Virus genome (UHGV): UHGV-0291501
Reading direction: 5' to 3' (one strand)
Source of the DNA: a virus
DNA length: 64,000 bases
Shown here: one piece after another, positions 1 to 64,000 of the stretch
Numbering within the stretch: position 1 is the first letter of the stretch
Layout of the letters: each line of letters begins with the position of its first letter
Translations under genes and position numbers: made by a program
Notes under the pieces: generated by a model
Seen by the model: the letters and a program-made list of their open reading frames with translations, nothing else
What the model was told of the DNA's origin: nothing
Database searches by the model: none

Positions 1-153
1 AAATATTAGATAACCACACTCAAAGAGTCAAGAAAAATTTTAAAAATATTTTTGGCAAAACTGTAATGAAACGGGCGCACACGACTACCACAAAACAGAA
101 CACAAATCAAGAATTATTTTTCAATCCGCTACAAATTTTTCTCTTGACTTTTA

Positions 154-183
154 GGGAGAGGGGGAGTAAGAGGGGGAGAGGGG
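154..183 (+). other. G-run tract matching a canonical G-quadruplex motif (G3-N3-G5-N7-G5-N3-G4)
   Basis: Read directly: gggagagggggagtaagagggggagagggg in a non-coding stretch; folding not computed. Confidence 0.3.
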
Positions 184-206
184 TTGGTCTGGCTCTCTAT
201 AAAAAC

Positions 207-350
207 CTACCTGCACAATTCTAAAATGATTTTTCTTGCCCGACCTGAGCGGGGTCTGCACGTTTTGAAAATGATTTTTCTATCCGGCGATGAGATTTTT
301 TGGGATATCTGTACAGACCCCTACAGATACCTGCACAAATTGAAAATGAA
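207..350. repeat. Three spaced direct repeats, core CTGCAC-N8/9-AAAATGA (iteron-like)
   Basis: Copies at about 211-236, 257-282 and 331-350, plus 8-bp palindrome ctgtacag at about 308-315. ORF 184..369 here starts at TTG and its repetitive KMIFL peptide just reflects the DNA repeats. Confidence 0.45.
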
Positions 351-351
351 A

Positions 352-398
352 AAGGCCGCCTTACCTTAAATTTTTCAATGGGTTAGGCAGCCTTCTTA
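352..398 (-). terminator. Imperfect long hairpin followed by U-rich tract on minus strand (candidate terminator)
   Basis: Arms ggccgccttacc / gggttaggcagcc with about 14-nt loop; lies just downstream of minus-strand gene ending at 428. Confidence 0.3.
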
Positions 399-427
399 GA
401 TGATTTGTAGATACTATGAAGTGCTAA

Positions 428-1207
428 TCAGCTTATGAATTTGAACTTTTTAGAATACAGCAAGTAGTGAACTTCATCCTGATTTGTTGTGTAGATGTAT
501 GCTGCTGGGTAGTTATTAAAGAACACCCCTTCATATCTTCCAAACGGGTCAACTGGGAACATTTCACTGTTACACATACCCATCTCACTAACCAGAGGGT
601 AACTAACCTCAACCTTGCCATCAACAAGCTGATAGAGGGTAACTTGATTAGTCTTCCCGTCACTTAGCACGACACCATCATAGAATTGTGGTGCTGAGGT
701 AGCATACTTAGGGGTAACTACACTTGCCATTGCTTCATCATAGACGTAGAGGTACACATCAACGTTATACATAACACTATTAATGAGGCTTTTCACAGCT
801 TGTGCATCTAAACCGCCTATACCTGCCCCAATCATGGGTAAACCAATCTTACGAATGTTGTGCAGCCAGCAAAATTTACGGAGTTTTTCTAGTGACTCCA
901 CTAAGTATCGGTATGATGCACACTTCCCAACATCCAACTGTGTATATAGGTTAAAAATGTAACCATACTCCGTTCGAGCATGTGACACCTCACCAACCAT
1001 CTGGTATCCGATATCATGAGCACTGTAGCCAAACTTTTTATGGAATTTCCGGTCAGCTTCTTCAGCTTTTGGGAAAATCTTAGCAATTTTTTGAGCGATT
1101 CCAGCACCCATGAGGTTACGACAGTTGCAACCATGAGCAATTAACTCAATATCTGTGTTTTTGAAGGCAGCCAGTAAGTTACCTTTTACAACTTTTACAA
1201 TACCCAT
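428..1207 (-). CDS. Macro-domain protein (TARG1/OARD1/DarG-like N-terminal domain) with uncharacterised C-terminal extension
   Basis: N-terminal motif HGCNCRNLMGAGIAQKIAK resembles the TARG1-type macro signature; remaining ~110 aa unrecognised. Confidence 0.5.
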   Translation of the reverse strand: MGIVKVVKGNLLAAFKNTDIELIAHGCNCRNLMGAGIAQKIAKIFPKAEEADRKFHKKFGYSAHDIGYQMVGEVSHARTEYGYIFNLYTQLDVGKCASYRYLVESLEKLRKFCWLHNIRKIGLPMIGAGIGGLDAQAVKSLINSVMYNVDVYLYVYDEAMASVVTPKYATSAPQFYDGVVLSDGKTNQVTLYQLVDGKVEVSYPLVSEMGMCNSEMFPVDPFGRYEGVFFNNYPAAYIYTTNQDEVHYLLYSKKFKFIS

Positions 1208-1408
1208 TTAACATCTCTCCCAAGATTCTTTATCTTCTGAAGGTTTTACACGTTGTCCTTCGTGGTCTACCCAGATACACCCGCAACCTTCACAGATTAC
1301 TGGCATTGCATAGCCAGCTTTAAAGTCATCTTCAGTGATAAGACCTTTTAAGTCACCTGTATCACGTCCGAACATTTCGATAGAACAGTCTTTGCAGAAG
1401 TCAGCCAT
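1208..1408 (-). CDS. Small Cys-rich protein, probable zinc-binding, hypothetical
   Basis: 66 aa with CKDC ... CEGCGC pattern; tightly packed in the minus-strand operon. Confidence 0.45.
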   Translation of the reverse strand: MADFCKDCSIEMFGRDTGDLKGLITEDDFKAGYAMPVICEGCGCIWVDHEGQRVKPSEDKESWERC

Positions 1409-1420
1409 ATAATATACACC

Positions 1421-1648
1421 TTATAGTTCAGTTTCTCGTAATTCTTTGCCTTCATCATAGAAGCATTTATAAAATGTATCTATAGAAATTCTGGCAAAGG
1501 TGAGGTCTTCAAAGTATTCTTCTGGAGTTATCCCTGTGAAACTAAAGTTATCGAGATTGTAAAACGGTATCACTGTGTCGTCACTAACGAAAACACATGC
1601 TGATGTAACTTCTCCAGTGTCTTTATCAATTACCTCTAGAGCTTTCAT
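1421..1648 (-). CDS. Hypothetical protein
   Basis: 75-aa ORF in operon context; no recognisable motif. Confidence 0.4.
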   Translation of the reverse strand: MKALEVIDKDTGEVTSACVFVSDDTVIPFYNLDNFSFTGITPEEYFEDLTFARISIDTFYKCFYDEGKELRETEL

Positions 1649-1955
1649 AGTTTACCTTCTCAGTTAGCTCATATAAATCAACATGCTCAATACTGTCAAT
1701 GTTGATATCAATCTTTTTGAAACGTTCTATCACTTCGTTGTCAGTCATCCATATCAGACACCAATGATTCTGGATGGATTCTTCAAGAAGGTCAACACAA
1801 TCTTTAAAAGTTTTTGTATCACTTCTTGTTCCAACTACTGCGATTGTCCCATACAACCACTTACCATTGCCATAAGATACTTGTGCTACGCCAACTTCTT
1901 TATCTTTCTCGTAGTAAACGGCTACAAAGTCTCTTCCATTAATCTGCATAGTCAC
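1626..1955 (-). CDS. Hypothetical protein
   Basis: 109-aa ORF; start overlaps upstream stop; no motif. Confidence 0.45.
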   Translation of the reverse strand: MTMQINGRDFVAVYYEKDKEVGVAQVSYGNGKWLYGTIAVVGTRSDTKTFKDCVDLLEESIQNHWCLIWMTDNEVIERFKKIDINIDSIEHVDLYELTEKVNYESSRGN

Positions 1956-2221
1956 TTCCTCGTTTTAAGAACTGCTAAGATTTCTTTAGAATCTGGTAAG
2001 AACCATGTGTAGTGATTCTCTTTGATTTCTGGATGAGTGTCAACCTTTATTTTGCAATCTTTACCAACATGCTTAAGCTGTGCTGTGACACCTTGCATAA
2101 AGATATGACACATCACATTATCCATAATGGTTGGTAAGAAATCGATTCGCATATAAGTTTCTTTTGGTCGTGGCAACAGTAAGTAACCTTCTACATAGAA
2201 AGTGTCTTGATTCTCTGTCAT
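1952..2221 (-). CDS. Hypothetical protein
   Basis: 89-aa ORF; ATGA-type overlap with neighbour. Confidence 0.45.
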   Translation of the reverse strand: MTENQDTFYVEGYLLLPRPKETYMRIDFLPTIMDNVMCHIFMQGVTAQLKHVGKDCKIKVDTHPEIKENHYTWFLPDSKEILAVLKTRK

Positions 2222-2487
2222 TGCTGCTTATTCCCTAATAAAATCATGTCAATAAGGTTATTAGCTTTAATTGTACACTGGTAAAAGCCGTCACGGTAGA
2301 ACTCAAGTGCTGCTGCTACATCACTGCCTGTGTTGCCTTTGATGATATACCGTGATTCTTCTTGAGTGTACTTATCACTCTCACTTACTTGGGAGTTTTT
2401 GAATGTACTGTTCACTTTGTTCGTTGAACACCCTGACATAATTATCAGTAACACAAACATTATAAAACTCTGGCTTAGTTTTTTCAT
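2218..2487 (-). CDS. Putative lipoprotein, possible o-spanin (Rz1-like)
   Basis: Signal peptide with lipobox (LLIIMSGC); out-of-frame overlap with the 3-prime end of 2381..2728; RBS gaggt upstream. Not Pro-rich, so the spanin call is tentative. Confidence 0.35.
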   Translation of the reverse strand: MKKLSQSFIMFVLLIIMSGCSTNKVNSTFKNSQVSESDKYTQEESRYIIKGNTGSDVAAALEFYRDGFYQCTIKANNLIDMILLGNKQQ

Positions 2488-2728
2488 ATGTTAGTACCTC
2501 TTTTGTGTGCTTATTCTTAGCAAGCACATCTTTCAAATCATTTTTGTAATTGGTGCTCAGTGTAGCTAATCCTTCCTGATAAGCATCTTTAGCAACACTT
2601 ATCAGCTTCTCATTATTTAGCTCAGTTTCAGCAACTTGGTAGTCTCTGTAAGAGTATCCTCCCCAGACACCTGCCCCAACTAAGAAAACAATTATGAAAG
2701 TAGCTTGACAGAACTCTTTAAATGTCAT
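2381..2728 (-). CDS. Membrane-anchored coiled-coil protein, possible i-spanin (Rz-like)
   Basis: N-terminal TM helix (FIIVFLVGAGVWGG) then charged helical region; overlapped by the lipoprotein ORF in another frame. Confidence 0.35.
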   Translation of the reverse strand: MTFKEFCQATFIIVFLVGAGVWGGYSYRDYQVAETELNNEKLISVAKDAYQEGLATLSTNYKNDLKDVLAKNKHTKEVLTYEKTKPEFYNVCVTDNYVRVFNEQSEQYIQKLPSK

Positions 2729-2740
2729 TTAACAATCTCC

Positions 2741-2768
2741 TGAAATGAAAAAGGCTCCCGAAGGAGCC
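2741..2768 (-). terminator. Rho-independent terminator
   Basis: Hairpin ggctcc-cgaa-ggagcc followed on minus strand by UUUUUCAUUU; sits between genes ending 2781 and starting 2728. Confidence 0.6.
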
Positions 2769-2780
2769 TGTATCTTAACC

Positions 2781-3260
2781 TTAACCGAGGACTTTAGCAA
2801 GGATATTCGCAGCCATCGAAGAAGCTTTTGCAGCAGCAACTACGCCAGCTTTGACAGTGCTATCCTTAATAGCAGATACCGTTGCAGCATCAGTAAAGAG
2901 ATAAGTGATTGTTTTGGAACCACTTGTAAAGGAAAGCATAAGAGTAGTTTCCAGATTGAAAGAGCGATACGGAGCACCTTCTTTAACGATACCTTCAGCA
3001 CCTAACTCTGAAGCCTTACCCATATCATAGATAGTCATCAGGTTTTCTTTGTGTGCAGTCGTTGAACCAACACCTTTTACGTGCTTCTTAACGTTCAACA
3101 ATGCACGATATTCGCGAATGCTACCATCAGCTTTTACATTAACAGCACGGAAAATTTTACCTTCAAAGTTACCTTGAATCATTTTACGAACTACTTCAGA
3201 TTTGTTTGCCGTATCGTCCAGTGCTACCGTAATGATATTGTTCATAAGTTCTTCTCTCAA
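2781..3260 (-). CDS. Hypothetical protein
   Basis: 159-aa ORF; an alternative start at 3245 (MNNIIT) has a better purine-rich RBS. Confidence 0.45.
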   Translation of the reverse strand: MREELMNNIITVALDDTANKSEVVRKMIQGNFEGKIFRAVNVKADGSIREYRALLNVKKHVKGVGSTTAHKENLMTIYDMGKASELGAEGIVKEGAPYRSFNLETTLMLSFTSGSKTITYLFTDAATVSAIKDSTVKAGVVAAAKASSMAANILAKVLG

Positions 3261-3952
3261 TGTTTAACTAACATAGTTTTAATGTGTGGAAGGATTCTGT
3301 TTACCTTCTGAACATTCTTCTCTGTATCTTCTATAAAGCATACTATATTAAAGTAAGGAAGAATGCAAGACTGAATCATCCTCACTTTCAAACTTTCTGC
3401 ACTTATAGAGTTAGTTCCAAAACCACGCATAAAAAGCAAGTAATCATGCTCTATATTGTGCCTTAAAAAAATCTCAGTAGGTATTCTCTGAGATTCACCT
3501 CTTGCTGTCAAGAGTCCAACTGCTGCATGATTTGCAATTGCATCAATAATGTTGAAAACATATGTTGGCTTTGCTCTTACAGAATCAAGAAGATTAGTGT
3601 ACTGTGAGAATGACCCATCAGTCAATTCCGTTGAGCAATCTTCGTGATTAAAATTTGTAAGAACACCATCAATATCTGCTAAGATGAGGTTACCTTTTTC
3701 TACAAGGTCTTTATTGACTATCACTAAACTATCACGCCTTACACCTATAGTTTGTCCAGTCTCTTTGTCCACAACGTTCACAATGGGTTCTGATGTGTGG
3801 AACTCTTCAAGTGAACATACAACCTCTCTTGCAGTGTCTTCAAAATCTCTGCACTGTTCTGGAGTCCATACACAGGAATCAAGACCTAACTCATGAGGAT
3901 GCAAGTCATAAGCGTGGCACAGGACTTCATCAGACTTTCTTAATTTTTTCAT
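3257..3952 (-). CDS. HAD-superfamily phosphatase-like protein (possibly 5-prime(3-prime)-deoxyribonucleotidase-like)
   Basis: Motif ILADIDGVLTNF (HAD motif I DxDG) and LLTARGES (motif II-like); N-terminal ~80 aa unrecognised. Confidence 0.4.
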   Translation of the reverse strand: MKKLRKSDEVLCHAYDLHPHELGLDSCVWTPEQCRDFEDTAREVVCSLEEFHTSEPIVNVVDKETGQTIGVRRDSLVIVNKDLVEKGNLILADIDGVLTNFNHEDCSTELTDGSFSQYTNLLDSVRAKPTYVFNIIDAIANHAAVGLLTARGESQRIPTEIFLRHNIEHDYLLFMRGFGTNSISAESLKVRMIQSCILPYFNIVCFIEDTEKNVQKVNRILPHIKTMLVKH

Positions 3953-4478
3953 GATTTACCTTAGAAATGTTTGTTGCAAATTCACATTGAGCGATAACTT
4001 TCATATTGTTATAGACATCTTGAGAGTATTTCTTAGCTTTAGGGATTCTATACGAATACCCAGCATTATATGATGCTAAAACTTTTTGTAAAGTCTTCTT
4101 TGACTTTGGGTGACCATGTACCTTCGTCCAAAACTCAAGCTCTTTATGTGTTTCTTTTGCGGCATAGTCAAAATCTTTTAAGAGTTTCTTTTTAGCAACA
4201 TTAGGACTAATTTTGTTACGCTTTACAACAGTCTTCAAGTGATTCTGGAAGATACCATAGTCATGGGTCTTTTTATTTTCTACCTTCAGACCTAACTCTG
4301 ACTCTTGTAAGGCTATAGCTGCTAGAGTGATACCCCAACCTTTACCCATGTTATTCTCACCATACTGGTAAGCTTTTAACATGTTCACTTTTTGGCTAAT
4401 TGATAGCTCTGGGCAGTCAACTGCATAAGATAAGTGTGCTGTAAACATTAAGCACAAACCTAGAATCAATTTCTTCAT
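3930..4478 (-). CDS. Secreted lytic transglycosylase-like protein (SLT domain); candidate endolysin or cell-wall remodelling enzyme
   Basis: N-terminal signal peptide MKKLILGLCLMFTAHLSYA; catalytic-type motif ALQESELG ... DYGIFQNH. Confidence 0.5.
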   Translation of the reverse strand: MKKLILGLCLMFTAHLSYAVDCPELSISQKVNMLKAYQYGENNMGKGWGITLAAIALQESELGLKVENKKTHDYGIFQNHLKTVVKRNKISPNVAKKKLLKDFDYAAKETHKELEFWTKVHGHPKSKKTLQKVLASYNAGYSYRIPKAKKYSQDVYNNMKVIAQCEFATNISKVNHEKIKKV

Positions 4479-4532
4479 TGGTTCTCCTGTTTAGTTTATC
4501 GTGACAACAATTATACAGCACTCTGCACAAAA

Positions 4533-4563
4533 TACAAATAAAAAAGGCCGCCGAAGCAGCCTT
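4533..4563 (-). terminator. Rho-independent terminator
   Basis: Minus-strand RNA GGCUGC-UUCG-GCGGCC (one G-U pair) followed by UUUUUUAUUU; downstream of gene ending 4579. Confidence 0.55.
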
Positions 4564-4578
4564 TTAAGAAATTACTTA

Positions 4579-5688
4579 TTAGATTTCACGTTTACGTTGA
4601 GAGATGAGTTCACCAGCGGTGCCAACGATGACATGCAAAGCTTCAGTCTTACCGTCCCATGCTTCCAGCACTTTACGTTGATTATCAACGATTGCTGCAA
4701 CTTCATAACGAGAGGAACGCATCTTCATATCGTTGTAATCAGTTGGAACAGATACAACATCTCGTGGATGTACGCGAACCTTCAGGATTGTATCACCTGA
4801 GAAGCAACGAACATAATCCCAAGCACCAACATGAAGACCTTGAGAGCAAGTTACGTTACGGTTATTATCAACCATCCAACGTGGCATTTCTACAATGTTA
4901 CCCAAATCATTAGGCACTTTGTAGGTGTGAGAGTCAACCAGCTTGCCTTCACGAGTAGAGACTTTCTTCCAACCAATGATGTAGCCTTCTTCATCAATCT
5001 CAACATCAAGGTGAGATACAAATCCCCAAAGTTGTTCTACAGAATCTTTAGATGGGTTTTCCATCAGTTTTTCGAAGAACATTACAAGTCGTTCAAAACC
5101 TTTATCGCCAGTTTTCATCATGTGAAGAATACGGTCAACCAGAGTAGAACGCATCTCAACAGCACCGTAGAATAGCTTGTCACCTTTGATTGTGATAGCG
5201 CCCTGAGTGAAGTTTTCGATAGACTTACGAATGTTCATCAGTTCAAAGGCTTTCTTAAACTCACCTTTCACAACATGAACTACAATCTCTTGATAGTTCG
5301 GATGAGTAGATTCAACAATTTCAGACTCTGAACCGTAAGTCATAATTACAGAGTCACCAGTAATCATGTACTCAATCTTGTCATCTTTCTGCATAGCTTC
5401 ATGCAGTTTATTTACTGGAGCTTTCTGTACAGCCTCTTTAACAACCTTTTCAACTGGTTTGCCAGTTTTCTTTTTAACTGACTTAGCAACTTGCTTTAGG
5501 GTCTTCTTAGCTGGCTTAGAAGTTGCCTTTTTCTTACCTTTTAAGGTTGCTTCATGACGCTCTACAGCACGACCAACTGAACGGGTTGAAGTATTGAACT
5601 TCTGTGCGATAGCTGTTTTAGTCAGCTTACCTTCTTTAACCAGTTCGTAAATTTCTGCGTCAATCTGTGCTTTAGTTTTAGTAGTCAT
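4579..5688 (-). CDS. rIIB: rIIB-like protein
   Basis: Immediately downstream of the rIIA-like gene as in T4; central region (LFYGAVEMRSTLVDRIL ... ENPSKD ... EEGYIIGWKKV) resembles rIIB as I recall it; lysine-rich N-terminal linker. Confidence 0.45.
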   Translation of the reverse strand: MTTKTKAQIDAEIYELVKEGKLTKTAIAQKFNTSTRSVGRAVERHEATLKGKKKATSKPAKKTLKQVAKSVKKKTGKPVEKVVKEAVQKAPVNKLHEAMQKDDKIEYMITGDSVIMTYGSESEIVESTHPNYQEIVVHVVKGEFKKAFELMNIRKSIENFTQGAITIKGDKLFYGAVEMRSTLVDRILHMMKTGDKGFERLVMFFEKLMENPSKDSVEQLWGFVSHLDVEIDEEGYIIGWKKVSTREGKLVDSHTYKVPNDLGNIVEMPRWMVDNNRNVTCSQGLHVGAWDYVRCFSGDTILKVRVHPRDVVSVPTDYNDMKMRSSRYEVAAIVDNQRKVLEAWDGKTEALHVIVGTAGELISQRKREI

Positions 5689-5767
5689 CTTATTACTCTC
5701 TCTTGTTAGTTAATAAATCATTTTGTAATGCTATTCTAAGGGGCTTTAAAGCCCCTTGTCAAACACT

Positions 5768-8134
5768 TTAATCGTAAATTGTAGTCCCTTCTGGAACACA
5801 CTTCACATCAAAGCCTAAGAACTTACTCACTTCGATGGGTGACACTTTATTCCAATCTAAATGAGAAAGCAAGAAGTTTTCTTGTTTTCTTTTTGAAAGG
5901 TAGTTTGTCACCTTAATGACCATACGGTCACCAGCTTTCTTAATTTTCTTGTACAGCTTTGTATCATTGTCAAGGCAGTCTTTCAAAGTTTGCAACCTAC
6001 TAATAGTGTAAGTATATGCAAACGGTGCAGCAACGTATTGGATTTTACCAAACATTGCCTCTACAGCATCTTCATTGCCTTCTAAGAAGATAGTTTTGTT
6101 TGTATCCCGTGAATAACAATAGCCACGAGAAATCTTCCTGTTATTGAACGTAAAGTTTCTGGCAATAATCCAACTGCTTGTAAGGTCGAGGACACCATTC
6201 ATATAGATACGTGTCATATACCTGTTATGATTAATCCAATGAACATCAGTTAAGCTGTCGTTCAAGAGCTTCTCATCTACTTCAATCCAGTCTTCTGGTA
6301 TCTTTTTCCAATTTGCTTTTCGGAAAACATAGACTGTCTTACCTGTAACATTAGCAACTGACTTAGCTACATCTTCTGGAGATGAGCAAAAACATTCGCC
6401 ATCAACTGTGTCACCAACTGCCTTAATGTAAAGCTGAGGTTCTTCAATTGTATCAAAGTCCTCTGAAACCTCTTTATAGGAAGCTACACCTTCTGCTGGA
6501 ACAGCTTTCCAGAGTTTTACAACACCTCTTACAGCTTCTTTACGCTGATAATGGTGTTCCTTATCAGACATCTTCACAATCTTTAACAAGCTTTTATCAA
6601 GTTTGTGCAGATTGATTAGGTCGTCTAACTCTTTTTCAGTCGAGAATACAAAGACAATACCATTGTATCTGTGAAACAGACTAGACTCACTGGCATAGTC
6701 TCGACATGCACCACGCAAGATTTGATTGCGTCCTACAGTCTTCTCAGTACCGTTTTTATTGCGACGGTCATTTATAACAAACAAAAACTGTTCAATTTGG
6801 CTTTTACGCATTGCGCCAAAGATATTGAACATACTTGCCTCTTGAGTGTAGGAAAGCGATGTTGCACGAATCTTACTCTCTAAAGAGTTGAACTTGACAT
6901 AAGCAACTGGGTCATAAAGATAATCTACTTTAGGTATATTGTTCCCGTTCCTATCAACCTTAATATTACCTTTACCGTCACGTTCATAAATGACTGAGCC
7001 GTCTTCTGCGTAGATAATTCCACGACGAATGTTTAGTAATTCTTCTTCCAGAGAATCAAGCTTAACACCACCCCACTCTAGCTTTGGACACACAGCATTA
7101 AACATCTCTCGTGAGTTCAAACGTAACTCAGCATAAGCCTGTGCAGCATCCATGAGTGTGGGCTGATTGTTAATCTTTTTGATAACATCCTTTGTAATGG
7201 CTTCAGTTATCTTTTTGGTAGCCTCAATGATGACATTTTTTGTCGTATCATTCATCTGCAATGCTTCACGAGAAGCTGCAATAGCAACTGAACCAATAGG
7301 CATGTAGATGTTTACAAGGTCTACGCTCCTACGGAAAAATTCTGGCAATACTTTGAAGAAATCATCACCAAGTAATGCTTCCATGTTAACAGGGTAGGCA
7401 ATGTTACCCATCACCACATTAAACTCTGTCCTGTTATCACTAGAACGCCAGCTGTGCTTATGAATCATGGCATCATAAACACCTTCTTCACGGGCAATGA
7501 CGTTCATATCTGCTAATACATCGTCGTACTCAATATTACTTTCTGGTTTTACAGTGAAGTATGAGTACACATTCCCAGCTTCTTCAAAGAACTTTGAGAT
7601 ACGGTGGTCAGCAACCGCCACACGTACAGCTAAACCATTAGGTTCTTTTGTTGGGTTAGTTGTCAGCTTAGTTACTTGAGGGATACCATTCTCAAGATAA
7701 ACAGAGTACTTATTAACAACACCATCAACATAGCTAGATACTGTGAATGACTGAGCAATTGCAAATGGTGACTTTGAGCCGATACCCATTGCACCAATGT
7801 AGTCATTAGAGTCATTCTTCGTAGAAGCTCCATAGTTTAGGTACAAACTCATAACTTTATCATGAGTCAATCCAGTTCCAAAATCACGAACTTCGAAGTA
7901 AGGCTCAAAACGAGTAGGTAAATGCACATGGAACGGGATGTTCTCTTTTCCAGCCTCTTTCTGAGCATCTACTGCGTTACATGACAGTTCACGAATCACT
8001 GCCCTTTCTTTAAAGGTATATACACCAGAACTCAAAAGGCTGAACATTTCAGGTGTCATTGTAATCTGTGCTTGAGACGTCTCTAAAGAAGTTGAACTCT
8101 TAATCACTTCTGCGTGGTCGTTTACCATGCGCAT
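5768..8134 (-). CDS. rIIA: rIIA-like protein with N-terminal GHKL-type ATPase domain
   Basis: 788 aa; N-box-like CNAVDA, G-box-like RDFGTGL and AMGIGSKS; followed by rIIB-like gene. Confidence 0.55.
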   Translation of the reverse strand: MRMVNDHAEVIKSSTSLETSQAQITMTPEMFSLLSSGVYTFKERAVIRELSCNAVDAQKEAGKENIPFHVHLPTRFEPYFEVRDFGTGLTHDKVMSLYLNYGASTKNDSNDYIGAMGIGSKSPFAIAQSFTVSSYVDGVVNKYSVYLENGIPQVTKLTTNPTKEPNGLAVRVAVADHRISKFFEEAGNVYSYFTVKPESNIEYDDVLADMNVIAREEGVYDAMIHKHSWRSSDNRTEFNVVMGNIAYPVNMEALLGDDFFKVLPEFFRRSVDLVNIYMPIGSVAIAASREALQMNDTTKNVIIEATKKITEAITKDVIKKINNQPTLMDAAQAYAELRLNSREMFNAVCPKLEWGGVKLDSLEEELLNIRRGIIYAEDGSVIYERDGKGNIKVDRNGNNIPKVDYLYDPVAYVKFNSLESKIRATSLSYTQEASMFNIFGAMRKSQIEQFLFVINDRRNKNGTEKTVGRNQILRGACRDYASESSLFHRYNGIVFVFSTEKELDDLINLHKLDKSLLKIVKMSDKEHHYQRKEAVRGVVKLWKAVPAEGVASYKEVSEDFDTIEEPQLYIKAVGDTVDGECFCSSPEDVAKSVANVTGKTVYVFRKANWKKIPEDWIEVDEKLLNDSLTDVHWINHNRYMTRIYMNGVLDLTSSWIIARNFTFNNRKISRGYCYSRDTNKTIFLEGNEDAVEAMFGKIQYVAAPFAYTYTISRLQTLKDCLDNDTKLYKKIKKAGDRMVIKVTNYLSKRKQENFLLSHLDWNKVSPIEVSKFLGFDVKCVPEGTTIYD

Positions 8135-8162
8135 AATACTTTCCTCTTAGTTTACTGTTAAA

Positions 8163-8339
8163 TTACTTGTTAAACATTTTACCAGAACCACCACACATAG
8201 GGCAACAACCTGCTCTTGTATAACCTTCCCCATTACAGTAGTCACATTTTTTGTGCTCTGCATAGTACTTACAAAGAAGGTAAACAAACACTGCTACGCC
8301 ACCAAGTGACAGTAAAATTTCTATCCAATATGCTTGCAT
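8163..8339 (-). CDS. Unannotated small membrane protein with DnaJ-type CxxCxGxG zinc-finger repeats (58 aa)
   Basis: Below the track's 60-aa cutoff. ATG at 8339 with RBS gaggtgag; translation MQAYWIEILLSLGGVAVFVYLLCKYYAEHKKCDYCNGEGYTRAGCCPMCGGSGKMFNK; overlaps the upstream stop by 19 nt. Confidence 0.35.
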   Translation of the reverse strand: MQAYWIEILLSLGGVAVFVYLLCKYYAEHKKCDYCNGEGYTRAGCCPMCGGSGKMFNK

Positions 8340-8656
8340 GACTCACCTCTCATATTCTTGTAAAGGATAAAGCTTCTGTCATGGACGATACTTGTAGATA
8401 CTGCAAAGTTACTTTCAAGCATCTGTTTATTTGGATTGTAGAAGCTTTCTTTAAACTCGTCAAGTGCAAATTGGTGATTGTCTGGAAGACCTTTTACACA
8501 GACCTTTATTGTGATTGCTGCTGCAATCTTACCAGTCAGTTCTTCTTTAGCTGCTACTAAAATTTTGTTAAGGAACTTATGACCATTTTCAGGTTTCTTG
8601 ATGTTCTCCCAACGTTCCTCTAAGACGATGTTGATGTTCATCTCTTTGATTTTCAT
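8321..8656 (-). CDS. Hypothetical protein
   Basis: 111-aa ORF directly after a terminator; no motif. Confidence 0.45.
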   Translation of the reverse strand: MKIKEMNINIVLEERWENIKKPENGHKFLNKILVAAKEELTGKIAAAITIKVCVKGLPDNHQFALDEFKESFYNPNKQMLESNFAVSTSIVHDRSFILYKNMRGESCKHIG

Positions 8657-8667
8657 AATCTTCTCCA

Positions 8668-8694
8668 GAAATTAAAAAGGCTCCCGTAGGAGCC
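8668..8694 (-). terminator. Rho-independent terminator
   Basis: Hairpin ggctcc-cgta-ggagcc with minus-strand U5 tract; downstream of NAMPT-like gene. Confidence 0.6.
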
Positions 8695-8709
8695 TCTTAT
8701 CATATACTT

Positions 8710-10491
8710 TTAAAGCTGCTTGTCAATATTATTTCGAATATCACCAAGAGTTGTGTAGCCGAACTGCTCAGAGTCACTAAAGACTAGACGTAAAGCACAA
8801 GCTGGATGTTCAAGTGCATCTGCAAAGCTCTGGAACCCATAGCCATCTACAGCTTTCAGATTTTCACCATCCCACATAGGTGCTACACCACCAAAAGCAG
8901 ACTTCTTAACACCACTATCTGTTTTAGGGTCTTTTGCAAGCATAATCTCTTTACCACCAATGCTTGCAAGGGTTGCTTTGACAGCAAATGCAAAGGTGTC
9001 ACGAGTCATGTACTGGTAAGTGTAAGAACCTACACCAAACACTACGTTAGAGCTTGCAAAACCCATTTCATACAAACGCTTCAGTATTTCATTTGCACGT
9101 TCCAACGTGATAGAGTCGCCATAAATAAGTCCAATATGCTCATCCAGTACCTTAAAACCTTTAGAGTTAATAGTTCCCCCAAAGATGTTATACAGTGTCT
9201 TGATAGCTCCATCAATCTCAGCTACAGGACGTGTTACAACGTTTGCAGAACCAACCATATAAGCATTTTTCAACATCACTGTATCAGCAACTTCAAAGTC
9301 TTCTCTGTCAACAACCATCTCGTAGCCTTCTGACAGTAGCCATCCAGCAATACCATAGTTGATGTTCTCAAGCTTCATGTTCAGAACAGCATTCAACATT
9401 GTGTCACTGGCTTCCAGCTTGCTTAGGTGCTCGTAATAAGCCTTCTTAGCACATTCTAAGTGGATTGCTTTATAACCTGTGACAATATGTACAGGGTCTC
9501 CAGAGTCAGGGCGAATTACCAGTTTGCCATCACGTTCCATAATTTCTTTACGAAGTGCTGGTAAGATTTCTGACACAGTTCTCCAGAAGTTATAAGTATC
9601 TGAAACAATGCTTGCAATACCTGTTGGGTAAGTTTCTGTTAAGAAACGACGGAAGGTTTGTAACTCACCTTTAAAGCGTCTTTCTTCTTCAATCAACTCA
9701 TTACCACCTTCCCAAGCAATGTTTGCACACATTACAGAGTGCTCAGTGGCTGGTACAGAACTACCAATATCAGAGATTGGGTAGGACTGTCCATAGATTC
9801 GTTTAGCCGTGTATACAGCAGGGAAGCTATCAGTCCCTTTAAAGCTGGTTAAGTGACCTACAGCGTTAAATGCGTCATCAGTAAAGCCGGACATACCACG
9901 CATAGCAAAATCATGGCACTGATAAGGTAAATGTAAGTCATTGTCACAAGTAAGGTCAGCCCACTTCTTACAGATGCGTTTGTAATGCAATGCAATAGTT
10001 GCAATGGTGCAAGCCTTCCAAATTTCAGCAGAGAAAGCATCTTCCAGATAACCTGCTACCCAATGAAAACCTGAAACAGTGTTCTGAAAGACAATCATCG
10101 GGACACGCATTGGAACAACTGTGCCTTCTTCTACAGCGTATACTTCAACTGGTAGATAACCTAAGTCGTGAAGTGCTTCCCAATGCTCTCGACCGATAGC
10201 ATCTTTACCCAGAACACCATTCATGACTTCTAAGATTTCATCAATGGCTTCTTTTTTATCACGTTCAAAGAAAGTGGCATTCCAGTGGTCTATCAAGTAA
10301 TCTTTAACAAAACGTTGAATACCAAAAGCCACTACACCGTCAATTGCTAAGGGGCTGTTAAACCATTTGTCGCTACGTGGTGTCAGATTGAACATCAAGT
10401 ACTCTGTTGCACTAGGGTACTGGTAAACATGACCAGATTTGTAAGCATCTGCGTTTAAACCTGCTGGTACTGCATAAAGTGATTTAGTCAT
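8710..10491 (-). CDS. Nicotinamide phosphoribosyltransferase family protein (NadV-like; may be the NARP1 enzyme Namat)
   Basis: 593 aa; N-terminal DAYKSGHVYQYP matches the NAMPT signature; adjacent to a Prs-like gene. Confidence 0.8.
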   Translation of the reverse strand: MTKSLYAVPAGLNADAYKSGHVYQYPSATEYLMFNLTPRSDKWFNSPLAIDGVVAFGIQRFVKDYLIDHWNATFFERDKKEAIDEILEVMNGVLGKDAIGREHWEALHDLGYLPVEVYAVEEGTVVPMRVPMIVFQNTVSGFHWVAGYLEDAFSAEIWKACTIATIALHYKRICKKWADLTCDNDLHLPYQCHDFAMRGMSGFTDDAFNAVGHLTSFKGTDSFPAVYTAKRIYGQSYPISDIGSSVPATEHSVMCANIAWEGGNELIEEERRFKGELQTFRRFLTETYPTGIASIVSDTYNFWRTVSEILPALRKEIMERDGKLVIRPDSGDPVHIVTGYKAIHLECAKKAYYEHLSKLEASDTMLNAVLNMKLENINYGIAGWLLSEGYEMVVDREDFEVADTVMLKNAYMVGSANVVTRPVAEIDGAIKTLYNIFGGTINSKGFKVLDEHIGLIYGDSITLERANEILKRLYEMGFASSNVVFGVGSYTYQYMTRDTFAFAVKATLASIGGKEIMLAKDPKTDSGVKKSAFGGVAPMWDGENLKAVDGYGFQSFADALEHPACALRLVFSDSEQFGYTTLGDIRNNIDKQL

Positions 10492-10502
10492 CTTTTAATC
10501 TC

Positions 10503-10527
10503 TCTCAAAATGGGGCTTTCAAGCCCC
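10503..10527 (-). terminator. Rho-independent terminator (weak U tract)
   Basis: Hairpin ggggct-ttca-agcccc followed on minus strand by AUUUUGAGA. Confidence 0.45.
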
Positions 10528-10536
10528 TATAAACTT

Positions 10537-11433
10537 TCAATCAAGGTTTGCTACAGTAACTTGACCATAATGTGTTAAGCCACGGTCTTTAGCTTCGCCT
10601 AAAGAGTTTGTAGTGTAAATATGGTCGATACCGTTGTCAAGAAGGTTTTCAACACCTTTAGAGAAGATACCATGTGTTACATAAAGCTCTACACGTTTTG
10701 CACCTGCTTCACGTAGGTGTTTAGCTGCCTCTACGAAGGTTCGACCACCATCACAGATATCATCAAGAATCATGACGGTTTTATCGGTCAAATCAACATC
10801 GTCAAGGATTCGCATACCAGTGATTTCTCCAGTCTTAAGATTGCGCACCTTAGACATTGTGATATATGGTTTATCCACCTCTTTAGCAGTCTCTGCAATC
10901 TTCTTAGCAGCACCTGCATCTGGGGCTACTAAGTAATCAATCAGTGGGTCATTTGCGTAGTGAACTGCAATCTCCTTTTGAGGAATACTCTGGAAGCAGT
11001 TAAACAGGTTATCTGGAACGTAACTGTGAGGGTCAACTGCACAGACTGCACCAAATCCCATTGCATTTACCTGTTTAGCAAAAACCTTTAAAGCTGCTGC
11101 GTCGCCTTTAAACATGTGACGGTCATAACGTGCATTTGGTAAGTAGTAAAAGATGACAGTCTTTAAAGCATAATCATGAGGAATTAAATCATCAATTGCT
11201 TCTTTAGCAAGTGCCACAGCAAACAATGTATCCTTATCATAACCTTTTACAATCATAATCACATTGTTGATGGATGATGCTGCATAAGCAGTGAAATCAA
11301 CAAACTCTGGCGAAAAGTGTCCACCAATCTCACCAGAAGGAAATTGGATGATGTTAAACTCTTCTTCATGAGTTCCTTTAGTTGGTGAATGAACTGTAAC
11401 ACGGATAGATGTTTTCATAGTTTTCTCTCTCAA
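10537..11433 (-). CDS. Ribose-phosphate pyrophosphokinase family protein (Prs-like; may be the NARP1 enzyme Adps)
   Basis: 298 aa; PRPP-binding-type motif MILDDICDGGRT; directly upstream of the NAMPT-like gene in the same operon. Confidence 0.75.
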   Translation of the reverse strand: MREKTMKTSIRVTVHSPTKGTHEEEFNIIQFPSGEIGGHFSPEFVDFTAYAASSINNVIMIVKGYDKDTLFAVALAKEAIDDLIPHDYALKTVIFYYLPNARYDRHMFKGDAAALKVFAKQVNAMGFGAVCAVDPHSYVPDNLFNCFQSIPQKEIAVHYANDPLIDYLVAPDAGAAKKIAETAKEVDKPYITMSKVRNLKTGEITGMRILDDVDLTDKTVMILDDICDGGRTFVEAAKHLREAGAKRVELYVTHGIFSKGVENLLDNGIDHIYTTNSLGEAKDRGLTHYGQVTVANLD

Positions 11434-11708
11434 TCAAAAGTTACGTTTGTTACTGCCATTGCAGATTTGCATTTTGCAGGGTCTACAACGTGATAAAGTA
11501 CACTACAGTTACCTGTGCTGTCTGGTACAGGTTTAACCCATTGTTGCTTGACAGTTGGTTCGCCTAAGTCTTTGTAAGAACCATCTGTAAAGTTGTTTAC
11601 CATCTCAAGTGCAATTGGCTCTGGAACATGACCACGTATCATGTACATTTCACAACCATTACCTCCTTCACTGACTAATGGTAAAATCTCCCACTTTTCT
11701 TTAGCCAT
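11430..11708 (-). CDS. Hypothetical protein
   Basis: 92-aa ORF; ATGA overlap with Prs-like gene. Confidence 0.45.
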   Translation of the reverse strand: MAKEKWEILPLVSEGGNGCEMYMIRGHVPEPIALEMVNNFTDGSYKDLGEPTVKQQWVKPVPDSTGNCSVLYHVVDPAKCKSAMAVTNVTFD

Positions 11709-12216
11709 TATAAGTTGCCCTATAAACTGTCTCGAACTTCAACAGGAGAGATATTGCCAAATCTGTATAGTTGTTGTCAAGCACATCTGGCATATTATTT
11801 TTGATATATTTCTCTTGCTCTTCATAGGTCATCTTAGGGATACTTAGGAGGCTATCTCCTTGCTTCTGGTTATCAGTTTTAGTTTGGATAAACCAGTTCG
11901 CACAGTGATGTTCACCACCTTTTGTAACAGGTTTGTGGTGGCCTAGTGTAAATGTTTGCTTACCCGTATACCTGCAAAGATTGTTCAGTGTTGCAATGGT
12001 GTTCTTCACAACACACCATTCATACAGGTTATCTATTGTGTAGTGTGGGTAATAACGGACAAGTGCTCTTTCACGGAAGTTATCACGATTCCAAAGAACC
12101 ATGTGATTAGAATTTGAAGGGTCATATTTGTGGGAGTCTATAAACTCTTGACGCTCATCAAAGCTGAGTCTTAGAACTGACATTGCAACCGAACGTTTCA
12201 GGTTTGACAGATACAT
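11701..12216 (-). CDS. Hypothetical protein (weak HNH-like His cluster)
   Basis: 171 aa; LGHHKPVTKGGEHHCANW vaguely resembles an HNH core but lacks the Cys ligands. Confidence 0.4.
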   Translation of the reverse strand: MYLSNLKRSVAMSVLRLSFDERQEFIDSHKYDPSNSNHMVLWNRDNFRERALVRYYPHYTIDNLYEWCVVKNTIATLNNLCRYTGKQTFTLGHHKPVTKGGEHHCANWFIQTKTDNQKQGDSLLSIPKMTYEEQEKYIKNNMPDVLDNNYTDLAISLLLKFETVYRATYNG

Positions 12217-12267
12217 TTTACCTCCAAAATAAAAAGGGAACCTTTACAGTCCCCTTATAGTATCTGT

Positions 12268-12588
12268 TTACTGAGCTACTTTCAAGATGCTTGTGAATGA
12301 AATATCACTCTCATCCATAAACTCTTTTGCTTCTCCAGTAACTTTCACAAAGTTATCTAGGCAGATAATCTTCTTATCTTTCTTGCTGTAGGTTAGCTTA
12401 ACCTTTTCAATATCTTTCTTAGAGCTTTTCTCTTCATTAAAGAGTTTTACAGCTTCTTTGAATGGGAGGTATGAGCCATCATCATCGCTAATAAAACCTG
12501 TACCACAATAGTAGAAGTTGTATTCTTTAGCCATAAACTGGCACAGTACGAAAATCTGTAATTTACGAGTGTTATAAACTTTGCTCAT
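12268..12588 (-). CDS. Hypothetical protein
   Basis: 106-aa ORF; no motif. Confidence 0.45.
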   Translation of the reverse strand: MSKVYNTRKLQIFVLCQFMAKEYNFYYCGTGFISDDDGSYLPFKEAVKLFNEEKSSKKDIEKVKLTYSKKDKKIICLDNFVKVTGEAKEFMDESDISFTSILKVAQ

Positions 12589-12590
12589 GG

Positions 12591-12857
12591 TTATTTAACC
12601 TTCTTGTTACGTTTACGGTTACGAGCTTTCTTAGCTGCTCGTTTAATAGCTGCTGCACCAGATTGGCGGTGGGCTTGTTTCTTACCACCTTTACCACGTC
12701 CTACGTAGATGTAAGGATGCTGTTCAATTTGGCTTGCAAGAACCTGTGCAACCGCTGAAGCATCTACACCGACCTGCTTTCCAGTCATAGAAACAATTGC
12801 TGCTGCTTTTTCCAGTGCCTTCAAGAATCCAGCTTTCATATTACCTAAAATTCCCAT
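12591..12857 (-). CDS. Hypothetical protein with highly basic C-terminus
   Basis: 88 aa ending KRAAKKARNRKRNKKVK; possible nucleic-acid binding. Confidence 0.45.
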   Translation of the reverse strand: MGILGNMKAGFLKALEKAAAIVSMTGKQVGVDASAVAQVLASQIEQHPYIYVGRGKGGKKQAHRQSGAAAIKRAAKKARNRKRNKKVK

Positions 12858-12953
12858 TTTTAGTCTCTCTCATTAAAGTTTAATACAGAACTTATGAAGT
12901 TCTTCTTCAGTGATACCAATTGGAGTTATACCTTAGTCCATTTGCCAGAATAA

Positions 12954-13439
12954 TCACTCTGCTCTCCACTGACAATCACCTTGCCATCCGTACTCTTTTC
13001 TCCAGAGGTTTTGGTTATCTGAACCACGATACGGTTTAACTGTTGGTTTAGATGAATCATACTTACCATCAATCACCACGTCAACATATTTCATCACATC
13101 AAGGTGAATTTTTTCATGTAACTGAAAACCTGTCCAGAGCCAGATAGATTTTTCTGGGTAAACGGTTTTAATACGTTTGCATATGTTGGTAACCTCTTGA
13201 ATGTTTCTATCATCCAGAGGTTCTCCACCAAGTATTGACAGCCCACTGATGGCATTATCATCCATTAACTTAATGATGCCATAAAGGTTTGCATAAGTGA
13301 ACTCTTTACCAGCATTAAACTTCCAAGATTCCTTATTAAAGCAACCTTCACAGTGATGCTTACAACCAGCTACGAAGAGGCTTACACGAACCCCTTCACC
13401 ATTAGCTGTGTCAAATGGTCGAATCTCCATGTAATTCAT
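12954..13439 (-). CDS. nrdG: Anaerobic ribonucleotide reductase activating protein (radical SAM)
   Basis: CxxxCxxC radical-SAM motif (CKHHCEGC) near N-terminus; size ~160 aa; in operon with nrdD. Confidence 0.7.
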   Translation of the reverse strand: MNYMEIRPFDTANGEGVRVSLFVAGCKHHCEGCFNKESWKFNAGKEFTYANLYGIIKLMDDNAISGLSILGGEPLDDRNIQEVTNICKRIKTVYPEKSIWLWTGFQLHEKIHLDVMKYVDVVIDGKYDSSKPTVKPYRGSDNQNLWRKEYGWQGDCQWRAE

Positions 13440-13448
13440 CTAGTTACC

Positions 13449-13748
13449 TCACCAATACATATAAGTGTTCTTAGCGGCTTTCTTTGGAGACTTGCTATCA
13501 ATATCAAAATCTTCATCTAAGAAGGATGTCTTAGAAAGCTGCCTTATTTGTGTTCTTGTAAGACGTTTAGTGGCCTTCTTAATCTCTCTACAAGGCTGGC
13601 TTGTGAAGTCGTAAGAGCCACCTTTTCTGGACATCATATCAGAATGGAAGTAGACATCTGAAGCATTTTCTCTGTTACGTACCTCATTTCTCCACTCATA
13701 GAGTCCATGAACGTTCTTTAAACCTTTTCTTCGAATTGTTTTACTCAT
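13449..13748 (-). CDS. Hypothetical protein
   Basis: 99-aa ORF; no motif. Confidence 0.45.
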   Translation of the reverse strand: MSKTIRRKGLKNVHGLYEWRNEVRNRENASDVYFHSDMMSRKGGSYDFTSQPCREIKKATKRLTRTQIRQLSKTSFLDEDFDIDSKSPKKAAKNTYMYW

Positions 13749-14140
13749 TCAAACACCACCTGACAAGGAACCTGTTTAGTAATAAATCCTTCGCAGTGTT
13801 CTTTAATGAAGTTTTGTAATGGCACACAATCTTGTGCACAAGTCATTAGTATAATGTACTCTGGATTCATAATGTTTTCAAGAGTGTAGAAGACAACATC
13901 GTTAGATAATTCATGACCGTCTTCTTCAGACCAAGTTCCAGAGACTACAGCTAATTTGTCAAGCAATTCATTAGGTAACGCTACACCATCTTCTACGGAA
14001 TCACTTAGAACGTTGTCGCTGAGGTACAATGTGAAGGTCGTATGGAATGTTGAATATCTTACGTGATTCTTTTCGCAAGAGCCACACTCTGAGGCATAAT
14101 CTTTAATCCACTCTAACTGTTTTTTGTTCAACTTAATCAT
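13745..14140 (-). CDS. Hypothetical protein
   Basis: 131-aa ORF; ATGA overlaps on both sides. Confidence 0.45.
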   Translation of the reverse strand: MIKLNKKQLEWIKDYASECGSCEKNHVRYSTFHTTFTLYLSDNVLSDSVEDGVALPNELLDKLAVVSGTWSEEDGHELSNDVVFYTLENIMNPEYIILMTCAQDCVPLQNFIKEHCEGFITKQVPCQVVFE

Positions 14141-14337
14141 AATTTCACCTTAGTTGGCAATGCACTGAATGCTATGACTAACCCTAAAAATGGTTTGAAG
14201 CATGACCATAAATCCATCTGACCCTGATATGCGAAACTCCATTGTGGGTCTGAAAAACCCCATACCATAACACTAACCCCAAAGAAGAAGATTAGAATGT
14301 GGAGAATGTATATCAACGCTTTTGATATTTTAAACAT
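14137..14337 (-). CDS. Small membrane protein
   Basis: 66 aa with hydrophobic segments (ILHILIFFFGVSVMVWGF). Confidence 0.4.
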   Translation of the reverse strand: MFKISKALIYILHILIFFFGVSVMVWGFSDPQWSFAYQGQMDLWSCFKPFLGLVIAFSALPTKVKL

Positions 14338-14491
14338 TTTAACTTGCCTCTTAATTCACAATAAGAGAGTCCTAAAAAGAACCCTAGTAAGACAGAACCT
14401 ATGAACAACCCAATAATACTCTCTGCCATATCTAACATCCAATAAAAAAGGTGATGTAAGCCTATCAAGACTCACACCACCATGTCAAGTT

Positions 14492-16636
14492 TTACATAGA
14501 AACTCTGTCACGAATCTCAGCGATTTTTGCATCATTCATTCGTGATTCACCTTTAATCTTAGTCCATCCAAGATAACCACACACCCTGTTAATCACAGAG
14601 ATATCATGTGAGTGACAAACTTCACACTCTTCAACATCTGATTTTGGTCTGTTACCACAATGTTCACAGATTGCTAAGTCAAAGTTAAGTCCCTGATAGA
14701 AACCTTTCAACATCCCTCTGGTAATACAGCTTTTAAGTGCTGGTAAGTTTTCTGGGTTAGCTACCCTGACATACTGGATTCTGCCACCTCTACAGATATG
14801 GAAGAATGGCTCTTCTAAGTCCTGCTTCTCAAATGGTGAGATGTCTGCTGCAACATTCATATGGAAACTGTTTGTAAAGTATTCCTTGTCAGAAACACCT
14901 TTGATAACACCAAACATTTCTCTGAACTGTTTTAGCTGAGTTCCACAAAGTGATTCTGCTGGAGTACCATAGACAGCATATAAGAAGCCATCTTCATTTT
15001 TAAACTCTTCAGTTTTCATGTTAATGTATGCCAGAACATCGTATGCAAAACTATAGCTCCCAACTTCATGCAGCCGTTTACCTTCAGCAAGAACAGATAA
15101 CTCATCAAGCGCAGTAACCCCAAAAGAAGCTGTGAAAGACTTCACGATATCCCAACCAACCTTGTCAGTAGGTTTCTTGGTCCCTTTGTACAGACCACCT
15201 TGTGTGAATGCAAGAGGGTTAGAGCTTGCTGGCATATTAGCAATCATTTCGTAGCGTTTCTTGTGGAAGCTGCGAATCATCTCTAGGTACTTGTCAAGCT
15301 CTTTCCAGAAATCTAAACCATTCTCTTTAGAATACTGGTAAATCATTGGTAAGTTCAAAGACACAGCACCAATGTTAGCACGACCAACGTAGAACTCTTC
15401 TCCATTCTCGTTAAGATATGGGGATAAGAAAGCTCTGCAACCCATCGGTGAAATTACCTTGCCAGAACGCTCAAAAGCCTCTGCTACAGCACCATGACCA
15501 GATACGCTTAAGAAATCTGGATACATTGCTTTAGAGCAACACTCAATAGCTTTACTGTACAGTTGGCCTTGACAGATATTCTCATCGTGTCTCTTCTGGT
15601 CATGAATATAAACCAGTTTAGGGAATACAACAGGCTTCTTACTCTTACCTTGTCCATTCATGCGAACATCAAGAATGGTGTTTGCAATCATGTATTGTAG
15701 CCGGTTGTCTTCATTAGACATGTCTGAGTCAAGTAAACCAAATGTTAAAGTTGTGAATGCGAAATCACCACGGCTACAAGGTACAGTGTTCAGTTTCATT
15801 TCAAGTGACTGAAAACCTTGAGTTAATTCAATTTGTAACTGCTCCATTACATAATTGTGGTAATGCTCTTTAGGAATACCATAAGATGATGCTTTCTCAG
15901 CATGATAGCGTAGAGACTTCTTAGCATACGGTACAAGTACCTTATCAATCTCTGCTAAAGTAAAACCACCAAATTGCTGTGCAGTTGCTGAAAGTACTAC
16001 GTCACCAATAACCTGCAACGCTGACAGTACAGATTTAGGTTCACAGTACTCAATGCCGGACATTTCAAAGCCACCTTTTAGTACTTTACCAATGTCAAAC
16101 AGGCAACAGTTAATACCACCAAAAATCAGGTCTCTTAAATCATGGATATAGATAAAGCCTTTCTCAATGGCTTCAAGTTCCTCTGGTGTTAGATGATACT
16201 GTTTAAAGATTTCTTTAGTCAGGTAACCACGGATAATTGAACCTTTCGTAGAAATTAAACTGCTGTCAAAGTTAGCATTTTCACGGTCACCTAAGAAGAG
16301 TGTATCTTTAGTCTTCTGGTAGAGTTCATCCCAATTTTGAGCAACCTCTTTACGGTAATTTCTATATGTTGAGTAAGACTCATAAATCTCGTGATTGACT
16401 TCTGCCAAAGCACCCTCAACAATACTGTGAATATCATTTACCGAAATTAGCAAATTATTCTGCTTAGTGGACTTTACCAGAAGCCTCATAAATGCTGACT
16501 CAAGAGCTTGAGTAACATCTGGTGGAAGCTCTTTATAACCAACTCTGTTAGCTGACTTTGTGACTGCTGCTAAAACTTTTTTGATATCAGGTTCTTCAAG
16601 TGAGCCATTCTTTTTAATAATCTGTACTTTGTTCAT
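14492..16636 (-). CDS. nrdD: Anaerobic ribonucleoside-triphosphate reductase (class III)
   Basis: 714 aa; C-terminal zinc ribbon CEHCGN ... CEVCHSHD and glycyl-radical motif RVCGYLG. Confidence 0.85.
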   Translation of the reverse strand: MNKVQIIKKNGSLEEPDIKKVLAAVTKSANRVGYKELPPDVTQALESAFMRLLVKSTKQNNLLISVNDIHSIVEGALAEVNHEIYESYSTYRNYRKEVAQNWDELYQKTKDTLFLGDRENANFDSSLISTKGSIIRGYLTKEIFKQYHLTPEELEAIEKGFIYIHDLRDLIFGGINCCLFDIGKVLKGGFEMSGIEYCEPKSVLSALQVIGDVVLSATAQQFGGFTLAEIDKVLVPYAKKSLRYHAEKASSYGIPKEHYHNYVMEQLQIELTQGFQSLEMKLNTVPCSRGDFAFTTLTFGLLDSDMSNEDNRLQYMIANTILDVRMNGQGKSKKPVVFPKLVYIHDQKRHDENICQGQLYSKAIECCSKAMYPDFLSVSGHGAVAEAFERSGKVISPMGCRAFLSPYLNENGEEFYVGRANIGAVSLNLPMIYQYSKENGLDFWKELDKYLEMIRSFHKKRYEMIANMPASSNPLAFTQGGLYKGTKKPTDKVGWDIVKSFTASFGVTALDELSVLAEGKRLHEVGSYSFAYDVLAYINMKTEEFKNEDGFLYAVYGTPAESLCGTQLKQFREMFGVIKGVSDKEYFTNSFHMNVAADISPFEKQDLEEPFFHICRGGRIQYVRVANPENLPALKSCITRGMLKGFYQGLNFDLAICEHCGNRPKSDVEECEVCHSHDISVINRVCGYLGWTKIKGESRMNDAKIAEIRDRVSM

Positions 16637-16653
16637 TATTGCCCCTTTACATG

Positions 16654-16676
16654 CTAAAAAGGTCTCCGAAGAGACC
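16654..16676 (-). terminator. Rho-independent terminator
   Basis: Hairpin ggtctc-cgaa-gagacc with minus-strand U5 tract. Confidence 0.6.
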
Positions 16677-16684
16677 CTTTCATT

Positions 16685-16891
16685 TTAAATCTTTTTAGAA
16701 AACTTAGAAACGAGTTTTCTCAGTTTTTCAGTGATGCCTAGCTGTATCTCTAATATTTCAAAGATAACCCATAGTAACATGGCCCCAAACAATGAACCTT
16801 GTTCAAAATCAGTAAATAGGTTAACAATCAGCATACCAATCACAATAGCTGGTGCATCGACAACCAAACCTTCCCAAATGCGTTTAAGCAT
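16685..16891 (-). CDS. Small membrane protein
   Basis: 68 aa with two hydrophobic helices; holin-like topology but no lysis context. Confidence 0.4.
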   Translation of the reverse strand: MLKRIWEGLVVDAPAIVIGMLIVNLFTDFEQGSLFGAMLLWVIFEILEIQLGITEKLRKLVSKFSKKI

Positions 16892-17126
16892 TATTCACCT
16901 CTGCCATAAAATTCTGTAGCGTCCCAACAGGTTTTAGGTTTTGTCCATCAGTTTTCATGATGAATGGCATCTGACGAACTGGCATCTGTGCAATATCCAT
17001 CAGGTCTGACAGTTCATAGTCCTGCCCTAACATTCTCACAACATGGTCAATACCACGAGCTTTTGCAAAATTCTTTGCAGTCTCACACTGAGGGCATCCA
17101 GTTTTGGAGTAAATCACATAAGTCAT
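16884..17126 (-). CDS. nrdH: Glutaredoxin-like protein (NrdH/Grx type)
   Basis: 80 aa with CPQC active-site motif near N-terminus; between nrdB and nrdD. Confidence 0.65.
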   Translation of the reverse strand: MTYVIYSKTGCPQCETAKNFAKARGIDHVVRMLGQDYELSDLMDIAQMPVRQMPFIMKTDGQNLKPVGTLQNFMAEVNNA

Positions 17127-18199
17127 TAAGGAACCTCTAAAAATCCACTATTCAAATCATCTACAACAGTATTCAACAGGTACGCACCGTTCTGTTGCTC
17201 CTGATTAGCATTCTGCTCTTTATCAATTTCCATCTTCTTAATCATATACTTCAAAGGTGGTTCTTTAGGAGCTACAAAATCTCTGGGAATGCCAAACATA
17301 TCATACAGTGGGGCAGCATTATAGTAAACCCACTCATGAAGAAGTTTTGTATTTAAGCCAACTACAGCACGTCCTTCGGAGAAGATATAATACGACCATT
17401 TCTCTTCACTTTCAACTACTTCATCTAAGATTACTTTAATCTCTGGAAGAATTTGTTGAAAAGCTTTCTGCCACTCATCATCTCTTAAAGTTTCTTTTAA
17501 AACTTCAATATCAATCTTGGTGTGAAGGATTTCATCAAGCATAATTTTCTGGACAGCTTGAGCAATACCCTGAAATTTATCCTGAGCATCAAGTGCAAAG
17601 GTACATGCAAAGGATGCCATGAAGGAAATACCTTCAAGTGCAGTCACTGCAAATAGACCTTTTAGAATCACTTTATGGAAGTGTAATGGGTCTTTGTCCA
17701 GAAGTGAGTCACGCACATAACTGAGACGATAGTTTATGCCTTCATCCAGTAATTCTTCAAGAACACGATTCACAGTTTTTAATCGGTCTTGTACAGCAAT
17801 GTTCTGGTTAATCTCATCTAAGATTGTTTCAGGATTTTTAATACACTGTCTTACAATCTCCGAGTAAGTAAGAGCATGTAGGTTTTCAATCTCAGACTGC
17901 TTCATAATTGCAGTTGCATAAATGTCATCAGAGATGAATGGTGCAAAAGCAAACGCTAAACTCTTAGCAACTTGGGTATCTGCTTCCCACTGCCACTTAA
18001 GAATCTCAAGCATTACACCTGACATTGATGCTGGTACACTCTCAAAATCAAGACGTGATTGTTCAAAAGGGAACTCATCTTCTGACCAGTCTTGTGCTTT
18101 TTGTTGTTTATAGAGTTCAAAGATTTTTGGGTAGTGCTTGTTAAGTGAGTCAAATGTCTTTCTCTCACCACCTAAAAAGATTGGGTGTTGGTTAATCAT
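17126..18199 (-). CDS. nrdB: Ribonucleotide reductase small subunit (class I beta)
   Basis: Downstream of nrdA; ferritin-like size. Start placed at ATG 18199 (MINQHP) with aggag RBS rather than the track start at 18259. Confidence 0.7.
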   Translation of the reverse strand: MINQHPIFLGGERKTFDSLNKHYPKIFELYKQQKAQDWSEDEFPFEQSRLDFESVPASMSGVMLEILKWQWEADTQVAKSLAFAFAPFISDDIYATAIMKQSEIENLHALTYSEIVRQCIKNPETILDEINQNIAVQDRLKTVNRVLEELLDEGINYRLSYVRDSLLDKDPLHFHKVILKGLFAVTALEGISFMASFACTFALDAQDKFQGIAQAVQKIMLDEILHTKIDIEVLKETLRDDEWQKAFQQILPEIKVILDEVVESEEKWSYYIFSEGRAVVGLNTKLLHEWVYYNAAPLYDMFGIPRDFVAPKEPPLKYMIKKMEIDKEQNANQEQQNGAYLLNTVVDDLNSGFLEVP

Positions 18200-18453
18200 A
18201 GCGTGATTTCTCCTTTCTTTATCATCTCTAAGGCTTGTTTTCTGTCTAAAACTTCCCAATTTTCTTTGTTAAACATGTCATAAGGTCTTGCATAGATTTT
18301 ACCATCTGCTGTAGAGATGTAAGAGACACCATCGACCCATGAGTCATCATTTTGTTTTATCATCATGTCTGTGCTACTCACATAGTACATCGTTTTCCGA
18401 GGTTTGTGGAACAAGTATATGGGCCATTCGTGATTTGCTATTAAGTCTTTCAT
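18196..18453 (-). CDS. Hypothetical protein
   Basis: Start placed at ATG 18453 (MKDLIANHE) with ggagag RBS; the track start at 18537 would overlap nrdA. Confidence 0.4.
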   Translation of the reverse strand: MKDLIANHEWPIYLFHKPRKTMYYVSSTDMMIKQNDDSWVDGVSYISTADGKIYARPYDMFNKENWEVLDRKQALEMIKKGEITL

Positions 18454-18508
18454 AGTCTCTCCAAAGTTAATTTTAGAGGGTCTTTTACGACCCTCATAGT
18501 TATTAAAA

Positions 18509-20743
18509 CTAAACACCACAACCCTCGCAATAAGCATCTTGCAGTGCAGATTTACCTACACCAATGCGACTGTTAAGGTAGTACATAGTTTTCATACCTA
18601 CTGAGTTAGCATAAATCATGTACTTCAAAGCTTGAGCCAATGATACCTTCTTAGCTTTTGCGTAGTCAACATAGAAATCTGAAGAGATAGCTTGACCAGT
18701 GAACTTTTGAACAATTGCATAACAATCAATCAGGTCAAAGGTGTCAATATCCCAAGCAATTTCATAGACATACTTCAACTCTTCGTAATCTGGAACAATA
18801 AACAGTACGTTACCAGTTGCAGACTTTTTAGTTAAAATAAAGTCACGAATTGGGTACAAGCCGTTTGTCGTATTAGTTGCCAGTGAAGAACTCTCATTAG
18901 GCATGTAAGCCTCTAATACAGAGTTACGGATTCCACCATTTTCTTTAATACGTTGTGCTAAGTCATCCCAATCATAACGAAGTTTTGCATCATGCTTCTC
19001 ATCAATCTTCTTGTTAGCTGTCTTTGGAGGAACCCAGCCTTCAGGATACTTAGTGAACTGCATATACTCAGGTACACCACGTTCTTTAGCAAGTCTTAAA
19101 GAAGCTTCGTGTAAGTAGTAAGAGTGCATTTCAGCAAGCTCATGAAGCTTCGTCTTACCTGCTCTTGAAGAGTAGTTCACGTAGTTTTTTGCAAGGTAAT
19201 GAGCCACATTTGTAAGGCCAATACCAACAGAACGACGCTTCTGAACATGGTTACGCATCGACGGATACGGATAATCCATAAGGTCAATAACGGAGTCAAC
19301 CATTGCAAGAGCATAATAAGCAACGTCAGCGTATTCATCTTCTGAAATTCTCCCTGCAACCAAACTAGCTAGGAAGCAAAGAGCTACCTCACCATCCTCT
19401 TTCACAGCATCATCTCTGTAAAGGTCTGTCTCTTTCTCAAAGCCGTACACTGGCAACACAATTTCCATACAAAGATTTGACATCTTCAAAGGTTCTTTAA
19501 ATGGCGTATGTGTGTTTGCATTATTCGTGAAGAATGGGTACACACGGCCTGTTGCATAACGCTGCTGGATAAACAGTTTAGCAATTTCACGAGCCTTTAC
19601 TCGTCTGTGCTTAACACCTGAATGGACTGCGTGACCAACTGCCATAGCAAACTCATCAGCAGATGCTGTGTAGAACATGTCATAGAGTTTTGGTGCATCC
19701 TTGTAAGAGAATAGCAACCAGTCTGTATCATATTGAACACACTGCCAGAAATAATCATTTGTACCAAATGAGTAGTCCATCTCGTTAATACGTTTCGAAG
19801 GAACCGTTGTAGGGTGCTTCAAACGCAGTAAATCTTCAATCTGCGGGTCTAGAGCAGTATAGAAGTTGTTAGCTGAACCACCACGACTCTTCTGTTTGTT
19901 TGCCTCTACAGATGAACGTACAAGCTTGTAATAAGGTAGCTTACCCATGTGTTCAATAGTATTTTGACGGATACCATCACCAATAGTGCGAGTCTCCATC
20001 AGCATCCCGATACCAGCTTGCTTTGTAGTCATGTCATAAGCAACCTTTGCAGCAATACCTAGAGATTCAGCAGTATCGTTCGCCTTAATCAAACAACATG
20101 ACGCATAACCTGATTTAGTAGCTCTTAAACCATTCAGATAAGGCGTAGGGGCATTAATCTTCAGGTCAGATAGGTAAGTGTACAGCTTGATAACATCTTG
20201 CAGTCTACGGTGCTTTGGTTGCTTCTCAAAGGCTTTCATAGCCATACCCATAAACATAAATTGCGGTGACTCAAAAAGTCTTCCAGTTTTAATATCACGG
20301 ATACCATACTTGTCTCTGAACTGTTTCAAGACTGCATAACCGTAAGAGATATCTTTTGAGTGCACGATGTAACCTTGCAGGTATTCAAGCTCTTCCTGTG
20401 AATAATCCATCTTCTCCCAAAGTCCTGCTCTCTCCATATTTTTAACGAAGGTAATCAGCGTAGGAACCTTAGTAAAGCCTCCAAAGGCTTCTTTGTAGAT
20501 AATACCCAAAAGCAGTCGTCCAGCCATATCTGAGTACTCTTGAGTTTGTTTATCAACACAAACATCAATCATGGCTTGGTGCATCTCTTTTGTAGTGCAA
20601 CCCTCATAGACACGTTTCATAGCTTCCATAGTGACCTCTGACCAGATAATTCCACGTTTATCTGCCCATGATGCCCACTTATTCAGTCTTTCTGGGTCAA
20701 AGCTTACTACTGTACCGTTTGATTTTTTAATTGTCTTAATCAT
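18509..20743 (-). CDS. nrdA: Ribonucleotide reductase large subunit (class I alpha)
   Basis: 744 aa; N-terminal ATP-cone-like region; C-terminal CxxC tail (YCEGCGV). Confidence 0.85.
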   Translation of the reverse strand: MIKTIKKSNGTVVSFDPERLNKWASWADKRGIIWSEVTMEAMKRVYEGCTTKEMHQAMIDVCVDKQTQEYSDMAGRLLLGIIYKEAFGGFTKVPTLITFVKNMERAGLWEKMDYSQEELEYLQGYIVHSKDISYGYAVLKQFRDKYGIRDIKTGRLFESPQFMFMGMAMKAFEKQPKHRRLQDVIKLYTYLSDLKINAPTPYLNGLRATKSGYASCCLIKANDTAESLGIAAKVAYDMTTKQAGIGMLMETRTIGDGIRQNTIEHMGKLPYYKLVRSSVEANKQKSRGGSANNFYTALDPQIEDLLRLKHPTTVPSKRINEMDYSFGTNDYFWQCVQYDTDWLLFSYKDAPKLYDMFYTASADEFAMAVGHAVHSGVKHRRVKAREIAKLFIQQRYATGRVYPFFTNNANTHTPFKEPLKMSNLCMEIVLPVYGFEKETDLYRDDAVKEDGEVALCFLASLVAGRISEDEYADVAYYALAMVDSVIDLMDYPYPSMRNHVQKRRSVGIGLTNVAHYLAKNYVNYSSRAGKTKLHELAEMHSYYLHEASLRLAKERGVPEYMQFTKYPEGWVPPKTANKKIDEKHDAKLRYDWDDLAQRIKENGGIRNSVLEAYMPNESSSLATNTTNGLYPIRDFILTKKSATGNVLFIVPDYEELKYVYEIAWDIDTFDLIDCYAIVQKFTGQAISSDFYVDYAKAKKVSLAQALKYMIYANSVGMKTMYYLNSRIGVGKSALQDAYCEGCGV

Positions 20744-20757
20744 TTTTAAATCCTACA

Positions 20758-20783
20758 GATGAAAAGAGCCTCCGAAGAGGCTC
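20758..20783 (-). terminator. Rho-independent terminator
   Basis: Hairpin gagcctc-cgaa-gaggctc followed on minus strand by CUUUUC. Confidence 0.5.
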
Positions 20784-20789
20784 CCTAGT

Positions 20790-21125
20790 TTAAATCTTGA
20801 AAATTTGCTCATTCTGCCACATATCGTAAAACTTATCACTTACTTTTGTGACTGAAGAGGCGTGCATACAATTTAGGAACCATGACGGTGTACTAGCATC
20901 CATAATTGTTTCAAGTTTTTGTGTGACATTCACATCCATGTCTGCAACAACGTAATTGCCTCGCATCTTGCAAACAATTCTTCCAAACAAGATTGCACTT
21001 CTGCCTCTTCTGTCGTCACAGTACATAACTGTGTCTCCGTGCTTAACATCTTGTCCGATACTATCAACACCTAATTTAGCACCTGAGATAATGTCATCAT
21101 AAGATAGCTTTTTTGCTTTAGACAC
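20790..21125 (-). CDS. Hypothetical protein
   Basis: 111-aa ORF; no motif. Confidence 0.45.
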   Translation of the reverse strand: MSKAKKLSYDDIISGAKLGVDSIGQDVKHGDTVMYCDDRRGRSAILFGRIVCKMRGNYVVADMDVNVTQKLETIMDASTPSWFLNCMHASSVTKVSDKFYDMWQNEQIFKI

Positions 21126-21450
21126 GGTATTTCTCCAAGTTTCTTTTTAGATATAACCAACCATAGTCAGTTCTTTCTACACCCATGAAGAGTGGAGCCA
21201 TTACAACTTTACCAAAAGTATTCCTGTGTTGACAGATTTCAAAAGAATACTCTTTCTCAATATCAATCCCGTATTTGTACAGGACTGCTTTTAAAACTTG
21301 TTCATTATCCAGAAGTGTATCTGGAGTCTCACCATACTTCTCAAGTAACGGGTCATTCATAAACACCGTCATAGAGATATTGTAGTTTGAGAAGTGGCTC
21401 TTCTGAGCCACACCTTCTTTATTAATGTTCTGTGAATCCATTATAACCAA
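21118..21450 (-). CDS. Hypothetical protein
   Basis: 110-aa ORF; no motif. Confidence 0.45.
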   Translation of the reverse strand: MVIMDSQNINKEGVAQKSHFSNYNISMTVFMNDPLLEKYGETPDTLLDNEQVLKAVLYKYGIDIEKEYSFEICQHRNTFGKVVMAPLFMGVERTDYGWLYLKRNLEKYRV

Positions 21451-22177
21451 CCCCTTTTAACCAGCACTTCAGGTTATTAGCATCATAATTCAGTTTCGGG
21501 TATGAGGTTACATGGAACTGCTCACCATCATAGTAGACAATATCTGCAATCCATAGTCCATTCTCTTTACAGAAGTCTTTATCTGCTTTAGAGGTAATTG
21601 GATTAACTTCTACAAAACCATCTACACCCAAATCCTTTAAGCTACATACAATACCTTTGCAGATAACGCATGTGTCAGATACTACCACAAAAAGTTCTTG
21701 GCTTTCAAGTTCTACAATGTATTCACCAAGCTGAACTTTAGGGAGATTAGATTGCTTCATAACCTTCCCATCGGCTGCGCGAACAATTGCATACCACTCT
21801 TTACCATCAACTACTGACATTCTGATGATACACTCTTGACCAGTACGCTTCTCAATATCTGCAAGACGTTTTAAAGCTTCTTCATAGTCGTCTGTGTACT
21901 TCAGGTCATTATTATGGCAAACAGCTTTCATAGCACCGTTATGGTCATGTTGTGACAGGTAAATCAAACCGTCAAGAACATATTGCAAATCTGCCTGAGC
22001 ATCCAGTGTCTCAATGGGGTCTTTCTCTTCAATTGCTTTTACAAGCTCTTTTGCTTCTTCAAGCATACACAGAGATTGAGATTTCAAAGATTCCCAATAC
22101 TCATTACTGTAAGGTTGTTTTTGAGTGTTTCCACAACGAAGATTCCAGTTTTTTACTGATTCTCTTGAGTTAAACAT
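21422..22177 (-). CDS. Protein with N-terminal MazG-like nucleotide pyrophosphohydrolase domain
   Basis: LEEAKELVKAIEEKDPIETLDAQADLQYVLDGL resembles the MazG/HisE all-alpha signature; C-terminal half with CVIC unrecognised. Confidence 0.4.
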   Translation of the reverse strand: MFNSRESVKNWNLRCGNTQKQPYSNEYWESLKSQSLCMLEEAKELVKAIEEKDPIETLDAQADLQYVLDGLIYLSQHDHNGAMKAVCHNNDLKYTDDYEEALKRLADIEKRTGQECIIRMSVVDGKEWYAIVRAADGKVMKQSNLPKVQLGEYIVELESQELFVVVSDTCVICKGIVCSLKDLGVDGFVEVNPITSKADKDFCKENGLWIADIVYYDGEQFHVTSYPKLNYDANNLKCWLKGVGYNGFTEH

Positions 22178-22416
22178 TTTGGCTCCTTAAAATATCTGTT
22201 AACCTTTAGCTCTCGTGTTTCGATATATTCTAGATGCTCACGTAGCTCTTGACGTTTAAGCATTAGGTGTTGCATTTGAGATTCAACAGCTTCAACTTCT
22301 TTAATTATTGACTCTCTAGCATTTGCAAGAATGCGCTCAAGTTCTTCAATCTTGCTGTCAACTTTTGCTACATGACTCACAGCTTTGCTTTTGTTAAACA
22401 TTTTATTCTCTCTCAA
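22153..22416 (-). CDS. Hypothetical coiled-coil protein
   Basis: 87 aa, charged heptad-like sequence. Confidence 0.4.
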   Translation of the reverse strand: MRENKMFNKSKAVSHVAKVDSKIEELERILANARESIIKEVEAVESQMQHLMLKRQELREHLEYIETRELKVNRYFKEPKCLTQENQ

Positions 22417-22422
22417 TAGTTA

Positions 22423-22920
22423 TCAAGCATAATTTGCTTTCATTACCTTATGGATTCTTTTTTCAGCATCTTCATAAGTTTCTTTAGTAATAAACTTAAT
22501 TGCTGCAATATTGGCATTGTAGAAGAGCCTGAGCTTCGAGTCAATCCTTTTTGTCATTACATCGAATTTATGTTGAAGGTTTGCTTCACCATAGACTAGA
22601 CCACCTTTTGTGTAGTAGGTTTGAATAATGTAAAAATCAAAAGATTCTTTTCCAAAGCTTTCAATATCTTTTTTAATATACTCAGAAGAGGTTTCGTAAG
22701 TCATCCAATCACTCTCCTTAGTGACTACCTTCTTCCGAGTCTTCCCAGCAACTTTTCTTTTTGTCACACTGTTAAGCTGTTTCTTTCCGATATAATATTG
22801 TCCAGTCTTCTTACAGTGCACTAAATAGACAAAGCCAAAATGTTTAGTGGGGTCAACTTCCCCACATAAAGATACCCAATGACCGTAGGTAGGGCAATTG
22901 CCAAATCCTTTAATCTTCAT
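22423..22920 (-). CDS. GIY-YIG homing endonuclease (free-standing)
   Basis: Motif FVYLVHCKKTGQYYIGKK near N-terminus; adjacent to an HNH endonuclease gene. Confidence 0.6.
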   Translation of the reverse strand: MKIKGFGNCPTYGHWVSLCGEVDPTKHFGFVYLVHCKKTGQYYIGKKQLNSVTKRKVAGKTRKKVVTKESDWMTYETSSEYIKKDIESFGKESFDFYIIQTYYTKGGLVYGEANLQHKFDVMTKRIDSKLRLFYNANIAAIKFITKETYEDAEKRIHKVMKANYA

Positions 22921-23441
22921 TCATAAGCTTCTCCGTGATTTGAAAACTCTTTATGTAGTTCTTCTCTTTTCTTTTTGACAACTGATTCAGCCTCAGTGAT
23001 AGAGTCAAATAAACCTAGATGGTAGCATACTTTATTATGCTTGACTTGTGCAGCCCATCTACCTCTTTGCTTGTGGTAATATACACCCTTCACACCAGAC
23101 TTATTATCTTTTCTTTTGACTGTATTGCAGTTGTTGTCTGACCTGCTACACTCTCTCAAATTGTCGAACCAGTTGTCGTGCCTGATACCATTCTTGTGGT
23201 CAACAAATTTTGGGAGGTAGCCTTTCATATACAAGAATGCCAGTCTGTGTGCTGCATATCTTTTTCCGAAGAGTTTTATATAGATATAACCACTATGGTG
23301 TTTAAGACCTGCTACTGAGCCAGCTTTGGCCTTACCTCTTCTACCAACTAACCAAGTAAAGACCCCTGTTTCGGGGTCATAGTGCAGGTATTCTTTAAGA
23401 GTTTGTTGAGTTAACATTTGGTGTCCACCCATACTTATCAA
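22917..23441 (-). CDS. HNH homing endonuclease with AP2-type DNA-binding domain
   Basis: HNH core AHRLAFLYMKGYLPKFVDHKNGIRHDNWFDNLR; AP2-like SGVKGVYYHKQRGRWAAQV. Confidence 0.65.
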   Translation of the reverse strand: MISMGGHQMLTQQTLKEYLHYDPETGVFTWLVGRRGKAKAGSVAGLKHHSGYIYIKLFGKRYAAHRLAFLYMKGYLPKFVDHKNGIRHDNWFDNLRECSRSDNNCNTVKRKDNKSGVKGVYYHKQRGRWAAQVKHNKVCYHLGLFDSITEAESVVKKKREELHKEFSNHGEAYE

Positions 23442-24441
23442 AAGTGAAATCGTCTTTCTTGTTTCTTTCCTGATAAGCTAAGAAAAAGTGTTGCTGCATT
23501 AACTCTAAAGGTGTTCTGGTAATTGTTTGACCATCCCATGATACATAAGTGTATGACTCTTTCTTAGCATAAAGTTCATAGATAGCATCAAGACACTCTT
23601 TATAAGTATTTTTACCTTCAAGGGCTTTCATTACAGTAGCCTTACCAACACCCTTTAAACCAAAATAATTATCAGCATTGTCACCAGCCACAGCTTGATA
23701 ACAAAGGAATTTAAAACCTACACCAACTGTCTTCTTAGCTTTTGGTGTTGATTTTATTGGGCAATCCCAAATTTCACCTACGTTGTTGTCAGCAATGAAA
23801 ATCAAAGGCGACTTTTCATAGGTCATATCAATGCAGTAAGTCCCTTCAGCTTGGCGAAGGTCTTTATCAATACTCATCAAGGCAGCCTTTTTACCCATCT
23901 TTTCAGCTTTAGCAATAACGATAGAATCGGCTTCAAATCCATCAAGAATTAGTTTGAACTCTGGTCTTGACAGAAGATACTCACGACAAGCAACTAAGTG
24001 TGTTGGTGTGACAGCATCTTTACGGTTACCTTGATATTGGTGCTCAAGACCTTTAATGTCTTTATGTTTATGCACACCTTTCTCTGTTAAATAACCTACC
24101 CAAGTTCTCTCTTTACCAACAATCTTAAGCCATTCCTGAAGCACCTGTTGAGTAGCCATGATAGCTTCTTTTTCACTCTTAGCTTCTTTCCAAGTCTGTC
24201 TTTCCCATTCATCTTCATCAAATGTCAGCCCAAGCTCTTCCACAAGGATTCTCTGGTCTGCTAACCATCTTGCAGCATCTTTCGCATTATCAAATGGCTC
24301 AGATTCTTCTGCTGTGAGTTTATTGATGTATTTATATTTTGCTTTCTCAACTACACAAGCACCTTTATAGGCAATACTGTCAGAGTCAATAAAAACATGT
24401 GTAACTGAATCGGGAAGTTTTGTTAATGTGTACTCCTCCAT
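23395..24441 (-). CDS. 5-prime-3-prime exonuclease / flap endonuclease (RNase H-like)
   Basis: PIN-like N-terminus (FIDSDSIAYKG) and helix-hairpin-helix motif GDNADNYFGLKGVGKATVMKAL. Confidence 0.7.
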   Translation of the reverse strand: MEEYTLTKLPDSVTHVFIDSDSIAYKGACVVEKAKYKYINKLTAEESEPFDNAKDAARWLADQRILVEELGLTFDEDEWERQTWKEAKSEKEAIMATQQVLQEWLKIVGKERTWVGYLTEKGVHKHKDIKGLEHQYQGNRKDAVTPTHLVACREYLLSRPEFKLILDGFEADSIVIAKAEKMGKKAALMSIDKDLRQAEGTYCIDMTYEKSPLIFIADNNVGEIWDCPIKSTPKAKKTVGVGFKFLCYQAVAGDNADNYFGLKGVGKATVMKALEGKNTYKECLDAIYELYAKKESYTYVSWDGQTITRTPLELMQQHFFLAYQERNKKDDFTFDKYGWTPNVNSTNS

Positions 24442-24503
24442 TATGGCTCTCCATATGAAAAAGCCCCATACTAAGTACAGGGCTTTAAAGTAACTTTTAG
24501 AGA

Positions 24504-25361
24504 TTAGTCTTCTGTATCGAAGTCTTCATCTTCTTCGTCATCTGGGTCTGGCAAGTCTTCATCGTCACCATCATCAGAATCATTCGAAGATTTATGGTCT
24601 GTTGCGTCTTCTTCAGTGATTTCACCGTTATCTTCGACACCATCAAGACCAAGCATAGCCAGTTCATCTTCATCCAGTTCAGGTTCACCGTTAGCACCGT
24701 TACCACCAGTGTAAGGTACAAGAGTATCAATGATAAACTGTTCCTGAATAGGTTTAGTCAGAACATTGTTCTCAAAAGTGTAGAAGTGAGTAGAAAGAAT
24801 CACACTACCAAAAGAACCGTTACCAACTGCAATATCTGGATGAATTACATCATAGTTCTTGTCATCTTCGTGTTTATCAGATGCTTGAGCTTTAATTTTC
24901 TTCATCGGCTGTTTAACAGCTACACGCTTACCATTTACTTCTTCAATAAGCATAACAGGGAATGACTGTTTAGCTGTCCATACAGCACCATCTTTATAAG
25001 CTGCTGCACGACTTACTTTCAAGATGTAGTAAGTGTCTGCTTCAAAAGGTGGTTTACAACCAAACTTCTCTTCGAAGTCGTCTGCATCAACTGCTTCAGT
25101 AGTAACTTTATCCCATCCTTCTGGATTTTTCTTAGACTTAGTAAACTCTTTAAACAGTTTGTTACCGTCTTCTGCCAGAATTGATACGCTGTAGTTACAA
25201 TCTTTTCCTGGGAATTTCTTATCAATAGACTTACCTTTTCCCGGACGTGGTGAAGTATTCAGGTAATAAAACCAGACATCTTTCAGCAGGTAACGCAGAG
25301 TTTGACGTTCAGTACCGTTGTACTTCTCTACCGGAGCTTTCATTTTAACAACTTTAGACAT
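24504..25361 (-). CDS. Single-stranded DNA-binding protein-like (gp2.5-type) with acidic C-terminal tail
   Basis: 285 aa ending in a strongly acidic tail (DDGDDEDLPDPDDEEDEDFDTED); promoter and RBS upstream. Confidence 0.45.
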   Translation of the reverse strand: MSKVVKMKAPVEKYNGTERQTLRYLLKDVWFYYLNTSPRPGKGKSIDKKFPGKDCNYSVSILAEDGNKLFKEFTKSKKNPEGWDKVTTEAVDADDFEEKFGCKPPFEADTYYILKVSRAAAYKDGAVWTAKQSFPVMLIEEVNGKRVAVKQPMKKIKAQASDKHEDDKNYDVIHPDIAVGNGSFGSVILSTHFYTFENNVLTKPIQEQFIIDTLVPYTGGNGANGEPELDEDELAMLGLDGVEDNGEITEEDATDHKSSNDSDDGDDEDLPDPDDEEDEDFDTED

Positions 25362-25397
25362 TATTTAAACCTCTATCTCAATTTATGAAGAGTACCA

Positions 25398-25426
25398 ATT
25401 CTAATTTGTTGATACTCTATTGTCAA
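25398..25426 (-). promoter_or_regulatory. Sigma70-type promoter (TTGACA-N17-TAGAAT) on minus strand upstream of the SSB-like gene
   Basis: Read on minus strand: ttgaca atagagtatcaacaaat tagaat. Confidence 0.4.
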
Positions 25427-25433
25427 ACATTAA

Positions 25434-25583
25434 TTACTGGAAGTTGTGCTTATCTTTAGAAGCTGCTTTACGTGCAGTTTTTCCAGTTCTTACACGTTTT
25501 TCTTCATAGTATTTTGCTGGTTTTCCAGCAGTGGCTTTTAAAGAGTCCCCAAAAACTTTTTCAAATGCTTTAGAGTGTTTCAT
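25434..25583 (-). CDS. Unannotated small basic protein (49 aa)
   Basis: Below track cutoff; ATG overlaps stop of upstream ORF (ATGA); translation MKHSKAFEKVFGDSLKATAGKPAKYYEEKRVRTGKTARKAASKDKHNFQ. Confidence 0.3.
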   Translation of the reverse strand: MKHSKAFEKVFGDSLKATAGKPAKYYEEKRVRTGKTARKAASKDKHNFQ

Positions 25584-25873
25584 GATATTCTCCGATATAC
25601 TTGATATTCAAACACATTTTCTTTCATTATAAACAGCCAACCAATATTATGCTGAGGCAGTGTAATGATGACTGTAATCATACTTTGATGGAACTGTTGT
25701 TCTATTTCAACTTCTCCATCGCATTTCATGTGGAGCATTCTATAGAACCTATCAATCTTTGTCAAACACTCTTCATGAAATTTATTTAAACTTTTTTCTT
25801 CAAAGAAGGGTGTGAACCCCTCTCTTTTATAGCTATCACTCAGTTTCGAACGGGCAGTCATCTGCATCCTCAC
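25580..25873 (-). CDS. Hypothetical protein
   Basis: 97-aa ORF overlapping the helicase stop; no motif. Confidence 0.4.
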   Translation of the reverse strand: MRMQMTARSKLSDSYKREGFTPFFEEKSLNKFHEECLTKIDRFYRMLHMKCDGEVEIEQQFHQSMITVIITLPQHNIGWLFIMKENVFEYQVYRRIS

Positions 25874-27827
25874 TTAATACAGGTGGAATCGTTGAGCTTT
25901 GACGCTGCTCTTCAGTATAGACTTCACCAGTCTCACGGTCAAACACTTCATCCTCATAATGTGGCAAAGAGTCATCGTAATGGTCTTCAGCTTCACCAAT
26001 ACCAAACTGTTGGCGAATATTTTCTGCTGCACCATCAATGTCAACTCCACAACCAGAGGCTTTAATGAGACGTCCTGTATCTGGATTGTACCAAGTATGA
26101 CCAGCAATACCTGTTGACTTACCGTGACGACGGCATTTAGTTAACTTGATTTTTGTCAAGTTTTTCTTAACAGGGTCTGGGTCAACCTTGTTACGCATTA
26201 ACAGAATGTTGTTCATAGAAATCTGGAAATACGCACCAGAACCTTTGATATCCTCTTCAGAGATATCTCCACCTTCGGAGTTAGCCTTCTGACCACCTGC
26301 ACTCTTACGAACGTGACAGACGTTCACCTGTGCATACTGGTAGCGTTTGCAACGACGCAATAGCTCAGATAAAACTTCCTCTTCATCCGTATCTGAACGT
26401 GACAGAGCCAACGTAATAGGGTCAAGAATAATAATCTTACAGTCTAAGCTGTTAACAAGATAGTCAACAAACTCCAGCAAGTTATCTTGGTCAATTGCCC
26501 CTTGATGGTCAACGATATGGATACGACGGCCTTTAGATAGTTCTGCGTGTGCTCCTTTTAATTCATCCCAATCCCGTTCATCATAAGGAATCTCAGAAAT
26601 CTGCTTGCTCAGGTGGATTGCACAGAGCATCTCCATCAACTCTTCATAGGTATCTTCTACAGGAATTACACCGATATTATAATCAGTTTCTTTCCAAGCT
26701 GAGTAAATCATCTCACGAGTGTAAGCTGACTTACCTACTGAAGATGGTGCTGCAATAGTTGTAATCTCACCTAAACCGTAACCACCATAAGTCAGCCTGT
26801 TCAAATCTCCGAAAGATTCTGGGAAAGGAATCAATGGAATCTGACCACGATTCTTCATTGCCTCAAAACCATCTGCAAAGTTCTTGATACCAGCAGGACA
26901 GTAACGAGGTGCATTGTAGATACGCTGCTTAAATCCTTCCAGAACTGTATCTTTCTCTTTATAGAACTTTGTCCACCACTCGTTAAGGTCTTTTACGCCT
27001 TCTGGATACTGGAATAAACGAACCTTCTCAATAGGTAGGATACCAGCGGCCTCTTTGGTAGCTTTAGCACCTGCTTCATCGTTATCAAAGCACAAGTAAA
27101 TTTCATCAAATGATGTGATGTACTGATAGTTATCTTTGATAGACTTGATGTTTGCACCTGACGGAACAGATACATGACAGTAATTCTTACGACGAGACTT
27201 GTCTTTAATCGCAAGAGAGGTCATATAGATTGCTGTCGCACATTCCATCTCACCTTCCCAGATGAATAGACGGTTACCACCTTCTGGAGCAATCCATGAA
27301 CCGAACATTGCCAGTTCACCTTTAATGTCTCCAACACCACCTGAAAAGTCTTTTAGCTTACCACGTAGGTGCTCTTTTGGATGGTCTTCTGGGTAACGGT
27401 GACGAACACGGTAGCCAACATGTTCTAGCTTACCATCTTCATTACGTTTGTAAGTTGGATAGAAGTGCGCATCAATTTCACCGTCACTGTCAATGTCAAC
27501 CTTGATACCTAAGCGTTCAAGGACTTTTGCAGGAATCTTCCTATCTTTCAAGTCCATTGCTTCAAGGTTTTCTTTCACATCGTCTAAATCCATTCCACGG
27601 AAAGTACGGTTTTTATTGTCTGAACCAGTAGAATAAGTGCTCACGATTTGTCCTTTATCAAAATCCCACTCTGGGAAACCTTTGTTACAACTAAAGCAAG
27701 TCATTGAATAAGAACCATCGTCATGATGATAGATTGAACCAGCATCTGATGAACCACAACGTGGACATGCGCAATGACCAACAAACTGACCAGCCTCTTT
27801 CAATTTACGACCTTTAGACATTAGCAC
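25836..27827 (-). CDS. Bifunctional DNA primase-helicase (T7 gp4-like)
   Basis: N-terminal zinc finger CACPRCG ... CFSCNK; C-terminal DnaB-type Walker A (AAPSSVGKSAY). Confidence 0.85.
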   Translation of the reverse strand: MLMSKGRKLKEAGQFVGHCACPRCGSSDAGSIYHHDDGSYSMTCFSCNKGFPEWDFDKGQIVSTYSTGSDNKNRTFRGMDLDDVKENLEAMDLKDRKIPAKVLERLGIKVDIDSDGEIDAHFYPTYKRNEDGKLEHVGYRVRHRYPEDHPKEHLRGKLKDFSGGVGDIKGELAMFGSWIAPEGGNRLFIWEGEMECATAIYMTSLAIKDKSRRKNYCHVSVPSGANIKSIKDNYQYITSFDEIYLCFDNDEAGAKATKEAAGILPIEKVRLFQYPEGVKDLNEWWTKFYKEKDTVLEGFKQRIYNAPRYCPAGIKNFADGFEAMKNRGQIPLIPFPESFGDLNRLTYGGYGLGEITTIAAPSSVGKSAYTREMIYSAWKETDYNIGVIPVEDTYEELMEMLCAIHLSKQISEIPYDERDWDELKGAHAELSKGRRIHIVDHQGAIDQDNLLEFVDYLVNSLDCKIIILDPITLALSRSDTDEEEVLSELLRRCKRYQYAQVNVCHVRKSAGGQKANSEGGDISEEDIKGSGAYFQISMNNILLMRNKVDPDPVKKNLTKIKLTKCRRHGKSTGIAGHTWYNPDTGRLIKASGCGVDIDGAAENIRQQFGIGEAEDHYDDSLPHYEDEVFDRETGEVYTEEQRQSSTIPPVLSEDADDCPFETE

Positions 27828-28014
27828 CTCTTCGTTGTAGTTCTGCCTTCAATCCATTTTCAATCTTGTCCAGTTCATGAATTTCATCTGCAATCTCTTT
27901 CCTTCGTGATTCAACTCTCTTAAGACGTTCAATCATTACCTCATTGGAAAGAGATGAGAGTTCCACTAAACGGTGGTCAATAACTTTAAAATTGTCTTTT
28001 ACTCTCATCTTCAT
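27814..28014 (-). CDS. Hypothetical coiled-coil protein
   Basis: 66-aa charged helical ORF. Confidence 0.4.
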   Translation of the reverse strand: MKMRVKDNFKVIDHRLVELSSLSNEVMIERLKRVESRRKEIADEIHELDKIENGLKAELQRRGANV

Positions 28015-28022
28015 TCTCTCTT

Positions 28023-28766
28023 TTAAACTTTAATGATGGCTCTTAGCTTGTTCTCAAGGTCTGCAAGAGTACCATTATTATGAATAATGTCACGCTCATA
28101 TTTTGTAGAAATCCCATTTTCTGAAACATGTGATGAAACTTTGTCCACATTGTCTCTTTTTACTTCAATAGTTTGGTGTGCAAATCTACTCAGCCATTCA
28201 GCTTCAGAGTCGAATCTTAAATCATTGATTAAGACAAAACCATATTGGTTTCTAAGTGAGCACATTTCATGGAATCTAACCATTCTTTTTTCAAGGTCTT
28301 TAGACCAGAACTTGTCGCCCATTACTTTACGGACAACTTCAGTACCCCAAATCTGTTGAATTTGTCTTGATGAGAATTTATACTTTTTACTAAATCCCAG
28401 ACGTGTTAATAGGGTAGGTTTAGCAACCTTCTTAAGCTCCATGATTAATCGTCCGGTTAACTCTGACATAAGCTTGAAGTCCATATGGTAACGTTCATCT
28501 CTGAAGGTGAACTCCATAGCTTCCGTAACTTTAAACATCAGTTCAGGATATGATAAGTCAAATACTTGTGGAGTCTCTTTAGTTTCACCATACAGGTCAT
28601 TCCAAGTCAGGTCAAATATCTTTGATGCAGACAGTTTAAGGTTGTCTGCAAAGGCCATTACAGCAACATTGTAGCCGTACTCATCCTCTAAGATGTTCTT
28701 CACAATAGAACATGAGGTGTCTTTTCCAGAGCGTGCCTTTCCAGTAAATGCGATAATATTACTCAT
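28023..28766 (-). CDS. Deoxynucleoside monophosphate kinase-like (T4 gp1-type)
   Basis: N-terminal P-loop IIAFTGKARSGKDT resembles the T4 dNMP kinase N-terminus. Confidence 0.6.
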   Translation of the reverse strand: MSNIIAFTGKARSGKDTSCSIVKNILEDEYGYNVAVMAFADNLKLSASKIFDLTWNDLYGETKETPQVFDLSYPELMFKVTEAMEFTFRDERYHMDFKLMSELTGRLIMELKKVAKPTLLTRLGFSKKYKFSSRQIQQIWGTEVVRKVMGDKFWSKDLEKRMVRFHEMCSLRNQYGFVLINDLRFDSEAEWLSRFAHQTIEVKRDNVDKVSSHVSENGISTKYERDIIHNNGTLADLENKLRAIIKV

Positions 28767-28784
28767 TTTATCTCCCTTAATTAC

Positions 28785-28811
28785 TAAAAAGCCCCCAACT
28801 AAGGAGGCTTG
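28785..28811 (-). terminator. Rho-independent terminator (stem with one G-U pair)
   Basis: Minus-strand RNA GCCUCC-UUAGUU-GGGGGC then UUUUUAGUAAUU. Confidence 0.45.
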
Positions 28812-28827
28812 TAAGATTTATAAAGAC

Positions 28828-29628
28828 TTAGTGCAGTTGCTCAGCAGACTCTTTTTCAGCCATAGCTGAGATTTGCTTCACAAAATCATCACCGAAGTTA
28901 ATGCGTAGCTTCTCTTCAATGATTGAAGCACCAATACTCACCAAAACATCATTGATTGCTTGCATACTAACACCACCAGTCATTTCCTCAATGAACTCAA
29001 TACTCACACCCATCATCTGTGACAGTTGGATTAGTGCAACGATATTCATCATCGTAGAGATAGCTGGAATCATCAGTGCAACTTTCACCTGAAGTGGTTC
29101 AATGTCAGCTACAGAGTCATTTTCAACAGCTTCTTCCAAAGACTCTTTAGTTTGTTGGATAATCTCTTTGATTCGTGGGTTTAATTCTTCTACGCCCCAA
29201 TCAAGTTTTTCATATCGTGAAAGTTTCTCTTCCATACGCTTCTCAAGAACAGCCATAACAGCACTCGTTGATGAGATAAGCGTATCAATAATGAAATCAG
29301 TGTCCTTAGTCAGCAACAGTTCCTTATCTTCGTCTGACATCCTGATATAGTCATTCTTTTGCATTTCATAAAAAATGAACTCAGCAAGTGCATCAACACC
29401 AACCGCAATAGATGCCAGAGCAAGTGTAGTGTCTGTTAACATCATGTTGACCTGTTCTGCAAAAGCACCGTTATCAGACTTGTCTTCAGGCAAGTTATAG
29501 CTTGCAGGCATAAACTGTTCTGTGTAGTTGTTACCACGAAGAATCATAGCCATGCTTTCTACGGCATTGATTAAGAATGCTTCATCAACACCTTTCTCTT
29601 CAAGCATCTTTTCTACATCGATATTCAT
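28828..29628 (-). CDS. Hypothetical protein
   Basis: 266-aa acidic, helical ORF; no motif. Confidence 0.45.
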   Translation of the reverse strand: MNIDVEKMLEEKGVDEAFLINAVESMAMILRGNNYTEQFMPASYNLPEDKSDNGAFAEQVNMMLTDTTLALASIAVGVDALAEFIFYEMQKNDYIRMSDEDKELLLTKDTDFIIDTLISSTSAVMAVLEKRMEEKLSRYEKLDWGVEELNPRIKEIIQQTKESLEEAVENDSVADIEPLQVKVALMIPAISTMMNIVALIQLSQMMGVSIEFIEEMTGGVSMQAINDVLVSIGASIIEEKLRINFGDDFVKQISAMAEKESAEQLH

Positions 29629-29629
29629 A

Positions 29630-30052
29630 TTATTTCTCTCTCAGTTGGTTAAGTTTCTTTCTAGAACATTTTAAGTTTTCGGATGAAGAAAAGTCAAGTG
29701 TCTTTTCAGAACGTGGATAGTAGTGTCTATCCCAAGAAGTTTCGACATCGTTAATCAGTGATGCTAGATTACACAGGTCTGTACCACTTTGCAATCTCTT
29801 TTTAAGAGAATCTAGTAAAGCAACTGTGTCTTTGGCTTTACGTCTAGCTGTAGCAACATCTTTCATATGCTCAAATACAGAGCATTTTAAGTCATCTTCA
29901 TAGTTTTCAGACAACTCTATTTCATGTTGTATATCAACCATTCTCCTGTGATGGTGAGCATATTCCCGTTGAGCAGCAATGTCAAGTTCTTCCAACTTCT
30001 GCAAAGCTCTAACAAAGTCAGCTATGTCTGGGTGAACAAACATTTTCTGCAT
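29630..30052 (-). CDS. Hypothetical protein
   Basis: 140-aa ORF, first gene of the leftward block. Confidence 0.45.
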   Translation of the reverse strand: MQKMFVHPDIADFVRALQKLEELDIAAQREYAHHHRRMVDIQHEIELSENYEDDLKCSVFEHMKDVATARRKAKDTVALLDSLKKRLQSGTDLCNLASLINDVETSWDRHYYPRSEKTLDFSSSENLKCSRKKLNQLREK

Positions 30053-30309
30053 GTAAGCCTCTTTTAAGTAACTATTAAGTTTTAATCTTTTATCTTAACG
30101 TATTCTATACGTTATACTTTAAAGCTTTTTAAAAGCTATTAAATAATCTTTTAAGAGTTTTAAAGTATCTGTATAGTTAAACTGTTAAGTAACCTTTTAA
30201 GTAAAAACCCACTTCGCAAAGATTAACACCTTGTCAAGTACATTGTCAACTTGCTTTTTATAATTTTTTGCAGTAATGTATGAGGTTAATGATTTTAGAG
30301 GGAGTAAAA
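30053..30309. promoter_or_regulatory. Divergent AT-rich intergenic region between leftward and rightward gene blocks
   Basis: 257 bp non-coding; contains CTTTTAAG(AG) boxes and near-palindrome agctttttaaaagct; TATAAT at about 30259 but no well-spaced -35. Confidence 0.3.
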
Positions 30310-33009
30310 ATGGAAAACGTAGATTTTAAAAACTTACATTTAGTTGGTGATACAGAAACTGATGGTTTACTCCTTGAGTTCACTAAAGTTCACGTAATGG
30401 CTTTCGCAGACTACAAATCTGACGACGAAGAACCACCAGTATGGGTCTTTACTGATGAACCTATTCTCGGTCACAAGTACACTAAGTACATCAAGGGTGG
30501 ATTACGTGAAGGTATTGAGTTTGCGTTGAAGGCAAAACGACTTTGTATCCATAATGGTCTCGGTTATGACTGGTGGGTTTTCAATCACATTGCACCTGAT
30601 TTGTGGAACTTTGATAATCCAAAGTGTAAGCCGTGGAGTAATTTCTTTCAGGATTCTCTTATTCAGTCTCGTGTTCAATGGATGGATAGACCAACTCCAA
30701 AAGGCTATAAAGGTGCTCATGGCTTGGCAGCATGGGGTGCTCGTGTTGGTGTTCGTAAACCAGAGATTGAACATTGGGGTGTGTGGAATGCAGAAATCTT
30801 CACTCGTGTTGTAGAAGATATCCGTATTAACGCCAAAACTAAACGGGCACTTGATAACGAGTATCTCAAGCTTAAGAAGTGTGGCATAGACACTTATGAA
30901 ACCTACATGCGAGCTAAAGAGACATCTTTCTGGATGAGCCAGCAAGCTATCAATGGTTGGAAAGCTGATAAAGAGCTTATGGAGTTCCATGTAAAGGAAC
31001 TTGACAAGCTGACTAATGAGCTTGCTTCAGAGGTTGAACCACATCTACCTCCAACTATTAAGACCAAAGGTAAAGTAACTGGTGAAGAGTTTGCAAAGGC
31101 TTGGAATGAGTATGTTGAAACATTTGGTCATGCAGATGGGTTGAAGAGAATTACCAAGTACCCTAAGACAAAGTACCGTCAGCAGGTACGTAACGGTGAG
31201 ATGCAGACATATGAAATCAAGCCATTTGGTAAGCCAACTACAAAGATTTTTAACATTGAAAAGAGAAATTGCTATACACCAACCAACTCTGTAACTGGTG
31301 AAGAGTACAAGGAAGGCTTTGTAGCAATGAAGGATGCTCGTGCAATTTGCAATGAGTTGAATGCAAAGATTGGTAAGAAATGCAAAGACTGGAAGCCAGT
31401 AAAAACAGTCAAAACTGTGAAGTACTACAACAGTCATGTTGTTAACCACTTTGAACTTGAGTCAAGTCGCTATACAGGTTTGATTGATGCACCATATACA
31501 CCAATTGAGTTCGAAGTTTCTCGTATGACTCAGGTAGCAGTTGTTAAAGACTACTTGAAATCAGTTGGTTGGATTCCAGATGACTGGAACTACAAGAAAG
31601 ACTCAGATGGTCGCCCTGTCAAAGTTTGTCGTTTCAAAGACAACAAAAAGATGATTACAAAGCATCCTAAGTGGCAGGAGATGGTTGAACGGTGTGGCTT
31701 GAGTTATGTTGAACATGAAGGTGTCCAGTACATTGAGCATAACTGGTCTGTGAAGAAGTACACAGATTTGCTTGAGCCTTGCTTAATCCGTACTTCACCA
31801 AAACTTACTGAATCATCTTATGATACGATTGAAGGCGAGCTTGGACAGAAGATTGCTAAATACTATACTTTGATGCACCGACGTAGAACTATTGAGAACT
31901 CAAAGGATGATGAAAAAGGTTGGTTGAACCAGATTCGTCCTGATGGTCGCCTTAGTGCTGGTGCAATGGTGTTTGGTACTTCAACTGGACGTATGACACA
32001 ATATGGTATTGTAAACGTACCGTCTGGTGCTGCTGTCTATGGGGAACCAATGAGGGCAGTGTGGATTTGTGAAGAAGGTACTAACGTCGTCTCTGTAGAC
32101 ATGAACTCAGCCCAGCTAGTTCTTCTTTGTAACTTTATGGGTGACAAAGACTTCACCAAAGCGGTGACGCAAGGTAAAGAAGAGATTGAGTTTATTCGTC
32201 AAGAAGATGGACGCTATTACTGCAAACATTTTGATGAGTACCTCAATCCAGAGATTGATAAGTACCTTCGCTATGACTCTGAGAATGACCTTTACGTTGT
32301 CTATTCAGGGACTGATGCACACACACTGAACAGTATTTACTTTAGCTTGAATGATGAGCAGGATATCTTGACTTGTCGAGCTACTCAGGATGAGAATCTT
32401 CTTCATGAGATTAGTAAAGGTCGTAAGAAAGCTAAGAATGGTATCTATGCACTGCTGTTCGGTGCAGGGGATGAGAAGTTTGCTAAGACGATTAAAGCTG
32501 CAACTACTCAGGAAGGTGCACTGACTAAACAAACTTACTTTATTCGTTTGCCTAAAATTAAGAAGCTACTAGATGACTTGGAAGCTGACTACAAAGCAAC
32601 TAAAAAGGCACTTGAAGAGGTGTTTGGTAAGACTGCTGCAATCTCTAAAGGGGGTTTTGTAAAGGTTGCTGGAGCTTGGTTGTGGTGTAAATCTCCACAC
32701 AAACTGTTGAACTACCTTTTGATGGGTTCAGAGGCCCAGATTCAAAATGAGGCAATTAACCTTGCTTGTCGTCGCATGATTGACGAAGGGTTGATGAAGC
32801 TAAATGGGCGTAAACCAGCTATAGGTGCTCGCTTATTGTGCGCATATCACGATGAGACTAGCTGGGAATGTCCAGAGAGTATGACGGCAGAAGTAAAAGC
32901 AGTTACTGATTGGTATTACGGGCAAGCTTCTAAGAACTTAGGTCTTAAGAAAGAAACACTTGTAACTGGTACAGGTAAGGTTGGAAAGAGTTGGCTTGAG
33001 GTTCACTGA
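30310..33009 (+). CDS. DNA polymerase, family A, with 3-prime-5-prime exonuclease domain
   Basis: Exo I motif LVGDTETDGL; motif B RKKAKNGIYALLFGAG; motif C YHDE. Start placed at ATG 30310 (MENVDF) with gagggag RBS. Confidence 0.85.
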   Translation: MENVDFKNLHLVGDTETDGLLLEFTKVHVMAFADYKSDDEEPPVWVFTDEPILGHKYTKYIKGGLREGIEFALKAKRLCIHNGLGYDWWVFNHIAPDLWNFDNPKCKPWSNFFQDSLIQSRVQWMDRPTPKGYKGAHGLAAWGARVGVRKPEIEHWGVWNAEIFTRVVEDIRINAKTKRALDNEYLKLKKCGIDTYETYMRAKETSFWMSQQAINGWKADKELMEFHVKELDKLTNELASEVEPHLPPTIKTKGKVTGEEFAKAWNEYVETFGHADGLKRITKYPKTKYRQQVRNGEMQTYEIKPFGKPTTKIFNIEKRNCYTPTNSVTGEEYKEGFVAMKDARAICNELNAKIGKKCKDWKPVKTVKTVKYYNSHVVNHFELESSRYTGLIDAPYTPIEFEVSRMTQVAVVKDYLKSVGWIPDDWNYKKDSDGRPVKVCRFKDNKKMITKHPKWQEMVERCGLSYVEHEGVQYIEHNWSVKKYTDLLEPCLIRTSPKLTESSYDTIEGELGQKIAKYYTLMHRRRTIENSKDDEKGWLNQIRPDGRLSAGAMVFGTSTGRMTQYGIVNVPSGAAVYGEPMRAVWICEEGTNVVSVDMNSAQLVLLCNFMGDKDFTKAVTQGKEEIEFIRQEDGRYYCKHFDEYLNPEIDKYLRYDSENDLYVVYSGTDAHTLNSIYFSLNDEQDILTCRATQDENLLHEISKGRKKAKNGIYALLFGAGDEKFAKTIKAATTQEGALTKQTYFIRLPKIKKLLDDLEADYKATKKALEEVFGKTAAISKGGFVKVAGAWLWCKSPHKLLNYLLMGSEAQIQNEAINLACRRMIDEGLMKLNGRKPAIGARLLCAYHDETSWECPESMTAEVKAVTDWYYGQASKNLGLKKETLVTGTGKVGKSWLEVH

Positions 33010-33070
33010 TTAGTATTGACAAGGTTCTCATGGAAGAGTACCTTATACTGTATCTTATATAGGAGGGCTT

Positions 33071-33280
33071 ATGAGCCACCGTGGAAGAACTCATGCAGCA
33101 ATGATGAAAGGTGCTTCAAAGGAGACTATCAAGAATCGTAAGCAAAAGTTGTTTGAGAGAATGAATAGACTCATTGATAACACTTCCCTGTCTGGTGGTG
33201 AGAAAGTTTTCCTTAAAAGTAACCTTAAAAGCATTGCACAAGAACTTATAGACATTGAATATTGGAGATATCAAAAATGA
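33071..33280 (+). CDS. Hypothetical protein
   Basis: 69 aa; RBS ggaggg upstream. Confidence 0.45.
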   Translation: MSHRGRTHAAMMKGASKETIKNRKQKLFERMNRLIDNTSLSGGEKVFLKSNLKSIAQELIDIEYWRYQK

Positions 33281-33495
33281 CACTTGCAGACGTTATTCAG
33301 CAACTTCATGATAACTGCTATACTCCAGAGCTGATTCAGGAGATGTGCATTGTAGTCATGCCTAGTAGGTTCGTAAAAACCTTTAACAGCGACACTTTAA
33401 GGTCTGCACACATTCTTATTGTTGAAGGTAAGATTGCAAAAGACCGTACTGGAGTACTCAAAGGTGAACGTATTGATATTCTGGAGTTGCTATGA
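33277..33495 (+). CDS. Hypothetical protein
   Basis: Start at ATG 33277 (MTLADV) coupled to upstream stop (ATGA); track start at 33262 is TTG. Confidence 0.4.
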   Translation: MTLADVIQQLHDNCYTPELIQEMCIVVMPSRFVKTFNSDTLRSAHILIVEGKIAKDRTGVLKGERIDILELL

Positions 33496-33627
33496 AGAAA
33501 ATGTACAGTCTCTGGGGGAGGGTTGGTAAAGGTTTTGACTGGACACTTCTTCGTTCAAACGTTAAACGTAGTGACTTACCAGAACTCATCACTCACTATT
33601 TAAAAACATACAGAGAGGTAGACTATC

Positions 33628-33888
33628 GTGAACAATAAGGTTAAGAGTTGTGTGAAAGCAATGGTTGCACTTGGAGTAATTTTTCTGGCTGGCTGTAACC
33701 CATCTTATGAAAACAAAGATGCCTCTTACAGCCTCCCTCCAGAGATGCAAGACTGCAAAATCTACAAACTCAATGGGGATGCTATAAGCAGGGATATTGT
33801 TGTTGTCAGATGCCCAAACTCTCAAACAACAACATCTTATAGATATGGCAAAAATGGTCAATCACACACTACTGTTATTGATGGATGA
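33628..33888 (+). CDS. Putative lipoprotein
   Basis: GTG start; signal peptide with lipobox (VIFLAGC). Confidence 0.5.
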   Translation: MNNKVKSCVKAMVALGVIFLAGCNPSYENKDASYSLPPEMQDCKIYKLNGDAISRDIVVVRCPNSQTTTSYRYGKNGQSHTTVIDG

Positions 33889-33895
33889 GACTAAT

Positions 33896-34102
33896 ATGCA
33901 AGTTTTAGTACACTATATCTACTGCTACGATGTTGTTTATTCCACTGCAACCGTGGCCCAACGTAACCCAATCGTACCGCGAGAAGGTGAATTGGTTCGC
34001 ATTGAGGGTTGGACTTACACTGTGGAAAACATCATTCATAAGTTTGATGTTGCTGGTGATGTTCAAGTTATTGACGTAGAGATTGGTGGTAAGAGAAAAT
34101 GA
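33896..34102 (+). CDS. Hypothetical protein
   Basis: Internal ATG (MQVLVHY) with RBS ggatgag; the longer track ORF from 33797 overlaps the lipoprotein gene. Confidence 0.35.
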   Translation: MQVLVHYIYCYDVVYSTATVAQRNPIVPREGELVRIEGWTYTVENIIHKFDVAGDVQVIDVEIGGKRK

Positions 34103-34290
34103 ACAAAGAAGATAAGCATAAAAATGCTGTACGGACTCCTGATGGAAAGGTTCAATCCTTCATCCTGACAGTTGGTGGAAAGCCGTTTCGTTGCCACTGC
34201 GGAGCAAACTGTTTTCATAAACCAGATAAAAATAACTTAGAGCTTTACGCATGTAATGCTTGCAATACTTGGTATCACTCAGAGGATTGA
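34099..34290 (+). CDS. Small zinc-ribbon protein
   Basis: 63 aa with CHCGANC ... CNACN pattern. Confidence 0.45.
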   Translation: MNKEDKHKNAVRTPDGKVQSFILTVGGKPFRCHCGANCFHKPDKNNLELYACNACNTWYHSED

Positions 34291-34292
34291 TT

Positions 34293-34817
34293 ATGATTGA
34301 CAATAGGCGCAGAAATATAATCATCAAAAACTTCCGCGAAGTGTCGCAAAATTTAAGACTAGATGATGTCAGACTTAGGAAATCTTGGTATGACATGAAG
34401 GTATTAGAATATTCTAAAAATCAGCCAATTAAGTTATCTATCTTAGAACATTGGTATACAAACTTTGCAACACCTGAAAATCATAATAAATTATACAAAA
34501 ACTATGTAGATGTTTGTAAAAAGTTTGGTGTAGCAATAGTCGACGACAGTATTGGATTGCTTTATGACCTGTACACAAGGTTCTCTGAATATGCTTTTAA
34601 TGTTCAGTTCAAGAACTACTTAAAGTATGATGATGGTTCATTAAAGTTGTACAACTATGGTTATGGAAAACTAGCCTGCAAACAAGATGATGGTTCTTTT
34701 ATAGACTTCTACACAGGGGTTTTTGTGTACTTACCTGAACAGTGTATGTCACTATCTGATTTAGCAGTCTCACAATTTGGTATCTTTATTCCAGTAAAAT
34801 CACACATGCTAAGGTAA
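34293..34817 (+). CDS. Hypothetical protein
   Basis: Start at ATG 34293 (MIDNRRRN) with gagga RBS; track start at 34260 is TTG. Confidence 0.45.
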   Translation: MIDNRRRNIIIKNFREVSQNLRLDDVRLRKSWYDMKVLEYSKNQPIKLSILEHWYTNFATPENHNKLYKNYVDVCKKFGVAIVDDSIGLLYDLYTRFSEYAFNVQFKNYLKYDDGSLKLYNYGYGKLACKQDDGSFIDFYTGVFVYLPEQCMSLSDLAVSQFGIFIPVKSHMLR

Positions 34818-34822
34818 TTTGA

Positions 34823-35923
34823 ATGACAATTCTATACAAACAAAATAAAGATGGCTCTTTTAACGTCTGGTCATGTGTCGCTGTAGGTGACAAAGTTATT
34901 ACAACCTATGGTAAAGAAAATGGCAAGATGATGTTTGAAGAGTATACAGCAGAACCTAAAAACATCGGTAAAAAGAATGAGCGTAACGCTGAACAGCAAG
35001 CTCTCTTTGAAGTTGCTGCTAAGTATAAAAAGCAAGTTGACCGTAAAGGTTATGCTTACACAAAAGAGTCTGCACAGAATACTGAGAAGGTAGGTGTACA
35101 GCTTGCTCATGATGCTGCAAAGGTTAGTCATGCAAAGTATCTGAAGTTCCCTGCTGATGCTCAACCAAAACTTGATGGTGTTCGTTGTAGAATTTCAAGA
35201 GATGCTGATTCAGTTAGCTTCACGGCTTATTCTCGTGAGAATACTGTTTACAACGTCCCAGTAGAACTAATCCCAGATTTGCTTTTGTTGCTTAAATTGC
35301 ATCCACAAGTAGAAGACTTTGATGGTGAGATTTATGCTCATGGTTGGGACTTAGAAGATATTGTGTCTATGATTAAGAATGCTGACAATCCAGACCGACA
35401 TCTACTCCAGTTCTACTGGTACGATATCTGTGACAGCACTAAGACGTGGCCTGAGCGTAGAGATATTATTGAGACTTCACCTATTGTTGAGCTTGGGGAT
35501 ACCTGTAGAGTGGTTCCTGTACAGACTATCCGTGTAAATTCTTGGGAAGAGTTTGATGAAGCCCATGATAAGTGGGTTGAAGCTAAGTTTGAAGGTGCAA
35601 TGTACCGTTCAATCTCTGAAGACTCCTTCTATGAGTGTGGTCACCGTTCATACTTCTTGATTAAGCACAAGAAGATGCACACTGAAGAGTTTAAAGTAAC
35701 TGGTGTAAAGACTGATAAACGTGGTCATGGTAAGTTCGTCGTAGAGACTCTTCCTAACGTCTTTGTAGATGTCTCATGGAAGACTACTCATGAGAAGAAA
35801 CAGTATCTTGCTGAACATCCTGAAGAGTTTATCGGGAAACCTTTAACTGTTCAGTTCCAGAAGATGACTCGTAAGGGTTCTTTACAGTTCCCTGTTGGGT
35901 TAGTTATTCGAGATTACGAATAA
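34823..35923 (+). CDS. ATP-dependent DNA ligase
   Basis: Adenylation motif I KLDGVRC; size like T7-type ligases. Confidence 0.8.
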   Translation: MTILYKQNKDGSFNVWSCVAVGDKVITTYGKENGKMMFEEYTAEPKNIGKKNERNAEQQALFEVAAKYKKQVDRKGYAYTKESAQNTEKVGVQLAHDAAKVSHAKYLKFPADAQPKLDGVRCRISRDADSVSFTAYSRENTVYNVPVELIPDLLLLLKLHPQVEDFDGEIYAHGWDLEDIVSMIKNADNPDRHLLQFYWYDICDSTKTWPERRDIIETSPIVELGDTCRVVPVQTIRVNSWEEFDEAHDKWVEAKFEGAMYRSISEDSFYECGHRSYFLIKHKKMHTEEFKVTGVKTDKRGHGKFVVETLPNVFVDVSWKTTHEKKQYLAEHPEEFIGKPLTVQFQKMTRKGSLQFPVGLVIRDYE

Positions 35924-35930
35924 AAAGTTG

Positions 35931-35958
35931 TTGACATAGAAAATTTGGTGAGTATACT
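35931..35958 (+). promoter_or_regulatory. Near-consensus sigma70-type promoter TTGACA-N16-TATACT
   Basis: Read directly just after the ligase stop; would transcribe into the G/T-rich non-coding region. Confidence 0.45.
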
Positions 35959-36035
35959 GAGCAGCATAAACCAACGGGTACTCACCAGCATCACTTAAGA
36001 GTCTTCTAAGAGGGTTTTTAAGTAATGTGATGTTT

Positions 36036-36119
36036 GGTTTGGTGTGGTCAGGTAATGTGATGTCTGGTTTAGTGCGGTGATGTGCGGTCCGGTAAGGTCC
36101 GGTGCGGTAAAGTGCGGGT
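36036..36119 (+). repeat. Phased pentamer tract 1A: about 17 tandem (G/N)GTNN units
   Basis: ggttt ggtgt ggtca ggtaa tgtga tgtct ggttt agtgc ggtga tgtgc ggtcc ggtaa ggtcc ggtgc ggtaa agtgc gggta; strict 5-bp phase. Confidence 0.7.
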
Positions 36120-36177
36120 AGTTAGTCTCAGCTACATTAAAATGAGACTTACCTTTTTAAAAGGTCTTTAAGAGGGT
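36116..36177 (+). repeat. 62-bp hairpin module, copy 1 (identical to 37527-37588)
   Basis: gggtagttagtctcagctacattaaaatgagacttacctttttaaaaggtctttaagagggt; 7-bp stem agtctca/tgagact; 15-bp palindrome acctttttaaaaggt. Confidence 0.75.
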
Positions 36178-36186
36178 TTTTTAATG

Positions 36187-36270
36187 AGGTAGGGTAAAGT
36201 AATGTTTGGTCTGGTTTGGTAAGGCGCGGTCTGGTTTGGTAAGGTAAGGTTCGGTATGGTATGGGTGGAT
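36187..36270 (+). repeat. Phased pentamer tract 1B: about 17 GGTNN units
   Basis: ggtag ggtaa agtaa tgttt ggtct ggttt ggtaa ggcgc ggtct ggttt ggtaa ggtaa ggttc ggtat ggtat gggtg. Confidence 0.7.
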
Positions 36271-36297
36271 GGTAGTAGCCACGTTAAAAATCTACCA
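36270..36297 (+). other. Stem-loop (6-bp stem, 16-nt A-rich loop) conserved with a compensatory change in region 2
   Basis: tggtag-tagccacgttaaaaat-ctacca here versus tggcag-tagccttataaaaaat-ctgcca at 37671-37698. Confidence 0.5.
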
Positions 36298-36354
36298 AGT
36301 TTCTAAAGAGTCTTCTGTTGAGGGTTCTTTACAAACAACTTAACAATCAACTAA

Positions 36355-36960
<606 letters not shown>

Positions 36961-36962
36961 TT

Positions 36963-37403
36963 ATGAATACAAAAGCATTAGCAGCAAAGTTTAGTTACGG
37001 TGACACTGTATCACATTCTGAGATGGACACCTTCTTAGGTATTGTGAAGCCAACTTATCAAGGTGACATTGTTAAGTACGAAGATGAAATGAAGGCTTAT
37101 GCGCTTACACGTCTAAACCGACTTGAGAAGTTTATTGAGAAGCTTCTTAAAGAAGAGAAGATTTATCTGGTTGCTTCAATGGGTGTTGGTTATCGTGTGG
37201 TTGAACCTAAGCATCAAGCAACTATTGCAAAACGTAAAATGTCTGGTAAAATTGGTCGTGCTTTAAAGCAAGCTACTCAAGCAATTGAGAATGTGAACAC
37301 TATGGCACTTAGCCACCAAGAACGTTCACGACTAATTGAACAGCAAAACCATTTAGCTGCTATGAAAGCTAACATTAACAAGCAACGTAGAAAACCTTTC
37401 TAA
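36963..37403 (+). CDS. Hypothetical protein (cassette gene 2), helical, basic C-terminus
   Basis: 146 aa; tightly coupled to the upstream gene; followed by a terminator. Confidence 0.5.
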   Translation: MNTKALAAKFSYGDTVSHSEMDTFLGIVKPTYQGDIVKYEDEMKAYALTRLNRLEKFIEKLLKEEKIYLVASMGVGYRVVEPKHQATIAKRKMSGKIGRALKQATQAIENVNTMALSHQERSRLIEQQNHLAAMKANINKQRRKPF

Positions 37404-37414
37404 GTTGACTAGGT

Positions 37415-37437
37415 AGCCTCTTCGGAGGCTCCTTTTT
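37415..37437 (+). terminator. Rho-independent terminator
   Basis: Hairpin agcctc-ttcg-gaggct followed by CCUUUUU. Confidence 0.55.
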
Positions 37438-37462
37438 AAAAGGTCTTTAAGAGGGTCTTTTA

Positions 37463-37530
37463 ATGAGGTAGTATACGGTATGGTGGGGTAGGGTGAGGTC
37501 TGGTTTGGTAAGGTAGGGTCTGGTATGGGT
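37463..37530 (+). repeat. Phased pentamer tract 2A: about 13 GGTNN units
   Basis: ggtag tatac ggtat ggtgg ggtag ggtga ggtct ggttt ggtaa ggtag ggtct ggtat gggta. Confidence 0.7.
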
Positions 37531-37588
37531 AGTTAGTCTCAGCTACATTAAAATGAGACTTACCTTTTTAAAAGGTCTTTAAGAGGGT
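37527..37588 (+). repeat. 62-bp hairpin module, copy 2 (identical to 36116-36177)
   Basis: Same 62-bp string as copy 1, compared by eye base for base. Confidence 0.75.
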
Positions 37589-37596
37589 CTTTTAAC

Positions 37597-37665
37597 AAGG
37601 TTAGGTTAGGTCTGGTGTGGTAGGGTTAGGTGGGGTTAGGTTTGGTATAGTTTGGAAGGATGGCA
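37597..37665 (+). repeat. Phased pentamer tract 2B with telomere-like TTAGG/TTAGGG units
   Basis: ggtta ggtta ggtct ggtgt ggtag ggtta ggtgg ggtta ggttt ggtat. Confidence 0.7.
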
Positions 37666-37670
37666 GTAGC

Positions 37671-37698
37671 CTTATAAAAAATCTGCCAAATAAGCTAT
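37671..37698 (+). other. Stem-loop paralogous to 36270-36297
   Basis: tggcag-tagccttataaaaaat-ctgcca; T:A to C:G compensatory pair relative to region 1. Confidence 0.5.
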
Positions 37699-37706
37699 AA
37701 AATCTG

Positions 37707-37735
37707 TTGACAAGTCAGGTGTTATAGCTTATTTT
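37707..37735 (+). promoter_or_regulatory. Weak sigma70-like promoter candidate (TTGACA-N17-TATTTT)
   Basis: Perfect -35 but poor -10; a better -10 (tatact, about 37736) is 23 bp away, so function is uncertain. Confidence 0.25.
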
Positions 37736-37779
37736 TATACTCAATGTAATACAAAATTTAATATAACTTTGAGGTCATT

Positions 37780-38163
37780 ATGAAAAAGATTTTATTAGCT
37801 GCTGCAATGGTTATGGCAATGAATTTACCAGTCAATGCAACAGAACTTCCAAATGTGGACTTATCAGGTGTTCCAGAAGACACTTGCCAGATTGTTAAAG
37901 GTGTTGCCCTATCTAAAGGTGAACTACTTAAACCAATCTCTGAAGAGTCTTTAACAGAGATGACTGATAAGGTAACTGACTATCAGTATCGTGTTCTTGC
38001 AGAGTATTTCCTGCAATCTGCAAATATTAAAGAGAAGCACCCTGATGATATTGATGTACAGGCTATGCTCAATCATCGTATCCAGTTTAAAGAAGATTTG
38101 ATGCAAAAAGCTATGTATGGTGTTGAGTATTTCTTAGAAAACAGAAGCTGCACAGGTATTTGA
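37780..38163 (+). CDS. Secreted/periplasmic small protein, hypothetical
   Basis: N-terminal signal peptide MKKILLAAAMVMAMNLPVNA. Confidence 0.5.
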   Translation: MKKILLAAAMVMAMNLPVNATELPNVDLSGVPEDTCQIVKGVALSKGELLKPISEESLTEMTDKVTDYQYRVLAEYFLQSANIKEKHPDDIDVQAMLNHRIQFKEDLMQKAMYGVEYFLENRSCTGI

Positions 38164-38164
38164 T

Positions 38165-38377
38165 ATGGCTCTTAAAAAGTTACATCCCAGAAGCGGTTAT
38201 GGTAAGATAATTGACGATACAGACGGCTTTACAGTCTTTACAGTCATCTGTCAGGATGATTCACAGATTGAAAAGGCTCTTGACGATTATCTTAATGATG
38301 AACGTGAAAAGGTCAGAGCTACAAACATAGACTCATTAATTGATACTTCACGTAAACGGAAGAAGAAAGATGAATGA
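38165..38377 (+). CDS. Hypothetical protein
   Basis: 70-aa ORF; no motif. Confidence 0.45.
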   Translation: MALKKLHPRSGYGKIIDDTDGFTVFTVICQDDSQIEKALDDYLNDEREKVRATNIDSLIDTSRKRKKKDE

Positions 38378-38669
38378 GGTTTTTGACCCTTATGCTCCAC
38401 AAGATGATTGGGAGGCTGATAGAGAGGCTGAAATGGAGAGTTATATTTGTCCAATGGATGTAGACGAAATGAGAGACTTCGTTGCACATCGTTTTAAGAG
38501 AGAGATTAAATCCAGAGGTCTTTCTCAAGAGCAAGTTGCTAAAATTTGTGGTATCTCTCAGGCTCGTGTATCCAACATAATCCACCTCACTGGGAATGTT
38601 TCCCTTGAGTATATGTTGGAAGTGTGTGAAAAATTTGGTGTTAATTTTAATTTAAGGTTGGCAGACTAA
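38370..38669 (+). CDS. Small acidic protein with C-terminal XRE-type helix-turn-helix
   Basis: Start at ATG 38370 (MNEVF); HTH-like LSQEQVAKICGISQARVSNIIH; track start at 38340 is TTG. Confidence 0.5.
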   Translation: MNEVFDPYAPQDDWEADREAEMESYICPMDVDEMRDFVAHRFKREIKSRGLSQEQVAKICGISQARVSNIIHLTGNVSLEYMLEVCEKFGVNFNLRLAD

Positions 38670-38670
38670 T

Positions 38671-39030
38671 ATGAAACGTGAAAACATTATCCACTCTGAA
38701 AACTTCGCATTAGGCTTTTATGGTGTACCTACTCACCTTGAAAAGTACTATGGTGTGAAGATTCTTTCCAATCTCATTATGGCTTACAAAGATGGTAAGA
38801 TTAAGCACACTGAGAAGAAACGTGTCATGGGCTATATGGCTGTAGGCTCAGCAGTCTCAAACATTAAGCTGGAAACAACTAGCAGTCAGATTGTAAAAGA
38901 CCACTTCATCAAAGAGCTTTACCACAATCTTGATGGTGTAGATGTTCAGGCTGTTTGGCTGGATGTTGATGGTCACAACTACACAAGTTTTGTTTTCAAA
39001 AACGACGACATTAAGTGCTTGTTCCCATAA
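38671..39030 (+). CDS. Hypothetical protein
   Basis: 119-aa ORF; no motif. Confidence 0.45.
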   Translation: MKRENIIHSENFALGFYGVPTHLEKYYGVKILSNLIMAYKDGKIKHTEKKRVMGYMAVGSAVSNIKLETTSSQIVKDHFIKELYHNLDGVDVQAVWLDVDGHNYTSFVFKNDDIKCLFP

Positions 39031-39037
39031 TAGGTGA

Positions 39038-39559
39038 TTGATTATGATTGATATCTACTTACAAGATGCTCATGCAGATTTCCTTAAAGAGATGCTTAAA
39101 AAGTTTATGGCTTCACAGTATGAGAATGAAGCATCTTTTAAAATAGTTACATGTGGCGACGAAGCTGGTTTTGTTGAGATTGAACATGAAGGTACTGGAA
39201 AGACTGTTTGCAAGTTACCTGATAGTATGTTCTCTAGCACGTTCTTAACAAAGACTAGTATAAATATTAAGCTTGTTCCACAGATTGAAACATACTCTGG
39301 TACAGATTACCCTAAAGGCTTCAAGTCACTGATGAAACACTTCTTAGATGACTTTGTGAGTAATCTTCTAAGTGAGGTAACAGAAAGTCGTACAATATTG
39401 ACTGTAGAGAACATCGGAGGGACTATCAGGGTTACTTCTGACCGCTACTCAATGAGCCTCTTCGACTTCGTTCCTAAGAATTTTGATGGTATTCTGGATG
39501 AAGAAGATGACTGTGTAGACTTTATATTGGTTCTTGAGCCAGTTTTTGAGGTTAAATAA
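39038..39559 (+). CDS. Hypothetical protein
   Basis: 173-aa ORF; no motif. Confidence 0.45.
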   Translation: MIMIDIYLQDAHADFLKEMLKKFMASQYENEASFKIVTCGDEAGFVEIEHEGTGKTVCKLPDSMFSSTFLTKTSINIKLVPQIETYSGTDYPKGFKSLMKHFLDDFVSNLLSEVTESRTILTVENIGGTIRVTSDRYSMSLFDFVPKNFDGILDEEDDCVDFILVLEPVFEVK

Positions 39560-39820
39560 ATGAAAATTGAACACTGCTATGAGTCTGATGGAACACCTAT
39601 CCGATGTCCACATTGCGGGTGTACAGACTTACAAGGTGAGGTAAGTGAAATAGTCAACGGTCATATTGCTGAAGAAAGTACCCGATGCACAGGGTGTAAT
39701 GAAATTATCGCTTTCTGGGCTTATGGTTCATACCAACCCTCTCCACATTTTATCTACCATCGTAGTAAAGTTGTGAAGAGTGTCATCAACTGGTTCATTA
39801 AGAAAGGGTTTACAAAATGA
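39560..39820 (+). CDS. Small zinc-ribbon protein
   Basis: CPHCGC ... CTGCN pattern; stop overlaps DHFR start (ATGA). Confidence 0.45.
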   Translation: MKIEHCYESDGTPIRCPHCGCTDLQGEVSEIVNGHIAEESTRCTGCNEIIAFWAYGSYQPSPHFIYHRSKVVKSVINWFIKKGFTK

Positions 39821-40362
39821 TTAAGCTAATATTTGCAAGTGGTGAAAACGGTGAATTTGGTACTCCAACTGGTATGCCGTGGCCTCGACATAAACAGGAC
39901 ATGCAAGAGTTTAAGAGACTCACTAAAAATAACTTAGTAGTCATGGGTAATGAGACTTTTAAGACTCTGGGTAGTAAACCTCTACCAGAACGTGCAAACC
40001 TAATCTTAACAAATTCTGTACCATACTTAGGTATAGATTTTGGCAAAGATGGTGTAATGTATGCTAAGGCCAGCAAAGAATCCTTTGGAGCATTTTTGAA
40101 GTATCTTGATAGCTCTATTGATGAAGATGTCTTTGTAATTGGTGGTGCAGGTGTCCTTGTCAATGCTTTACCGTATGCTGGTGTGGTGTTCCATACAGTC
40201 TTCCATAAAGTTACTGAAGAGGCTACTGTGCATTTACCTTTTGAAAACTTCTTTGAGAAGCTGTATGATAACCGTGTATTTACAAAGGTACAGTCAAAAC
40301 CATCAGAGGATGGTAAAGCAACTTTTGAAATTTATGTTCCACAAGTAAAAGGACACTTTTGA
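39817..40362 (+). CDS. frd: Dihydrofolate reductase
   Basis: Motifs GMPWPRHKQDMQEFKRLT and VVMGNETFKTLG; directly upstream of thymidylate synthase. Confidence 0.8.
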   Translation: MIKLIFASGENGEFGTPTGMPWPRHKQDMQEFKRLTKNNLVVMGNETFKTLGSKPLPERANLILTNSVPYLGIDFGKDGVMYAKASKESFGAFLKYLDSSIDEDVFVIGGAGVLVNALPYAGVVFHTVFHKVTEEATVHLPFENFFEKLYDNRVFTKVQSKPSEDGKATFEIYVPQVKGHF

Positions 40363-40363
40363 T

Positions 40364-41263
40364 ATGTCACAAGCAGATTCAAGTTACAAAAATATCCTGA
40401 ACCATGTTTTATCCGTTGGTGAACTGCGTACTACACGAACTGGAGATGTTATCTCTGCATTTGCTCCACCTCAGTTTCGTTTTGATATGCGAACTGGTTT
40501 CCCGCTCTTAACATCTAAACAGGTGTTTACACGGCAAGTCATTGGGGAAGCTTTATGGTTCCTGAATGGTGAGAATAAACTTGGTGAACTCCGTTATCGC
40601 ACTTGGGGTGAAAATGATGGAGAACGTTGGACTATCTGGTCAGATGATTTTAAACGTTGGTTAAGCTCTAACTATTCTTCTGAGCAAGACTGGTTAGAAG
40701 ATGCAGGTGGGAGAATCTACGGGGTTCAGTGGAGAAACTTTGAAGGTCATAATGGTTGTGTTGTAGACCAGTTAGAAACCTTAGTAACGAAGATGAAAGG
40801 TGATATCACAGACCGTTACATGCTTGTTAATGCTTGGAATGCAGCAGATATTGCAGCAAACTCAATGGCTTTAGCACCTTGTCATGTTCTGTTTCAGATT
40901 TATATCACCAACGAAGGTGAAGTTGACTTGCAATGGTATCAGCGTTCTGTAGACACCTTTTTAGGGCTTCCATTTAATATTGCGTCTTATGGTTTTATTC
41001 TGGAAGTTCTTTGCAAGATGACTGGATACACTCCACGATACTTGATAGGTGTCTTTGGGGATACTCAGATTTACCAGAACCATATGAAGCAGGTTTATGA
41101 ACTGATGAACAATGAAGAGTTCCATGCACCTACTTTTGAGATTGGTGTACAACTTAACACCTTAAGTGACTTAAAACATCTTACTGCAAGTAACTTTATT
41201 GGTGGCATCAACAACTACAAACATGCAGGAAAGATTGAAGCACCTTTGTCAGTAGGTAAATAA
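40364..41263 (+). CDS. thyA: Thymidylate synthase
   Basis: Hallmarks RTGDVISAFAPPQFRFDM, active-site ALAPCHVLFQIY, YQRSVDTFLGLPFNIASY. Confidence 0.9.
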   Translation: MSQADSSYKNILNHVLSVGELRTTRTGDVISAFAPPQFRFDMRTGFPLLTSKQVFTRQVIGEALWFLNGENKLGELRYRTWGENDGERWTIWSDDFKRWLSSNYSSEQDWLEDAGGRIYGVQWRNFEGHNGCVVDQLETLVTKMKGDITDRYMLVNAWNAADIAANSMALAPCHVLFQIYITNEGEVDLQWYQRSVDTFLGLPFNIASYGFILEVLCKMTGYTPRYLIGVFGDTQIYQNHMKQVYELMNNEEFHAPTFEIGVQLNTLSDLKHLTASNFIGGINNYKHAGKIEAPLSVGK

Positions 41264-41308
41264 AACAAAAAAGGCTCCCGTCAAAAGGAGCCTTAAAATT
41301 TTATTTTT
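41258..41308. terminator. Bidirectional terminator between convergent genes
   Basis: 8-bp stem aaggctcc/ggagcctt with U-rich tracts on both strands; between thyA (plus) and 41301..41672 (minus). Confidence 0.5.
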
Positions 41309-41672
41309 CAGTATTCTTTGTGTTCTTCTCAGTAATAGCTTGGAGGGCTGATACTGATTGAGCCAGATTATTCACACTGTCAGAGAATTTATCAAGAGTT
41401 TTGGTAAGTTTTGCGTTTTCACCCTTAACATTCTCTAACTGAACTTTCTGGTTCTCCATCCCTAGCTGAATCAGTCTCATGTCAGACTGTAAATCACGAA
41501 TAGCTGAATAATTACTTTTGGAATAATTATCTAACTGTTGTAACTTTGTTGTGATAGACACTTCTTGCTTACCATCCGAGACTTGCATGGTGGTATACAT
41601 CCCAATAACACTAAAAATACCAACTACAATTGCACCAATATTATTTTTAAAAGCTTCCTCTAGCCACTTCAT
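41301..41672 (-). CDS. Membrane-anchored coiled-coil protein, hypothetical
   Basis: N-terminal TM helix (IGAIVVGIFSVIGMYTT) then long helical region; downstream of tail fibres. Confidence 0.4.
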   Translation of the reverse strand: MKWLEEAFKNNIGAIVVGIFSVIGMYTTMQVSDGKQEVSITTKLQQLDNYSKSNYSAIRDLQSDMRLIQLGMENQKVQLENVKGENAKLTKTLDKFSDSVNNLAQSVSALQAITEKNTKNTEK

Positions 41673-41866
41673 TTATTCTCCCCCTTAAAAGCTTTTTCTA
41701 AGTTATCTACGAACTCATCATCAATAGGTGTGTCTGTTTTACTCGCAAGGTATCTTGCAAGCCTAAAGAACACTTTCTCAATCATGTATTCACTTAGAAG
41801 GGATAAAATGAGTTTCCAGAAGAAGCTACCTAGATTTTTTAGAAGAATTGCTAGGATTGTAGGCAT
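41669..41866 (-). CDS. Small membrane protein, hypothetical
   Basis: 65 aa with one hydrophobic helix; holin-like size but no lysis enzyme adjacent. Confidence 0.35.
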   Translation of the reverse strand: MPTILAILLKNLGSFFWKLILSLLSEYMIEKVFFRLARYLASKTDTPIDDEFVDNLEKAFKGENK

Positions 41867-41945
41867 TTAATCACCTCATCAGCCAAGATGGTGAGAATAC
41901 CCATAAAGAATATTAACACCATCTTAACAATCAGTCAACAAGGGA

Positions 41946-44336
41946 TTAAGCAGTTCTCACCCAAGCCATTAACTTGTAGAACTGGTTAGTAACACTAAAT
42001 GCTGAACCAGAACCTGTACCACCAGTGTTACCACTAACTGTATGAGTGTGAGCACCGATACCTACAGAGTGGGTGTGAGCACCAGTGTTACTTGTAGTAC
42101 CAGACCATGTGTGTGTATGGTTACCAGTTGTGTTAGTGTTAGGGAATTTGTTATCTTTTCTATCAAGCCAGTCAAGAGTTCTTGTCTTGCTGTTGCTAAC
42201 AGTTGTGTAACCATACTGAGCATCACCACCATTAACCAATAGCAGACCTAAGTGGTGAGCGTGGTTACCAGCAGCACTTGTTGTACCACTTACAGAGTGA
42301 GTATGACCACCAGTGCTATTAGTGTTCTTCGTACCATAATCAAAAGATGAAGTGGTAGCAGAGAAACTATGGGTGTGTGATGGTAAGTTACCAACAGCTA
42401 ACGTCACAGAATCTGAACCGCCAGTTGTAGCAACATCTGAACCGTTTGCTGCTGCAACCCTGATAGTTCTACCAACACCATTGTTAAGGTACGTCCAAGT
42501 TAGACCAGGAAGTGCCGTATTAGGGTCAACATTACTGTTAAACCATGTTACAATACCTACTGGATAGATTTTGTTAAGGTCTGTAGAGTCACTTACTGCC
42601 TGTGCAATCTTCTGGTCAGTTTCAGCTTTAGTGTATGCACCAATATCTGAAGGGGTTGGTTTAAAGGCAGTTGTATAAATCTGTGCTTCCCCAGCATATC
42701 TGCCATCTTTGTCATAGGCATAGGTAAATGTTGCCAGTCCATTTGAGCCATACACAAAAGAGATTCCTCTTGCATGTGCAGCAGTCTTATTAGAGTGAGC
42801 AACATGAATTGCCAATTCTCTCAGTCCACTAGCAACCTGATTGTTTCTGACAAAACCTGAGTACCCAAGATTAAACCCTGAAGGGTTTTCAAGGTTATCT
42901 ACAGATACTGTCATTAAGGATTGGTTTAATAACTGAGTTTTAACAAAATATCTAGCATCTAAGTTAGAAAAGTTCGAAGGTTGAACTTGACCAGTAATGG
43001 CTAAATTCTTATTCGCAACAATTGCTGATGGTTCAAGGGCAATTTGAGTACCAGAGTAACTATTGTTTAAGGTTACCACATTAGAGTTTGGGCCACCTAC
43101 GCCTAACCACCACCTCGATACGTTCGCGGTATCCACACCACGGATATATAGTGGTTGCCCCTGTGTCAAGTTTCTTAATACTAAACCTTCGTTATTTGAT
43201 ACGATAGTCTGCACATTCACGAAAGTGTTTGCCACATTAAGTTTAGGGAGATTACTCAAAGTAGCTGCTGGAATATATCTAGAGTCAATATTAGCCCAAT
43301 CAGAAGGCTGAACTTGACCAGTGATTCTGAAGTCCTTGTTTACTGCGACATGCCCATTGTCAAGTCTAAGATAAGAACCATACACATAGTTGCTGATGAA
43401 TACAGCAGGTGTATTATCACCATTTCCTACATACCACTTGCCAGAACCATCATTAGCTTCGGCTTTAACGTATAGTGCAGCATTTGCTACAGTATTTTTC
43501 AACCTTAAAGCAGCACTGTCACTGATAATAAGTAGGTTCCTGCTAAACGTGTTAGTGCCAGTGAAATTGTTATTGGCAGCTAACTGTGCAAATCTCTGAT
43601 TAGCCACTGTCTGAGTGAAGTATCTAGCATCTAAGTTAGAGAAGTCAGAAGGCTGAACTTGACCAGTGATTGATAAAGACCTATTAAAAGAAGCAGTCGT
43701 GCCTAGAGTGAGGATGGAACCTTGTTTACTCTCGATTTGAACATCAAGACTGCCCCTAATCAGGTTCCCAATAGCCCAAGTTTTTTCATTACTTGCGTCC
43801 CTACCTACAATAGCAGAGTATGCGCTATCCCCACTCACAGGAGATTTTAGTGTTAACTGTTCCCCATTTGCGATGATAGTCTGTTTAGAATTGAATGAGT
43901 TTGTAACAGCAAGCCTTGCATATCTTGCATCATTCTCTTCATTAGTTCTCATCCCAAGTTCATTAGGGCTTGGCTTATTCAGAGTATGATAAACAGTTGC
44001 CGACCTTGAAGTGTCTGCAATAGTCAGTTTAAGGCCATTTGCGTTGATTTTAAAAGTCTTTAAAACATCCCCAATATTAATCTCAGAAGAGCCTGTTGGG
44101 TTAAATACTACCTTACCACCATAAAGTAACTTAACAATCCCTAAGTCACCTGTCATAGTGCTACCAGCAATCTGAACAAATCTCTCAAGTTTAAAAGATG
44201 CTAAGAAATCTTGATAGGTCATTCGACGGTCTTCATCGCCAAGCATTTCAGGTCTCTTTTTAACTCTGACATGAAGAAGGTCATCTGAACGGATTGTATC
44301 GATTGAGTTTAATTCACTCAACTTGTAATCTGCCAT
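41946..44336 (-). CDS. Tail fibre protein with His-rich (HxH repeat) C-terminal tip
   Basis: 796 aa; C-terminal GNHTHT / GAHTHS / GAHTHT repeats like the metal-binding HxH motifs of T4-type fibre tips; C-terminus paralogous to 44383..45570. Confidence 0.7.
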   Translation of the reverse strand: MADYKLSELNSIDTIRSDDLLHVRVKKRPEMLGDEDRRMTYQDFLASFKLERFVQIAGSTMTGDLGIVKLLYGGKVVFNPTGSSEINIGDVLKTFKINANGLKLTIADTSRSATVYHTLNKPSPNELGMRTNEENDARYARLAVTNSFNSKQTIIANGEQLTLKSPVSGDSAYSAIVGRDASNEKTWAIGNLIRGSLDVQIESKQGSILTLGTTASFNRSLSITGQVQPSDFSNLDARYFTQTVANQRFAQLAANNNFTGTNTFSRNLLIISDSAALRLKNTVANAALYVKAEANDGSGKWYVGNGDNTPAVFISNYVYGSYLRLDNGHVAVNKDFRITGQVQPSDWANIDSRYIPAATLSNLPKLNVANTFVNVQTIVSNNEGLVLRNLTQGQPLYIRGVDTANVSRWWLGVGGPNSNVVTLNNSYSGTQIALEPSAIVANKNLAITGQVQPSNFSNLDARYFVKTQLLNQSLMTVSVDNLENPSGFNLGYSGFVRNNQVASGLRELAIHVAHSNKTAAHARGISFVYGSNGLATFTYAYDKDGRYAGEAQIYTTAFKPTPSDIGAYTKAETDQKIAQAVSDSTDLNKIYPVGIVTWFNSNVDPNTALPGLTWTYLNNGVGRTIRVAAANGSDVATTGGSDSVTLAVGNLPSHTHSFSATTSSFDYGTKNTNSTGGHTHSVSGTTSAAGNHAHHLGLLLVNGGDAQYGYTTVSNSKTRTLDWLDRKDNKFPNTNTTGNHTHTWSGTTSNTGAHTHSVGIGAHTHTVSGNTGGTGSGSAFSVTNQFYKLMAWVRTA

Positions 44337-44349
44337 TATAAATTTTCCT

Positions 44350-44372
44350 CTTAAAAGGGGCTATCAAGCCCC
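44350..44372 (-). terminator. Rho-independent terminator (short U tract)
   Basis: Hairpin ggggct-atca-agcccc followed on minus strand by UUUUAA. Confidence 0.45.
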
Positions 44373-44382
44373 TGTAAAGAAA

Positions 44383-45570
44383 TTAAGCTGTTCTCTGCCA
44401 TACATACAGTACAAAGGATGGCTGCTCAATGTTGAAAGCTTGTCCACCACCAACACTATTAGTGTTCCCGCTATGCGTATGTTCAGAAGAAGAAACTGTT
44501 ACAGTACCATTGTGTGTATGTGAACCAATACCAACTGTGTGGCTGTGAGCACCAATACCAACCGTATGGTTGTGGTTACCAGTTGTGTTAGTGGTAACAC
44601 TGAAAGAGTGGCTGTGAGCACCAGCGACTTCACAGACAGCATCTGCTGAGTACCATGATTGGTCATTTCTTGAAGACCAAACCATTGCAGGTCTTTCAGA
44701 TAAACCACCACCTGATTCATAGGTCAATCTGTGGTTGTGAGCACCAGCAGCACTTGTTGACCCACTGCCAACATGGTTGTGGTTACCAGTCGTGTTAGTG
44801 GTCTTTGTTCCATAGTCAAAAGAGTTGGTAGTCTTAGTTCCATAATCAAAAGCTGAAATTGACACAGTTGCATTATGAGTGTGACCACCACCACTAAGAG
44901 ACACGGAGTGTGAATGTTGAGGCATGTTATTAACTGACAAAGTAACAGTTGAAGCACCAAATACAGAACCTGCTGGTCTTGTGTCAGAGTCATAACCAAC
45001 CAATGCTCTACCTTTTGAAACTAACTCCCAAGTTCCTCCACAAATTAAATACGTAGAAGGGTTTGCAGAGTTCATGGAAAGATGGATAGTACCTACTGGA
45101 TAAGAAGCCTGAACAGCCTTGTACAAGTTATTTACTGCTCTTGCTGTAGCGTACTTGTCTGCATCTTCGTTATAAAGGTTCGATGTTGTCCAGTTCTGGA
45201 CATTGCTCAACCCTACCTGTGCCTTAGTTGTATTGTGTGGGTTGCTCTTGTCTTGAATATGCTGTTGAACAAGATTATTAACCTCTTCTGAAGACATAAT
45301 CTGTAGATTTGCTCTTGCCTGAGCTACATTAGTAACGTCTGATAAGTTATTTGCAGCAACTAACTGAAGAGCATTGATAACGTTATCTAAACCAATTTGT
45401 GTTTTAGTAACACCATGAGGGTTATTTCTTAGGCTTGAGTGTGGAGCAAGTAATTGCTCAAGAGTGCATCTCTTATCCTCAATACCCTGCTTAAGATGGA
45501 AGATATCACTAAGGTCAATTGGTAAGGCTGCTTGAGGCAAGGCACTAATTTGAATTTCACCTACCGCCAT
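44383..45570 (-). CDS. Tail fibre protein (second, shorter) with HxH-repeat C-terminus
   Basis: 395 aa; GNHNH / GAHSHS / GSHTHN repeats; internal tandem duplication FDYGTKTTN x2; C-terminus ends QRTA like the longer fibre (VRTA). Confidence 0.7.
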   Translation of the reverse strand: MAVGEIQISALPQAALPIDLSDIFHLKQGIEDKRCTLEQLLAPHSSLRNNPHGVTKTQIGLDNVINALQLVAANNLSDVTNVAQARANLQIMSSEEVNNLVQQHIQDKSNPHNTTKAQVGLSNVQNWTTSNLYNEDADKYATARAVNNLYKAVQASYPVGTIHLSMNSANPSTYLICGGTWELVSKGRALVGYDSDTRPAGSVFGASTVTLSVNNMPQHSHSVSLSGGGHTHNATVSISAFDYGTKTTNSFDYGTKTTNTTGNHNHVGSGSTSAAGAHNHRLTYESGGGLSERPAMVWSSRNDQSWYSADAVCEVAGAHSHSFSVTTNTTGNHNHTVGIGAHSHTVGIGSHTHNGTVTVSSSEHTHSGNTNSVGGGQAFNIEQPSFVLYVWQRTA

Positions 45571-45572
45571 TA

Positions 45573-53591
<8,019 letters not shown>

Positions 53592-53592
<1 letters not shown>

Positions 53593-53831
53593 TACATTTT
53601 TCCTGCTCTTCTAAGTTCGTTGTAAGCAATTTCCTCTTTATACGACCTCTGAATCTCAAGAAATTGTCTCAATGATAATAAATCAGAGAATGTCATAGCA
53701 AAGAGTTGGTCAAGTGTTTCTTTACACCCTTCCATACCATAAATAGCAAGCACAAATTTCATCTCGTCTGCTTCTTCATAGGTTGCCTCTACAGCAGCAT
53801 CAGTTAGTGGTGTCTGTAGAGTGTTACCCAT
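53592..53831 (-). CDS. Tail assembly chaperone, -1 frame extension segment (gpT-like)
   Basis: ORF in -1 frame relative to 53834..54232 and open across the overlap; see slippery site. Confidence 0.55.
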
Positions 53832-53833
53832 GT

Positions 53834-54232
53834 TTACTGAGAAGTTAGGCTTTTGAAAATGCTTGCTTCGAAAAAACTTCCGAAGTTTGCCTCCAGCGCA
53901 AATGCTAAGTAATCAATAAACTCACCGTAGTTTGCTTGGAAGTACGTATCAATATTAAGTGGGAAGTCATCAACAGTTGCCCCTTGAAATAACAGGGTAG
54001 CCATTTCTTCAAGGTTAATTTCTTCAATTCTGTCAAAACAAGCTTCAACAAGTTCTTTAAATGGAACCATTGGAGCTTCTTTCTTACCCTTGTCAGTCAG
54101 ACTTGACAGCATCTGTGCAAAAGTTGGAACAACAATTTTACCCAACTTCATAGACATCTTAATACCATCTCTTGCCCCAAGCAGAACGATATTTACTTTC
54201 TTACCATTAATTACTCTAGATTCTGTTTTCAT
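53834..54232 (-). CDS. Tail assembly chaperone (gpG-like)
   Basis: 132-aa ORF between tail tube and tape measure genes; contains slippery heptamer near its 3-prime end. Confidence 0.55.
   Translation of the reverse strand: MKTESRVINGKKVNIVLLGARDGIKMSMKLGKIVVPTFAQMLSSLTDKGKKEAPMVPFKELVEACFDRIEEINLEEMATLLFQGATVDDFPLNIDTYFQANYGEFIDYLAFALEANFGSFFEASIFKSLTSQ
53870..53876 (-). promoter_or_regulatory. Programmed -1 ribosomal frameshift slippery heptamer U_UUU_UUC
   Basis: Minus-strand ttttttc in the 0 frame as agt ttt ttc (S F F); the -1 frame stays open from here through the 53592..53831 ORF. Confidence 0.5.
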
Positions 54233-54261
54233 TGTGATTCCTTAATACTTTTAAAAGAAAC

Positions 54262-54297
54262 AAAAAAGGGGAAGACCTTTTAAAGTCTCCCCCTTAT
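54262..54297 (-). terminator. Rho-independent terminator (bulged stem, U6 tract)
   Basis: Minus-strand RNA GGGGAGAC-UUUAAAAG-GUCUUCCCC then UUUUUUGUUUC; downstream of tail tube gene. Confidence 0.45.
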
Positions 54298-54305
54298 AGG
54301 ATTTA

Positions 54306-54752
54306 TTAAACACTTGACGCTGGAATTGTAGAAGTGTAGTCTAGCTTCTCACAACCAAAAATCCAAGTTTTAGAGTTCTGGTCACGACCAAGTTCAATCT
54401 GCGGTAATTCCTGCAACCAAGCATTAATACCAGTTGCCAGAACAGAGCCTGATGGGTCGTAGATTACGAAGTTAGAAGAGATATCTTCTTCAAGTTCCAT
54501 ATTGTCTTGTTTAGCTTGAATTGCAGAAAGCATCTGGTTAGAGAGAGAAGTCTGCATTAACTCAATCTCAATAGTACCTGTCTTGTCTGCATTTCTTGTC
54601 AGAGCAACTTGACCACCTGCACCAACAACTGGTGTCACAAGTGGTGATGTTCTCTGTAGACGCAAGAATGAATCTGGGGCAAAGCCTTCAATGGCAATAC
54701 CATTCCAGCTACATACAACGTCTTTAGGGGAATATTGCTGATACATAGCCAT
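54306..54752 (-). CDS. Tail tube protein (by position)
   Basis: 148 aa, between sheath-like gene and chaperones; followed by a terminator, consistent with high expression. Confidence 0.5.
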   Translation of the reverse strand: MAMYQQYSPKDVVCSWNGIAIEGFAPDSFLRLQRTSPLVTPVVGAGGQVALTRNADKTGTIEIELMQTSLSNQMLSAIQAKQDNMELEEDISSNFVIYDPSGSVLATGINAWLQELPQIELGRDQNSKTWIFGCEKLDYTSTIPASSV

Positions 54753-54767
54753 TCCAATTTACCTCTA

Positions 54768-56120
54768 TTATTCGTAAGCCACTGTACCTTTCAAGTCAAC
54801 ATCCAAGATAGCCCCTGCTAAGATACCTGCGAAGGTAACGTCTTTCAGGATACGTGCTTTCTTGTCTGCTAAAGCAACTTGAGAGGCTTTAGGAACATTA
54901 ACTGTGTAAGATGACAGGAAGTTTCTGTTGACTGCTCTTTGCAGAGAGGTTTCAATGACTTGACGAATACGAGTAATACCAGTATCATCATAAGTAATCT
55001 TACCACCCTTCTGGTTAATTAGCAAGTCTCTCAGAGAAGTTTTCAGGTCTGATTCTAACCAGTCAACACCACGGATGATATCAATCCATTCCCCACCAGA
55101 AGTAATCCCTCTACGAACCACTGGAACACCACCATCAAGGTCAATAAAGTTACAGTGACGTGCATCTAAAGCAGACTTCTGAATACTTGTCAGAGGTCTC
55201 TGATTAGATGGTTGTAGAGAAGCTGCTACACCAGTTAGCTGAGCATTACCCCAAGCAATCGAACCTGCGTCATATGGAGCACCATAAGCAATGTATGCCA
55301 TCTCTGGATAATCTTCTGCTGCTGTGTGATGCCACAAGCAAACTGTACGAGTGTACATATTCTTAGCAAGCTGTGCTGGAACATCATTTGCACTGGCTAA
55401 TTCTGTGCCTTGCAGTGCTGCTACATCTGAGTTAGCCGTAAAGAAGATTTTCTTGCGAGCCTGAATCTCAGAAGCCATTGCTAAGACAAACTGTTGAGTT
55501 CTGTCTTCTGCTGCAATGAAATACCAGTCAGTAGAATAAGCTTCGATAGCTGCCAGAGCAGTTGATGCTGTATCGGCAGTTGTACTTGCAATGTATACAG
55601 TCTGTGCTGTGGTTGTTACTTTCACAAAGTCATTATCACCAGCTTTGGTAATAATCATTGTGGCAGAGCCATTGCTACCAGTTACATTCACAGAAACCTT
55701 ATCTTTGATTGTTGGGTCAGCTTCAATCTGTGTTTTAAACTGTTGCAACACTACCTCAGCAGTGTCTGAGTCTTGTGCTGTGTACTGGTATGGTTGAGAA
55801 ATTCCACCGCCAGCAGCTACAGTAATTGAGTAGTCTGTACTTTCGGTAACGGCATCAGGAATTGATACAGTGTACTGCATAGCACGTCTACCAATATAAA
55901 GCTGAGTTACTTTAGGAGTCTGACTCCAAAGTTGTTTAGCAGCCTTATATGCAGCAGAGTTTTCATCGAAATCTTCAGCAACTTCAGTTAAGGAAGTGTA
56001 ACCACGGACTCTTTCTTCAAAGTTATCTGTTGAAGCTAAGAATAGTGGCAAACCAAAACCTTCTCTTGTAGTTCCTGCGGTGTTCAATGTAATATCTACA
56101 TTAACAATTGGATTCCACAT
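54768..56120 (-). CDS. Tail sheath protein (by position and size)
   Basis: 450 aa immediately upstream of tube gene; standard sheath-tube-chaperone-tape measure order. Confidence 0.5.
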   Translation of the reverse strand: MWNPIVNVDITLNTAGTTREGFGLPLFLASTDNFEERVRGYTSLTEVAEDFDENSAAYKAAKQLWSQTPKVTQLYIGRRAMQYTVSIPDAVTESTDYSITVAAGGGISQPYQYTAQDSDTAEVVLQQFKTQIEADPTIKDKVSVNVTGSNGSATMIITKAGDNDFVKVTTTAQTVYIASTTADTASTALAAIEAYSTDWYFIAAEDRTQQFVLAMASEIQARKKIFFTANSDVAALQGTELASANDVPAQLAKNMYTRTVCLWHHTAAEDYPEMAYIAYGAPYDAGSIAWGNAQLTGVAASLQPSNQRPLTSIQKSALDARHCNFIDLDGGVPVVRRGITSGGEWIDIIRGVDWLESDLKTSLRDLLINQKGGKITYDDTGITRIRQVIETSLQRAVNRNFLSSYTVNVPKASQVALADKKARILKDVTFAGILAGAILDVDLKGTVAYE

Positions 56121-56720
56121 TTATTTTACCCCTTTGGAGTCTACATCTAGATGGATAGTATATTCTGGTGGCTCTTGTCCTTCTTCATAAACTAACTCAC
56201 CATCAACAATGACACGCTCAATAATACTTCCACGTTCATCTTTCAGGACTGAGTTTTTTACAAGAGTTACAACAAGAGGTGCAGAATTTTCGAAATCTGT
56301 ATTGAGATAAGTATAGTCATTCGGGATAGCTCCAGTGTCCAGTACTGTAGCTCCTGTTTCTTCAAGGATTAAATCTCTGACTGAACTCATCTCTAATCGT
56401 TGTTTAAGCTCAAGCATAATACTGTGAGCACCTTTACCATTCACCGTAATTAATACAGGAATCTGAAAAGCAATTCTGTAGCAAACTACATCATCCTCAA
56501 CAAACTTATCAAGAACCCAACCATAAGGTGTTGCAGCATCTTGACAGTATACGGTAATAAATGGCTGGTCAGGTTTTAAACCTTTGTCATTTGAGTTATC
56601 AGAAGGGTAAGCTCTAATTACATTTGGTCTATTATTCTTATCACGAGCTAATCTGTGACCAATAACATCCACTAAGGTTCTAACTAGACCTTTTTCAAGT
56701 TCTGCTGTTTCTAACTGCAT
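56121..56720 (-). CDS. Tail completion/terminator-like protein (by position)
   Basis: 199-aa ORF directly upstream of sheath. Confidence 0.35.
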   Translation of the reverse strand: MQLETAELEKGLVRTLVDVIGHRLARDKNNRPNVIRAYPSDNSNDKGLKPDQPFITVYCQDAATPYGWVLDKFVEDDVVCYRIAFQIPVLITVNGKGAHSIMLELKQRLEMSSVRDLILEETGATVLDTGAIPNDYTYLNTDFENSAPLVVTLVKNSVLKDERGSIIERVIVDGELVYEEGQEPPEYTIHLDVDSKGVK

Positions 56721-57096
56721 TCATTTTATCCCTTCTAATAATGATATATTCATAATGGGATGTATGGGCTAATTGCTGTGACCAATCCATAGTCATAAAT
56801 ACTTCATACTCATGACCATCAATCATAACAATGTCAGACTCATTCCACTCTACATCATCTGAAGTTCTAAGTTTATATGTGGTATACAGGATTCTTGTAT
56901 CGGTAAGCCTAATACCTTCCGGTAAAGCAATCTGTGTACCATTCTTTACAGAACCTTTGATATATGGCTGGATATTACCTTTACAGTTAACCTCTACAAC
57001 ATCTTGTGAAGCTACCCAATCACCATCATCATTATAATAACCGTCTTCAGAGACTTTACGCTTTACTACAAAGCTGTGTCTGTTTAAGAGTCTCAT
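56695..57096 (-). CDS. Neck/tail-completion protein (by position)
   Basis: 133-aa ORF in head-tail joining region. Confidence 0.35.
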   Translation of the reverse strand: MRLLNRHSFVVKRKVSEDGYYNDDGDWVASQDVVEVNCKGNIQPYIKGSVKNGTQIALPEGIRLTDTRILYTTYKLRTSDDVEWNESDIVMIDGHEYEVFMTMDWSQQLAHTSHYEYIIIRRDKMNAVRNSRT

Positions 57097-57575
57097 TTCT
57101 TAATACCCTTCTTAGTAGAAATTTTATAAGCAAGGTTATCTCTTAAGTCACCTGTCTCAACAAGAGGTGCATTAAAGCCTTTTTTCTTGACTGTGGAAGG
57201 TGCGTTAGGAGGGAGGATAGCAGAATTACCAAAACCCCTTTTAATTGCCTTTTGAGTATTCTTTGCAAATGCTTCTAAGGTATTTGAAGGGTCTGTGTTG
57301 AGACTGCTAAGTTGCTTATATAGATTCTTCTTAGTCTGCTCTAACAAGGTCTGTTTGTTTAGCATCATAGTGATTTCAAACAACCTACGATATACTTTAC
57401 CAGAAGCTGAAGGAACCCCAATAACTTCTTGTAAATACATTAAAGCAGGATAAGAAAAACCAGAGCTATGTTGACCTTGTTCTTGAAAATACCCAACTTG
57501 AGCATTAGCCGTTTGCAAGTTCTTCATAGCCCCGACTAATTTTGCTCTCGCGGGGTGAATAACCCTTTTAACCAT
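57093..57575 (-). CDS. Head-tail joining protein (by position)
   Basis: 160-aa ORF; ATGA coupling. Confidence 0.35.
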   Translation of the reverse strand: MVKRVIHPARAKLVGAMKNLQTANAQVGYFQEQGQHSSGFSYPALMYLQEVIGVPSASGKVYRRLFEITMMLNKQTLLEQTKKNLYKQLSSLNTDPSNTLEAFAKNTQKAIKRGFGNSAILPPNAPSTVKKKGFNAPLVETGDLRDNLAYKISTKKGIKK

Positions 57576-58024
57576 TATTCATCTCGCTCGATAATAAATA
57601 CGCCATTAACACGGTTGCAGTAATCTCTGCCTTCGTATCTGGCAGCATCACCATATTCTGTGTATTTCTTGACAGAGCAAGGATTCTGACGACGCATGTC
57701 AATATCACACTGATTAATACCACCTGCATAGGGGAGTCCTGAAACAGAGCTTTTAACAAGGTCATCATAAACAGCTTTCAGAGACTTGAATCTGGAAGAG
57801 TTACGTAAATAAACACCACCAACCTTCTCATCTCCCATCTTGGCTACTTGAAAGAGTAAATATTTAAGAGCTTTGATGGCTGCTTTCTTTTCATCCTTTC
57901 CAGATTCTAGGTAGAACCACTCTAGCACAGACTGTTCAATAAGAATTTCGTCATTATTGGTGTCTGTGCAGAGGATTCTTACTCTATCAAGAGGGTTATT
58001 GGCTGGGTCGCCTGTATAACACAT
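57575..58024 (-). CDS. Head completion/connector protein (by position)
   Basis: 149-aa ORF just downstream of major capsid gene; preferred over the nested 66-aa ORF 57568..57768. Confidence 0.35.
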   Translation of the reverse strand: MCYTGDPANNPLDRVRILCTDTNNDEILIEQSVLEWFYLESGKDEKKAAIKALKYLLFQVAKMGDEKVGGVYLRNSSRFKSLKAVYDDLVKSSVSGLPYAGGINQCDIDMRRQNPCSVKKYTEYGDAARYEGRDYCNRVNGVFIIERDE

Positions 58025-58045
58025 TCATAACCCTCCTTAAGAATA

Positions 58046-59155
58046 TTAGTCTTTAGCGTCAGAACGAACATCTACCAGCAACTGAGGACGAGTACAGTAT
58101 GGCAGCATGTAAGAGTGAGCTTCAAAGTCGATACCTTCGTCACGGTCTTTTTCGTATTCGAATACGTATAGTTCCTGACCAAGTGTATTCGCATAACCCA
58201 TCTTAGGACATGGGCCATATGCCACTTCGAAGATGTTGTTTGCTTCACCCAGCATAGAAACGTTAGGGAAAGCATGTCCTACACCTACAGTTCCATCCTG
58301 AGTAACACCATCAATGCTAACCAGAGTGTGAACTTTACCACGCTTGTCTTTGAACTTACCGTTGTACTGGACAAACTTAACACCACCGTAGTAGAAGGTG
58401 TTCATATGAGCCTGAACGCCGTCAGTACCACCAGTTCTCAGAGAACCAGTAATCTGTTGCCAAGCCAGTGGAGTCTGCTGTGCAAGATAAGCGTCACGAA
58501 TCTTAGGATGCTTAACCAGTTTGCTGAAGAATACACGGTCAACAACTACGTGAATTTCTTCACCGTTGATTACAGTGCCAGTCTTAGCTTCGTCTTCCAT
58601 GTGCATACGCAGTTCTTCAATAGAAGCGTCAATGTCAGCATTAGGGTTGTCAAGGTCGAAGTAAACAGTCTTCTTCTCAACGTCGAACTGCTTGTACAGG
58701 TCAGCATACAGAGTACCACGAGCATCAACAACTTTACCCTTCAGAGCTTGCATAAACAAGAACTCACGAGTAATATCGAACTTGGTACGAATCTTCATCA
58801 GCTTCTTAGCACGTACTACAGCTTCAGTAGTCAGTTCGTTTGCAGTGCCTGGCTGACGTACACCCTGAATCTCATCAGGAGTAATGCTTTCAACTTCTTT
58901 GAAGTACATCATTGGGAAGCTGATTTGACGAACACGCTCAGGTGCGCTAGTCTCTGCTTTACGGCTATCACGGTCTACCGCATCAAGCAAGCTAACATCC
59001 CAATCAGTCAAGTCCATAAGGAAAGTAGTTTGGGTGATTGGTGCTGAACGGAACAGACCTAAGTTGGAAATATACCCATAAGTATTTGGGATAGACTGGA
59101 CTTCACCAGTCAGGTCAGCAAGGAAAAATCTGCTTTTTTCAGAATTAGTCAACAT
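58046..59155 (-). CDS. Major capsid protein
   Basis: 369 aa, positioned after protease-scaffold and decoration genes; call is positional. Confidence 0.6.
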   Translation of the reverse strand: MLTNSEKSRFFLADLTGEVQSIPNTYGYISNLGLFRSAPITQTTFLMDLTDWDVSLLDAVDRDSRKAETSAPERVRQISFPMMYFKEVESITPDEIQGVRQPGTANELTTEAVVRAKKLMKIRTKFDITREFLFMQALKGKVVDARGTLYADLYKQFDVEKKTVYFDLDNPNADIDASIEELRMHMEDEAKTGTVINGEEIHVVVDRVFFSKLVKHPKIRDAYLAQQTPLAWQQITGSLRTGGTDGVQAHMNTFYYGGVKFVQYNGKFKDKRGKVHTLVSIDGVTQDGTVGVGHAFPNVSMLGEANNIFEVAYGPCPKMGYANTLGQELYVFEYEKDRDEGIDFEAHSYMLPYCTRPQLLVDVRSDAKD

Positions 59156-59188
59156 TGTAAAATTCTCCAGAATGTCTTATTATTGTTA

Positions 59189-59566
59189 TTACAGGCCAGT
59201 TGGTACGAAATCAATACCTTTAGCAGCCAGAGCTTTCTTGACTTCAGTAGCATCAACGCTTGATTCAAGAGTTAGCAGGTCTTTCAGTTCTGCATCACGG
59301 TGGATACCTACTACTTTCAACTGACCATGATAAGACAGTTGCAGGTCTGCGTAGAAATTAACGATACATACAGAGTCTGCTTGGGCTTCTTCTCCAGCTT
59401 GTACCTTAGTACCATCTGCTTTCAGAACTTCACCTACACGATACTCTGTAGATGCCTGTGGGGTGTACTCTTTACGAGAGTGGCCTGTTGGGGTAATCTG
59501 TTCCCAAAGAATGATATCATTCAGAGGTTCTCTGTTACCTAACTTAGTAAAACCTTGATATGCCAT
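59189..59566 (-). CDS. Head decoration protein-like
   Basis: 125-aa ORF between protease-scaffold and capsid genes, the usual position of lambda gpD-type decoration proteins. Confidence 0.4.
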   Translation of the reverse strand: MAYQGFTKLGNREPLNDIILWEQITPTGHSRKEYTPQASTEYRVGEVLKADGTKVQAGEEAQADSVCIVNFYADLQLSYHGQLKVVGIHRDAELKDLLTLESSVDATEVKKALAAKGIDFVPTGL

Positions 59567-59577
59567 TATTGTGTTCC

Positions 59578-60924
59578 TTATTTGATAAGAGATTTTAGAG
59601 CATTCTGGAGAGCCAGTTTGCGTTGTTCAGCGGTGTCTTCGGAAGCATTCTTAGCTGGTTCTTTTTCTTCTTCAACCAAATCAGCTTCGCCGTCATTACC
59701 CATTTCTTCCATAGCATTAGAATGTTCAAGAACAGCACCAGCAGTTTCTTTCAGCTTGGTAATTTCTGATTCTTTTTCTTCCATTGCAGAAGCATGGGAC
59801 GCGATAGTTTCATTAAGTTTCTGGTTAGCACCTTCCATAGCATTCATAAACAGAACGCTCAGAGGGTTATCAAGACCAGCACCTAAAATAGTCGTTGCAG
59901 CTTCTTTTGCATCAAACCCAAAAGCTTCAGCAGAAGCAGAAATCTTATTAGTCAAATCTGACAAAGCAGCTTCCTGTTCTTTAGCTTTCATTTGAGCAAC
60001 CTGAAGACGCAAAGCTTCTAGTTCTTGCTTTTCTTGTTCAGTCATTTCTTCACCTGAATTGTTAACGTTTAAACTTACAGGAGCCTCTTCAGAACCTTGT
60101 AAGTAATTTAAGAAATCATCTTGAGACATGATTGAGTTAATTAAACCAAGTTCAAGAGCTTCCTGAGCAGAATAAACATTCGCCTCAGTATTCTTTACAG
60201 CTTCTTCAGAGAGATTACGAGATTCGGCTACAAAACCTGTAAAGGTTGCGTAGGTATCATTAATCCTCTTTTGAAGTCTTTCTTTGCTTTCTTCTGAGAG
60301 TGCTTGGAATGGTGAACCCATACCTTTAAACTCACCAGCTTTGATGACGTTAATTGTTACGCCATTCTTTTCAAATGCCTTAGTTAATTCCTGATGAACC
60401 ATAATTACACCAATAGAACCAACATCTGCATCTGGTGATGCAATAATTTCTTCAGCAGAAGATGCAAGAGCGTATGCAGCGGAACAAGCGAACTCATCTA
60501 CATAAGCAATAATTTTCTTTTGGCCTCTTGAAGCCATAATGTGACGTGCTAATTCAAAGCAACCTGAAGCTTCACCACCACCAGAATCGATGTGCAGAAC
60601 AATAGTCTTGATTGACTCATCTGCTAAAGCTTCGTCAAAGCCTCTACGCAAACCTTCATAAGAGCTTAATCCACCTGTACACATTGCATCAATGAATGTC
60701 ATACGATGGGTTAAACCACCCATAATAGGGATAATAGCAATGTCATCTTTTACTTTTAAAAGACTTCTTGCTTCACCTTTGGGTTTATCAAAGTTTACTG
60801 CTGCTTGGACATCACCCAGCAATCTGTTATTCACATAAGTTGCTGCTGAGTGAGCTAATGATTCAGTGGCTAGTAAAGGTTGGTTGAATAATCTATCAGC
60901 AAGTCTGAAGATATTCGAACTCAT
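59578..60924 (-). CDS. Prohead protease (S49/ClpP-like) fused to scaffold-like C-terminal domain
   Basis: Motif VLHIDSGGGEASG resembles the SppA/ClpP signature; C-terminal ~200 aa Ala/Glu-rich coiled coil typical of scaffolds. Confidence 0.65.
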   Translation of the reverse strand: MSSNIFRLADRLFNQPLLATESLAHSAATYVNNRLLGDVQAAVNFDKPKGEARSLLKVKDDIAIIPIMGGLTHRMTFIDAMCTGGLSSYEGLRRGFDEALADESIKTIVLHIDSGGGEASGCFELARHIMASRGQKKIIAYVDEFACSAAYALASSAEEIIASPDADVGSIGVIMVHQELTKAFEKNGVTINVIKAGEFKGMGSPFQALSEESKERLQKRINDTYATFTGFVAESRNLSEEAVKNTEANVYSAQEALELGLINSIMSQDDFLNYLQGSEEAPVSLNVNNSGEEMTEQEKQELEALRLQVAQMKAKEQEAALSDLTNKISASAEAFGFDAKEAATTILGAGLDNPLSVLFMNAMEGANQKLNETIASHASAMEEKESEITKLKETAGAVLEHSNAMEEMGNDGEADLVEEEKEPAKNASEDTAEQRKLALQNALKSLIK

Positions 60925-60935
60925 TTTTACTCACC

Positions 60936-61268
60936 CTATTTGTTTAAATCTACAGAGACTGAAGAGATAACATAGATACCTTCTTCAGCAAAGAATTGAG
61001 GTTTGCTAAGAGCACCAGTTGCCACGCATTTATCGTTAGCATCCCACAAGCTATAGTGTGAGACCGTTGCAGAAGCTGGAACAGTAATATTAACTGTATC
61101 TTCTGAGGCAATTAAGCCATTATCCGGTTCAGAAAAATAAATAGCCACTGGCTGAGTAACCTTATTTGCTGTAGGGTCTGCCGTTGGGTCTACATTGTGT
61201 AAAATAATAGTCGTTGGGGTTAGCGTGGCGAGGATTTTATTCTTACCATCAATAGTTAATGTTCCCAT
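60936..61268 (-). CDS. Hypothetical head-module protein
   Basis: 110-aa ORF between portal and protease genes. Confidence 0.4.
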   Translation of the reverse strand: MGTLTIDGKNKILATLTPTTIILHNVDPTADPTANKVTQPVAIYFSEPDNGLIASEDTVNITVPASATVSHYSLWDANDKCVATGALSKPQFFAEEGIYVISSVSVDLNK

Positions 61269-61768
61269 TAATTAAACCTTACTTTTTGTTTAAGGACTGT
61301 TGAATGGTTACCAGATTCATCTACCACATTTACAATCATATCATATACTTTACCTTTGACAAGTACTTTGTAATCATTTTGTGAAAAAATGTATTCAAGT
61401 CTGTTTGTTTCTTTATTAACTGTCATTGGAGATTGAAATGCAGTATCGAGGGTAATGAAAGCGGCTTCAATGCTATTAACATTGATACGTTTATTCTCGC
61501 AGTTATATAACTTTACACCCAAAAGGCATGAGCTGTCAAATGGAATTTTAACAATTTCACTACAATTTCCTGAAATAAACGGTTTTCCACTCATTGGTGC
61601 ATCAAGTAACCTGCAAATAGTGAAAACGTCAGAGACTCCACCATCACTAACATAACCTGAAAGGCTGACCCTTGAGCCAGCCTCTACAGATAACTTGTCA
61701 GTAATGATAAGGACACCCCTATACGAATGCACTCGTGTAGCATTTGAAATAGAGATAACTTCAGCCAT
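61268..61768 (-). CDS. Hypothetical head-module protein
   Basis: 166-aa ORF immediately downstream of portal. Confidence 0.4.
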   Translation of the reverse strand: MAEVISISNATRVHSYRGVLIITDKLSVEAGSRVSLSGYVSDGGVSDVFTICRLLDAPMSGKPFISGNCSEIVKIPFDSSCLLGVKLYNCENKRINVNSIEAAFITLDTAFQSPMTVNKETNRLEYIFSQNDYKVLVKGKVYDMIVNVVDESGNHSTVLKQKVRFN

Positions 61769-63243
61769 TATTTATTTGCCTTATTTGCTGTGCTTGGGTC
61801 TTTCGCTGAAGGTGTCTTTGCAGTACCTTCTCCAGCGGTCTTATAACCATCTCCTGAGCGGCTTTGGCTATTTGGAGAAAGCTTTTCAGATACTGGCTGA
61901 GACTCATCAGCAGGAGGGAGACCAATATGCTCTCTAAGTTTGTTAGATAGCTCTTTGTCAACTTCCAAAGCACCTACTGCAACAGTCTTCTGAATATAAG
62001 AACCAATTGCTTCAAGGTCTGGAGTTTCGATATCATCATATGTGATTTGTACATGTTCTTCATCATCCCACATATTAAGAGCATAAGTCTGTGCAACTAA
62101 ATCACGGTTAATTACGTTCTTAATTTGCTTCAGCAGAATATCTACTGACATTGCTAGTAAGCTTGTCTTAGAATCTGCAAGAGAGAATGAACCATATTTT
62201 GACTGACCCATAGCAAGAACATCTGACATAAATGCCATCATAATCTGCTTGGAATATCTGTCAATAATAGAACCTGTATCGTATGCTTTAGCACCCTGTC
62301 TAGAAACTAATGAGAACTCGAAAATATCCTCTTTAGTATCTGGGTCGATATATCTAGGCCAGATTAAACCTGCTCTATCATTAGCAATCATATCGTTAAC
62401 AACAGTTTTGCAGTATTGTACGAAAGCTTTCTTTTCAGGTTCTGCATTTTCATCCAGATAATCTGGTGGTAAACCAATCTTTGGCATACCTACCAAGTCT
62501 CTTGAAACACCAACAGCTTCGTACTCTTCAATCTGAACTTTATACTTCCACGGTACATAGGCATTAAGTAATGGTGAACGACCTTCTGGGTTTCCATATT
62601 CATCATCATACTTAAACAGCATGAATTTAGCTCGTGGAAGTTTTCTTGTTAGCGGTCTTTCTCCAAGATTAATTGCTCCAGCAATATGTGAAACATTTCT
62701 CAGATTCTGTCTGACACCAGTAACTTTTCTAAAGTCTTCGTCAAAATACCACTTATCAAGTGTTGATTGGTTTCTGATTGGTAATTTAGCCCATCCAATT
62801 AGACCATCATCAAATTTTGACTGGTACTTTCCTTTTTTACCCTGTCGCTTCTTATAAACTTTCTCGTTAACACAGAACCCATAAGTGCAGAATGACATTA
62901 CAGAATTAATAAAATCTGCCCAATCATGCTCCATGTCATCCATTAAAGAATTAAAGAAGTCTGCTCTTTCAAGCATTTTAGGGTCTTGCTCTTTTCCCTT
63001 TGGAGGTACGAATCTCCAGTTGACTTTTCTGACAAACATCTTAATAATATTTACAGATGCTGCTACAGCAGGGTCACGCATCATTAATTGGAAAGTTTTA
63101 ATACTTTCAGGGAACCTTAGTGCCTGACGAGGTTCTTCATAGATTCTTCCATTCTTAACCTTCAGACCCAAAGAACCTACTTCACCCATTCTAAATGGTG
63201 GTAAGCTTTCTTGTGTTTCTGTAATATCTGCCATTCTTCTCAC
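61768..63243 (-). CDS. Portal protein
   Basis: 491 aa directly downstream of terminase large subunit; charged, low-complexity C-terminal tail; positional call. Confidence 0.6.
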   Translation of the reverse strand: MRRMADITETQESLPPFRMGEVGSLGLKVKNGRIYEEPRQALRFPESIKTFQLMMRDPAVAASVNIIKMFVRKVNWRFVPPKGKEQDPKMLERADFFNSLMDDMEHDWADFINSVMSFCTYGFCVNEKVYKKRQGKKGKYQSKFDDGLIGWAKLPIRNQSTLDKWYFDEDFRKVTGVRQNLRNVSHIAGAINLGERPLTRKLPRAKFMLFKYDDEYGNPEGRSPLLNAYVPWKYKVQIEEYEAVGVSRDLVGMPKIGLPPDYLDENAEPEKKAFVQYCKTVVNDMIANDRAGLIWPRYIDPDTKEDIFEFSLVSRQGAKAYDTGSIIDRYSKQIMMAFMSDVLAMGQSKYGSFSLADSKTSLLAMSVDILLKQIKNVINRDLVAQTYALNMWDDEEHVQITYDDIETPDLEAIGSYIQKTVAVGALEVDKELSNKLREHIGLPPADESQPVSEKLSPNSQSRSGDGYKTAGEGTAKTPSAKDPSTANKANK

Positions 63244-63250
63244 CTAGCTA

Positions 63251-64000
63251 TCAACGTCTAAGCCCCTCATATGGGTTTCCTCTCACTAAGTCTGTGTGAG
63301 CACCCATTGATGGTGGCTTGAATAATTTAACTTCGTTAAGACTGTTGAAAGCATCACTGGTAGCATCCACTTGGTCATCTTTAGTTTTACCATCACCACA
63401 AAAGCCTTCAAGCTCTTGGAAGTAAGCTTCATTCCAACTACCTCTCAAGACTTTTACAAGTCCAGCTTCAGAAGCAGCAGAAAATCCCGCAAAGCGGGTA
63501 ACTTTATCTTTATTTGTTGGTTTAGCTCTTGCTCGATAACCTTTCTCGGCAAGTTTCCTGATGAGGGATGTTGCGTAGGATTTACCAGCAGCGCCTGGGT
63601 CTTGAGGGATAAAAATACCAGTTCGCTTACCGTCACTTTCAGCAGTCAAATTAATTTGTGTTTCGACTCCAGAGGGTCTATCTCTAAATCTTACTACATC
63701 AATGATATAATAGCAACCGTCTTTTTTAGATTTACCCATCTTAACACCTGCTGTCCAGTCTGGATTAGGGTTAATCTCAGATGGTAAAGTTGCTGCTAAG
63801 TCCCATGCTCTAACATCGAATACATCTTCTGGGAGTGAATCAACAATTTCACACCATTGTCTTTGCCAATAGTTTGAACCTTCTGCACGAGCCTTCCAGT
63901 TACCGAAACGAAGTCTTGCAACGTTTACAGGGGTGTTGTTTTCCAACTTACCACGGTACTTAGGCTCTAAGAAGTCAAGGATGGGGTTATCATCAATCGT
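63251..64000 (-). CDS. Terminase large subunit, C-terminal nuclease part (partial; 5-prime end beyond window)
   Basis: RNase H-like nuclease-domain pattern (RAWDLAAT ... YYIIDVVRFR ... DDQVDATSDA). The reading frame stays open to the window edge; the track start at 63946 is probably an internal Met. Confidence 0.65.
   Translation of the reverse strand, partial: TIDDNPILDFLEPKYRGKLENNTPVNVARLRFGNWKARAEGSNYWQRQWCEIVDSLPEDVFDVRAWDLAATLPSEINPNPDWTAGVKMGKSKKDGCYYIIDVVRFRDRPSGVETQINLTAESDGKRTGIFIPQDPGAAGKSYATSLIRKLAEKGYRARAKPTNKDKVTRFAGFSAASEAGLVKVLRGSWNEAYFQELEGFCGDGKTKDDQVDATSDAFNSLNEVKLFKPPSMGAHTDLVRGNPYEGLRR

Follow-up and report, generated by a model that had tools for sequence, protein, structure and literature searches.

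A putative mobile HNH-AP2 gene at the junction of the exonuclease gene and a probably fixed GIY-YIG nuclease gene in a Felix O1-like phage genome

The HNH-AP2 gene that follows the exonuclease gene of this phage is best explained as a mobile insert that homes into the overlap between the exonuclease gene and a GIY-YIG gene, the latter encoding a fixed, vertically inherited nuclease that lies outside the element. We put the probability of this reading at about 80%. The sequence analyzed, called the window below, is the whole 64,000-nt stretch of UHGV virus genome UHGV-0291501, which is a Felixounavirus (Felix O1-like) genome. In comparisons with its relatives, the HNH-AP2 gene has the profile of a selfish mobile insertion and is carried by about a third of them. 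Both genes are already known in Felix O1 and dozens of relatives, and the outcome is known biology together with a useful annotation correction.

The 3.1-kb region searched matched 259 phage records, with Felixounavirus LF82P5 as the best match (97.9% over 3.1 kb) and Felix O1 at 94.9%. HNH and GIY-YIG endonuclease names already stand on both genes in many of these 259 records. The same two genes occupy the same position in Felix O1, as ORF106 (NP_944978.1, "HNH endonuclease") and ORF107 (NP_944980.1), with no substantive difference from the window, and annotated orthologues of both are also found in wV8, HY02, Mushroom, Andreotti, and others. The window HNH protein is 92% identical to that of Felix O1 and 99.4% identical to that of LF82P5. 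Six HNH homing endonuclease genes have been reported in the Felix O1 genome (PMC3185647). Many GenBank names for the GIY-YIG gene read "GIY-YIG homing endonuclease," and the RefSeq name of ORF107 is "NAD synthetase," as is that of PHROG phrog_447, T4-like cyanophages included. This last label (phrog_447, ORF107) has no Pfam support and looks like a propagated misannotation, since Pfam assigns a SegE-like GIY-YIG nuclease domain. NCBIfam yielded no model for either the HNH-AP2 or the GIY-YIG nuclease. Three entries under other host names, Staphylococcus phage SA1 and Campylobacter phages A132 and A126 (GU169904.1, MG065664.1, and MG065668.1), also hold the Felixounavirus locus at 95%–98% identity, which suggests that they are mislabelled or contaminated.

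In the ORF list, the minus strand carries every gene between 19.5 and 28 kb of the window, and the order along transcription is a 285-aa ORF, the exonuclease gene, the HNH-AP2 gene, the GIY-YIG gene, an 87-aa coiled-coil ORF, a MazG-like gene, and nrdA (Table 1). The exonuclease gene was identified by its match to the phrog_107 exonuclease (1.2e-65), alongside the weak Pfam match to 5_3_exonuc. A preliminary description, made from the letters of the window, had placed two homing endonuclease genes immediately downstream of the flap endonuclease gene. Both ORFs are real and run on the minus strand exactly at 22423..22920 and 22917..23441. Their adjacency stands, but the order given for them, GIY-YIG and then HNH-AP2, is not that of transcription, in which the exonuclease gene is followed by HNH-AP2 and then by GIY-YIG. 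The coiled-coil ORF is a neighbor outside any mobile unit. No paralogues of the HNH-AP2 or GIY-YIG gene were found within the window. A weak tblastn match of the HNH-AP2 protein at 16632..16817 on the plus strand (E 0.023, 23% identity over 62 aa), adjoining the end of a 714-aa ORF (14492..16636), is probably due to chance.

Table 1. Features of the exonuclease/GIY-YIG locus, given as positions in the window.
Feature	Position	Strand	Basis or remark
5'-3' exonuclease / flap endonuclease gene, 348 aa	23395..24441	-	phrog_107 and weak Pfam 5_3_exonuc
3' part of exonuclease gene, ~19% diverged from SP22 (105 mismatches)	23441..23980	-	Candidate co-converted tract
Segment absent from empty-site relatives, 499 nt	22926..23424	-	Comparison with empty junctions
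HNH_3 + AP2 free-standing homing endonuclease gene, allele A, 166 aa	22917..23417	-	ORF, Pfam, allele alignment
GIY-YIG nuclease gene, 165 aa, catalytic domain only	22423..22920	-	ORF, Pfam, distribution, selection
Conserved 87-aa coiled-coil ORF (phrog_4442)	22153..22416	-	3' neighbor of GIY-YIG gene

The HNH ORF can be read as 174 aa from a TTG at 23441. Its start is most likely the ATG at 23417, giving 166 aa, because the allele alignments are conserved from MLTQQ onward. This ATG lies 23 nt inside the exonuclease gene, overlapping its last 23 nt, and at the other end the HNH TGA overlaps the GIY-YIG ATG as ATGA. The protein matches Pfam HNH_3 (E 1e-12, 47.9 bits against a cutoff of 24.8) and Pfam AP2 (E 2.2e-07, 31.5 bits, slightly below the gathering cutoff of 33.3 bits), with a weak match to the plant TEM1 AP2 structure (E 0.22). 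The HNH catalytic motif (DH-x-N...DN...NLR...N) is intact and conserved in the three alleles described below (A, B, and C), and the SGVKGV...W.A motif of the AP2 region is kept in all of them. The window protein also matches phrog_99 (6e-75). Homologues occur in 2802 phage records, typically at 30%–50% identity; annotated HNH homing endonucleases of T5-like, Chi-like, and T7-like phages are 40%–50% identical to it, and these close HNH-AP2 relatives are known here as annotations, by their sequences. A weak direct match to I-HmuI (PDB 1u3e) was also found (E 0.039).

No promoter-like site was found just upstream of the HNH gene, and promoter and terminator counts were at the level of shuffled sequence, so the gene is probably expressed by read-through of the exonuclease operon. 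A hairpin, GACCCCGAAACAGGGGTC (23378..23361, minus strand), followed by TTTACTT, lies 17 nt past the exonuclease stop, within the HNH 5' coding region over the codons for DPETGV. It is conserved in all alleles, and the ~60 nt around it are near-identical in A, B, and C although the allele cores are 50%–60% identical. The terminator scan flagged this hairpin; we rejected it as a terminator in the HNH 5' region, where 81 nt fold no better than shuffles (z -0.55).

Comparison with relatives that lack the gene defined the insertion precisely. The 499-nt segment of the window replaces the 8 nt GAGCCGTG of the empty junction TGGGAGCCGTGTATGAATGAAGATTAAAGG, and the empty junction of SP22 and REP10 contains ...AATTGGGAGCCGTGTATGAATGAAGATTAAAGG... 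The segment boundary at 22925 was also obtained from blastn matches covering query positions 1–503. Exonuclease stop and GIY-YIG start overlap by 11 nt in empty sites, as found in Felixounavirus SP22, REP10, phiWec177, allfine, and JH2, in Mooglevirus Sf17 and Michonne, and in Suspvirus SUSP1; in Kolesnikvirus Fifi318, which is arranged alike, the overlap is 8 nt. The empty junction is thus near-identical in three genera, and the arrangement is conserved in four. The last eight codons and the stop of the window exonuclease gene lie in the HNH-insertion sequence, which gives the exonuclease a new 9-residue C-terminus (...WTPNVNSTNS before the stop, compared to ...WEPCMNED in empty-site relatives). 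The GIY-YIG gene is provided with a new Shine-Dalgarno sequence (GGAGAAG), and the last two codons and the stop of the HNH gene are taken from the target. It had been anticipated that, without the endonucleases, the exonuclease gene would be followed directly by the coiled-coil ORF; this arrangement was never seen, and in the empty-site genomes examined the GIY-YIG gene comes next.

Alleles A, B, or C of the HNH gene are present at the site, one copy each, in 92 of 298 Ounavirinae records (~31%). This occupancy is the number of records matching a query of the three allele cores (92) over the number matching the GIY-YIG gene (298); it rests on BLAST summaries and 60-match samples from a database that includes duplicate records, and since BLAST joins pieces less than ~500 nt apart, empty sites are counted indirectly. 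In a blastn search with both genes, 298 records matched and 64 covered both at the nucleotide level. In most of the remaining records the match extends 5 nt beyond the GIY-YIG ATG and no further, and where annotated, the exonuclease gene abuts that point. Allele A was found in the window, LF82P5, Felix O1, and ESh22, allele B in wV8 and Moogle, and allele C in HY02, EC6, and Sf14. The alleles share 56%–59% protein identity, are all intact, and have the first 22 residues and the HNH motif in common. SP22, which is empty, and wV8, which carries allele B, belong to one ICTV species. All three alleles are present in both Felixounavirus and Mooglevirus, while the Kolesnikvirus and Suspvirus relatives sampled were all empty.

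Copies of each allele differ by 16%–23% at the nucleotide level between Mooglevirus and Felixounavirus. For allele A (window compared to ESh22), dN/dS is 0.055 with a dS of 1.04, and for allele C (HY02 compared to EC6), dN/dS is 0.045 with a dS of 0.55; by these values the HNH gene is functional and not decaying. The cross-genus transfer of allele A is not recent, yet it is younger than the genus split as dated by neighboring genes. Given the 16%–23% nucleotide differences and the dS of 1.04 for allele A, transfers between the genera are old, and long-standing polymorphism could account for part of what is seen.

The flanks of the insert indicate import. Three Mooglevirus cases carry this argument, and the comparison of Sf14 (allele C) with Sf17 (empty) is the cleanest of them. 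These two genomes are 97%–100% identical across the locus outside the tracts that flank the insert, which take up ~90 nt at the end of the exonuclease gene and ~170 nt at the start of the GIY-YIG gene. In Moogle (allele B) and ESh22 (allele A), identity to Sf17 is 0.59–0.77 over the last 150–250 nt of the exonuclease gene, compared to 0.85–0.97 over the same stretch when each is set against a Felixounavirus carrier of the same allele. No such drop in identity was seen in the control pair of two empty genomes, Michonne and Sf17. These imported flanking tracts in occupied genomes bear out the earlier suggestion that the locus is a recombination hotspot.

A similar contrast was seen between the window and SP22. 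There are no mismatches over 21888..22925 (1,038 nt, from the GIY-YIG start downstream), followed on the exonuclease side by 105 mismatches in 540 nt and by 10 in the next 390 nt. The divergent 540 nt are 91%–100% like REP10 and 90%–98% like Felix O1, and are a candidate co-converted tract that may have arrived with the HNH gene. We considered the window as SP22 plus the HNH gene and set this description aside, as the two differ in ~21 patches over 52 kb, making up about a third of the length. Because the genomes are mosaic in this way, the flank contrast is possibly a coincidence, and the pair is suggestive, not decisive.

The first ~130 nt of the GIY-YIG gene (window 22790..22920) fall into two haplotypes that are ~77%–80% identical, while the rest of the gene is 92%–98% identical. 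One haplotype is common to the window, SP22, wV8, and REP10; the other has one extra codon and occurs in Felix O1, HY02, and EC6. The window thus pairs allele A with an SP22-like GIY-YIG gene, and Felix O1 differs from it over the first ~130 nt (76%–80% identical). These haplotypes may reflect co-conversion on the downstream side or variation of the target site.

The GIY-YIG gene has a different distribution from that of the HNH gene. It was found in 298 of the 298 Ounavirinae records recovered, across four genera, as a single copy directly after the exonuclease gene (apart from the HNH insert where present), with protein identities of at least 60%, and no site lacking it was found in any relative recovered. 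Estimates of dN/dS are 0.04–0.06 within a genus and between genera (dS ~2.4 between genera), and the same comparisons give 0.04–0.06 for the exonuclease gene (dS 1.7–1.8 between genera); the two adjoining genes are under equal constraint. In EC6 (L004 3489..3990), a single nucleotide inserted right after a run of six A residues breaks the gene into two ORFs; this is the only disrupted copy seen, unless the extra nucleotide is a sequencing error.

The 165-aa protein matches Pfam SegE_GIY-YIG (PF19835; E 4.9e-28, 98 bits against a cutoff of 25), as well as phrog_7363 and phrog_314. Residues G29, F30, Y32, Y43, G45, K46, K47, E112, and N135 are invariant among homologues and R62 is nearly so, and the GIY, YIG, Arg62, Glu112, and Asn135 positions are kept in homologues down to 47% identity. 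The domain match covers residues 21–138, the 27-aa tail has no match, and no DNA-binding module (NUMOD, HTH, or zinc finger) was found in the protein. A HMMER search recovered 1399 GIY-YIG family representatives. Among the best 150 of these, 75 are at least 210 aa long and have the match at the N-terminus, and NUMOD3, I-HmuI NUMOD-like, or HTH modules were found in all 10 long representatives tested. Single-sequence and profile searches of PDB sequences with the GIY-YIG protein gave matches at chance level. An AF2 model built from a 13-sequence alignment has a pLDDT of 70, with residues 106–147 below 50, and its top Foldseek match is the I-TevI catalytic domain at a non-significant E of ~0.8, so that the predicted structure lends weak support to the GIY-YIG fold. 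In T4-like cyanophages, distant homologues of the GIY-YIG protein (30%–37%) occur as small ORFs named "NAD synthetase." Linkage of the flap endonuclease and GIY-YIG genes outside Ounavirinae was looked for and discarded, with the distant homologues in cyanophages S-RSM4 and P-SSM4 lying in unrelated contexts.

The preliminary description treated both nucleases as mobile elements whose presence varies between collinear relatives. This was borne out for the HNH-AP2 gene, with its 92 of 298 records and its clean empty site. It does not extend to the GIY-YIG gene, which is universally present among the relatives recovered, has no signature of mobility, and departs on two points from what defines a mobile homing endonuclease gene. 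The GIY-YIG gene occurs in every relative recovered, diverges vertically, is strongly constrained, and has lost the DNA-reading region; we read it as a fixed gene that is not currently mobile and whose product is probably a domesticated nuclease.

An alternative is that both are active free-standing homing endonuclease genes and that the GIY-YIG gene is merely fixed in the subfamily. The catalytic domain does belong to a SegE-like homing endonuclease family (PF19835; phrog_7363 and phrog_314), longer relatives have the full homing endonuclease architecture, and many GenBank records name the gene accordingly. We nevertheless consider this reading unlikely: the gene is single-copy in every record with no empty site in any relative, it keeps step with the exonuclease gene in divergence and dN/dS across four genera, whereas a fixed selfish element should decay, and it has no DNA-binding module with which to recognize a site. 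The absence of such a module would also suit a pairing of the two nucleases, with each nicking one strand or with the AP2 region of the HNH protein targeting the GIY-YIG domain, and the adjoining genes and their ATGA overlap suggest translational coupling. This pairing is very improbable, as ~69% of relatives keep the GIY-YIG gene with no HNH gene at the site, and its function therefore cannot depend on the HNH protein; moreover, the GIY-YIG gene of empty sites shows the same kind of coupling with the exonuclease gene, which indicates that the overlap was inherited from the target site.

The HNH-AP2 gene could instead be ancestral at the site and repeatedly lost, so that the empty sites are deletions. 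The presence of all three alleles in each of the genera Felixounavirus and Mooglevirus, with about the divergence that separates the genera, and purifying selection on the alleles (dN/dS ~0.05 within A and C) fit such a history. However, one compact empty-site architecture is found in four genera, and every one of the repeated deletions would need to be exact to the base and give back a functional exonuclease C-terminus. The Kolesnikvirus and Suspvirus relatives sampled were consistently empty, and the occupied Mooglevirus flanks indicate import, since they resemble Felixounavirus carriers rather than their own genus. Ancestral presence with loss is improbable. We therefore prefer insertion of a mobile HNH-AP2 gene next to a fixed GIY-YIG gene.

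Under this preferred reading, the ancestral operon would have encoded the exonuclease, the GIY-YIG nuclease, the small coiled-coil protein, and the MazG-like protein, with an 11-nt stop/start overlap between the first two genes, and a 499-nt segment with the HNH-AP2 gene (allele A) would have been inserted exactly at that overlap. During mixed infection, the HNH-AP2 enzyme would nick or cut the genome of a relative lacking the gene, at the empty junction or in exonuclease sequence close to it, and repair would copy the gene and adjacent exonuclease and GIY-YIG sequence from the carrier (intronless homing with co-conversion). The GIY-YIG protein would descend from SegE-like homing endonucleases, with the catalytic domain alone kept and, most likely, a non-homing nuclease role. 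We infer where the DNA would be cleaved, how it would be repaired, and what the GIY-YIG protein would do in the cell; cleavage and repair are modeled on the free-standing homing endonuclease genes of T-even phages. More tentatively, the GIY-YIG gene may encode a domesticated homing endonuclease that is beneficial to phages across Ounavirinae and coupled translationally to the flap endonuclease gene, with its start-region overlap serving as a "safe" target invaded by three HNH-AP2 lineages; this is a conjecture that we hold with less than even confidence. Possible roles for the protein include action on branched replication or recombination intermediates and degradation of host or competitor DNA.

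The free-standing homing endonuclease genes of T-even phages (SegF, SegG, and MobE) spread by intronless homing with co-conversion. On this subject, PMC8300805 cites the 2010 work of Edgell, Gibb, and Belfort. Like SegF, SegG, and MobE, the window HNH gene is intergenic, has neither intron nor intein, is patchy in collinear relatives, and has imported flanks. Unlike them, it combines HNH_3 with AP2, whereas theirs are GIY-YIG with NUMOD or HNH with a zinc finger; it occurs as three diverged alleles at a single site, and its cleavage activity is predicted. The window GIY-YIG protein has the catalytic domain and the GIY, YIG, Arg, Glu, and Asn motifs in common with SegE-like GIY-YIG proteins (PF19835), but it lacks the NUMOD or HTH region of the longer relatives (10 of 10), and it is universally rather than sporadically distributed. 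T4 endonuclease II (DenA), also a GIY-YIG nuclease, stands alone and has a role other than homing. Both DenA and the window protein are small GIY-YIG proteins (about 136–165 aa) that have no separate DNA-binding domain and are encoded by regular phage genes. This likeness is an analogy and a lead, not membership; the window protein has no detected sequence similarity to solved structures.

These results leave general knowledge of homing endonucleases unchanged, and their consequences are for annotation and phylogeny. In Felix O1-like phages, the names "GIY-YIG homing endonuclease" and "NAD synthetase" stand on a core gene, which is unfit as a mobile marker. The recombination hotspot, made up of the HNH-AP2 gene and ~100–600 nt to each side, should be masked in trees of these therapeutic and typing phages. 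Natural near-isogenic pairs with and without the insert (Sf14 and Sf17; the window and SP22) make homing easy to test.

Other differences between the window and SP22 were observed elsewhere in the genomes. A 537-nt window segment (34285..34822) is absent from SP22; it lies just upstream of a 366-aa ORF (34823..35923) and holds a 185-aa ORF (34260..34817). A 1.6-kb window segment (36028..37639) with ORFs of 200 aa (36358..36960) and 146 aa (36963..37403) has no SP22 counterpart. Conversely, where the window has nothing (32987..33016), SP22 has an annotated HNH homing endonuclease gene of ~557 nt (L017 24938..25465). This extra gene adjoins a 2.7-kb gene and is a second homing endonuclease presence/absence polymorphism between the window and SP22.

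Follow-up and report, generated by a model that had tools for sequence, protein, structure and literature searches.

VIPR (Viral Interference Programmable Repeat) systems were first described in a June 2026 preprint (25 June 2026; bioRxiv 10.64898/2026.04.26.720920), which is our single mechanistic source for them. According to that work, intergenic regions flank the genes for Vipr, a minimal RAMP protein characterised by an RRM core, a G-loop and a thumb, and for Vap, an accessory protein. These regions encode the vrRNAs, which are about 100 nt long and consist of 9-16 YNNGG repeats, in which GGY is conserved and NN is hypervariable, followed by an invariant tail; at least 4 repeats are used for detection. 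The tail is about 40 nt long and is pseudoknotted in the SUSP1 clade. The Vipr-vrRNA complex binds dsDNA through pairing of the NN dinucleotides only, with a one-base skip in the target, and transcription is repressed. In SUSP1 itself the vrRNAs are expressed as small RNAs and co-purify with Vipr. The SUSP1 clade, defined by a Vipr at least 90% identical to SUSP1 Vipr, contains 41 unique vrRNAs, 20 of them with identifiable natural targets (at least 80% NN identity), and its guides mostly aim at a satellite phage of E. coli (bioRxiv 10.64898/2026.04.26.720920). As a way of recognising DNA with an RNA guide, VIPR has only just been reported, and it has been proposed as ancestral to CRISPR effectors.

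We assign positions 35931-37735 of the window (the whole 64,000-nt stretch of DNA analysed) with high confidence to a type II VIPR locus of the SUSP1 clade in a Felix O1-like phage. The window derives from a Felixounavirus (TH10/wV8-like), the closest complete genome being that of TH10 (89 kb, 98.6% identity to the window). The locus sits among + strand genes for replication and nucleotide metabolism. DNA polymerase and ligase (34823-35923) precede it; behind it come, in that order, a 127-aa protein with a signal peptide, a regulator of transcription, DHFR and thymidylate synthase. The ORF map shows intergenic regions of 434 bp and 376 bp beside a two-gene cassette encoding proteins of 195 and 146 aa (Table 1). 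Pfam and PADLOC gave no match for either protein, and both belong to PHROGs without known function. The 195-aa protein matched PDB entry 36pp ("SUSP1 Vipr protein", six chains) with E=6e-128, which fixes the identity of the vipr gene, and its 97.9% identity to SUSP1 Vipr lies above the 90% clade limit. Its predicted structure has a Cas7-type RAMP fold, and its C-terminal block is Gly/Arg-rich and invariant (G170, G174, R179, G183, F185). The locus has these features of a VIPR system: a Vipr homolog, a two-gene operon between long intergenic regions, YNNGG arrays and a structured tail.

[quoted passage not shown] SUSP1 is a Suspvirus whereas the window phage is a Felixounavirus, and two of the window guides have no matched target. 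The system to which this DNA belongs is already described, and our analysis adds nothing to its mechanism beyond the preprint; the orphan vrRNA arrays and the loss of the cassette between repeated modules, treated below, are modestly new side observations.

Two more distant systems share single features with this locus. In the effector backbone of Class 1 CRISPR-Cas, too, where a Cas7 filament covers a crRNA whose handle derives from the repeat, a variable guide is capped by a constant structured handle and the protein interrupts base pairing periodically. The VIPR guide, however, is non-contiguous, with 2 of every 5 RNA bases pairing with 2 of every 3 DNA bases; VIPR also uses no PAM, and it acts by binding and repression, not by cleavage (bioRxiv 10.64898/2026.04.26.720920). 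Unlike a CRISPR-Cas locus, the window locus has no CRISPR array, cas1/cas2 or other cas genes, and the RAMP fold alone is common to both. The repeat analysis found no direct repeats with contiguous spacers, the repeats being tails, spacers and pentamers only, and neither Pfam nor PADLOC found a cas family in the cassette. B. subtilis TRAP (trp attenuation protein) is likewise a multi-subunit protein that reads a conserved triplet every 5 nt in single-stranded RNA, but the likeness is one of periodicity only: its fold is unrelated, the 2-3-nt spacers between its triplets are devoid of information, and DNA recognition is not guided by it.

Table 1. Features of the VIPR locus, in window coordinates
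Feature	Position	Strand	Remarks
Sigma-70-type promoter TTGACA-16-TATACT, start of upstream vrRNA array	35931..35958	+	Invariant in all Felix-like loci and SUSP1
Type-1 leader/spacer hairpin CUUAAGAGUCUU-CUAAG-AGGGUUUUUAAG	35994..36022	+	RNA only, needs G.U pairs
vrRNA1 guide region, 17 YNNGG units	36033..36117	+	Degenerate units from ~36024
Module copy 1: GG of last repeat, tail A, U5, first 19 nt of next spacer hairpin	36116..36177	+	
vrRNA1 3' tail, type A, H-type pseudoknot	36118..36153	+	S1 GUAG/CUAC, S2 AGUCUCA/UGAGACU
Type-2 spacer hairpin UUAAAAGGUCUU-UAAG-AGGGUUUUUUAA, between vrRNA1 and vrRNA2	36157..36184	+	
vrRNA2 guide region, 16 units	36185..36264	+	Units 3-4 degenerate
vrRNA2 3' tail, type B	36265..36296	+	S1 GUGG/CCAC, S2 GGUAG/CUACC
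vipr, 195-aa minimal RAMP (Cas7-like) protein	36373..36960	+	191/195 identical to SUSP1 Vipr
vap1, 146-aa putative accessory protein	36963..37403	+	145/146 identical to SUSP1 protein; all-helical model
GC-rich UUCG hairpin + U5, intrinsic-terminator-like, 3' of vap1	37415..37437	+	Terminator scan, sequence
Type-2 spacer hairpin 5' of vrRNA3	37436..37463	+	
vrRNA3 guide region, 11 units	37474..37528	+	2 further units upstream, from 37464
Module copy 2	37527..37588	+	Exact string match
vrRNA3 3' tail, type A (pseudoknot)	37529..37564	+	
Type-2 spacer hairpin, between vrRNA3 and vrRNA4	37568..37595	+	
vrRNA4 guide region, 12 units	37596..37655	+	NN code unique among compared loci
vrRNA4 3' tail, type B'	37656..37687	+	S1 AAGG/CCUU, S2 GGCAG/CUGCC
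Promoter-like site for 127-aa signal-peptide gene	37707..37735	+	Conserved; right locus boundary in all relatives

This DNA had come to attention through a 62-nt hairpin module that a sequence-only reading had described as present in two identical copies. An exact string search recovered both, on the + strand and with 0 mismatches, whereas no third copy was present on either strand of the 64-kb window at up to 3 mismatches and 100 dinucleotide shuffles yielded 0 matches. The two copies flank the two-gene cassette. Many further copies across the genome, which that reading had named as the sign of a generic terminator, were absent from TH10 (89 kb): it has the same two modules and four tracts and no more, so the module is not a generic terminator spread over the genome. 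The internal features reported for the module were all present, namely AGTCTCA/TGAGACT with a 12-nt loop, ACCTTTTTAAAAGGT and GGTCTTT...GGGTCTTT, and the flanking tracts were indeed 5-nt periodic and different between the copies. The 62-nt limits are arbitrary: the first two letters are the GG belonging to the last repeat unit, the final ones lie within a hairpin, and the copies part one base beyond the module (GGGT then T in one, GGGT then C in the other). The U5 run of copy 1 falls at 36154-36158. The module is the constant structured 3' end of a vrRNA plus most of the adjoining spacer hairpin, and its two copies belong to two VIPR guide RNAs. The reading had taken in the module alone; the larger system comprises four guide RNAs and two proteins.

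What the sequence-only reading had called pentamer tracts are the four vrRNA guide regions, of 11-17 YNNGG units with a hypervariable NN dinucleotide. Repeat analysis resolved the locus into four units, each of which opens with a leader hairpin, continues as a pentamer tract and closes with a structured element, and the window contains these four tracts only, all on the + strand. Among 56 pentamers written as N-G-G-T-N, G3 and T4 were each kept in 55 and G2 in 45, with positions 1 and 5 unconstrained. The NN code of vrRNA1 is TT TT GT CA AA GA CT TT GC GA GC CC AA CC GC AA GC; that of vrRNA2 is common to KhF3, tootiki, AYO145A and heid. Between phages the NN codes differ while GGY stays, and codes are shared and reshuffled among phages in the manner of spacers. 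In Bas63, vrRNA2 carries an internal (AT TA) expansion, three extra repeats in a guide otherwise identical to that of KhF3, tootiki and AYO145A, which indicates that replication slippage can lengthen guides.

Several other readings of the tracts and of the spacer hairpin were considered and rejected. Translated tracts or mini-ORFs after the SD-like AAGAGG were set aside on the ground that start codons are not conserved. BoxA/nut-like, ops-like, Chi-like and BREX GGTAAG readings were abandoned given that position 5 has no base preference and that the VIPR literature accounts for the pattern, and T7-primase-type pentamers, telomere-like or G-quadruplex sequences and consensus pause arrays were dropped on the same two grounds. 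A protein-sponge RNA was among the readings weighed before the VIPR literature.

The promoter at the left boundary matches 11 of 12 consensus positions. It and the right-hand promoter are invariant boundaries across about 15 related phages, between which 1 to 5 units are found, with or without the cassette. An 8-bp inverted repeat, GGTGAGTA ... TACTCACC (35947-35954 / 35979-35986), encloses the -10 element and the predicted start site; kept in all relatives, it is a candidate operator for regulated vrRNA/vipr expression. The tracts following this promoter are almost devoid of C (as few as 1-10 per tract) and have an extreme GC skew. A strong promoter match, such skew and the surrounding replication genes might together suggest that the G-rich, C-poor tracts form replication-priming R-loops, as at T4 oriF or ColE1, with the module as punctuation of an origin. 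We consider this wildly improbable: the unit number ranges from 1 to 5 and hypervariability is confined to the NN positions, unrelated phages carry such arrays in many copies per genome, beside Vipr genes, the cumulative GC skew just follows gene strand, and the NN codes match satellite genes. Equally slight is the probability that the locus lies at or near a genome terminus and that its repeats are packaging or concatemer signals, comparable to the short-repeat arrays by the T7 terminal repeats. Direct repeats of about 0.6 kb do stand at the termini of Felix-like phages (PMC8303462, PMC4837284), and some records end near the locus, but UAB_Phi87, a phage with experimentally mapped ends (PMC4837284), has the locus 58 kb into its 87.6 kb and its ends in the tRNA cluster.

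We then return to the module, whose 7-bp hairpin proved to be correctly paired but not the simple hairpin with a 12-nt loop that had been proposed: it is stem 2 of an H-type pseudoknot, in which CTAC of the supposed loop is paired to a GTAG upstream. One topology is common to tails A, A', B and B', with an S1 of 4 bp and an S2 of 5-7 bp (the A' stem being AAUCGGA/UYCGAUU). Paired cells amounted to 100% in A-type and 95.6% in B-type tails, as against 22-44% when the partners were slid by 1-3 columns. Pairs changed on both sides numbered 3 in A-type and 3 in B-type tails, and these changes go back to few separate events (A against A', B against B'). Covariation supports both pseudoknot stems.

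The type-1 and type-2 leader hairpins, read from their sequences, differ in a compensatory manner, and among phages the type-2 spacer hairpin varies in the loop only. Since these hairpins depend on G.U pairs, differ by compensatory changes between types and fold only as + strand RNA, they point to a function at the RNA level. The GGTCTTT direct repeat noted earlier does exist, and its two members are the two arms of such a G.U-requiring hairpin, so that they are to be read as a fold of the + strand RNA and not as a repeat in its own right. The folding energy of the spacer hairpins is modest (z -1.6 to -1.8), and folds of the whole intergenic regions were uninformative (z -0.9 and -4.0). Rfam gave no family match in the window, and vrRNAs are absent from Rfam 15. 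One spacer hairpin copy also stands after the vap1 terminator and before vrRNA3 (37436-37463), and the element therefore belongs to the 5' side of a guide, not to the preceding tail. We infer that the U-run and the spacer hairpin set the ends of the vrRNAs, through termination or processing. A degenerate version of the type-1 hairpin, CTAAAGAGTCTTCTGTTGAGGGTTCTTTAC (36303-36332), follows tail B just ahead of vipr and is kept in all cassette-bearing phages; its SD-like AGGG may couple vipr translation to vrRNA2 processing.

With its hairpin followed by a T-run, the module could be taken for a rho-independent terminator used twice. The U5 run does lie 3' of the tail, the tail hairpin is stable (-9.3 kcal/mol, z -2.9), and in the ASO1B record terminators are annotated close to the equivalent positions, directly upstream of them. 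The consensus scan, however, called the vap1 terminator (37415-37430) only and not the module, whose stem is AU-rich (2 G-C pairs of 7) with a loop of 12 nt, whereas the class needs a G+C-rich stem and a loop of 3-8 nt. The element is confined to one locus in an 89-kb genome, its supposed loop pairs with the upstream GUAG, both stems covary, tail types B and B' have no U-run, and the same RNA co-purifies with Vipr in SUSP1 (bioRxiv 10.64898/2026.04.26.720920). We therefore regard a plain terminator as very unlikely. Termination at U5 may nevertheless be one job of the module, the terminator and VIPR readings being compatible. The earlier suggestion of an RNA-level element distinct from a generic terminator gains support from sequence comparison, in which the stems appear to covary and the hairpins are predicted to fold only as + strand RNA.

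The palindrome ACCTTTTTAAAAGGT had been put forward as a site for a dimeric protein, and the module would on that account be a dsDNA element, either an operator or a StbAB-type partition site. Both copies do contain the near-perfect 15-bp palindrome, a third site (37431-37443) repeats the central 13 bp of it, and the KhF3 record speaks of a 'possible binding site of StbAB'. It turned out, however, to be a chance junction of the tail end, the U-run and the 5' arm of the next hairpin, and it is not kept at equivalent junctions elsewhere, neither in SUSP1, which has TTACACCACTTAAGAG, nor at A' tails. The conserved pairings need G.U and hence exist in + strand RNA only, no StbA- or ParR-like protein is encoded nearby, and a 5-bp period is unsuited to binding on one face of dsDNA. 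We give the dsDNA site hardly any credence, and we return to the vrRNA reading.

That the module is a constrained, specific element between hypervariable tracts was borne out, but gene conversion is not needed to explain the identity of its copies: about 15 phages have a near-invariant tail, and a difference of 1 nt separates the two copies in KhF3 and in AYO145A, so that conversion within a genome is not required.

We next looked for targets of the guides. The satellite was located by blastn with a SUSP1 baseplate gene, was found in 474 of 5426 complete E. coli genomes, and nine variants were scanned under the NNx (1-nt-skip) rule. As positive controls, SUSP1 vrRNA1 (21/24) and vrRNA2 (28/32), both at 88%, scored above all shuffled guides with the 1-nt skip only; skips of 0, 2 or 3 nt gave background only. 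Fourteen of 33 unique Felix-like vrRNAs reached at least 80% in the first six satellites. Window vrRNA3 matched the E. coli satellite at 19/22 positions (86%, z ~5), above all shuffles, and at 17/18 with the end units trimmed. Window vrRNA1 gave a borderline match at 24/34 (71%, or 80% with the end units trimmed), including nine consecutive perfect NN, in a tape-measure gene, with the skip bases at codon position 3; a designed BLAST query found no satellite variant that fits vrRNA1 better. For vrRNA2 and vrRNA4 there was no target match in the nine satellites, and exact NNx scans of viral, genome and metagenome collections gave chance-level AT-rich matches only. The satellite of E. coli GN4751 bears an 8-unit YNNGG array of its own (~5057-5140, minus strand) with a B-type tail, GTGGATTGTCGTAGCCACGTTAAAAATCGAC, whose stem 2 is altered to GUCG/CGAC; it presumably exploits the Vipr of the helper phage. 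Own arrays in some satellites are also mentioned in the preprint (bioRxiv 10.64898/2026.04.26.720920).

Taken together with the published mechanism, these data suggest the following working of the locus. The conserved promoter and read-through of vipr-vap1 would give rise to four vrRNAs of ~100-130 nt, each consisting of 11-17 YNNGG guide units with an invariant, pseudoknotted tail behind them. As a minimal Cas7-like RAMP protein, Vipr would coat the repeats, the GGY triplets being gripped by the protein, while by analogy with SUSP1 the NN dinucleotides would pair with dsDNA at two of every three bases, with a 1-nt skip that usually falls on the codon wobble position. The bound complex would repress transcription of a competing mobile element, here most likely the 11-kb satellite of E. 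coli chromosomes. The module would be the constant part of this arrangement, comprising the 36-nt tail of vrRNA1 or vrRNA3, U5 and most of the spacer hairpin of the next guide; it would be identical in both copies because it serves as a protein-recognised handle and a processing or punctuation element, whereas its flanks are programmable guides.

VIPR loci can be found by DNA pattern alone. We scanned IMG/VR with the pattern (GGTNN)x7GGT, and (GGTNN)n arrays linked to Vipr were recovered in dozens of unrelated viral contigs. The arrays were degenerate; often more than one stood in a genome, and in many cases every array was trailed by a hairpin. An ORF detected with a Vipr HMM lay in the flank of 50 of 74 degenerate-array loci, usually within less than 1 kb and on the same strand, as against 0 of 46 simple tandem repeats. 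One 189-kb contig (IMGVR_UViG_3300029288_001872) carries at least 11 arrays, and after several of these come GAGGGT and a terminator-like hairpin; in another contig locus (L047) a 28-nt hairpin plus array recurs as five tandem units, and in some contigs (among L050, L053, L054 and L060) GGCA punctuates arrays of ~9 units, so that they have a super-period of 49 nt. Rfam gave no match in six array loci tested (L028, L031, L036, L041, L043 and L047). In two of these, a T-arm-like sequence, GGTTCGATTCC, lies directly 3' of the arrays (L041, ~822-870; L043, ~6119-6170); ARAGORN called no tRNA there, and the sequence may be the tRNA-like tail of another VIPR type.

Vipr is encoded in ~118 of 260 Felix-like records (~45%), by 77 of 120 named for Escherichia versus 17 of 77 named for Salmonella, a bias that fits a target satellite resident in E. 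coli chromosomes. About 45% of Felix O1-like phages, a group used in typing and therapy, would thus carry an anti-satellite system, and most of the others keep guides without the protein. Among the Vipr-less phages, Bas63, S19cd, Ro111lw, UAB_Phi87 and Felix O1 have 1-2 orphan vrRNAs between the same two promoters; the word 'orphan' does not occur in the text of bioRxiv 10.64898/2026.04.26.720920. Intact orphan guides match the satellite strongly (S19cd_vr1, 32/34; Bas63_vr1, 19/22), whereas the orphan arrays of Felix O1 and Ro111lw have decayed GGY repeats. The PhageMaP paper on Bas63 contains no information about the locus. Direct repeats of the spacer and tail modules bracket the vr2-vipr-vap1 block (36116-36184 versus 37436-37595), and identical NN codes recur in other positions and other phages. 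Removing vr2-vipr-vap1 from the tootiki locus gives exactly the architecture of Bas63, which is the product expected of recombination between the repeated spacer/tail modules. Sequence comparison thus suggests that the cassette may be lost or gained through homologous recombination at the constant modules. More tentatively, and with considerable doubt, the modules might serve as recombination joints at which guides and the vr2-vipr-vap1 block are shuffled, duplicated or deleted, the orphans still working by being loaded in trans with the Vipr of a co-infecting phage or acting as decoys for a rival's Vipr.

Given VIPR, the usual GenBank labels for the region, "terminator", "StbAB binding site" and small hypothetical ORFs, look wrong. 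Doubtful annotations include the 'possible binding site of StbAB' in KT184315 (KhF3), the 'rho-independent terminator' in MZ726792 (ASO1B) and the annotation of the region in MK482689, and small hypothetical ORFs lie over the vrRNAs in JN225449 (Phi87_107/108) and MZ501086 (bas63_0038).

Follow-up and report, generated by a model that had tools for sequence, protein, structure and literature searches.

A probable type II VIPR locus in a Felix O1-like phage, with two conserved stem-loops as putative pseudoknot tails of its guide RNAs

Genes and repeat arrays at the locus

The window, i.e. the whole stretch of 64,000 nucleotides analysed here (viral genome UHGV-0291501), belongs to a Felix O1-like phage, its best match being Escherichia virus TH10 (98.9%). 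Two ORFs of 195 and 146 aa, named below as vipr and a vap1-like gene, are bracketed by two intergenic regions, the first of which follows the DNA ligase gene and the second the ORF at 36963-37403; genes for unannotated proteins are also present around them. Public records label both intergenic regions merely as 'DR_4' repeats, 'repeat_region' or terminators. They are occupied by two non-coding arrays flanking the gene pair, each array being composed of two tandem modules of 130-160 nt. Every module is arranged in the same way, as a conserved 5' box, a G/T-rich (N-G-T-N-N)n tract and a conserved, hairpin-containing 3' tail. Read in blocks of five nucleotides, the tracts keep a perfect phase and consist of 19, 15, 12 and 11 units, respectively, and an in-phase GT at at least seven of ten slots is found in these four tracts only, over 64 kb and both strands.

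All the features of the locus lie on the plus strand, and the modules are called vrRNA1 to vrRNA4 after the guide RNAs that they are proposed below to encode. The upstream array is preceded by a sigma-70-like promoter (TTGACA-N16-TATACT, 35931-35958, 11 of 12 matches), which is presumably used and is the same as the one preceding vrRNA1 of phage SUSP1. vrRNA1 begins with a type 1 box (CTTAAGAGTCTTCTAAGAGGGTTTTTAAG, 35994-36022), which is conserved in all Felix-like loci in front of a varying tract, and the last two bases of which overlap the first unit of the 19-unit tract (36021-36115). It ends with a type A tail (36116-36158), in which a 7-bp hairpin (36124-36130 with 36143-36149; AGTCTCA-12 nt-TGAGACT) is followed by TACC and a T5 run (RNAfold z = -2.4). 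vrRNA2 is composed of a type 2 box (AAAAGGTCTTTAAGAGGGTTTTTTAA, 36159-36184), a 15-unit tract (36188-36262) and a type B1 tail (36263-36297) with a hairpin at 36270-36275 and 36292-36297. A degenerate copy of the type 1 box, with no tract after it (36303-36332), lies between this tail and vipr (36373-36960), which is followed by the vap1-like gene (36963-37403) and by a terminator-like hairpin (AGCCTCTTCGGAGGCT) with a T run (37415-37430).

The downstream array contains vrRNA3, with a type 2 box (37438-37463), a 12-unit tract (37467-37526) and a type A tail (37527-37569) identical to that of vrRNA1, and vrRNA4, with a type 2 box (37570-37595), an 11-unit tract (37599-37653) and a type B2 tail (37654-37688) whose hairpin is at 37661-37666 and 37683-37688. 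The type A tail is borne by the internal vrRNAs. A search of Rfam returned chance-level matches only (E = 0.7-4.1, far below gathering scores).

When about 20 Felix-like loci are compared, nearly every NN dinucleotide differs, the number of units ranges from 8 to 20 and the number of modules varies, while the period and the flanks are constant. The tails in particular are nearly invariant beside tracts that are scrambled between phages.

A conserved box precedes every tract, and the type 2 box is itself a direct repeat (GGTCTTTAA-GAG-GGTCTTTTAA). They may act as weak promoters (TTAAAA-N17-TTTAAT), in processing or as handles at the 5' end. They also resemble boxA (GCTCTTTAACAA); boxA-like antitermination signals were envisaged and rejected, as the boxes are absent from two unrelated arrays (L042 and L056, see below). 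The available text of the VIPR preprints cited below gives no role for the 5' boxes.

The tract of vrRNA1 has several peculiarities. Its units 1-4 and 7-10 are near-duplicates (xGTAA TGTGA TGTyT GGTTT), which suggests an internal duplication of 30 nt, and seven of its units are TGT or AGT instead of GGY. The same tract is also present in phage ASO1B and in one other locus (L177). Two-quartet G-quadruplexes, which were considered for the tracts, were discarded, as TGT and AGT units are tolerated and it is the T that is conserved.

A protein associated with the 5-nt period

In the Bacillus trp leader, TRAP binds 9-11 (G/U)AG triplets spaced by 2-3 nt, the RNA being wrapped round an 11-mer ring. 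The tracts of the window share with it the 5-nt period produced by a conserved triplet and a 2-nt spacer, and the Vipr filament described below shares with it an oligomer using one subunit per triplet. This analogy led us to look for a protein partner.

IMG/VR was scanned for exact matches to (GGTNN)5GGT, and trivial microsatellites were set aside; many unrelated contigs with diverse-spacer arrays were present among the matches listed. Eighteen loci were picked among these listed matches, by DNA pattern alone. A homologue of the 195-aa ORF is encoded beside the tracts, and on the GGT strand, in 14 of the 18, which pointed to a protein reading the 5-nt period on RNA. Some unrelated IMG/VR phages have arrays far larger than those of the window. 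One (L056, 2213-3377) has about 13 tracts, most of which end with GGTAAGGAATGGTTTAATGAATTTAAT. In L042 (3300-5340), the units end with GGGTAGGG and a T run, without a hairpin, and at least one unit appears to have its own promoter (TTGCAA-N17-TATAAT). L044 (3392-3849) has a run of 91 pentamers. These three arrays are probably other VIPR types with different tails.

In a PDB sequence search, the 195-aa ORF matched chain 36pp_D, 'SUSP1 Vipr protein', with 191 of 195 residues identical (98%; E = 6e-128). The window protein keeps H17, E71, M72, R138, C173, D177, W178 and R179, which are the residues contacting GGY according to the available text of the cryo-EM preprint (10.64898/2026.04.26.720927). 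The 146-aa protein is identical at 145 positions (99%) to the product of the SUSP1 gene located directly downstream of vipr; judging from the two-gene operon that is described, this SUSP1 gene would be the vap1 of the preprint. The accessory protein has no match in Pfam or PDB. Pfam gave nothing for either protein, and PHROGs gave families of 'unknown function' only.

Covariation and predicted fold of the tails

An earlier note on this DNA had reported two stem-loops with 6-bp stems and 16-nt A-rich loops, a T:A pair of the one being a C:G pair at the same stem position of the other. Both are present as described, with the change at stem position 4, each pattern occurring once in the window: the former is TGGTAGTAGCCACGTTAAAAATCTACCA at 36270-36297, i.e. 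TGGTAG-TAGCCACGTTAAAAAT-CTACCA, and the latter is TGGCAGTAGCCTTATAAAAAATCTGCCA at 37661-37688, i.e. TGGCAG-TAGCCTTATAAAAAAT-CTGCCA. A single hairpin of this kind is, on its own, not above chance: the window contains 28 perfect 6-bp stems with a 16-nt loop, when about 16 are expected. The RNAfold z-scores of the two B tails are -0.7 and -0.8, no better than shuffled sequence. The hairpin gains its significance from the comparison among homologous tails.

To this end, the metagenome collection was searched for B tails with the flanks and the loop fixed, the six stem positions and the variable pseudoknot positions being left free. With tails from other loci added, and satellites included, the alignments contain 14 distinct B-type and 16 distinct A-type tails. 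The inner four pairs of the B hairpin are paired in 14 of 14 tails, and two of them covary, the UA to CG pair that had already been noticed and a second one, AU to CG, each changed on both sides. The note had regarded non-compensatory stem changes in further homologues as evidence against its claim; such changes do exist, in the outer two pairs only, which are broken in 5 of 14 tails (satellite variants and an A-C mismatch in phage tootiki), whereas the inner four always pair. The conserved helix is therefore made of 4 bp with two optional pairs. In the tootiki B2 tail (L002, about 3075-3112), TAGCAG replaces TGGCAG, so that stem position 2 holds an A-C mismatch with no compensating change; none of the other Felix-like phages examined shows this.

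A second, putative helix (of a pseudoknot) results when the four nucleotides located 5' of the B hairpin are paired with the 5' part of its loop (GUGG with CCAC in B1, 36265-36268 and 36279-36282; AAGG with CCUU in B2, 37656-37659 and 37670-37673). It is 100% paired over the alignment and contains two covarying pairs. In the type A tail, the 7-bp hairpin is 100% paired with three covarying pairs, one position showing G-C, G-U and A-U, and the equivalent pseudoknot helix (GUAG with CUAC; 36118-36121 with 36132-36135 in vrRNA1) is 98% paired and invariant. G-U pairs are present in the stems of the tail alignments.

Two controls were applied to these pairings, which hold at 93-99% across the 30 distinct tail variants of both types. 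With either alignment, all of 500 shuffles stayed below the observed scores for both pairing and covariation, and sliding the partner strand by one to three columns dropped the pairing of the B tails to 26-54%; that of the A tails collapses too. RNAalifold, which draws no pseudoknots, settles by itself on the pseudoknot helix with the B tails and on the hairpin with the A tails. Single-sequence thermodynamic folding does not favour the B1 hairpin; the register that RNAfold prefers for B1 (GGUGGAU with AUCUACC) was rejected, since none of its pairs covary and the B2 and B3 variants do not sustain it. Taken together, the second covarying pair in the B stem, the three in the sister A stem and the covarying 4-bp pseudoknot helix support the idea, put forward in the note, of a selected RNA or DNA secondary structure.

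Judging from covariation and geometry, the tail would fold as an H-type pseudoknot, even though the published pseudoknot may differ in detail. Stem 1 (4 bp) would be formed by the four nucleotides just 5' of the hairpin and the 5' part of its loop, and stem 2 (6-7 bp across tail types) would be the hairpin initially noticed; loop 1 would have 1-2 nt and loop 3, which is A-rich, 7-9 nt. The stem-loop at 36270-36297 would then be one helix of the 3'-terminal pseudoknot, or 'tail', of vrRNA2, and that at 37661-37688 its counterpart in the tail of vrRNA4. This predicted layout is that of classical H-type RNA pseudoknots, such as viral frameshift and telomerase RNA pseudoknots. What would distinguish the vrRNA tail from these is its place, as it would cap a protein filament at the 3' end of an RNA.

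A probable type II VIPR locus

VIPR (Viral Interference Programmable Repeat) is described in two 2026 bioRxiv preprints (10.64898/2026.04.26.720920; 10.64898/2026.04.26.720927), the available text of which is the source of what follows. It is a newly described RNA-guided DNA-recognition system, from which CRISPR RAMP complexes have been proposed to descend. The Vipr protein is a minimal member of the RAMPs, with an RRM core, a glycine-rich loop and a thumb. In a vrRNA, 9-16 GGY/NN units precede a 3' tail that is invariant and about 40 nt long; in the SUSP1 clade, this tail folds as a hairpin with a pseudoknot. SUSP1 vrRNAs are RNAs of about 100 nt that form an RNP with Vipr, and vrRNA1 in particular was detected by small-RNA sequencing, co-purified with Vipr and resolved by cryo-EM with its terminal pseudoknot. 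Protomers and DNA unwinding resolve towards the 5' end in SUSP1. Most guides of the SUSP1 clade aim at an E. coli satellite phage (10.64898/2026.04.26.720920; 10.64898/2026.04.26.720927).

As Vipr is 98% identical to that of SUSP1, and the product of the next gene identical at 145 of 146 positions, we consider it very probable that the segment 35931-37735 is a type II VIPR locus with four vrRNAs, two before and two after vipr and the vap1-like gene, and that both hairpins take part in tail pseudoknots. The B1 tail is identical to that of SUSP1 vrRNA1 and the B2 tail to that of the last SUSP1 vrRNA; by this sequence identity, the two hairpins are the tails of vrRNA2 and vrRNA4, each of which is the last vrRNA of its own array. 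The molecule forming the hairpin is most probably RNA: the identical tail of SUSP1 vrRNA1 has been sequenced, co-purified with Vipr and seen by cryo-EM, and the stems contain G-U pairs. The hairpin is a small part of the guide RNA, the main feature of which is the 5-nt periodic tract upstream.

By near-identity with SUSP1, for which the preprints show this mechanism, a vrRNA of the window phage would act as a run of 5-nt units, GGY and NN, with one Vipr protomer per unit. The GGY bases would be flipped out and the NN dinucleotides presented, so as to read double-stranded DNA jointly, with one base skipped between dinucleotides, and binding would repress transcription of competing mobile elements. 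The window phage is likewise presumed, by analogy with SUSP1, to express its vrRNAs with corresponding ends and to assemble them into RNPs.

Besides the two proteins and the B1, B2 and A tails, which are identical, the window shares with SUSP1 the location, with the DNA ligase gene on one side and the next early genes on the other, the promoter, the 5' boxes, the GGY/NN tracts and, for one guide, a like satellite-like element in E. coli as a predicted target. It differs in its taxonomic affinity, since the window matches Felixounavirus records whereas SUSP1 is a Suspvirus, in the distribution of the vrRNAs (two plus two, against one plus three in SUSP1), in the sequence of all the NN guides, and in the length of vrRNA1, whose 19 units exceed the published range of 9-16.

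In Class 1 CRISPR systems as in VIPR, a RAMP (Cas7 in the former) assembles along a guide RNA with constant spacing, bases are flipped out by a thumb domain once per period and an invariant structured end caps a variable guide, according to the preprints. VIPR, the guide of which is non-contiguous, has 5-nt units in which three bases do not pair, whereas the period of CRISPR is 6 nt with one such base, and the structured end is a 3' pseudoknot in VIPR but a Cas6-type hairpin handle in CRISPR. A CRISPR array, which would have identical repeats of about 24-48 nt and unique spacers of similar length, was rejected for the window itself, as its modules of 130-160 nt have a 5-nt periodic variable part. 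The locus showed neither a repeat-spacer array nor cas1/cas2 or adaptation genes, and no cas annotation is present around the arrays.

VIPR also differs from TRAP. The VIPR triplet is GGY and not (G/U)AG, the protein is a RAMP forming a helical filament and not a beta-sandwich ring, and the spacers carry information as a DNA guide, whereas those of TRAP are inert, the outcome being DNA targeting and not attenuation. A binding site for a TRAP-like ring protein was rejected: the period was the right clue and the protein family the wrong one.

The hairpin, the pseudoknot, the guide RNA and the protein are thus already described for SUSP1, with a Vipr 98% identical and identical tails, and the tail pseudoknot is the invariant 'handle' of VIPR. 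What is obtained for the window is mostly annotation: two intergenic regions and two 'hypothetical proteins' are named, and one guide is given a target. The additions are an alignment of 30 distinct tail variants, satellites included, compared with five tails aligned in the preprint; the observation that conservation is restricted to four of the six B stem pairs; the assignment of a predicted target to one of the guides; a vrRNA with 19 units; and an orphan vrRNA in the type phage Felix O1.

Alternative explanations for the hairpins

The B hairpins could be intrinsic, Rho-independent terminators ending a non-coding transcript. The sister A tail does look like one, with its 7-bp hairpin, TACC and T5 run and its z-score of -2.4, and it is annotated as a terminator in phage ASO1B; besides, tails do sit at RNA 3' ends, so the A tail may serve as both cap and terminator. 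We nevertheless find this very unlikely for the B hairpins, whose stem has 6 bp, of which 4 are conserved, with a 16-nt loop and no T run, the following sequence being AAGTTTCT after B1 and AAATAAG after B2. They are not called by a consensus scan, and their folding energy is no better than that of shuffled sequence. A terminator would leave the conserved loop sequence and the covarying helix between flank and loop unexplained. It would also oppose the expression of vipr, which begins 75 nt downstream of B1, unless a weak promoter-like site at 36328-36357 is used.

Even less credit can be given to the two other explanations, to about the same extent. The one places the structure in DNA, as an inverted repeat forming a cruciform or a protein site, the 5-bp repeats being iterons of a replication origin or a partition site; a gene for a protein of about 200 aa beside short direct repeats indeed resembles that of an initiator or of a centromere-binding protein. 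However, GGT always lies on the sense strand of the neighbouring gene (14 of 14 unrelated loci), the repeats keep a period of exactly 5.0 without any drift towards helical phasing, the stems contain G-U pairs, and the protein is a RAMP studied with RNA, the SUSP1 RNA having been sequenced and co-purified. Strand bias and protein identity likewise ruled out an R-loop replication origin or iterons. Mimicry of Chi or KOPS, arrays of primase sites and type III toxin-antitoxin repeats had been raised before the protein was identified, and were dropped. The other explanation is that the inverted repeats arose by chance in a duplicated intergenic segment, the 'compensatory' change being two neutral substitutions. 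The 28 comparable hairpins of the window and the unremarkable folding energies go in this direction, and the note had a single covarying pair to rely on. The B stem now has two such pairs, the A stem has three and the pseudoknot helix another two; the pairing of 93-99% over 30 variants is equalled by none of 500 shuffles and collapses on sliding; and the tails are near-invariant beside scrambled tracts. Chance is ruled out by these covariation controls.

Predicted targets of the guides

The four guides were searched with the 1-nt-skip rule against 3.8 Mb of sequence, on both strands, with a criterion of 80% of NN positions. vrRNA3 matches 22 of 24 NN positions in a satellite-like locus (L157, 3535-3569), and 21 of 24 at the homologous site of ten further satellite-like loci devoid of vipr. 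With a skip of 0 or 2, or with reversed guides, at most 18 positions match, and none of 300 order-shuffled guides reaches 21. vipr was absent from the target loci within the stretches examined. One guide of four, vrRNA3, can thus be assigned a predicted target, which fits the targeting of competing elements of the SUSP1 type.

The L157 locus has its own vrRNA with a B-type tail (2900-3260, minus strand), a resolvase-type recombinase and a tape-measure gene. Among 5426 complete E. coli genomes, 539 contain sequence similar to that of L157, but only 9 of these hold most of the query. Four E. coli regions were identified as chromosomal elements of about 11 kb, each with a recombinase gene, or two of them, and with genes annotated as tape-measure and baseplate; these elements fit the satellite described in the preprint. 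Among the satellite-like loci (L144-L186, including L157, and L188-L191), vrRNA tails of metagenome loci show the variants B1b and B3, of SUSP1 type, with stems of only 4-5 bp. In L189, the homologous target site precedes a Dam-like methyltransferase gene by about 155 bp.

The other guides, vrRNA1, vrRNA2 and vrRNA4, gave no confident target in the 3.8 Mb searched, with partial or sub-threshold matches only. There was no self-target in the window at 80% or above, the best self match being at most 75%, and exact 10-unit skip-rule patterns of vrRNA1 and vrRNA4 had no hit in IMG/VR. vrRNA2 matches 23 of 30 NN positions, ten consecutive units being perfect, in an unrelated viral contig of 53 kb (L194, 11971-12014), within a tail-fibre-like coding region; this match is below the 80% criterion and may be due to chance, since the pattern is A/T-rich and about one chance hit is plausible. 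In the four complete E. coli satellite-like elements, 8 perfect units of vrRNA2 are found in one (L190) and 6 of vrRNA4 in another (L188).

vrRNA-like genes without vipr

In phage Felix O1 (NC_005282; L192, L193), one complete vrRNA-like gene lies between the DNA ligase gene and ORF87, on the minus strand (57632-57913, tract 57757-57816). It has a promoter, a type 1 box, about 11 xGY/NN units and a B2 tail. In the 86 kb of Felix O1, tblastn found neither vipr nor vap (best E = 0.36). Other repeats are listed in the Felix O1 genome paper, the available text of which makes no mention of a vrRNA-like element.

Felix O1 may not be an isolated case. Of the 231 records of the phage collection with a DNA match to the window region, only 132 encode Vipr; orphan guides therefore seem common, the absence of vipr having been checked directly for Felix O1 only. 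Roughly a hundred other Felix-like records appear, like Felix O1, to have kept intact the promoter, the GGY/NN tract and the B2-type tail without vipr or vap, gene absence being direct for Felix O1 alone. Satellites devoid of vipr also bear vrRNAs with a B-type tail.

One speculative possibility, which we hold to be rather unlikely, is that the hairpin and pseudoknot of the tail form a portable 'adaptor', orphan guides acting in trans via the Vipr of a co-infecting phage, or as decoys soaking it up. If so, the conserved tail would be the currency of a guide-stealing arms race, more than a structural cap.

Finally, a Vipr gene 99.5% identical was found in a 147-kb record named Staphylococcus phage SA1 (GU169904.1), which suggests that this record contains Felix O1-like sequence.

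Follow-up and report, generated by a model that had tools for sequence, protein, structure and literature searches.

A downstream guide-RNA array, very probably of a type II VIPR locus, in a Felix O1-like phage, and putative orphan guides coded against vipr

What is encoded in the ORF-free, pentamer-rich stretch at positions 37404-37779 of the Felix O1-like phage (Felixounavirus) genome UHGV-0291501, and why do its parts recur upstream, at 35924-36372? The initial annotation of the window, meaning the whole 64,000-nt stretch analysed here, had described the two as paralogous copies of one architecture. Rather than free-standing regulatory regions, our analysis points to the upstream and downstream guide arrays of one vipr-vap locus, whose tracts would be bound by Vipr. 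In all likelihood, 37404-37779 is the downstream guide-RNA array (vrRNA3 and vrRNA4) of a type II VIPR (Viral Interference Programmable Repeat) locus, and with the same high confidence we read 35924-36372 as the upstream array (vrRNA1 and vrRNA2), with vipr and vap sitting between both. The VIPR system itself is already known from two 2026 preprints (bioRxiv 10.64898/2026.04.26.720920, 10.64898/2026.04.26.720927); the instance described here adds four new guides.

Each of the two regions consists of two tandem units, in which a box hairpin is followed by an in-phase (GGYNN)n tract and then by a 3' pseudoknot tail; all features below lie on the plus strand unless stated otherwise. After vap, the downstream region begins with an intrinsic terminator-like hairpin and T-run (37410..37437; -13.6 kcal/mol, z -3.5), with the stem-loop AGCCTCTTCGGAGGCT at 37415-37430 followed by CCTTTTT. 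Box 1 (37436..37463), the hairpin TTAAAAGGTCTTTAAGAGGGTCTTTTAA 5' of vrRNA3, matches the consensus exactly and shows stem covariation; its 12-bp hairpin has a folding energy of -6.3 kcal/mol and a weak z of -1.45. vrRNA3 (37467..37569) comprises 12 units (37467-37526) with the NN code AG AC AT GG AG GA CT TT AA AG CT AT, an A-type pseudoknot tail (37527-37564; pairings GTAG:CTAC and AGTCTCA:TGAGACT) and a T-run. Box 2 (37568..37595), again a hairpin of exact consensus, precedes vrRNA4 (37599..37687), which comprises 11 units (37599-37653) with the NN code TA TA CT GT AG TA GG TA TT AT TT and a B-type pseudoknot tail (37654-37687; AAGG:CCTT and GGCAG:CTGCC). The array ends in a strong hairpin with a U-run (37688..37742; inverted repeat I1; -17.8 kcal/mol, z -4.7), which is kept in vipr-less phages too and whose loop holds TTGACA (37707), the -35 promoter element of the next gene (37780..38163). 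The parts described in the initial annotation were all found where it had placed them and in the order claimed, including the stem-loop at 37654-37687 and the promoter-like TTGACA after it. Both pentamer tracts are real, but the first, counted there as 13 units, has 12 in-phase 5-mers, the supposed 13th being the GGGTA that opens the tail, and the second has 11 units rather than 10. The likeness of some units to telomere repeats is coincidental, GGTTA and GGGTTA arising from GGT + TA units.

The upstream region opens with a sigma-70-type promoter (35931..35958; TTGACA-16-TATACT) that would drive the upstream vrRNA array and vipr-vap; it matches 11 of 12 consensus positions, has the top score within 33-41 kb and is kept in SUSP1, Felix O1 and Bas63. 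A leader variant of the box hairpin follows (35994..36022; CTTAAGA, loop GTCTTCTAAGAGGGT, TTTTAAG), its stem covarying with a TTAAAAG/CTTTTAA variant. vrRNA1 (36021..36158) has 16-19 DGYNN units (from 36021 or 36036 to 36115), an A-type pseudoknot tail (36116-36153) and a T-run; TRF detects an internal 30-nt duplication, and the same guide occurs in phage ASO1B (locus L003). Behind a box hairpin with one mismatch to the consensus (36157..36184), vrRNA2 (36188..36296) carries 15 units (36188-36262) and a B-type pseudoknot tail (36263-36296; GTGG:CCAC and GGTAG:CTACC). A third box-like hairpin (36303..36332; TAAAGA, GTCTTCTGTTGAGGGT, TCTTTA), which is direct repeat D6 and whose stem was read by eye, lies between vrRNA2 and the vipr ribosome-binding site. 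The 62-bp module reported as common to both regions is indeed identical (36116-36177 and 37527-37588), but it is not one single part, being made up of a unit's 3' tail and T-run together with most of the following unit's box. Furthermore, when 35924-36372 is aligned with 37404-37779, similarity extends beyond this module: the boxes align too, as do the second tail and the 5-nt GGT register.

The repeats are confined to these arrays: the pattern (GGTNN)x5 with up to two mismatches gave 43 matches in the 64-kb window, every one inside the four tracts, where shuffled sequences predict 0.04, and for the box 3 occurrences compare with an expectation of 0.00. The four tracts hold 11-19 units each, and degenerate units have mostly lost G1 alone (TGT or AGT). 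Across the 27 related loci that we parsed, the 96 units contain 64 different tracts (NN codes) and just 18 distinct tails, the GGY scaffold being conserved and NN hypervariable, which bears out the earlier observation of a conserved part order with diverged pentamers. Since the dinucleotides form the target code, what has diverged is the information-bearing part. Copy number does vary between isolates, from 1 to 5 units per locus. Pseudoknot stem S1 occurs in three compensatory variants (GTAG:CTAC, GTGG:CCAC, AAGG:CCTT) and S2 in four (AGTCTCA:TGAGACT, AATCGGA:TCCGATT, GGTAG:CTACC, GGCAG:CTGCC), both stems being fully paired in the common tail types. ViennaRNA returns stem 2 only, because it cannot predict pseudoknots; in the cryo-EM of the SUSP1 complex the pseudoknot is reported as directly visible (same two preprints). 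Parsed by the same unit definition, the SUSP1 locus has 1 unit upstream and 3 downstream, in agreement with the '1 + 3 vrRNAs' given in the preprint text from sRNA-seq, and therefore the parsed unit corresponds to a vrRNA.

The proteins encoded between the arrays support this assignment. The gene vipr (36373..36960) encodes a 195-aa RAMP-fold protein that, by homology to SUSP1 Vipr, would form a filament on GGYNN repeats. It is identical at 191 of 195 residues to PDB 36pp, 'SUSP1 Vipr protein' (E 6e-128), and by tblastn shares 97.9% identity with phiSUSP1 ALH47069. The RNA-contact residues listed in the available text of the structural preprint (H17, K33, E71, M72, R138, D177, W178 and R179) are all present, as are the RRM core, G-loop, thumb and GGY-binding residues of the RAMP fold. 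Starting 2 nt past the vipr stop codon, as the second gene of a two-gene operon, vap (36963..37403) encodes a vap1-type accessory protein of 146 aa, 145 of them identical to the product of the SUSP1 gene beside vipr. Pfam and PDB searches with Vap gave no match; in the SUSP1 system, vap1 is reported to enhance defence (same two preprints). As far as their text was available, the preprints define the SUSP1 clade by a Vipr more than 90% identical to that of SUSP1, and a vrRNA gene, located in flanking intergenic DNA, by YNNGG repeats numbering at least 4 and typically 9-16, in which GGY is conserved and NN hypervariable. Judged by its Vipr identity, RAMP fold, adjacent vap1, vrRNA genes and pseudoknot tails, the locus is a type II VIPR of the SUSP1 clade.

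For SUSP1, the available text of the same two preprints describes how such a locus works. The arrays yield transcripts of about 100 nt, which co-purify with Vipr, sRNA-seq and reprogramming data having been published. One Vipr (RAMP/Cas7-like) protomer binds each 5-nt repeat, giving a helical filament in which pockets of the protein take up the flipped-out GGY, while the two variable bases of every repeat are presented for pairing with dsDNA. The target is read as NNxNNx, every third base, usually the codon wobble position, being skipped. The 3' pseudoknot caps the RNA, R-loop growth starts from the pseudoknot end, and transcription of competing satellites and phages is blocked at the bound DNA. 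From orthology and sequence, the four window units would act like the SUSP1 vrRNAs, and we infer that vrRNA3 and vrRNA4 are expressed, processed and loaded onto Vipr in the window phage. The A-type tail with its T-run, and likewise the final hairpin, may act as terminators or boundaries of the RNAs. The box hairpin 5' of each tract, which goes unmentioned in the preprint text available, may mark the 5' boundary and is probably a processing signal. The homologous tails and boxes flanking vipr-vap would also permit recombination, by which the number of guides could change and the cassette be deleted.

Recombination could be taken as the whole explanation, the regions being mere mobile regulatory cassettes (PeSL-like) around a two-gene moron, with functionless tracts. 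The split between about 100 records without vipr-vap and 118 with the cassette between arrays fits such a reading, as do the 62-bp identical module and the boxes, which are recombination substrates. It nevertheless leaves unexplained why the tracts keep strictly to a 5-nt phase over 10-20 units, why GGY is conserved while NN varies freely and why the pseudoknots show compensatory changes, as well as the sRNA-seq, Vipr co-purification and reprogramming reported for a 98%-identical system in the preprint text available. We consider it highly improbable; recombination between arrays is probably a true side-effect and not the function. More improbable still is that the tracts are cis-acting leaders, bound by a TRAP-like protein on period-5 repeats, or that the box is a boxA-like antitermination site. 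The 5-nt period equals the TRAP spacing, the ends of the tracts run into the base of terminator-like hairpins, the tracts are all sense-oriented and upstream of genes, and the box core TCTTTAA resembles boxA (GCTCTTTAACAA). However, the conserved triplet is GGY and not (G/U)AG, the boxA likeness fails in the leader variant TCTTCTAA, and Rfam gave no known leader family, with 0 matches at the gathering threshold in the whole window (vrRNAs are not yet in Rfam 15). Above all, the cognate protein has been solved as a guide-presenting filament with DNA targets in trans, according to the preprint text.

Guide arrays of a VIPR locus are thus the reading we retain, and once this identity was established several others were dropped: a G-quadruplex or R-loop replication origin, Chi-like or primase-site arrays, TRAP-like attenuation, boxA/NusB-type antitermination and telomere mimicry. 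The GenBank note for KhF3, 'possible binding site of StbAB', spans just 11 nt of the region and is unsupported. As regards CRISPR-Cas, a repeat finder and TRF gave 5-nt periodic tracts and unit-level repeats only, and Pfam found no Cas family in the neighbouring proteins. A tRNA scan of the window gave none, and a search of the literature on Felixounavirus repeats found nothing relevant.

What might the four guides recognise? The published criterion, as given in the available text, is that under the 1-nt skip rule a target matches at least 80% of NN. No self-target was found: within the phage's own genome, the four window guides reach at most 73% of NN; a lack of self-targets is also reported for VIPR (same two preprints). 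For vrRNA2 there was a match elsewhere: its units 5-14, the 10 tail-proximal informative units upstream of the conserved final GGTAT, agree at 20/20 with the tail-fibre gene of Hafnia phage yong1 and with a related provirus, and overall the guide matches the yong1-like tail-fibre gene in frame at 23/28 NN, which makes the Hafnia prophage tail-fibre gene a candidate target. Decoded as NNx sequences, vrRNA3 reads AGnACnATnGGnAGnGAnCTnTTnAAnAGnCT and vrRNA4 TAnTAnCTnGTnAGnTAnGGnTAnTT. Exact 10-unit patterns of these two guides had 0 matches in GTDB genomes, and those of vrRNA1, vrRNA3 and vrRNA4 had 0 matches in IMG/VR; the exact-pattern scans gave no credible target for these three guides. Further leads for vrRNA3 came to nothing. 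Its 8-unit seeds gave 14 loci but failed to extend, the best (L167; 20/22) being out of frame in a tape-measure ORF and chance-like. In metagenomes it had 2 matches, about the chance number; one of them (L179), although 22/22, was rejected because it falls in a gene for the binding protein of an ABC transporter, in an unrelated bacterium, and its skipped base is at codon position 1. When the published satellite was sought by blastn in 5,426 E. coli genomes, there was no match to the vrRNA module, to 4 kb of head genes or to the yong1-type tail-fibre 5' end. For related guides the NNx rule does yield significant, wobble-aligned matches. One guide, L135-B, has a cluster of matches on B-tail DNA (16-17/18), in G/T-rich sequence.

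These searches bear on whether vrRNA3 and/or vrRNA4, although real vrRNA genes, now lie idle, being decayed, slippage-derived or decoys kept by linkage. Their targets were not found in the collections scanned, and for SUSP1-clade guides in general targets are reported for just 20 of 41 (same two preprints). One unit of vrRNA3, TATAC, is defective, lacking G2 of GGY. The guide of vrRNA4 is absent from the other 26 loci parsed and consists largely of repeated GGTTA units; it could be a slippage product. On the other hand, the scans were exact-match and covered collections outside the E. coli and Salmonella pangenomes, home of the published targets (satellite). Moreover, the vrRNA3 guide is unchanged in three phages (the window, KhF3 and wV8), and the tails and boxes of both vrRNAs are intact. 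Idleness of one or both guides therefore seems to us unlikely, though clearly less so than the cassette and leader explanations.

Guides also occur in phages that have no vipr. In about 100 records of Felixounaviruses, Felix O1 and Bas63 among them, the ligase is directly followed by 1-2 units and then by the ORF87 homologue, without vipr-vap, against the 118 records with the vipr-vap cassette between two arrays. Some of these orphan guides match vipr itself. At site A (36372..36401, minus strand; vipr codons 1-10), the orphan guides of JH2 and ESCO49, both vipr-less, match at 17/18 and 19/20 NN, and the skipped base falls on the codon wobble position; none of 5000 random guides scored above 18/20 within the window. 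Site C (36841..36870, plus strand; codons 157-166) is matched at 20/20 NN, in frame and again with the skip base at the wobble position, by the orphan guide of Felix O1, SUT_S720, BPS17L1 and IME338. At site B (36411..36434, minus strand; codons 13-21), the orphan guide of vipr-less EC6 matches 12 of 24 vipr alleles at 16/16 (the A18 allele); N18 in the window's allele breaks the match, leaving 13/16. Bas63's two orphan guides have no match to vipr-vap. The orphan guide variants track vipr target alleles, and first- and second-codon-position substitutions in vipr cluster at the target sites, which together suggest an ongoing arms race. We would give an even chance to the proposal, drawn from these matches, that vipr-less Felixounaviruses, the type phage Felix O1 included, keep a single promoter-driven, pseudoknot-capped orphan vrRNA coded against vipr, at three independent sites, in a guide-versus-effector conflict within the genus. 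In a mixed infection the orphans would load onto the rival's Vipr and turn it on its own gene, acting as an RNA 'anti-VIPR'. The vipr-targeting orphan guides appear to be a new result: the preprint search was anchored on the Vipr protein, and its available text does not mention protein-less orphan guides.

As far as the preprint text goes, VIPR is a newly reported form of RNA-guided DNA recognition, in which a two-in-five guide code reads two in three target bases. Here, two 'hypothetical proteins' and two unannotated intergenic regions become a well-defined weapon between phages, whose target codes can be read. The locus is present in more than 100 deposited Felix O1-like genomes, several of which are therapy or biocontrol candidates. 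If the orphan guides work, they would be the first counter-measure to VIPR, and would indicate that guide RNAs can survive, and come under selection, in the absence of their effector gene.

The closest known system is the type II VIPR of SUSP1, which likewise sits between DNA ligase and the ORF87 homologue. Its Vipr is 98% and its Vap 99% identical to the window's, and the two loci have the promoter, box, GGYNN tracts and A/B pseudoknot tails in common. SUSP1 differs in having 1 + 3 vrRNAs against 2 + 2 in the window, none of the four window NN codes being shared, and in four amino acids of Vipr, among them A18 instead of the window's N18, inside an orphan-guide target site. TRAP on its 11 (G/U)AG repeats is likewise an oligomer reading a conserved triplet every 5 nt with free spacer bases, but triplet, fold and function differ, TRAP being a cis attenuator and VIPR a trans DNA-targeting system. 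The PeSL cassettes of T4-type phages, reportedly described by Arbiol, Comeau and Krisch in 2010, are said to be repeated promoter/stem-loop modules flanking variable genes, whose recombination leads to polymorphism in the presence or absence of those genes. The vipr-vap loss in about 100 Felixounaviruses resembles this, whereas the VIPR repeats differ in being functional RNA genes. Phage-borne orphan CRISPR mini-arrays and RNA anti-CRISPRs are single repeat units making use of the Cas proteins of a rival. The orphan vrRNAs likewise have no cognate protein gene in cis and are coded against a rival's effector gene, but RNA chemistry and protein family differ, and the trans function of the orphans is putative. 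Finally, the filaments of Class 1 CRISPR (Cas7/Csm3/Cmr4) have a 6-nt period with 1 base flipped, against a 5-nt period with 3 flipped in VIPR. The VIPR guide is non-contiguous (NN per repeat) and its target is read with a 1-nt skip; unlike CRISPR, VIPR has no repeat-spacer array, cas1/cas2 or PAM, and is phage-encoded. VIPR has been proposed as the ancestor of CRISPR RAMPs (same two preprints).

Both ORF-free regions, 35924-36372 (region 1) and 37404-37779 (region 2), are built from one type of tandem unit, a box followed by a 5-mer tract and a structured tail, as seen by direct reading of 35500-38400. The box spans 28 nt (TTAAAAGGTCTTTAAGAGGGTCTTTTAA; leader variant CTTAAGAGTCTTCTAAGAGGGTTTTTAAG), the tract keeps a strict phase with GGT or GGC at positions 1-3 of each repeat and any bases (NN) at positions 4-5, and the tail of ~35 nt comes in two types: type A, GGGTAGTTAGTCTCAGCTACATTAAAATGAGACTTACC and then TTTTT, and type B, GG(AAGG/GTGG)ATGG(C/T)AGTAGCC...AAAAATCT(G/A)CC. 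In region 1, a strong promoter (35931-35958; consensus match 11/12) precedes unit 1 with an A tail and unit 2 with a B tail. In region 2, the terminator of gene 36963..37403 is followed by unit 3 (A tail) and unit 4 (B tail), and the region ends in a strong hairpin with a U-run, the next promoter sitting in the hairpin loop. The periodic pattern is not due to chance, since (GGTNN)x5 with <=2 mismatches has 43 matches in the window, all inside the four tracts, against 0.04 expected. This excess confirms the recurrence of ordered parts in region 2 reported by the initial annotation, with the parts now regrouped into box, tract and tail units. The 62-bp module that it had found identical in both regions (36116-36177 = 37527-37588) is indeed so, and is made up of an A tail with its T-run plus the greater part of the next box. 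The finding is real and, as regards architecture, its first description was good.

Searching with the 2.1-kb stretch retrieved 257 phage records from the Felix O1 group (Ounavirinae: Felixounavirus, Suspvirus, Mooglevirus), with Escherichia virus TH10 as the best match (99%). Deposited records annotate the regions only as automatic 'repeat_region', 'terminator' or 'promoter', plus one unsupported note, and Rfam 15 gave no match. In an IMG/VR scan, more than 120 stretches among the matches listed carried seven perfect GGTNN units; many of these matches were unrelated phage contigs with several tracts, variable in NN, in sense orientation and intergenic, which suggested that the element is widespread. 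Early readings were RNA binding of the TRAP kind, antitermination through boxA, and an R-loop or G4 origin; these gave way to the identification of region 2 as the downstream array, with two guides, of a type II VIPR locus that is an orthologue of the published SUSP1 system.

VIPR systems were described in a June 2026 bioRxiv preprint (10.64898/2026.04.26.720920), whose accessible part presents them as a small RAMP-like protein (Vipr), an accessory protein (Vap) and vrRNAs of ~100 nt with 9-16 YNNGG repeats, GGY being conserved and NN hypervariable, and with an invariable 3' tail, folded into a pseudoknot in SUSP1-clade members. Escherichia phage SUSP1 (Ounavirinae) serves as the model system, and a companion preprint contains cryo-EM structures (10.64898/2026.04.26.720927). 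The protein of gene 36373..36960 (vipr) is 97.9% identical to its phiSUSP1 counterpart and matches the PDB 36pp chain, deposited as 'SUSP1 Vipr protein', at 191/195 residues, with all the RNA/DNA-contact residues named in the structural preprint kept (H17, K33, E71, M72, R138, D177, W178, R179). The product of gene 36963..37403 (vap) is identical to that of the SUSP1 neighbour gene at 145 of 146 positions. We place the vipr start at ATG 36373 (195 aa, GGAG upstream), as in all annotated homologues and the PDB chain, and not at GTG 36358 (200 aa; 36358-36372), the start in a mechanical ORF list. Furthermore, our unit definition parses the SUSP1 locus into one unit upstream and three downstream, exactly the '1 + 3 vrRNAs' of the published small-RNA sequencing (10.64898/2026.04.26.720920), so that each unit corresponds to a vrRNA. 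The 96 units parsed in 27 loci have 18 different tail sequences, in which both pseudoknot stems are kept paired by compensatory changes (S1: GTAG:CTAC, GTGG:CCAC, AAGG:CCTT; S2: AGTCTCA:TGAGACT, AATCGGA:TCCGATT, GGTAG:CTACC, GGCAG:CTGCC). Many unrelated IMG/VR contigs (L010, L127, L107, L117, L126, L114, L017, L111 and others) carry long GGTNN tract arrays, up to 8 tracts in one 190-kb contig, spaced only by short fixed linkers (e.g. AAGGCTAATG or ATGGCA) or a conserved hairpin; these are probably the other array architectures mentioned in the preprint.

As far as the accessible text of the two preprints goes (10.64898/2026.04.26.720920, 10.64898/2026.04.26.720927), in SUSP1 Vipr builds a right-handed filament with one protomer bound per repeat; pockets in it take up the flipped-out G1, G2 and Y3, leaving N4N5 exposed for pairing. 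The target DNA is paired in NNx steps, its third base being extruded, and the non-target strand is wrapped by the vrRNA-DNA hybrid. The 3' end is capped by the pseudoknot, assembly on DNA runs 3' to 5', and binding represses transcription with no PAM. For the most part, the SUSP1 clade naturally targets a satellite that resides in E. coli genomes (10.64898/2026.04.26.720920). With Vipr, vrRNA1-4 of the window would work in the same way.

The box folds as a hairpin with the loop GTCTT(Y)TAAGAGGGT and a 7-bp outer stem that covaries between variants (TTAAAAG:CTTTTAA, CTTAAGA:TTTTAAG). It stands 5' of every vrRNA tract (35994-36022, 36157-36184, 37436-37463, 37568-37595), and a third box-like variant lies at 36303-36332, between vrRNA2 and the vipr ribosome-binding site. 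Mature vrRNAs are ~100 nt long, so they probably do not include the box, which may serve as a signal for 5' processing or as a boundary mark. The accessible part of the VIPR preprint (10.64898/2026.04.26.720920) makes no mention of it.

Copy number, a point raised by the initial annotation, does vary between isolates, from 1 to 5 units per locus (27 loci), and guides are shuffled between phages: vrRNA1 is also found in ASO1B, vrRNA2 in KhF3, AYO145A and an IMG/VR contig, and vrRNA3 in KhF3 and wV8, while vrRNA4 occurs among the 27 loci in this window only. Slippage is visible in vrRNA1 (30-nt duplication, 1.9 copies, 36022-36078) and in a vrRNA of phage Bas63 kept without vipr ((GGTTAGGTAT)5, five perfect copies, L007 2703-2752), indicating that guide length changes by repeat expansion. 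Vipr is >=90% identical in 118 phage records. In ~100 records only a few hundred bases, holding 1-2 units and no vipr-vap, separate the ligase from the ORF87 homologue; deletion via the homologous tails and boxes flanking the cassette is plausible. The records of Staphylococcus phage SA1 (GU169904.1, with a vipr 99.5% identical) and Campylobacter phages A132 and A126 (MG065664/MG065668) have Felixounavirus sequence inside and look like contaminated or chimeric deposits. Three genes past the array lies a Cro/CI-type HTH protein (38340-38669; Pfam HTH_3, E 6e-10), which in relatives carries the annotation of transcriptional regulator; no link between it and the VIPR locus was found.

All collected guides were run under the NNx rule, reading the target with every third base skipped, against all collected DNA. 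The single vrRNA of Felix O1, whose whole genome contains neither vipr nor vap by tblastn, matches codons 157-166 of the window's vipr (36841-36870, +) at 20/20 positions, in frame and with the wobble base skipped. None of 5000 random 10-unit guides exceeded 18/20, and the best of 2000 random 11-unit guides scored 19/22, compared with 21/22 for the Felix O1 guide. We sampled eight further vipr-less phages (SUT_S720, BPS17L1, IME338, JH2, ESCO49, EC6, ph2-2, EC106), of which EC106, with an unparsed locus, stayed outside the comparison. Felix O1 and the first six, all of them Felixounaviruses, each have one orphan vrRNA (L004, L170-L176). The SUT_S720 guide has the Felix O1 code with different GGY bases, and the BPS17L1 and IME338 variants (CT to TT, AA to AG) fit other vipr alleles (CTG/TTG, AAA/AGA). 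A different guide, in JH2 and ESCO49, matches vipr codons 1-10 on the other strand (36372-36401, -; 17/18 and 19/20), and a third, in EC6, matches codons 13-21 (36411-36434, -) at 16/16 in 12/24 alleles, those encoding A18, and at only 13/16 in the window's N18 allele. All three sites have the wobble base of the codon as the skipped one, and guide variants track vipr alleles; of the 18 first- or second-codon positions that vary in vipr, 4 lie inside the ten codons of the Felix O1-type site. The ph2-2 guide matches weakly (18/22, skip base off wobble), neither of the two Bas63 orphan guides matches vipr, and GGY motifs are weakened in several orphan units. Since vipr is matched by none of the guides in vipr-positive loci, the orphan guides are not autoregulatory. 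The simplest reading of these matches is that vipr-less phages keep guides which would turn a co-infecting rival's Vipr on its own gene. Protein-less orphan guides are not described in the accessible part of the preprint (10.64898/2026.04.26.720920), and we consider these putative anti-vipr guides the most interesting result, meriting follow-up.

Targets of the window's own guides were sought with exact IUPAC patterns in large collections, E. coli genomes lying outside the pattern scans. No match was found for vrRNA1 in IMG/VR, and no credible target for vrRNA3 or vrRNA4 in IMG/VR, GTDB genomes and metagenomes; a 22/22 metagenome match of vrRNA3 was rejected because it lies in an unrelated bacterium's ABC-transporter gene, skips codon position 1 and belongs to a hit number equal to chance expectation. 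Units 5-14 of vrRNA2 (36188-36262), the ten tail-proximal ones, all with perfect GGY and immediately followed by the conserved last unit, GGTAT, match a site in the 5' portion of a tail-fibre gene at 20/20 (23/28 overall), in frame and with wobble skip, in Hafnia phage yong1 (L180 40862-40891) and in a provirus 97.7% identical to it (L177 11983-12011). None of 300 unit-order shuffles reached the observed score, and we estimate ~0.03-0.1 chance hits over four 10-unit IMG/VR scans. The yong1-type tail-fibre gene is a reasonable candidate, not proof, for the natural target of vrRNA2, a candidate that would belong to a temperate phage of another enterobacterial genus; megablast found no counterpart in 5,426 E. 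coli genomes. The fourth SUSP1 vrRNA (L128 unit at 2892) matches the yong1 cI repressor gene (L180 11482-11508) at 16/18, in frame with wobble skip (permutation p ~0.007 before correction for 62 guides), which is no more than suggestive.

Within the 64 kb, none of the four guides has a self-target, the best match covering <=73% of NN positions, in agreement with the accessible part of the VIPR preprint. Being orthologous to the published SUSP1 system, region 2 was already known as of the 2026 preprints.

Follow-up and report, generated by a model that had tools for sequence, protein, structure and literature searches.

The six small plus-strand genes examined here (genes A to F, Table 1) are probably the promoter-proximal members of an eight-gene operon of Felix O1-like phages, encoding small, non-enzymatic, lineage-restricted proteins that bind differing targets. 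They are located in a window of 64,000 nucleotides, the whole stretch of DNA that was analysed, which comes from a Felixounavirus that shares 97% identity with phage KhF3. Host sigma-70 RNA polymerase would start at the predicted promoter at 37707-37735 and read through to the terminator at 41271, and the products of A to F would most likely bind other molecules as their mode of action, with a different target for each. Felix O1-like phages are in wide use against Salmonella and E. coli, in biocontrol and therapy as well as in diagnostics, and this block is still annotated as "hypothetical".

Table 1. Genes of the predicted operon and the signals that surround it in the window.
Feature	Position	Strand	Length or structure	Orthologue or basis	PHROG
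Gene A	37780-38163	+	127 aa	bas63_0037	phrog_4332
Gene B	38165-38377	+	70 aa	bas63_0036	phrog_4473
Gene C	38370-38669	+	99 aa from ATG	Bas63-035	phrog_1373
Gene D	38671-39030	+	119 aa	bas63_0034	phrog_4116
Gene E	39044-39559	+	171 aa from ATG behind AGGTGA	bas63_0033	
Gene F	39560-39820	+	86 aa	Bas63 gene 32	phrog_2993
Dihydrofolate reductase (DHFR, frd)	39817-40362	+	in the A-F transcription unit	Pfam DHFR_1, E=5.6e-22	
Thymidylate synthase (ThyA, td)	40364-41263	+	final gene of the A-F/frd/td unit		
Terminator-like hairpin	37415..37430	+	AGCCTC-TTCG-GAGGCT + T-run	terminator scan, sequence reading	
Inverted repeat	37688..37734	.	19-nt arms, 89% complementary, 9 nt apart		
Sigma-70-like promoter	37707..37735	+	TTGACA, 17 nt, TATTTT	10/12 consensus matches	
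Bidirectional terminator-like hairpin	41271..41294	.	common to the convergent holin gene	terminator scan	

A preliminary description of this DNA had reported six small plus-strand genes at 37780-39820, and the ORF listing, PHROG matches, synteny and dN/dS bear this out, with six tightly packed ORFs whose outer limits fall exactly at 37780 and 39820. The mechanical ORF of gene C starts at TTG 38340, which gives a 109-aa form, and that of gene E starts at TTG 39038. Genes B and C overlap by 8 nt, the stop codon of gene F overlaps the start codon of the DHFR gene (ATGA), and the junctions throughout the unit are 0-1 nt gaps or 4-8 nt overlaps with the exception of a single 13-nt gap. Since the genes of the A-F/frd/td unit abut or overlap, they are probably translationally coupled. 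The hairpin at 37415 closes the upstream unit, composed of the U1/U2 gene pair, and is the 5' limit of the A-F transcription unit. The annotations of AYO145A and XTG1 mark the hairpin at 41271 as a terminator, and these two hairpins are the only terminators identified by the terminator scan. Within the promoter region, TGTTGACA, which contains the conserved -35 box, is invariant in seven genomes from three genera, and the AYO145A annotation also places a promoter at the corresponding site. The promoter at 37707 is a consensus match only, and promoter-like sites were no commoner in the scan than in shuffled sequence. A-B-C-D-E-F-frd-td is thus predicted to be one conserved eight-gene operon extending from the promoter at 37707 to the terminator at 41271, with a timing of expression that is likewise a prediction. 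The A-F block sits inside the replication and nucleotide-metabolism block (polymerase-ligase-DHFR-ThyA). An Rfam search of positions 35500-41800 gave no match, and no paralogues of A, B, D, E or F are present elsewhere in the window.

For each of the six proteins the PHROG match is to a family of its own and covers the full length, with E values of 1e-26 to 1e-89. The 31 Felixounavirus, Mooglevirus and Suspvirus loci compared all carry the six genes in identical order, and neither the set nor its order varies across about 259 phage records from three genera, the sole change being an additional gene that separates D from E in Moogle and Susp. Within Felixounavirus, the variable sites of A-F are concentrated at third codon positions and dN/dS ranges from 0.03 to 0.12 (A 0.073, B 0.032, C 0.049, D 0.031), compared to 0.078 for DHFR and 0.031 for ThyA. 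These patterns indicate real genes under strong purifying selection and not chance ORFs. It is most improbable that any of the six represent artefacts of annotation or ORFs in decay; in phage SUSP2 a frameshift seemingly divides gene E (two BLAST segments in L029; 100-aa fragment P0064), the gene is seemingly fragmented in vB_SflM_004, and the 8-nt overlap of B and C could be read in the same way, but intact full-length orthologues occur in every other locus, variation is biased towards third positions and no dN/dS value exceeds 0.12. Furthermore, the DHFR and tail-fibre genes of vB_SflM_004 are fragmented too, which suggests sequencing errors.

The distribution of the block does not agree with its preliminary designation as an island, at least in the accessory sense, given its fixed content, purifying selection and predicted co-transcription with DHFR and ThyA. 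Lineage searches were conducted with tblastn against 50,697 phage records, with a word search of 5.8 billion proteins for A, D and E, and with a HMMER search of 1.84 billion representatives for D only. The protein and HMMER searches found relatives only in the Ounavirinae, the other matches to D being giant repetitive proteins, and only five real clusters of D were identified among the 1.84 billion representatives. No relatives of B, D or E were detected outside the Ounavirinae, and full-length C is confined to three Ounavirinae genera. Distant Ounavirinae (Kolesnikvirus and a Hafnia phage) retain the enzymes and lack A, B, C and E; there, F has only remote relatives located elsewhere in the genome, and D is the sole gene of the six with a full-length orthologue in the replication and nucleotide-metabolism block. 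The slot between ligase and DHFR contains D and two unrelated ORFs in the Hafnia phage, and one unrelated ORF in Kolesnikvirus, where D is placed upstream of the ligase. The block is best described from these comparisons as a fixed lineage core and not a variable island, occupying a slot that turns over at deeper distance. Between genera, identity falls to 30-34% for A and 33-40% for E, compared to 91-94% for the ligase and 78-81% for ThyA, and this fast divergence fits host- or phage-interaction surfaces. Within Felixounavirus, the greatest divergence among the six is that of F (84-100% identity).

The location of the genes raises the alternative that they encode accessory subunits or regulators of DNA and nucleotide metabolism in partnership with the ligase, the polymerase, DHFR and ThyA, for instance by scaffolding a dNTP-synthesis complex or regulating the module. 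Low dN/dS and strict synteny would fit such housekeeping roles equally well, with B, C and D showing dN/dS as low as ThyA, and the operon shared with frd and td, its predicted translational coupling, the position inside the enzyme block and the fact that Hafnia and Erwinia phages still have D beside ligase or DHFR point in the same direction. Nevertheless, this alternative is quite unlikely, as A-F show no homology to replication or nucleotide-metabolism enzymes or accessory proteins (Pfam, NCBIfam, PHROGs and PDB profiles, and HMMER for D), some Ounavirinae have the same enzymes without four of the genes, and gene C is dispensable for plaque formation. Gene A is predicted to be exported and therefore could not act on cytoplasmic DNA metabolism. 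The preliminary description had named homology to housekeeping replication accessory proteins as the finding that would speak against its reading of these genes as effectors, and in the absence of such homology its reading is left standing on this point.

Single proteins were compared with Pfam, NCBIfam, PADLOC and PHROGs, diverse members of the D, E and A families with Pfam, and the F family with NCBIfam. No functional family was found above threshold for A, B, D or E in these libraries, and no enzymatic Pfam or NCBIfam family reached threshold for any of the six, in agreement with the preliminary description of genes lacking enzymatic motifs. Its further statement that none is identifiable by motif was slightly too strong for C, which belongs to Pfam HTH_3; otherwise, remote homology searches and structure prediction provided a confident fold without relatives for A and a moderate model for E. 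Profile searches of PDB sequences with A, D, E and F found nothing beyond matches of F to C2H2 zinc fingers, which reflect cysteine spacing only. Weak matches to PRA-PH (A), a "head completion protein" (E) and DUF406 (B) were taken as noise, and no test supports the GenBank labels "heme-degrading enzyme-like" for B and "Walker B motif" near F.

The N-terminus of the product of the first gene, gene A, has the highest hydropathy of the six and consists of MKK, the 13-residue hydrophobic core ILLAAAMVMAMNL and V-N-A. This is the gene for which a signal peptide had been noted, and the same layout is kept in eight of eight orthologues at about 32% identity, with ASA, AVA, AAA or AYA in place of VNA. 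The protein fits the Sec/signal peptidase I pattern of a basic n-region, a hydrophobic core of 10-15 residues and small residues at -3 and -1, and the lipobox (L-x-x-C) is absent in A and its orthologues. Cleavage would take place after VNA20 and leave a mature protein of 107 aa, which is modelled as a three-helix bundle (pLDDT 94.4, pTM 0.85). Foldseek analysis of this fold against the PDB gave no match at E<=0.001, the best among the 50 matches listed having E=0.3 and a TM-score of 0.39, and in a viral structure library A matches its own orthologue alone. Cysteines C36 and C124 are invariant among the orthologues, and the mature protein is predicted to reach the periplasm through Sec, to form a disulfide and to act there. 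Phage T4 encodes small exported proteins with a periplasmic site of action, Spackle (Sp) and RI. Gene A of this lytic myovirus resembles them in encoding a small, helical protein with a signal peptide and two invariant cysteines, but this is a functional analogy only, as no sequence or fold relation was found by PDB profile search or among the 50 matches listed by Foldseek. Our best guess is that A may function in the exclusion of superinfecting phages or in the control of lysis timing.

The product of gene B ends in a near-invariant peptide, VRATN(I/L)DSLIDTSRKR(K/R)KKDE, with a single N-to-S change in ESh22. This tail is conserved at the protein level while synonymous sites vary, and the amphipathic-plus-basic peptide may be offered to a presumed binding partner. 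The gene D product is near-neutral (pI 7.85) and is listed as a P-loop nucleoside triphosphate hydrolase in some GenBank records; no Walker A motif (GxxxxGK[ST]) is seen on reading the sequence, eight diverse homologues match no Pfam family at E<=1, and the NCBIfam matches of D at E<=1 include no NTPase family. D is putatively a conserved cytoplasmic factor that travels with DNA-metabolism genes. The gene E product is acidic (pI 4.5) and its model has an alpha/beta architecture of uncertain fold and moderate confidence (pLDDT 75), with no fold match to any known inhibitor. It would be a fast-diverging cytoplasmic protein.

The same six genes are encoded in the same order by Bas63 (Escherichia phage JohannRWettstein, MZ501086) as bas63_0037 to bas63_0032, adjoining DHFR and ThyA, with identities of 97.6% for A, 100% for B and C, 98.3% for D, 93.0% for E and 83.7% for F. 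The gene numbering of the Bas63 preprint was checked against the locus tags, and the Bas63 phenotypes given below are preprint results. Gene C is identical to Bas63-035, which is dispensable and triggers the DRT7 defence, loss-of-function escape mutants being viable (2026 preprint). The XRE-type helix-turn-helix behind an acidic N-terminus that had been noted from the sequence corresponds to this gene; its product matches Pfam PF01381 (HTH_3) with 39.4 bits against a gathering threshold of 23 (E=6e-10) over residues 53-103 of the 109-aa form, and 13 of its first 35 residues are D or E. The C-terminal 50 residues thus resemble the XRE/Cro-C1 phage regulators (HTH_3, phrog_1373), but C differs from these in its conserved acidic N-terminal extension of 40 residues and in its presence in a strictly lytic phage. 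A match to 8vd6 "CAP REPEAT" (E=3e-12) is the sum of four weak matches on an internally repeated chain and is uninformative. C is predicted to be an XRE-type DNA-binding regulator that is unneeded in laboratory hosts and would be sensed by host DRT7.

The last of the six genes encodes the CxxC ... CxxC protein of the preliminary description, a four-cysteine zinc ribbon (CPHCG...CTGC) followed by an invariant W-x-Y-G-x3-P motif, with C16, C19, C43 and C46 invariant across ten diverse homologues. The family is present in 413 phage records, and ribbons of this type are encoded by Krischvirus (T4-like), JenP1, Pseudomonas, Klebsiella and Vibrio phages, among others. In other phages, genes of the family lie in runs of small hypothetical genes. 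Comparison with the anti-restriction family Lar (TIGR03655) left F below the cut-off (18.1 bits, E=0.0024, against 39.6 bits), and five of the ten F-family members match the Lar HMM weakly, none better than E=0.0024. The putative zinc-binding ECs_2282 family (NF047912) is also matched below its cut-off (20.7 against 37 bits), and the ECs_2282_CxxC HMM is matched sub-threshold by eight of the ten members (best E=7.2e-6), more often than Lar. Lar/RalR of the Rac prophage is likewise small with a CPxCG...CxxC ribbon, and hhalign aligns 32 columns across the ribbon, but with a probability of only 47.9% and an alignment confined to the ribbon; the C-terminal part of Lar/RalR has no counterpart in F, and the W-x-Y-G-x3-P motif and 25-residue tail of F have none in Lar. 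In a 2024 preprint, Bas63 gene 32 is called "Lar-like" and conditionally important, with host-strain-dependent fitness and less importance in DH10B. F would accordingly be described as a zinc-ribbon protein, of a family found over many phage groups, whose loss is probably costly in some E. coli strains only.

These phenotypes bear on the suggestion that the genes are host-takeover or anti-defence effectors, and in its strongest form that they constitute a dedicated anti-defence island in which each protein inhibits one immune system, with F as a Lar-like alleviator and E as an acidic DNA mimic or inhibitor. The sigma-70-type promoter and the immunity links of C and F in Bas63 are in keeping with the suggestion in its general form. 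The proteins are also small, non-enzymatic and promoter-proximal, F combines sub-threshold similarity to Lar and ECs_2282 with strain-dependent fitness and with relatives in runs of small hypothetical genes, E is acidic and diverges fastest between genera together with A, and other genes occupy the ligase-DHFR slot in distant Ounavirinae. A dedicated island is nonetheless unlikely. Anti-defence loci that are known typically differ from one close relative to the next, in contrast to a block whose genes and gene order are constant in about 259 genomes and which is under strong purifying selection. C is a trigger and not an inhibitor, a defence trigger not being equal to an anti-defence effector, F remains under the Lar cut-off and E has no fold match to known inhibitors. 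Several RM systems restrict Bas63 markedly, and in the accessible text of the Bas63 knockout study no gene from 32 to 37 figures among the counters or triggers discussed or validated on 12 defence strains. There is no demonstrated anti-defence factor among A-F, the effector reading of the preliminary description is supported in part, and lineage-restricted binders with differing targets remain the preferred description of the block.

The A-F sequences are available in public databases, recent preprints deal with part of them, and their genomic pattern is typical of small lineage-specific phage genes. Since the preprints on a near-identical phage tie two of the genes to host defence, the block is a reasonable and unsurprising place for host-interaction proteins. 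It is doubtful that at least two of the six define new phage effector classes, namely F-type ribbons (>400 phage genomes) as a counter-defence or host-takeover family distinct from Lar, and A as a new periplasmic, disulfide-stapled three-helix factor that keeps out superinfecting Ounavirinae or adjusts the holin. The F family has the widest reach because it is recurrent in many unrelated phages. Phage engineering and defence biology would benefit from knowing of a member sensed by DRT7, a member with host-dependent fitness effects and the predicted exported product of the first gene.

Upstream of the block, Bas63 is without the U1/U2 pair and contains one copy of the GGT-rich repeat region compared to two in the window. 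The reading of U1/U2 as a uniquely mobile cassette is weakened because the adjacent ligase is also 91-94% identical across genera. The inverted repeat at 37688..37734 flanks the -35 box on both sides and extends into the -10 box, and exact copies of its 13-nt core, AAATAAGCTATAA, occur only at its two arms within the 64-kb window. The repeat is a candidate operator, and the only lead to a DNA site that the gene C product might bind. It is found in SUSP1, Moogle, wV8 and Bas63 and is missing in ESh22 and L027, and some genomes that do not contain it still carry gene C.

A megablast search with nucleotides 37400-40400 matched 252 phage records, 213 of them with a query coverage of 80% or more. 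The closest is Enterobacteria phage KhF3 (97.3% identity) and the remaining matches are Felixounavirus (Felix O1-like myoviruses) of Escherichia, Salmonella and Shigella. In annotated relatives, DNA ligase is followed by two hypothetical genes, the six small ones, dihydrofolate reductase (DHFR, frd), thymidylate synthase (ThyA, td), a convergent holin and tail-fibre genes. The outer limits set for six small plus-strand ORFs in the preliminary description (37780-39820) match those of A to F in the ORF list exactly, and the features it assigned to one protein each, namely a signal peptide, a helix-turn-helix behind an acidic N-terminus and a CxxC...CxxC ribbon, were all found. Each ORF has a full-length PHROG match, labelled 'unknown function' except for C. 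The order A-F is kept in 31/31 fetched loci of Felixounavirus, Mooglevirus and Suspvirus, and most variable sites within Felixounavirus fall at third codon positions. Given the PHROG matches, the fixed order, the dN/dS values and the named features, the six ORFs are genes and not chance reading frames; that they are non-functional is scarcely credible. Identical protein sequences are already public under the name 'hypothetical protein', with C entered as 'XRE-type DNA-binding protein'; the families, and some of the biology, are public too.

Features of the A-td region and related loci (dN/dS within Felixounavirus; protein identity between genera for the window against 3-7 Suspvirus/Mooglevirus loci, number varying by gene)
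Feature	Coordinates	Strand	Description	PHROG	dN/dS	Identity
Segment upstream of ligase	34286-34821		~536 bp
Ligase						91-94%
GGT-rich repeat, copy 1	~35923-36340
U1	36373-36960		195 aa
U2	36963-37403		146 aa
Terminator-like hairpin	37415-37430		closes upstream unit
GGT-rich repeat, copy 2	~37431-37655
Inverted repeat	37688-37706 / 37716-37734		19 nt
Sigma-70-like promoter	37707-37735	+	TTGACA, 17 nt, TATTTT
Mosaic boundary	~37745
A	37780-38163	+	127 aa	phrog_4332	0.073	30-34%
B	38165-38377	+	70 aa	phrog_4473	0.032	53-63%
C	38370-38669	+	99 aa	phrog_1373	0.049	64-79%
D	38671-39030	+	119 aa	phrog_4116	0.031	61-70%
E	39044-39559	+	171 aa	phrog_4422	0.116	33-40%
F	39560-39820	+	86 aa	phrog_2993	0.090	59-67%
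DHFR					0.078	57-68%
ThyA					0.031	78-81%
Bidirectional terminator-like hairpin	41271-41294		after ThyA
Holin	41301-41672	-	convergent
Additional gene, Mooglevirus/Suspvirus locus L004	5664-6164			phrog_9143
Additional gene, locus L005	5665-6168			phrog_9143
Additional gene, locus L006	5663-6166			phrog_9143
Gene E, SUSP2 (L029)	4847-5364		two pieces
F-family gene, Erwinia Kolesnikvirus (L037)	2447-2731		zinc ribbon
bas63_0040, phage Bas63 (L039)	8883-9101	+	small hypothetical gene

The genes A-B-C-D-E-F-frd-td appear to form one operon because of the placement of promoter and terminators and the tight gene junctions. The next terminator-like site downstream of the promoter lies after ThyA, and neighbouring genes of the unit are 0-1 nt apart or overlap by 4-8 nt, the exception being D and E with a 13-nt gap. 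A, E and F are preceded by Shine-Dalgarno-like sequences, and TGTTGACA is unchanged across seven genomes of three genera. In the promoter scan, promoter-like sites were no commoner than in shuffled sequence, and no transcript data turned up for a phage of the genus Felixounavirus. The arms of an inverted repeat flank the -35 box on both sides and could serve as an operator; its 13-nt core has no further exact copy within the window, and the repeat is missing from two genomes that retain gene C.

A tblastn search of 50,697 phage records found A, B, C and E in ~259 records each, only of Felixounavirus, Mooglevirus and Suspvirus. D (301 records) additionally occurs in Kolesnikvirus of Erwinia and Hafnia Ounavirinae, and F (413 records) in Krischvirus (T4-like), JenP1, Pseudomonas phiPMW and phages of Klebsiella, Cronobacter and Vibrio, where its homologues are embedded among runs of small hypothetical genes. 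Large protein searches with A, D and E returned nothing beyond Ounavirinae relatives. Mooglevirus and Suspvirus carry an additional gene of unknown function (166-167 aa) between D and E, a position at which Felixounavirus has only the 13-nt gap. The block is fixed within the three genera while the slot changes content at the subfamily level, since the ligase-DHFR interval holds D and two unrelated ORFs in a Hafnia phage and one unrelated ORF in Kolesnikvirus, with D upstream of ligase. The genes do not form a variable accessory island but a fixed, enzyme-linked operon under purifying selection. It probably combines heterogeneous small lineage-specific binding proteins, which would act in host and envelope interactions, with nucleotide supply. 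The most promising leads are the F family and protein A, for which export is predicted.

The N-terminus of A consists of MKK, a 13-residue hydrophobic core and VNA, and gives the top hydropathy peak among A-F. Orthologues share this layout, with ASA, AVA, AAA or AYA ahead of the predicted cleavage site, and neither A nor its orthologues contain a lipobox. AlphaFold2 (32 sequences; pLDDT 94.4, pTM 0.85) models the 107-residue mature protein as a three-helix bundle (H11-25, H35-66, H73-101). C36 and C124 (precursor numbering), a G-E-L-x-K-P loop and several aspartates and tyrosines of helix 2 are invariant. A is predicted to be exported and to form a disulfide. Foldseek against the PDB gave no hit better than E=0.3 (TM 0.39), most of them to designed bundles or syntaxins, and the sole match in a viral structure library was the orthologue of Shigella phage Sf13. 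By analogy with T4 Sp and RI, A may act in superinfection exclusion or lysis control; the likeness is functional only, and no relationship to A was detected. The convergent gene annotated as a holin, which has its bidirectional terminator in common with the operon, encodes one transmembrane segment and a ~90-residue C-terminal domain that would be periplasmic, making the holin a conceivable partner for exported A.

Protein B (70 residues) has no family match. Its last 22 residues, VRATN(I/L)DSLIDTSRKR(K/R)KKDE, are near-invariant across genera, with a single N-to-S change in ESh22, and the remainder is far more variable. The tail codons vary synonymously (TCA/TCC/TCG/TCT, CGT/AGA/CGA, ATT/ATA/ATC); it is thus the peptide that is constrained, rather than the RNA or the overlap with gene C, and the tail resembles a short linear motif for binding.

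Protein D is near-neutral (pI 7.85), strongly conserved and alone among A-F in being retained full-length across Ounavirinae, always within the DNA-metabolism block. That A-F are DNA-metabolism accessory factors is nevertheless quite improbable, as none of them proved clearly homologous to a housekeeping accessory protein of replication. Profile searches of PDB and Pfam with D gave zero matches and do not support its GenBank label 'NTP hydrolase'; only five real clusters were found among 1.84 billion representatives. Protein E is acidic (pI 4.5; 30 D/E against 16 K/R), with an alpha/beta model of moderate quality (AlphaFold2; pLDDT 75.2, pTM 0.63). Gene E of SUSP2 is apparently frameshifted, which may be a sequencing error. 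In vB_SflM_004, E is fragmented, and sequencing error is likely because the DHFR and tail-fibre genes of the same record are likewise broken.

Protein C matches Pfam HTH_3 (39.4 bits, cut-off 23) and is 100% identical to bas63_0035 of Escherichia phage JohannRWettstein (Bas63). According to a 2026 bioRxiv preprint (10.64898/2026.04.18.719102), three independent Bas63 mutants that escape the defence system DRT7 all have Bas63-035 altered at the start codon or by a frameshift, cell death occurs only when DRT7 and Bas63-035 are co-expressed, and Bas63-035 alone fails to stimulate DNA synthesis by DRT7 in vitro. The escape mutants and co-expression death indicate that C is expressed in infection, dispensable on DH10B and sensed by host defence.

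In protein F, C16, C19, C43, C46, W53, Y55, G56 and P60 are invariant among 10 homologues. F stays below two NCBIfam cut-offs, with 20.7 bits against 37 for ECs_2282_CxxC and 18.1 against 39.6 for Lar; 8/10 family members give a hit to the former and 5/10 to the latter. Alignment to E. coli RalR/Lar, the restriction-alleviation protein of the Rac prophage, spans 32 ribbon columns at 48% probability (hhalign). F thus has its zinc-ribbon architecture in common with Lar but is not a Lar member by the tests applied. Its Bas63 orthologue, bas63_0032, is 83.7% identical; a 2024 preprint calls that gene Lar-like and conditionally important, its effect on fitness depending on the host strain.

The proposed host-takeover or anti-defence role holds in part: two of the three highlighted proteins are experimentally linked to host immunity, but one link is that of a trigger, not an inhibitor. 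A dedicated anti-defence set is unlikely. The numbering of the Bas63 knockout paper equals the locus tags (gene 65 glutaredoxin, 79/80 NAD enzymes, 84/85 rIIA/B), and none of genes 32-37 is among the counters named in the text on that screen. The knockout preprint reports gene 40 as a trigger of the hhe defence; bas63_0040 lies upstream of ligase in the same plus-strand block. In Kolesnikvirus, the F-family gene is directly upstream of a ribose-phosphate pyrophosphokinase/nicotinamide phosphoribosyltransferase pair, which in Bas63 counters NAD-depleting defences.

Between genera, A and E diverge fastest. A sharp mosaic boundary among Felixounavirus, Suspvirus and Mooglevirus lies just past the operon promoter. 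DNA similarity is ~86-92% from ligase through U1/U2 and the repeats to the promoter and collapses beyond it, with protein identity from gene A through ThyA (30-81%) far below the upstream side. The U1/U2 proteins are 98-100% identical between genera and carried by only 18/33 related loci, being absent from Bas63 and ESh22. They are flanked by two copies of a GGT-rich repeat, each unit of which opens with CCTTTTTAAAAGGTCTTTAAGAGGGTCTTTTAA, and Bas63 has a single copy of this region. The flanking copies, patchy presence and single Bas63 copy suggest gain or loss of U1/U2 via recombination between the repeats. The ~536-bp segment upstream of ligase has no blastn counterpart in Bas63, SUSP1 or the related locus L027; it may represent the insertion of a small gene or what is left of a homing endonuclease.
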